A stretch of DNA of 6,666 bases, taken from a virus. Taxonomy: Duplodnaviria > Heunggongvirae > Uroviricota > Caudoviricetes. A model generated the notes under the pieces. That model had not been told where the DNA came from, did no database searches, and saw only the letters and a list, made by a program, of their open reading frames with translations. Positions 1 to 6,666 of this stretch are shown here, piece by piece. The DNA lies in the IMG/VR virus record IMGVR_UViG_2706794694_000002; one strand, written 5' to 3'. A program made the position numbers and the translations under genes. Position 1 is the stretch's first letter. Each line of letters begins with the position of its first letter.

Positions 1-28
1 GGGCAAAACTCAGCTCACCGTCGAACAC
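1..28 (-). CDS. T: T-frame portion of the gpGT tail-assembly chaperone fusion, reached by -1 frameshift; 3'-partial, continues beyond the window start
   Basis: Reading the minus strand in the -1 frame from the slippery site gives V-F-D-G-E-L-S-F-A, matching the lambda gpGT junction (..SAGK/VFDGELSFA..) as recalled. Only 9 codons are visible. Confidence 0.7.
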
Positions 29-432
29 TTTCCCGCAGAAACAGGCTCTGCAGGCCCGGCGTCCTCTGCCTGTTCAGGAGCATCATTCACCACAAACTCA
101 TACATACCGGACAGCCGGTACACCACGTTTTCAGCATGAGAAATTGCCTCTGTGGGCCAGGTGGTAAGCACTTCCTGCTCAATCTGTTTAACGGCTTCAT
201 TCATGGACGGCATCTGCGTCTTCTTCGGATGGTTATGCCACAGGGACATCGCAACCACAAAAGCGCCGGTTCTGATGGCGTCTTCCACAGTAAACTTCCG
301 GTTGCTGTCTGACTCCGCCTGTTCTGCCTGCCGTTTCATCAGGTCGAGATGCTCAATACGCTGCAGGGCTGACAGTTCAGAAAGCGTGACGGTCACACCG
401 TTATGTTCAAATGATTCGGTTTTCAGGAACAT
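10..432 (-). CDS. G: Tail assembly chaperone gpG (lambda-like)
   Basis: 140-aa ORF MFLKTESFEHNGVTV...PVSAGKCSTVS recognised as lambda gpG. ATG at 432..430 is preceded by GGAGAG with a 6-nt spacer; TGA at 12..10. Length 423 nt and the 15-nt gap after V match lambda. Confidence 0.95.
   Translation of the reverse strand: MFLKTESFEHNGVTVTLSELSALQRIEHLDLMKRQAEQAESDSNRKFTVEDAIRTGAFVVAMSLWHNHPKKTQMPSMNEAVKQIEQEVLTTWPTEAISHAENVVYRLSGMYEFVVNDAPEQAEDAGPAEPVSAGKCSTVS
28..34 (-). promoter_or_regulatory. Programmed -1 ribosomal frameshift slippery heptamer G_GGA_AAG at the 3' end of G
   Basis: Minus-strand sequence GCG GGA AAG TGT at 36..25, with GGA and AAG in the G zero frame, 6 codons before the G stop. 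This is the known lambda G/T slippery sequence. Confidence 0.85.
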
Positions 433-447
433 CGCTGACTCTCCGGA

Positions 448-1188
448 TTAACTGGCGGTGACGTTGATTTCTGCAACCGCAGCAAACTCACCATTACCAG
501 ATACGACCGGAATGTTGACCTTGCCTGCAGCAACACCTTTCACGGTGATGGTCATACCACTGACCGACACGGTGGCTTTTGTTTTATCCGCAGACACCGC
601 ACGGAAGCTCTTGTCGGTTGCGCCATCCGGCTGGAATGCCACGGTCAGCGTGGTGCTCTGCCCTTTCACTACGGAAGCACTGGCGGGTGTCACCGTCATG
701 CCGGTCGTCGCCGTCACCGTGCTGCGATCTTCTGCCATCGACGGACGTCCCACATTGGTGACCTTCACCGTGCGGGTAATCACCTCCTTCGCCGTCACCG
801 CCTTACCGATACTGCTGACCCAGCCACGGAACACATCGACCGTGCCGTTCGGGAAGCGGATTTTATAGGCACGGGTATCACCTTCATTAAACCACGCCAG
901 CAGCGCCTGCTGCCCCTGCTCTCCGGGCATCCACGCCAGCGTGAAGCTGGTATCTCCGGCAGATTTCTGCCCCTGCCCGGTCGCAGTCCAGTCTGCATCT
1001 TCATCATCGAGATAGCTGTCGTCATAGGACTCAGCGGTCAGTTCGCCGGGCGTCAGGTCTTTAACTTTTGCCAGACGCGACCAGTCAACGTCTGAAAGCG
1101 GGTTCGCATAAGGGTCACCGCTCCCCTTATAAACCCACAGGGTGGTCCCGGCACCTTTCACCGGCATNNNNNNNNNNNNNNNNNNNNN
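448..1188 (-). CDS. V: Major tail tube protein gpV (lambda-like); true start lies inside the masked block
   Basis: Visible from 1167 down to stop TAA at 450..448: [26 protein letters not shown]...[13 protein letters not shown] (239 aa). Lambda gpV is 246 aa and, as I recall, begins MPVPNPT-MPVKG, so the start is inferred about 21 nt inside the N block (near 1188). The ORF-track entry 448..1590 is a U+V fusion artefact. Confidence 0.85.
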
Positions 1189-1440
1189 NNNNNNNNNNNN
1201 NNNNNNNNNNNNNNNNNNNNNNNNNNNNNNNNNNNNNNNNNNNNNNNNNNNNNNNNNNNNNNNNNNNNNNNNNNNNNNNNNNNNNNNNNNNNNNNNNNNN
1301 NNNNNNNNNNNNNNNNNNNNNNNNNNNNNNNNNNNNNNNNNNNNNNNNNNNNNNNNNNNNNNNNNNNNNNNNNNNNNNNNNNNNNNNNNNNNNNNNNNNN
1401 NNNNNNNNNNNNNNNNNNNNNNNNNNNNNNNNNNNNNNNN
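1168..1440. other. Masked/undetermined sequence (273 N) covering the 3' part of U, the U-V junction and the first codons of V
   Basis: Run of n characters in the sequence. Flanks are U codon 50 and V codon 8 by lambda numbering. Confidence 1.
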
Positions 1441-1590
1441 GCCCGTGTATTCAGCGCCGGTGAGATAAACGGCAATTGCCGGAAAATCTTCCTCATCAAA
1501 AACAGCGGGGCGACCATCAAAAAGCGTCGCCCCGGTGTCATGCTTCTCCAGTGCATCCAGTACGGCTGCACGGAGTTCAGTATGTTTCAT
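1195..1590 (-). CDS. U: Tail terminator/head-tail joining protein gpU (lambda-like); 3' end inside the masked block
   Basis: ATG at 1590..1588, then MKHTELRAAVLDALEKHDTGATLFDGRPAVFDEEDFPAIAVYLTGAEYTG (50 aa visible), recognised as the lambda gpU N-terminus. The end coordinate is extrapolated from the 131-aa lambda length and is not observed. Confidence 0.85.
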
Positions 1591-2165
1591 CGCTTTATTA
1601 CCATTCTCAGTTGATGCTGCAGCGCATAGCCCAGCTCTTTCGGAAGACGTTCACGCCGTATCCGTTCAATATTCTGTTTAAACGCCGTGGTCAGCGGCAC
1701 CGCCATCGGGATTTTCACCACATCAATGGGGTAACGGTTTTTCCCGGCCACACGCTGCATAACATGCCACCGGCCGTTTTTCAGTTGCTGAATAAACGCG
1801 CCGGGAATACGACGGTTACCCACCACAAGCACGCTGCCGCCACCTTTCAGGGATGAACGCTGCCCCTTTTTATGACGCCTGCGGCGGGACAGGACAACCC
1901 GCGCATTACCCAGCTTGATTACGGGCAAATCCCCCCGGTTAACTTTGATTCTGGCCTGCGGATTTTTGACCGTGGCCCTTTTCAGCCTGGCCCTTTCCTT
2001 TACCAGTTTCCGGCGTACCTTTGTCTCACGGGCAACCTGTGACGCAGACTGCGATATCGCGGATGAAGCAACGCGGTTAATGGCCATTGCGGCGGCACCG
2101 GGCACCGCCGTTTTGCTGATACGGCTGAGGTTTTCAACGGCCTGCTCAAGACCTTTTATGGCCAT
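1587..2165 (-). CDS. Z: Tail completion protein gpZ (lambda-like)
   Basis: 192-aa ORF MAIKGLEQAVENLSRISKTAVPG...LQHQLRMVIKR recognised as lambda gpZ. ATG at 2165..2163 is preceded by AAGGGGGA; its TGA stop (1589..1587) overlaps the U ATG as ATGA. Confidence 0.95.
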   Translation of the reverse strand: MAIKGLEQAVENLSRISKTAVPGAAAMAINRVASSAISQSASQVARETKVRRKLVKERARLKRATVKNPQARIKVNRGDLPVIKLGNARVVLSRRRRHKKGQRSSLKGGGSVLVVGNRRIPGAFIQQLKNGRWHVMQRVAGKNRYPIDVVKIPMAVPLTTAFKQNIERIRRERLPKELGYALQHQLRMVIKR

Positions 2166-2176
2166 ACATCCCCCTT

Positions 2177-2530
2177 TCAGCGGCGACGGTTAACGGCAGG
2201 CGGTACGCCCCGTCCAAGCCAGAGATGACAACTTCCGCCATCATCCGGCGAAACCCGATCTACCCAGAAATTTTCCTCACCGATGGTCAGCGTGTCTCCA
2301 CGCCGCAGCTGCCGCACCTCATCAGTCCGGACAAACAGGGACGGGCTGGAGCCTTCAACGCGCACGCCCTGTCCGGCATAGCTGATATTTTCAGGGTCAT
2401 CAAAAACACCACGTATCACCGCACCTGACTGCTCACCGGATGTCATGGTGGCTGACGTTCCCATGTACCCGCGTATCGTTTCATCGGCGCGGGCAATGGC
2501 AGCATCGAACAGGTTATCGAAATCAGCCAC
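2177..2530 (-). CDS. FII: Head-tail connector/head completion protein gpFII (lambda-like)
   Basis: 117-aa ORF MADFDNLFDAAIARADETIRGYMG...RGVPPAVNRRR recognised as lambda gpFII. The initiator is GTG at 2530..2528, preceded by GGGAGG with a 4-nt spacer; the gap after FI is 11 nt. Confidence 0.95.
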   Translation of the reverse strand: MADFDNLFDAAIARADETIRGYMGTSATMTSGEQSGAVIRGVFDDPENISYAGQGVRVEGSSPSLFVRTDEVRQLRRGDTLTIGEENFWVDRVSPDDGGSCHLWLGRGVPPAVNRRR

Positions 2531-2541
2531 AGCGCCTCCCG

Positions 2542-2940
2542 TTATTGCATTCTGGCCAGGCCGCGCTCTGTCATTTCGGCTGCCACACCGGCAGAGACAC
2601 GAAACGCCGTTCCCGGCAGCACAAATGCCACAGGTTTATCCCGCGTGGCGTGAAGTGCATCAGTATGCAGCGTCACCAGTGCCACGACCGTGACCAGTTC
2701 AGCCGTATCCTGAATCACGGTATCCGGCTGCGCTGATACCACCTCATTTTCATGCCCGGTCAGCACATTTTCCCGGCTGAGAGGGGTGTCCTGACCGGCA
2801 GTTTCATCCGTGTCATCAAGCTCTTCTTCCAGCTCTGCCACACGAAGCGCCAGTTCTTCTTTCGTTCCCGTCAAACTGACATCGCGGTTCAATTGCTCAC
2901 CCAGCTCCTGAAGACGGGCAATCAGTTCATCTTTCGTCAT
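2542..2940 (-). CDS. FI: DNA-packaging/head assembly protein gpFI (lambda-like)
   Basis: MTKDELIARLQELGEQLNRDVSLTGTKEELALRVAELEEELDDTDETAGQDT...ERGLARMQ, 132 aa, recognised as lambda gpFI. ATG at 2940..2938 is preceded by GGAGGAG. The ORF-track start at 2979 is an in-frame upstream ATG without an SD, lying inside a hairpin. Confidence 0.95.
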   Translation of the reverse strand: MTKDELIARLQELGEQLNRDVSLTGTKEELALRVAELEEELDDTDETAGQDTPLSRENVLTGHENEVVSAQPDTVIQDTAELVTVVALVTLHTDALHATRDKPVAFVLPGTAFRVSAGVAAEMTERGLARMQ

Positions 2941-2961
2941 GAACTCCTCCACAGAGAGAAA

Positions 2962-2979
2962 ATGGCCCCGAAGGGCCAT
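2962..2979 (-). promoter_or_regulatory. Perfect 7-bp stem with UUCG loop hairpin in the E-FI intergenic mRNA, followed by a U-rich tract; function unassigned (terminator/attenuator-like or stability element)
   Basis: Plus strand atggccc-cgaa-gggccat at 2962..2979. On the minus-strand transcript this is AUGGCCC-UUCG-GGGCCAU followed by UUUUCUCUCU. It starts 3 nt after the E stop codon. Confidence 0.5.
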
Positions 2980-2981
2980 GA

Positions 2982-4000
2982 TTACGCCAGTTGAACGGAC
3001 ACGAACTCATCAGGATCAGCCAGCAGCATCAGCGGTGCTGACTGAATCATGGTGAACTCACGCGCCGGATCGCCGGTGGTCACCCAGTTTTTCGGGTAAC
3101 GGGCAGAAGCGTTAATGCCTTCGCGCTGTGCGTCCGCATCCTGAATGCAGCCATAGGTGCGCAGACCGCGAGCCTGAGTGTTCCCCAGCACCATCGTGTT
3201 GTCCGGCAGGAAGTTCTTTTTGACGCCGTTTTCCACGTACTGTCCGGAATACACGACGATGGCCACATCGCCATACATTCCCTTATAGGACACCGCTTTG
3301 CCCAGGTCTTTTACCGCTGTCTCCAGCTCGGAATGAGAGCCGCGACGGGTATCCAGCTTCTCCTTGNNNNNNNNNNNNNNNNNNNNNNNNNNNNNNNNNN
3401 NNNNNNNNNNNNNNNNNNNNNNNNNNNNNNNNNNNNNNNNNNNNNNNNNNNNNNNNNNNNNNNNNNNNNNNNNNNNNNNNNNNNNNNNNNNNNNNNNNNN
3501 NNNNNNNNNNNNNNNNNNNNNNNNNNNNNNNNNNNNNNNNNNNNNNNNNNNNNNNNNNNNNNNNNNNNNNNNNNNNNNNNNNNNNNNNNNNNNNNNNNNN
3601 NNNNNNNNNNNNNNNNNNNNNNNNNNNNNNNNNNNNNNNNNNNNNNNNNNNNNNNNNNNNNNNNNNNNNNNNNNNNNNNNNNNNNNNNNNNNNNNNNNNN
3701 NNNNNNNNNNNNNNNNNNNNNNNNNNNNNNNNNNNNNNNNNNNNNNNNCACCTCATGCTTGGGTTTGACATATCCCGGCGTAAATTCAGAGGTGGAGCCG
3801 CCACGGGAACGGATAACCTCACCGGAAACAATCGGCGAAACGTACAGCGCCATGTTTACCAGTCCCGGAATTTGTGAGAGATAGACTTTCTCCGTGGTGA
3901 AGGGATAGCTCTCACGGAAAAAGAGACGCAGAAACAGCGGATCAAACTTAAATTTCTGCTCATTTGCCGCCAGCAGCTGGGCGGTTGTGTACATCGACAT
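2982..4000 (-). CDS. E: Major capsid protein gpE (lambda-like), interrupted by masked block 3367-3748
   Basis: N-terminal part from 4000 to 3749: MSMYTTAQLLAANEQKFKFDPLFLRLFFRESYPFTTEKVY...PKHEV (84 aa). C-terminal part from 3365 to 2985: KEKLDTRRGSHSELETAVKDLGKAVSYKGMYGDV...DEFVSVQLA (127 aa), stop TAA at 2984..2982. Both parts are recognised as lambda gpE. The span is 1019 nt against 1026 nt expected for lambda E, so the mask is not length- or frame-preserving. Confidence 0.9.
3367..3748. other. Masked/undetermined sequence (382 N) inside gene E
   Basis: Run of n characters. 382 leaves remainder 1 on division by 3, so the two halves of E fall in different frames in this window. Confidence 1.
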
Positions 4001-4016
4001 AAAAAAATCCCGTAAA

Positions 4017-4038
4017 AAAAGCCACACAGGCGGCCTTT
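4017..4038 (-). promoter_or_regulatory. Strand-specific RNA hairpin (9 bp including two G-U pairs, 4-nt loop) followed by a U7 tract in the D-E intergenic region; terminator-like, function unassigned
   Basis: Minus-strand RNA is AAAGGCCGC-CUGU-GUGGCUUUU followed by UUU, then ACGGGA, then UUUUUUU, then the E AUG. The two wobble pairs are G-U only on the minus-strand transcript; they are A-C mismatches on the other strand. Confidence 0.45.
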
Positions 4039-4055
4039 AGTGATGAAGGGTAAAG

Positions 4056-4388
4056 TTAAACGATGCTGATTGCCGTTCCGGCAAACACGGTCCGTTTTTT
4101 CGTCTCGTCGCTGGCAGCCTCCGGCCAGAGCACATCCTCATAACGGAACGTGCCGGACTTGTAGAACGTCAGTGTGGTGCTGGTCTGGTCAGCAGCAACC
4201 GCAAGAATGCCAACGGCAGCACCGTCGGTGGTGCCATCCCACGCAACCAGCTTACGGGTGGAGGTGTCCAGCATCAGCGGGGTCATTGCAGGCGCTTTCG
4301 CACTCAATCCGCCGGGCGCGGTTGCGGTATGAGCCGGGTCACTGTTGCCCAGCGGCTGGTAATGGGTAAAGGTTTCTTTGCTCGTCAT
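4056..4388 (-). CDS. D: Head decoration protein gpD (lambda-like)
   Basis: [54 protein letters not shown]...AGTAISIV, 110 aa, recognised as lambda gpD. ATG at 4388..4386 lies 6 nt after AAGGG; TAA at 4058..4056. The ORF-track start at 4394 (MFM...) directly abuts the SD and is rejected. Confidence 0.95.
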
Positions 4389-4397
4389 AAACATCCC

Positions 4398-4793
4398 TTA
4401 CACTGGTGTGTTCAGCAAATCGTTAACGGCATCAGATGCCGGGTTACCTGCAGCCAGCGGTGCCGGTGCCCCCTGCATCAGACGATCCAGCGCAGTGTCA
4501 CTGCGCGTCTGTGCACTCTGTGGTGCTGCGGCCAGAATACGGCGGGCCGTTTCCACGGTCATACCGGGGGTTTCGGCCAGCACGCGTGCCTGTTCTTCGC
4601 GTCCGTGAGCCTCCTCACAGTTGAGGATCCCCATAATGCGACTGTTTTCTGCCGCAACCGCTGCGGTGATCTGCGCGTTCACGTCCGGCTGCGCCGCGCT
4701 GGCGTTCTCGCCCTCCGTCGCTTGCACCACGCCAGTAACGTCAGCCTGCGAAGCAGTGGCTGAAACAGTTGTTGATTGAGTCTCTTTGGTCAT
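4398..4793 (-). CDS. Nu3: Scaffolding protein gpNu3, nested in frame within the 3' third of C (shared stop)
   Basis: Internal in-frame ATG at 4793..4791 (MTKETQSTTVSATASQADV...DLLNTPV, 131 aa) is preceded by a strong SD CAGGAGGG with a 3-4-nt spacer. Lambda Nu3 is known to be an in-frame C-terminal segment of C. An alternative in-frame ATG at 5003..5001 (201 aa) has no SD. Confidence 0.7.
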   Translation of the reverse strand: MTKETQSTTVSATASQADVTGVVQATEGENASAAQPDVNAQITAAVAAENSRIMGILNCEEAHGREEQARVLAETPGMTVETARRILAAAPQSAQTRSDTALDRLMQGAPAPLAAGNPASDAVNDLLNTPV

Positions 4794-5717
4794 TCGCCCT
4801 CCTGAGAGACGGGATTTACGTGCATCCAGTGCATCACGCATGACGGTGATCGCATCGGTACTGTTAACAAGTTCATCAGCCAGTCCGGCATCAATGGCCT
4901 CCTGACCGCTGTACACTGCAGCCTCGGTATCCAGCACAGCCTGCACGGACAGGCCGGTATATGCCGACACCTTCTGTGCAAACATCCGGCGGGTTGCATC
5001 CATCCGGGACTGCAGTGTTTCCCGGACGTCATCCGGTAGATGGCTGTAGGGGTTGCCATCCACCTTATGGCTGCCGCTGTAAATCAGCGTGATTTCCACG
5101 CCCTGTTTCTCCAGTGCAGCGCCGTAATTACTGTGAGCCATCATGACGCCGATGGAGCCTGTCCGGGCGGTCTGCGTGACCAGACGCCGGGAGGCGGCAC
5201 TGGCAAGCAGCTGACCTGCGCTGCAGTTCATGTCATTGGCCAGCGCCCATACCGGCTTTATGTCACGCACACGGGCGATGATGTCAGCGCAGTCAAATGC
5301 TCCCGCCACCATTCCGCCCGGTGTGTCCATATCGAGCAGAATGCCGTCCACCATCGGGTCGCTGGCAGCCTGTTGCAGACGGGCGATAATGCCGTTGTAA
5401 CCGGTCATCCCCGAGTACGGCTGCAGCGCCCGCGTCCGGCTGACCAGCGTGCCGGACACCGGCAGCACGGCGATGCCGTTCATTACCTGATAACTGCGGG
5501 CCTGTCGTGGTCCGTCATCATCACCGGATAACGCCAGCGCCGCGGGTGCCTCTCCGGCAGTCAGGCTGTCGCCGGATACTGCATCCGTCAGGCAGCTGAT
5601 CCCAAGCTGGCCTGCAAGCGCACAAAAGAAAACCCGCGCATAGGCGGGTTCAAGCATCAGCGGCTCATTAAAAGCCATGCTGGCAATATGCGGGAGATTA
5701 CGCAGCTCTGCTGTCAC
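4398..5717 (-). CDS. C: Prohead protease/scaffold protein gpC (lambda-like)
   Basis: 439 codons from GTG at 5717..5715 (preceded by GAGGAGGAGAAGA) to TAA at 4400..4398. Translation (V/M)TAELRNLPHIASMAFNEPLMLEPAYARVFF...NDLLNTPV is recognised as lambda gpC. The ORF-track N-terminal extension back to 5852 is the 3' end of B in another frame. Confidence 0.93.
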   Translation of the reverse strand: MTAELRNLPHIASMAFNEPLMLEPAYARVFFCALAGQLGISCLTDAVSGDSLTAGEAPAALALSGDDDGPRQARSYQVMNGIAVLPVSGTLVSRTRALQPYSGMTGYNGIIARLQQAASDPMVDGILLDMDTPGGMVAGAFDCADIIARVRDIKPVWALANDMNCSAGQLLASAASRRLVTQTARTGSIGVMMAHSNYGAALEKQGVEITLIYSGSHKVDGNPYSHLPDDVRETLQSRMDATRRMFAQKVSAYTGLSVQAVLDTEAAVYSGQEAIDAGLADELVNSTDAITVMRDALDARKSRLSGGRMTKETQSTTVSATASQADVTGVVQATEGENASAAQPDVNAQITAAVAAENSRIMGILNCEEAHGREEQARVLAETPGMTVETARRILAAAPQSAQTRSDTALDRLMQGAPAPLAAGNPASDAVNDLLNTPV

Positions 5718-6666
5718 TCTTCTCCTCCTCTGTTGATTGTCGCAGCCCGGATTCAAATGCCGCAGCCGCCCAGGCGGGCGGTTTAAGACCAGCTGCGCGG
5801 CGCTCCATCGTTTCACGGACCTGCTGGGCAAAAATTTCCTGATAGTCGTCACCGCGTTTCGCGCACTCTTTCTCGNNNNNNNNNNNNNNNNNNNNNNNNN
5901 NNNNNNNNNNNNNNNNNNNNNNNNNNNNNNNNNNNNNNNNNNNNNNNNNNNNNNNNNNNNNNNNNNNNNNNNNNNNNNNNNNNNNNNNNNNNNNNNNNNN
6001 NNNNNNNNNNNNNNNNNNNNNNNNNNNNNNNNNNNNNNNNNNNNNNNNNNNNNNNNNNNNNNNNNNNNNNNNNNNNNNNNNNNNNNNNNNNNNNNNNNNN
6101 NNNNNNNNNNNNNNNNNNNNNNNNNNNNNNNNNNNNNNNNNNNNNNNNNNNNNNNNNNNNNNNNNNNNNNNNNNNNNNNNNNNNNTCAAACACGGAGTAG
6201 CCGTTATCCGTGTCCTGAGCCGTCTGCAGGTTCAGTGAGTCCCCCGGCATCAGGTGCGGCACTTTTGCGCCTCCCAGACGGACCGGTGCTGCGGCGTAAT
6301 ACGCGGCAATTTCACCAATCCAGCCCGTCAGCCTTTCCCGCTGCTCCTTACTGTTCGCGCCCAGAATAAAATCCATCGCTGACTGCGTATCCAGCTCACT
6401 TTCAATGGTGGCGGCATACATCGCCTTCACAATGGCGCTCTGCAGCTGCGTGTTCTGCAGCGTGTCGAGCATCTTCATCTGCTCCATTACGCTGTAAAAC
6501 ACATTTGCACCGCGGGTCTGCCCGTCCTCCACGGGTTCAAAAACGTGAATGAACGAGGCGCGCCCGCCGGGTAACTCACGGGGTATCCATGTCCATTTCT
6601 GCGGCATCCAGCCAGGATAGCCGTCCTCGCTGACGTAATATCCCAGCGCCGCACCGCTGTCATTAA
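5698..6666 (-). CDS. B: Portal protein gpB (lambda-like), 5'-partial (start beyond the window end), interrupted by masked block 5876-6185
   Basis: Upstream visible part from 6664 to 6186: NDSGAALGYYVSEDGYPGWMPQKWTWIPRELPGG...QDTDNGYSVF. C-terminal part from 5875 to 5701: EKECAKRGDDYQEIFAQQVRETMERRAAGLKPPAWAAAAFESGLRQSTEEEKSDSRAA, stop TAA at 5700..5698. Both are recognised as lambda gpB. The B stop overlaps the C start by 20 nt. Confidence 0.9.
5876..6185. other. Masked/undetermined sequence (310 N) inside gene B
   Basis: Run of n characters. 310 leaves remainder 1 on division by 3, so the two visible parts of B are in different frames here. Confidence 1.

Follow-up and report, generated by a model that had tools for sequence, protein, structure and literature searches.

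What does a stable hairpin do when it stands directly behind the major capsid gene of a phage late operon, within a transcript that continues into low-copy genes? This question is raised by the 41-nt spacer between genes E and FI, which occupies 2981..2941 on the minus, mRNA-sense strand of the window (the whole 6,666-nt stretch of DNA that was analyzed). Such a structure may end transcription, protect the message lying upstream of it, govern the translation of the next gene, or have no function at all, and these readings make different demands on the stem, on the sequence following it, and on their conservation. We therefore consider the anatomy of the spacer, its history among close and distant relatives, its counterparts in the same operon and in other phages, and then the explanations that may account for it.

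Identity of the window and the flanking genes

A megablast search showed that the window corresponds, in reverse complement, to the head/tail late region of lambda (approximately lambda 3419-10142), spanning genes B', C/Nu3, D, E, FI, FII, Z, U, V, and G'. It was approximately 97.4% identical to lambda, and its identity to E. coli prophages reached 98.5%. Coverage by any single record did not exceed 86% because the window is masked by N in three places (1168-1440, 273 nt; 3367-3748, 382 nt; 5876-6185, 310 nt). The masked total of 965 nt, which corresponds to 14.5% of the window, hides parts of U/V, E, and B, and the lengths of the runs differ from those of their lambda equivalents by 1, 7, and 50 nt. 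False long ORFs arise from these runs, such as that at 448..1590 (380 aa), which extends across U and V. Since the runs of N account for the apparent U-V fusion and for the absence of an intact 341-aa E ORF from the ORF list, a broken E gene, a fusion of U with V, and mosaic blocks of non-lambda origin were all rejected as features of this DNA. The E-FI site itself falls in unmasked sequence.

The cistron upstream of the hairpin is gene E, which encodes the major capsid protein (2982..4000, minus strand) and matches the lambda E annotation. It runs from the AUG at 4000..3998 to the UAA at 2984..2982 and contains the N run at 3367-3748; the C-terminal 127 aa of its product match Pfam PF03864, and D (PF02924) lies upstream of it. 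The cistron downstream is gene FI (2542..2940, minus strand), the translation of which gave a DNA-packaging protein of 132 aa that matches Pfam PF14000 (E = 2.6e-56).

Two observations on database records were made in passing. The record MW057783.1 ("Campylobacter phage CJLB-4") matched the window just as lambda does, with an E protein 100% identical to lambda E, and looks like lambda DNA under a Campylobacter phage name, as judged from its sequence. Fragments 97-100% identical to lambda E were also found on short, low-coverage contigs of Chromatium, Kitasatospora, Paenibacillus, Bradyrhizobium, Prevotella, and other unrelated assemblies (genome contig loci L082-L097, L116-L117, L122, L127-L128, L131-L139, L142, L144-L145, L147, L149, L151-L152, and L155), and these are almost certainly contamination by lambda control DNA.

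Architecture of the E-FI spacer

The coordinates and letters given for the hairpin in the original prediction were confirmed. The element reads AUGGCCC-UUCG-GGGCCAU at 2979..2962 of the minus strand, with a stem of 7 bp, 5 of which are G-C, closing a C(UUCG)G loop. Its free energy of folding is -12.3 kcal/mol, a value reached by only 1 of 200 shuffles (z = -3.3); the fold of the whole spacer had a z of -2.4. The hairpin starts only 2 nt past the E stop, the order being UAA (2984..2982), UC, and the stem from 2979, and the same letters are present in lambda at 7165-7182.

The stem is followed by the pyrimidine-rich single-stranded tail UUUCUCUCUGU (2951..2961, minus strand), which constitutes a weak, C-interrupted U-tract. 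Regarding this tail, the location had been predicted correctly; however, its sequence had been written as UUUUCUCUCU, in which the last U of the stem was counted twice. The tail UUUCUCUCUG holds 5 U among its first 8 nt, interrupted by C, and its lambda counterpart is UGUUUCUCUG; at the positions of the window UUUCUCUCUGU, lambda has UGUUUCUCUGU, such that the tail differs between the two and the hairpin does not. The Shine-Dalgarno sequence (SD) of FI, GGAGGAG (2944..2950, minus strand), comes next and is separated from the FI AUG (2940..2938) by the 3 nt UUC.

The stem had also been proposed to sequester an additional AUG at 2979. This triplet is in frame with FI, where it would open an ORF of 145 aa (2542..2979) instead of 132 aa, but a functional sequestering did not stand up to comparison: many close relatives have GUG at this position, and other relatives have CGG or CUG or lack the triplet altogether. 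Because of this variation, the AUG at 2979 is incidental, being no more than the base of the stem, and we rejected it as a functional feature.

The hairpin was flagged by a consensus terminator scan, a permissive method that returned 8 sites across the whole window against 5.4 +/- 2.4 in shuffles. Perfect inverted repeats of at least 7 bp with a loop of 3-8 nt numbered 2 in the window, with approximately 2.1 expected, and a 7-bp inverted repeat alone is at the chance level for this window. The expectation for an inverted repeat landing within the approximately 150 nt of intergenic sequence was approximately 0.05. Against chance, the comparative evidence described below is decisive, with position and conservation, and not the repeat itself, being what counts. 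A scan of the whole window against Rfam 15 at E <= 1 yielded nothing at 2941-2981 and two sub-threshold chance matches at 4878-4976.

Conservation in close and distant relatives

The close set comprised 104 loci with an E protein at least 96% identical, among which 14 distinct spacer haplotypes were distinguished; the exact haplotype of the window was present in several IMG/VR loci. Across these haplotypes, variation affected 1 of 14 stem positions versus 10 of 27 positions in the rest of the spacer (Fisher p = 0.04), such that, among close relatives, the stem varies less than any other part of the spacer. The sole varying stem position is its first base, which changes from A to G; the pair is kept as G.U, and the AUG becomes GUG. 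Variable sites outside the stem include 4 of the 11 tail positions and three in the SD.

For the distant set, diverse E homologues were aligned and loci were taken from one genome per species, together with annotated phages chosen from the tblastn spread. A stable hairpin was present in the same spacer in all 28 independent E-family capsid lineages examined, which share 25-93% protein identity, and approximately 20 of the stems among these lineages were unrelated in sequence. The hairpins following the capsid stop codon in the 25 tallied lineages and the 3 further ones ranged from approximately -8 to -30 kcal/mol.

In the group with 87-93% capsid identity, from Kluyvera, Enterobacter, Citrobacter, Trabulsiella, Buttiauxella, and others, the core GGCCC-loop-GGGCC, which is common to lambda and N15 as well, was retained in a surrounding spacer that could not be aligned. 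The outer pairs were replaced by G-C, C-G, G.U, or U.G, and the loops included UUCG, UCCG, UGCG, UGUU, UUUC, and AUUC. Among 23 distinct sequences, 94.4% of the cells were paired, versus 35-58% in slid registers, a count that slightly understates the pairing since the Erwinia variant (L114) in the MAFFT set lies one column off the structural register. Two pairs covaried in these sequences, with 6 double-change cells versus none in 500 shuffles, and the outer pairs of the alignable family were seen as A-U/G-U/G-C and as U-A/C-G/U-G. The wobble cells consisted of 8 G.U and 1 U.G, which would be C.A mismatches on the opposite strand.

Below approximately 75% capsid identity, the stem sequences were wholly different, and a strong hairpin was still found in every case. 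Examples from these post-capsid spacers are the stems CAUGCCCC/GGGGCAUG and GCGGGAGC/GCUCCCGU, the hairpins CGGCGGG-GAAA-CCCGCCG and GUCACACC-UUCG-GGUGUGAC, the stem GAUCCGCC/GGCGGGUC of Chi, the hairpin CGCCUGC-UUCG-GCAGGCG of UF_RH7, and a 12-bp stem with a GCGA loop in phiAxp-2. When 50-nt post-stop spacers were taken from 20 representatives, 14 were more stable than 95% of their dinucleotide shuffles (binomial approximately 2e-14), with z having a median of -2.9, and the weakest of the 20 folds were partly artefacts of the 50-nt cut, which truncated hairpins that start later. Tetraloops across the 25 lineages were of the UNCG or GNRA type in 9 of 16 cases, with fewer than 1 expected (p approximately 1e-8), and a U/C-rich tail was found on the mRNA strand only.

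The conservation of base pairing had been named beforehand as the observation on which the interpretation of this hairpin would depend. Pairing was kept in all lineages examined, with compensatory changes, wobble changes, and replacements of whole stems, which shows that purifying selection acts on the hairpin as a structure of the sense-strand RNA. Selection on RNA of the late-mRNA strand is indicated by the G.U pairs that are possible in the sense orientation only, including the one in the D-E hairpin of the window, by the tetraloops that are extra-stable in RNA, and by the strand-specific tail. The position behind E-family capsid genes is conserved even where no sequence similarity remains.

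Other hairpins of the late operon

A scan of the lambda late operon showed that every spacer of 40-65 nt holds a terminator-like hairpin, namely those of D-E (6080-6134, 55 nt; a 9-bp stem and U7), E-FI (7161-7201, 41 nt), I-J (15445-15504, 60 nt), J-lom (18904-18964, 61 nt), and lom-orf401 (19586-19649, 64 nt); the other junctions are overlapping or no longer than 15 nt. The L-K "spacer" (14128-14275, 148 nt) is a separate case with a very stable multi-hairpin fold of -61.5 kcal/mol. The D-E, I-J, J-lom, and lom-orf401 hairpins resemble that of E-FI in architecture, strand, and residence in a long spacer of a tightly packed operon, but have better U-tracts (U6-U7 directly past the stem), whereas the E-FI hairpin has the weakest U-tract of the series and the sole UUCG loop.

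The D-E spacer of the window (4001-4055) contains the companion hairpin AAAGGCCGC-CUGU-GUGGCUUU followed by a U7 run (4017..4038, minus strand), which is terminator-like in the canonical manner. It stands directly after D and 16 nt before the E start, and shows one G.U in the window where lambda has G-C. This hairpin is kept in most lambda-like lineages, but not in lytic Chi-like phages, in which the decoration-capsid junction is tight. The capsid cistron of lambda-like phages is thus bracketed by two hairpins.

Two further observations concern this part of the operon. The stretch that separates the D-E hairpin from the capsid AUG (UUUUUUUACGGGAAAAAUCUAUG and its variants, 20-25 nt ahead of the start) is strikingly conserved across genera, and this conservation (L107, L113, L158, and others) persists where the rest of the spacer differs, which suggests that translation of the capsid gene is initiated in a constrained, A/U-rich region. 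The other is a terminator-like hairpin, GAACCCGC-CUAUGC-GCGGGUUU followed by UCUUUUGU (5630-5651, minus strand; -12.5 kcal/mol, z -2.75), which is located inside the coding sequence of gene C, approximately 47 nt past the B stop, and is the same in lambda (4484-4505).

Similar elements in other systems

The closest counterpart was found in phage N15 (AF064539.1), in which a stem-loop at 7053-7073 separates gene 8 (major head) from gene 9 (the FI homologue) and is annotated as a "putative rho-indep. transcription terminator". The N15 capsid protein is 90% identical to lambda E, the position is homologous, and a C/U-rich tail and an SD follow. The two stems are nearly the same (GUGGCCC-AUUC-GGGCCAC in N15 versus AUGGCCC-UUCG-GGGCCAU in the window), although the N15 loop is AUUC and not UUCG, its outer pair is G-C and not A-U, and its annotation is a prediction only. 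N15 also has the decoration-capsid companion hairpin, and both of its stem-loops are annotated as putative rho-independent terminators. No annotation is present at the E-FI site in the lambda records J02459 and NC_001416. With a similar stem at the N15-type position between E-family and FI-family genes, the hairpin of the window is regarded as a homologous element.

A second class of known elements consists of intercistronic hairpins that stabilize mRNA, such as the REP elements in malE-malF and the hairpins of the puf operon. C(UUCG)G hairpins are also said to have been described in T4 intercistronic regions by Tuerk and colleagues in 1988. The E-FI hairpin resembles these examples as a stable stem-loop located 3' of the more abundant cistron, with an extra-stable UUCG tetraloop and an expected segmental protection against 3' exonucleases; it differs from REP in that it neither has the REP sequence nor belongs to a family of repeated elements.

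In T7, capsid gene 10 is immediately followed by Tphi, the single terminator for the phage polymerase, and RNA abundance is the highest over the capsid gene and then falls (PMC6938266). The likeness consists of a hairpin that adjoins the end of the major capsid gene within a long transcription unit of structural genes. Nevertheless, Tphi acts on T7 RNA polymerase, is experimentally established, and has no sequence relationship to the E-FI hairpin, whereas lambda uses the host polymerase, which is made resistant to terminators by Q. A site after the coat-protein module has also been predicted in the P22-like phage L, in which a terminator ends the procapsid module inside the late operon (PMC8022706). 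Phage L shares with lambda a lambdoid late operon with a single promoter and a Q-type antiterminator; however, its capsid is of the P22 family without sequence homology, the feature is likewise only predicted, and the roles of intra-operon terminators were described as unknown (PMC8022706).

Discussion

The explanation that we tentatively favor, at somewhat short of even confidence, is that the E-FI element is a terminator-type hairpin read through by Q-modified polymerase, the main role of which in lytic growth is that of a barrier to 3' exonucleases that stabilizes the D-E segment of the mRNA; this mechanism is an inference. The hairpin would be transcribed within the single late mRNA, between E, the most heavily expressed head gene, and the low-copy FI. 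During lytic growth, Q-modified RNA polymerase would pass through it, and it would be a poor terminator in any case with its interrupted U-tract and a stem only 2 nt past a busy stop codon. After cleavage of the mRNA downstream, the hairpin would stop 3'-to-5' exonucleases, and the D-E capsid segment would then outlast the FI-FII-Z-U segment, which may help to keep capsid mRNA in excess. In the case of polymerase without the Q modification, a modest fraction of transcripts would be terminated at this site. What was found accords with the class of 3'-stabilizing hairpins, i.e., a stable stem-loop in the spacer 3' of the more abundant cistron, the base pairing of which is kept by selection.

Differential functional stability of late mRNAs was reportedly described by Ray and Pearson in the 1970s. 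Against the favored explanation, translation-initiation rates are said to account for the relative expression of the lambda late genes, as put forward by Sampson, Hendrix, Huang, and Casjens in PNAS in 1988, which would leave little for the hairpin to explain. As a further counterpoint, strong polarity at E-FI would be costly, as highly expressed genes such as V are located downstream. The expectation that the hairpin raises capsid output relative to the downstream genes, which formed part of the original prediction, is only an analogy, for which T7 Tphi may serve as the model. The lambda RIL-seq/RNA-seq study did not single out the E-FI site, and the literature searched contained nothing specific on the mapping of lambda late RNA 3' ends at this site and no explicit mention of the E-FI hairpin.

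A more far-reaching form of this explanation treats the hairpin as a near-universal RNA element that brackets the cistron of E-family capsid genes independently of termination. Together with the upstream hairpin, it would define a long-lived processed capsid mRNA, and this segmental stability, next to translation initiation, would have a substantial share in setting the stoichiometry of the capsid in lambda and its relatives, with the U-tract, where present, being secondary. We hold this form to be quite unlikely.

Partial intrinsic termination as the main activity is possible, but on the whole unlikely. It would either lower the transcription of FI and the later genes or stop only polymerase unmodified by Q, thereby shielding the late genes from spurious transcription in the lysogen; exactly these two roles have been proposed for intra-operon terminators in the study on phage L (PMC8022706), and T7 Tphi provides a working example. 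The anatomy is terminator-like, with a match in the consensus scan and a stem that is G+C-rich, on the late-mRNA strand, and downstream of a stop codon, and the homologous N15 site carries the terminator annotation described above. Many enterobacterial relatives have a very good U-tract after the hairpin, as in L154, where GGGCCGUU is followed by UUUUUUCU; canonical U-tracts were found past the homologous hairpin in L154, L111, L105, L118, L124, and L125, and termination may be the activity selected in these relatives.

In the window and in lambda, the tracts are interrupted (UUUCUCU and UGUUUCU, respectively), and that at E-FI is clearly weaker than the U7 of the D-E hairpin. The consensus reported for strong terminators is GC(U)7RU, and the HUB model places GC at -11/-10 and RU at -2/-1 (preprint 10.64898/2026.05.29.728758). 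On inspection, the E-FI site did not fit this consensus, and the HUB dinucleotides were not found: the stem ends in AU and not GC, CU occupies -2/-1 when -11/-10 is set at the end of the stem, and the only RU of the tail, the GU at 2952..2951, gives UU at -11/-10. The description of the site as a weak intrinsic terminator or a 3' stabilizing hairpin was a fair one, given a good stem and an interrupted U-tract. Among the 25 tallied lineages, 11 show 5 or more U within the 8 nt past the stem, and 9 keep the hairpin with no more than 3 U, including those from enterobacterial Trabulsiella (L123) and Buttiauxella (L126) as well as Chi. Since the hairpin is universal and the U-tract is restricted to 11 of 25 lineages, the conserved element is an RNA hairpin and not a complete terminator, and its conservation in lineages without a U-tract points to a role in RNA stability or translation, not in termination.

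Two properties of lytic growth also weigh against termination. Q-modified polymerase of lambda reads through terminators across the late operon, as is well established. In addition, given a stem 2 nt past the E stop, a terminating ribosome should cover its 5' arm, as inferred from the known ribosome footprint, and would thus occlude it. Because of the interrupted U-tract, the mismatch to the consensus, occlusion by the ribosome, and Q, little termination would be expected at E-FI during lytic growth, and the conserved activity would therefore need only the hairpin.

A hairpin that is universal in the absence of a universal U-tract, with a stop codon immediately on one side and the SD of the following gene on the other, may also insulate or regulate the translation of FI. 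Such a hairpin would block ribosome sliding and re-initiation after E, while pairing of the tail with the FI SD would lower FI translation, which is compatible with the translational control of lambda late-gene ratios reportedly found by Sampson and colleagues. A UUUCUCU/GGAGGAG helix (2944-2961, minus strand) of approximately -5 kcal/mol in the window and -4 kcal/mol in lambda would occlude the ribosome-binding site. This helix is weak, however, its register shifts between lambda and the window without clear covariation, some haplotypes, e.g., GGAUGAG and GGAGUAG, break it, and in relatives such as L103, the tract abuts the SD and leaves no room for a loop. As a conserved feature, we rejected this second helix as unproven, in view of the register shifts and of the haplotypes in which it is broken. 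Furthermore, the same type of hairpin follows D, and yet the next gene, E, is very highly expressed. An insulating or regulatory function accordingly has little chance of being the main explanation.

Scarcely credible is the processing of the 3' end of the E message into a stable, Hfq-type 3'UTR-derived sRNA that ends in the hairpin. Hfq-dependent sRNAs end in terminator-like hairpins, and lambda encodes such sRNAs at terminators, e.g., PreS/LPR1 at tL2a. However, the U-tail is poor for Hfq binding, no Rfam family matched, and the letters preceding the hairpin are constrained because they encode E. In the lambda RIL-seq study, the RNAs reported are limited to PreS/LPR1, LPR2, and 6S RNA, with none at E-FI, and the locus tags of E, FI, and D that were searched for in its supplements gave no entries. 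The hairpin was thus rejected as the 3' end of a lambda sRNA, the sRNAs detected by RIL-seq being located at tL2a and near 6S RNA, and the features expected of an sRNA were not found at this site. Equally hard to credit is a chance inverted repeat without a function or a DNA-level element for recombination at a module boundary: although a window of this length should hold 1-2 perfect 7-bp inverted repeats by chance and the site lies at the boundary between head-shell and head-completion genes, the conservation of position in 28 of 28 lineages with unrelated stems, the covariation, the sense-only G.U pairs, the enrichment of RNA-stable tetraloops, and a stem that varies least within the spacer effectively refute this reading.

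The feature itself is already known, being the same as that in reference lambda and having a homologous element in N15 that was annotated decades ago, and a hairpin behind the capsid gene is a recognized kind of intra-operon, terminator-like structure. What is mildly new is the comparative result, in which the hairpin is universal across the sampled E capsid family, with stable tetraloops enriched and the U-tract dispensable. The way in which the lambda late transcript gives rise to unequal protein levels has been discussed since the 1970s. As the E-FI hairpin sits in a non-coding spacer of the best-studied phage, mutants in which the stem is broken and then restored are easy to construct. Should the relative lifetime or amount of capsid mRNA indeed depend on the hairpin, this structure would be part of how a single 26-kb late transcript gives unequal levels of its proteins.
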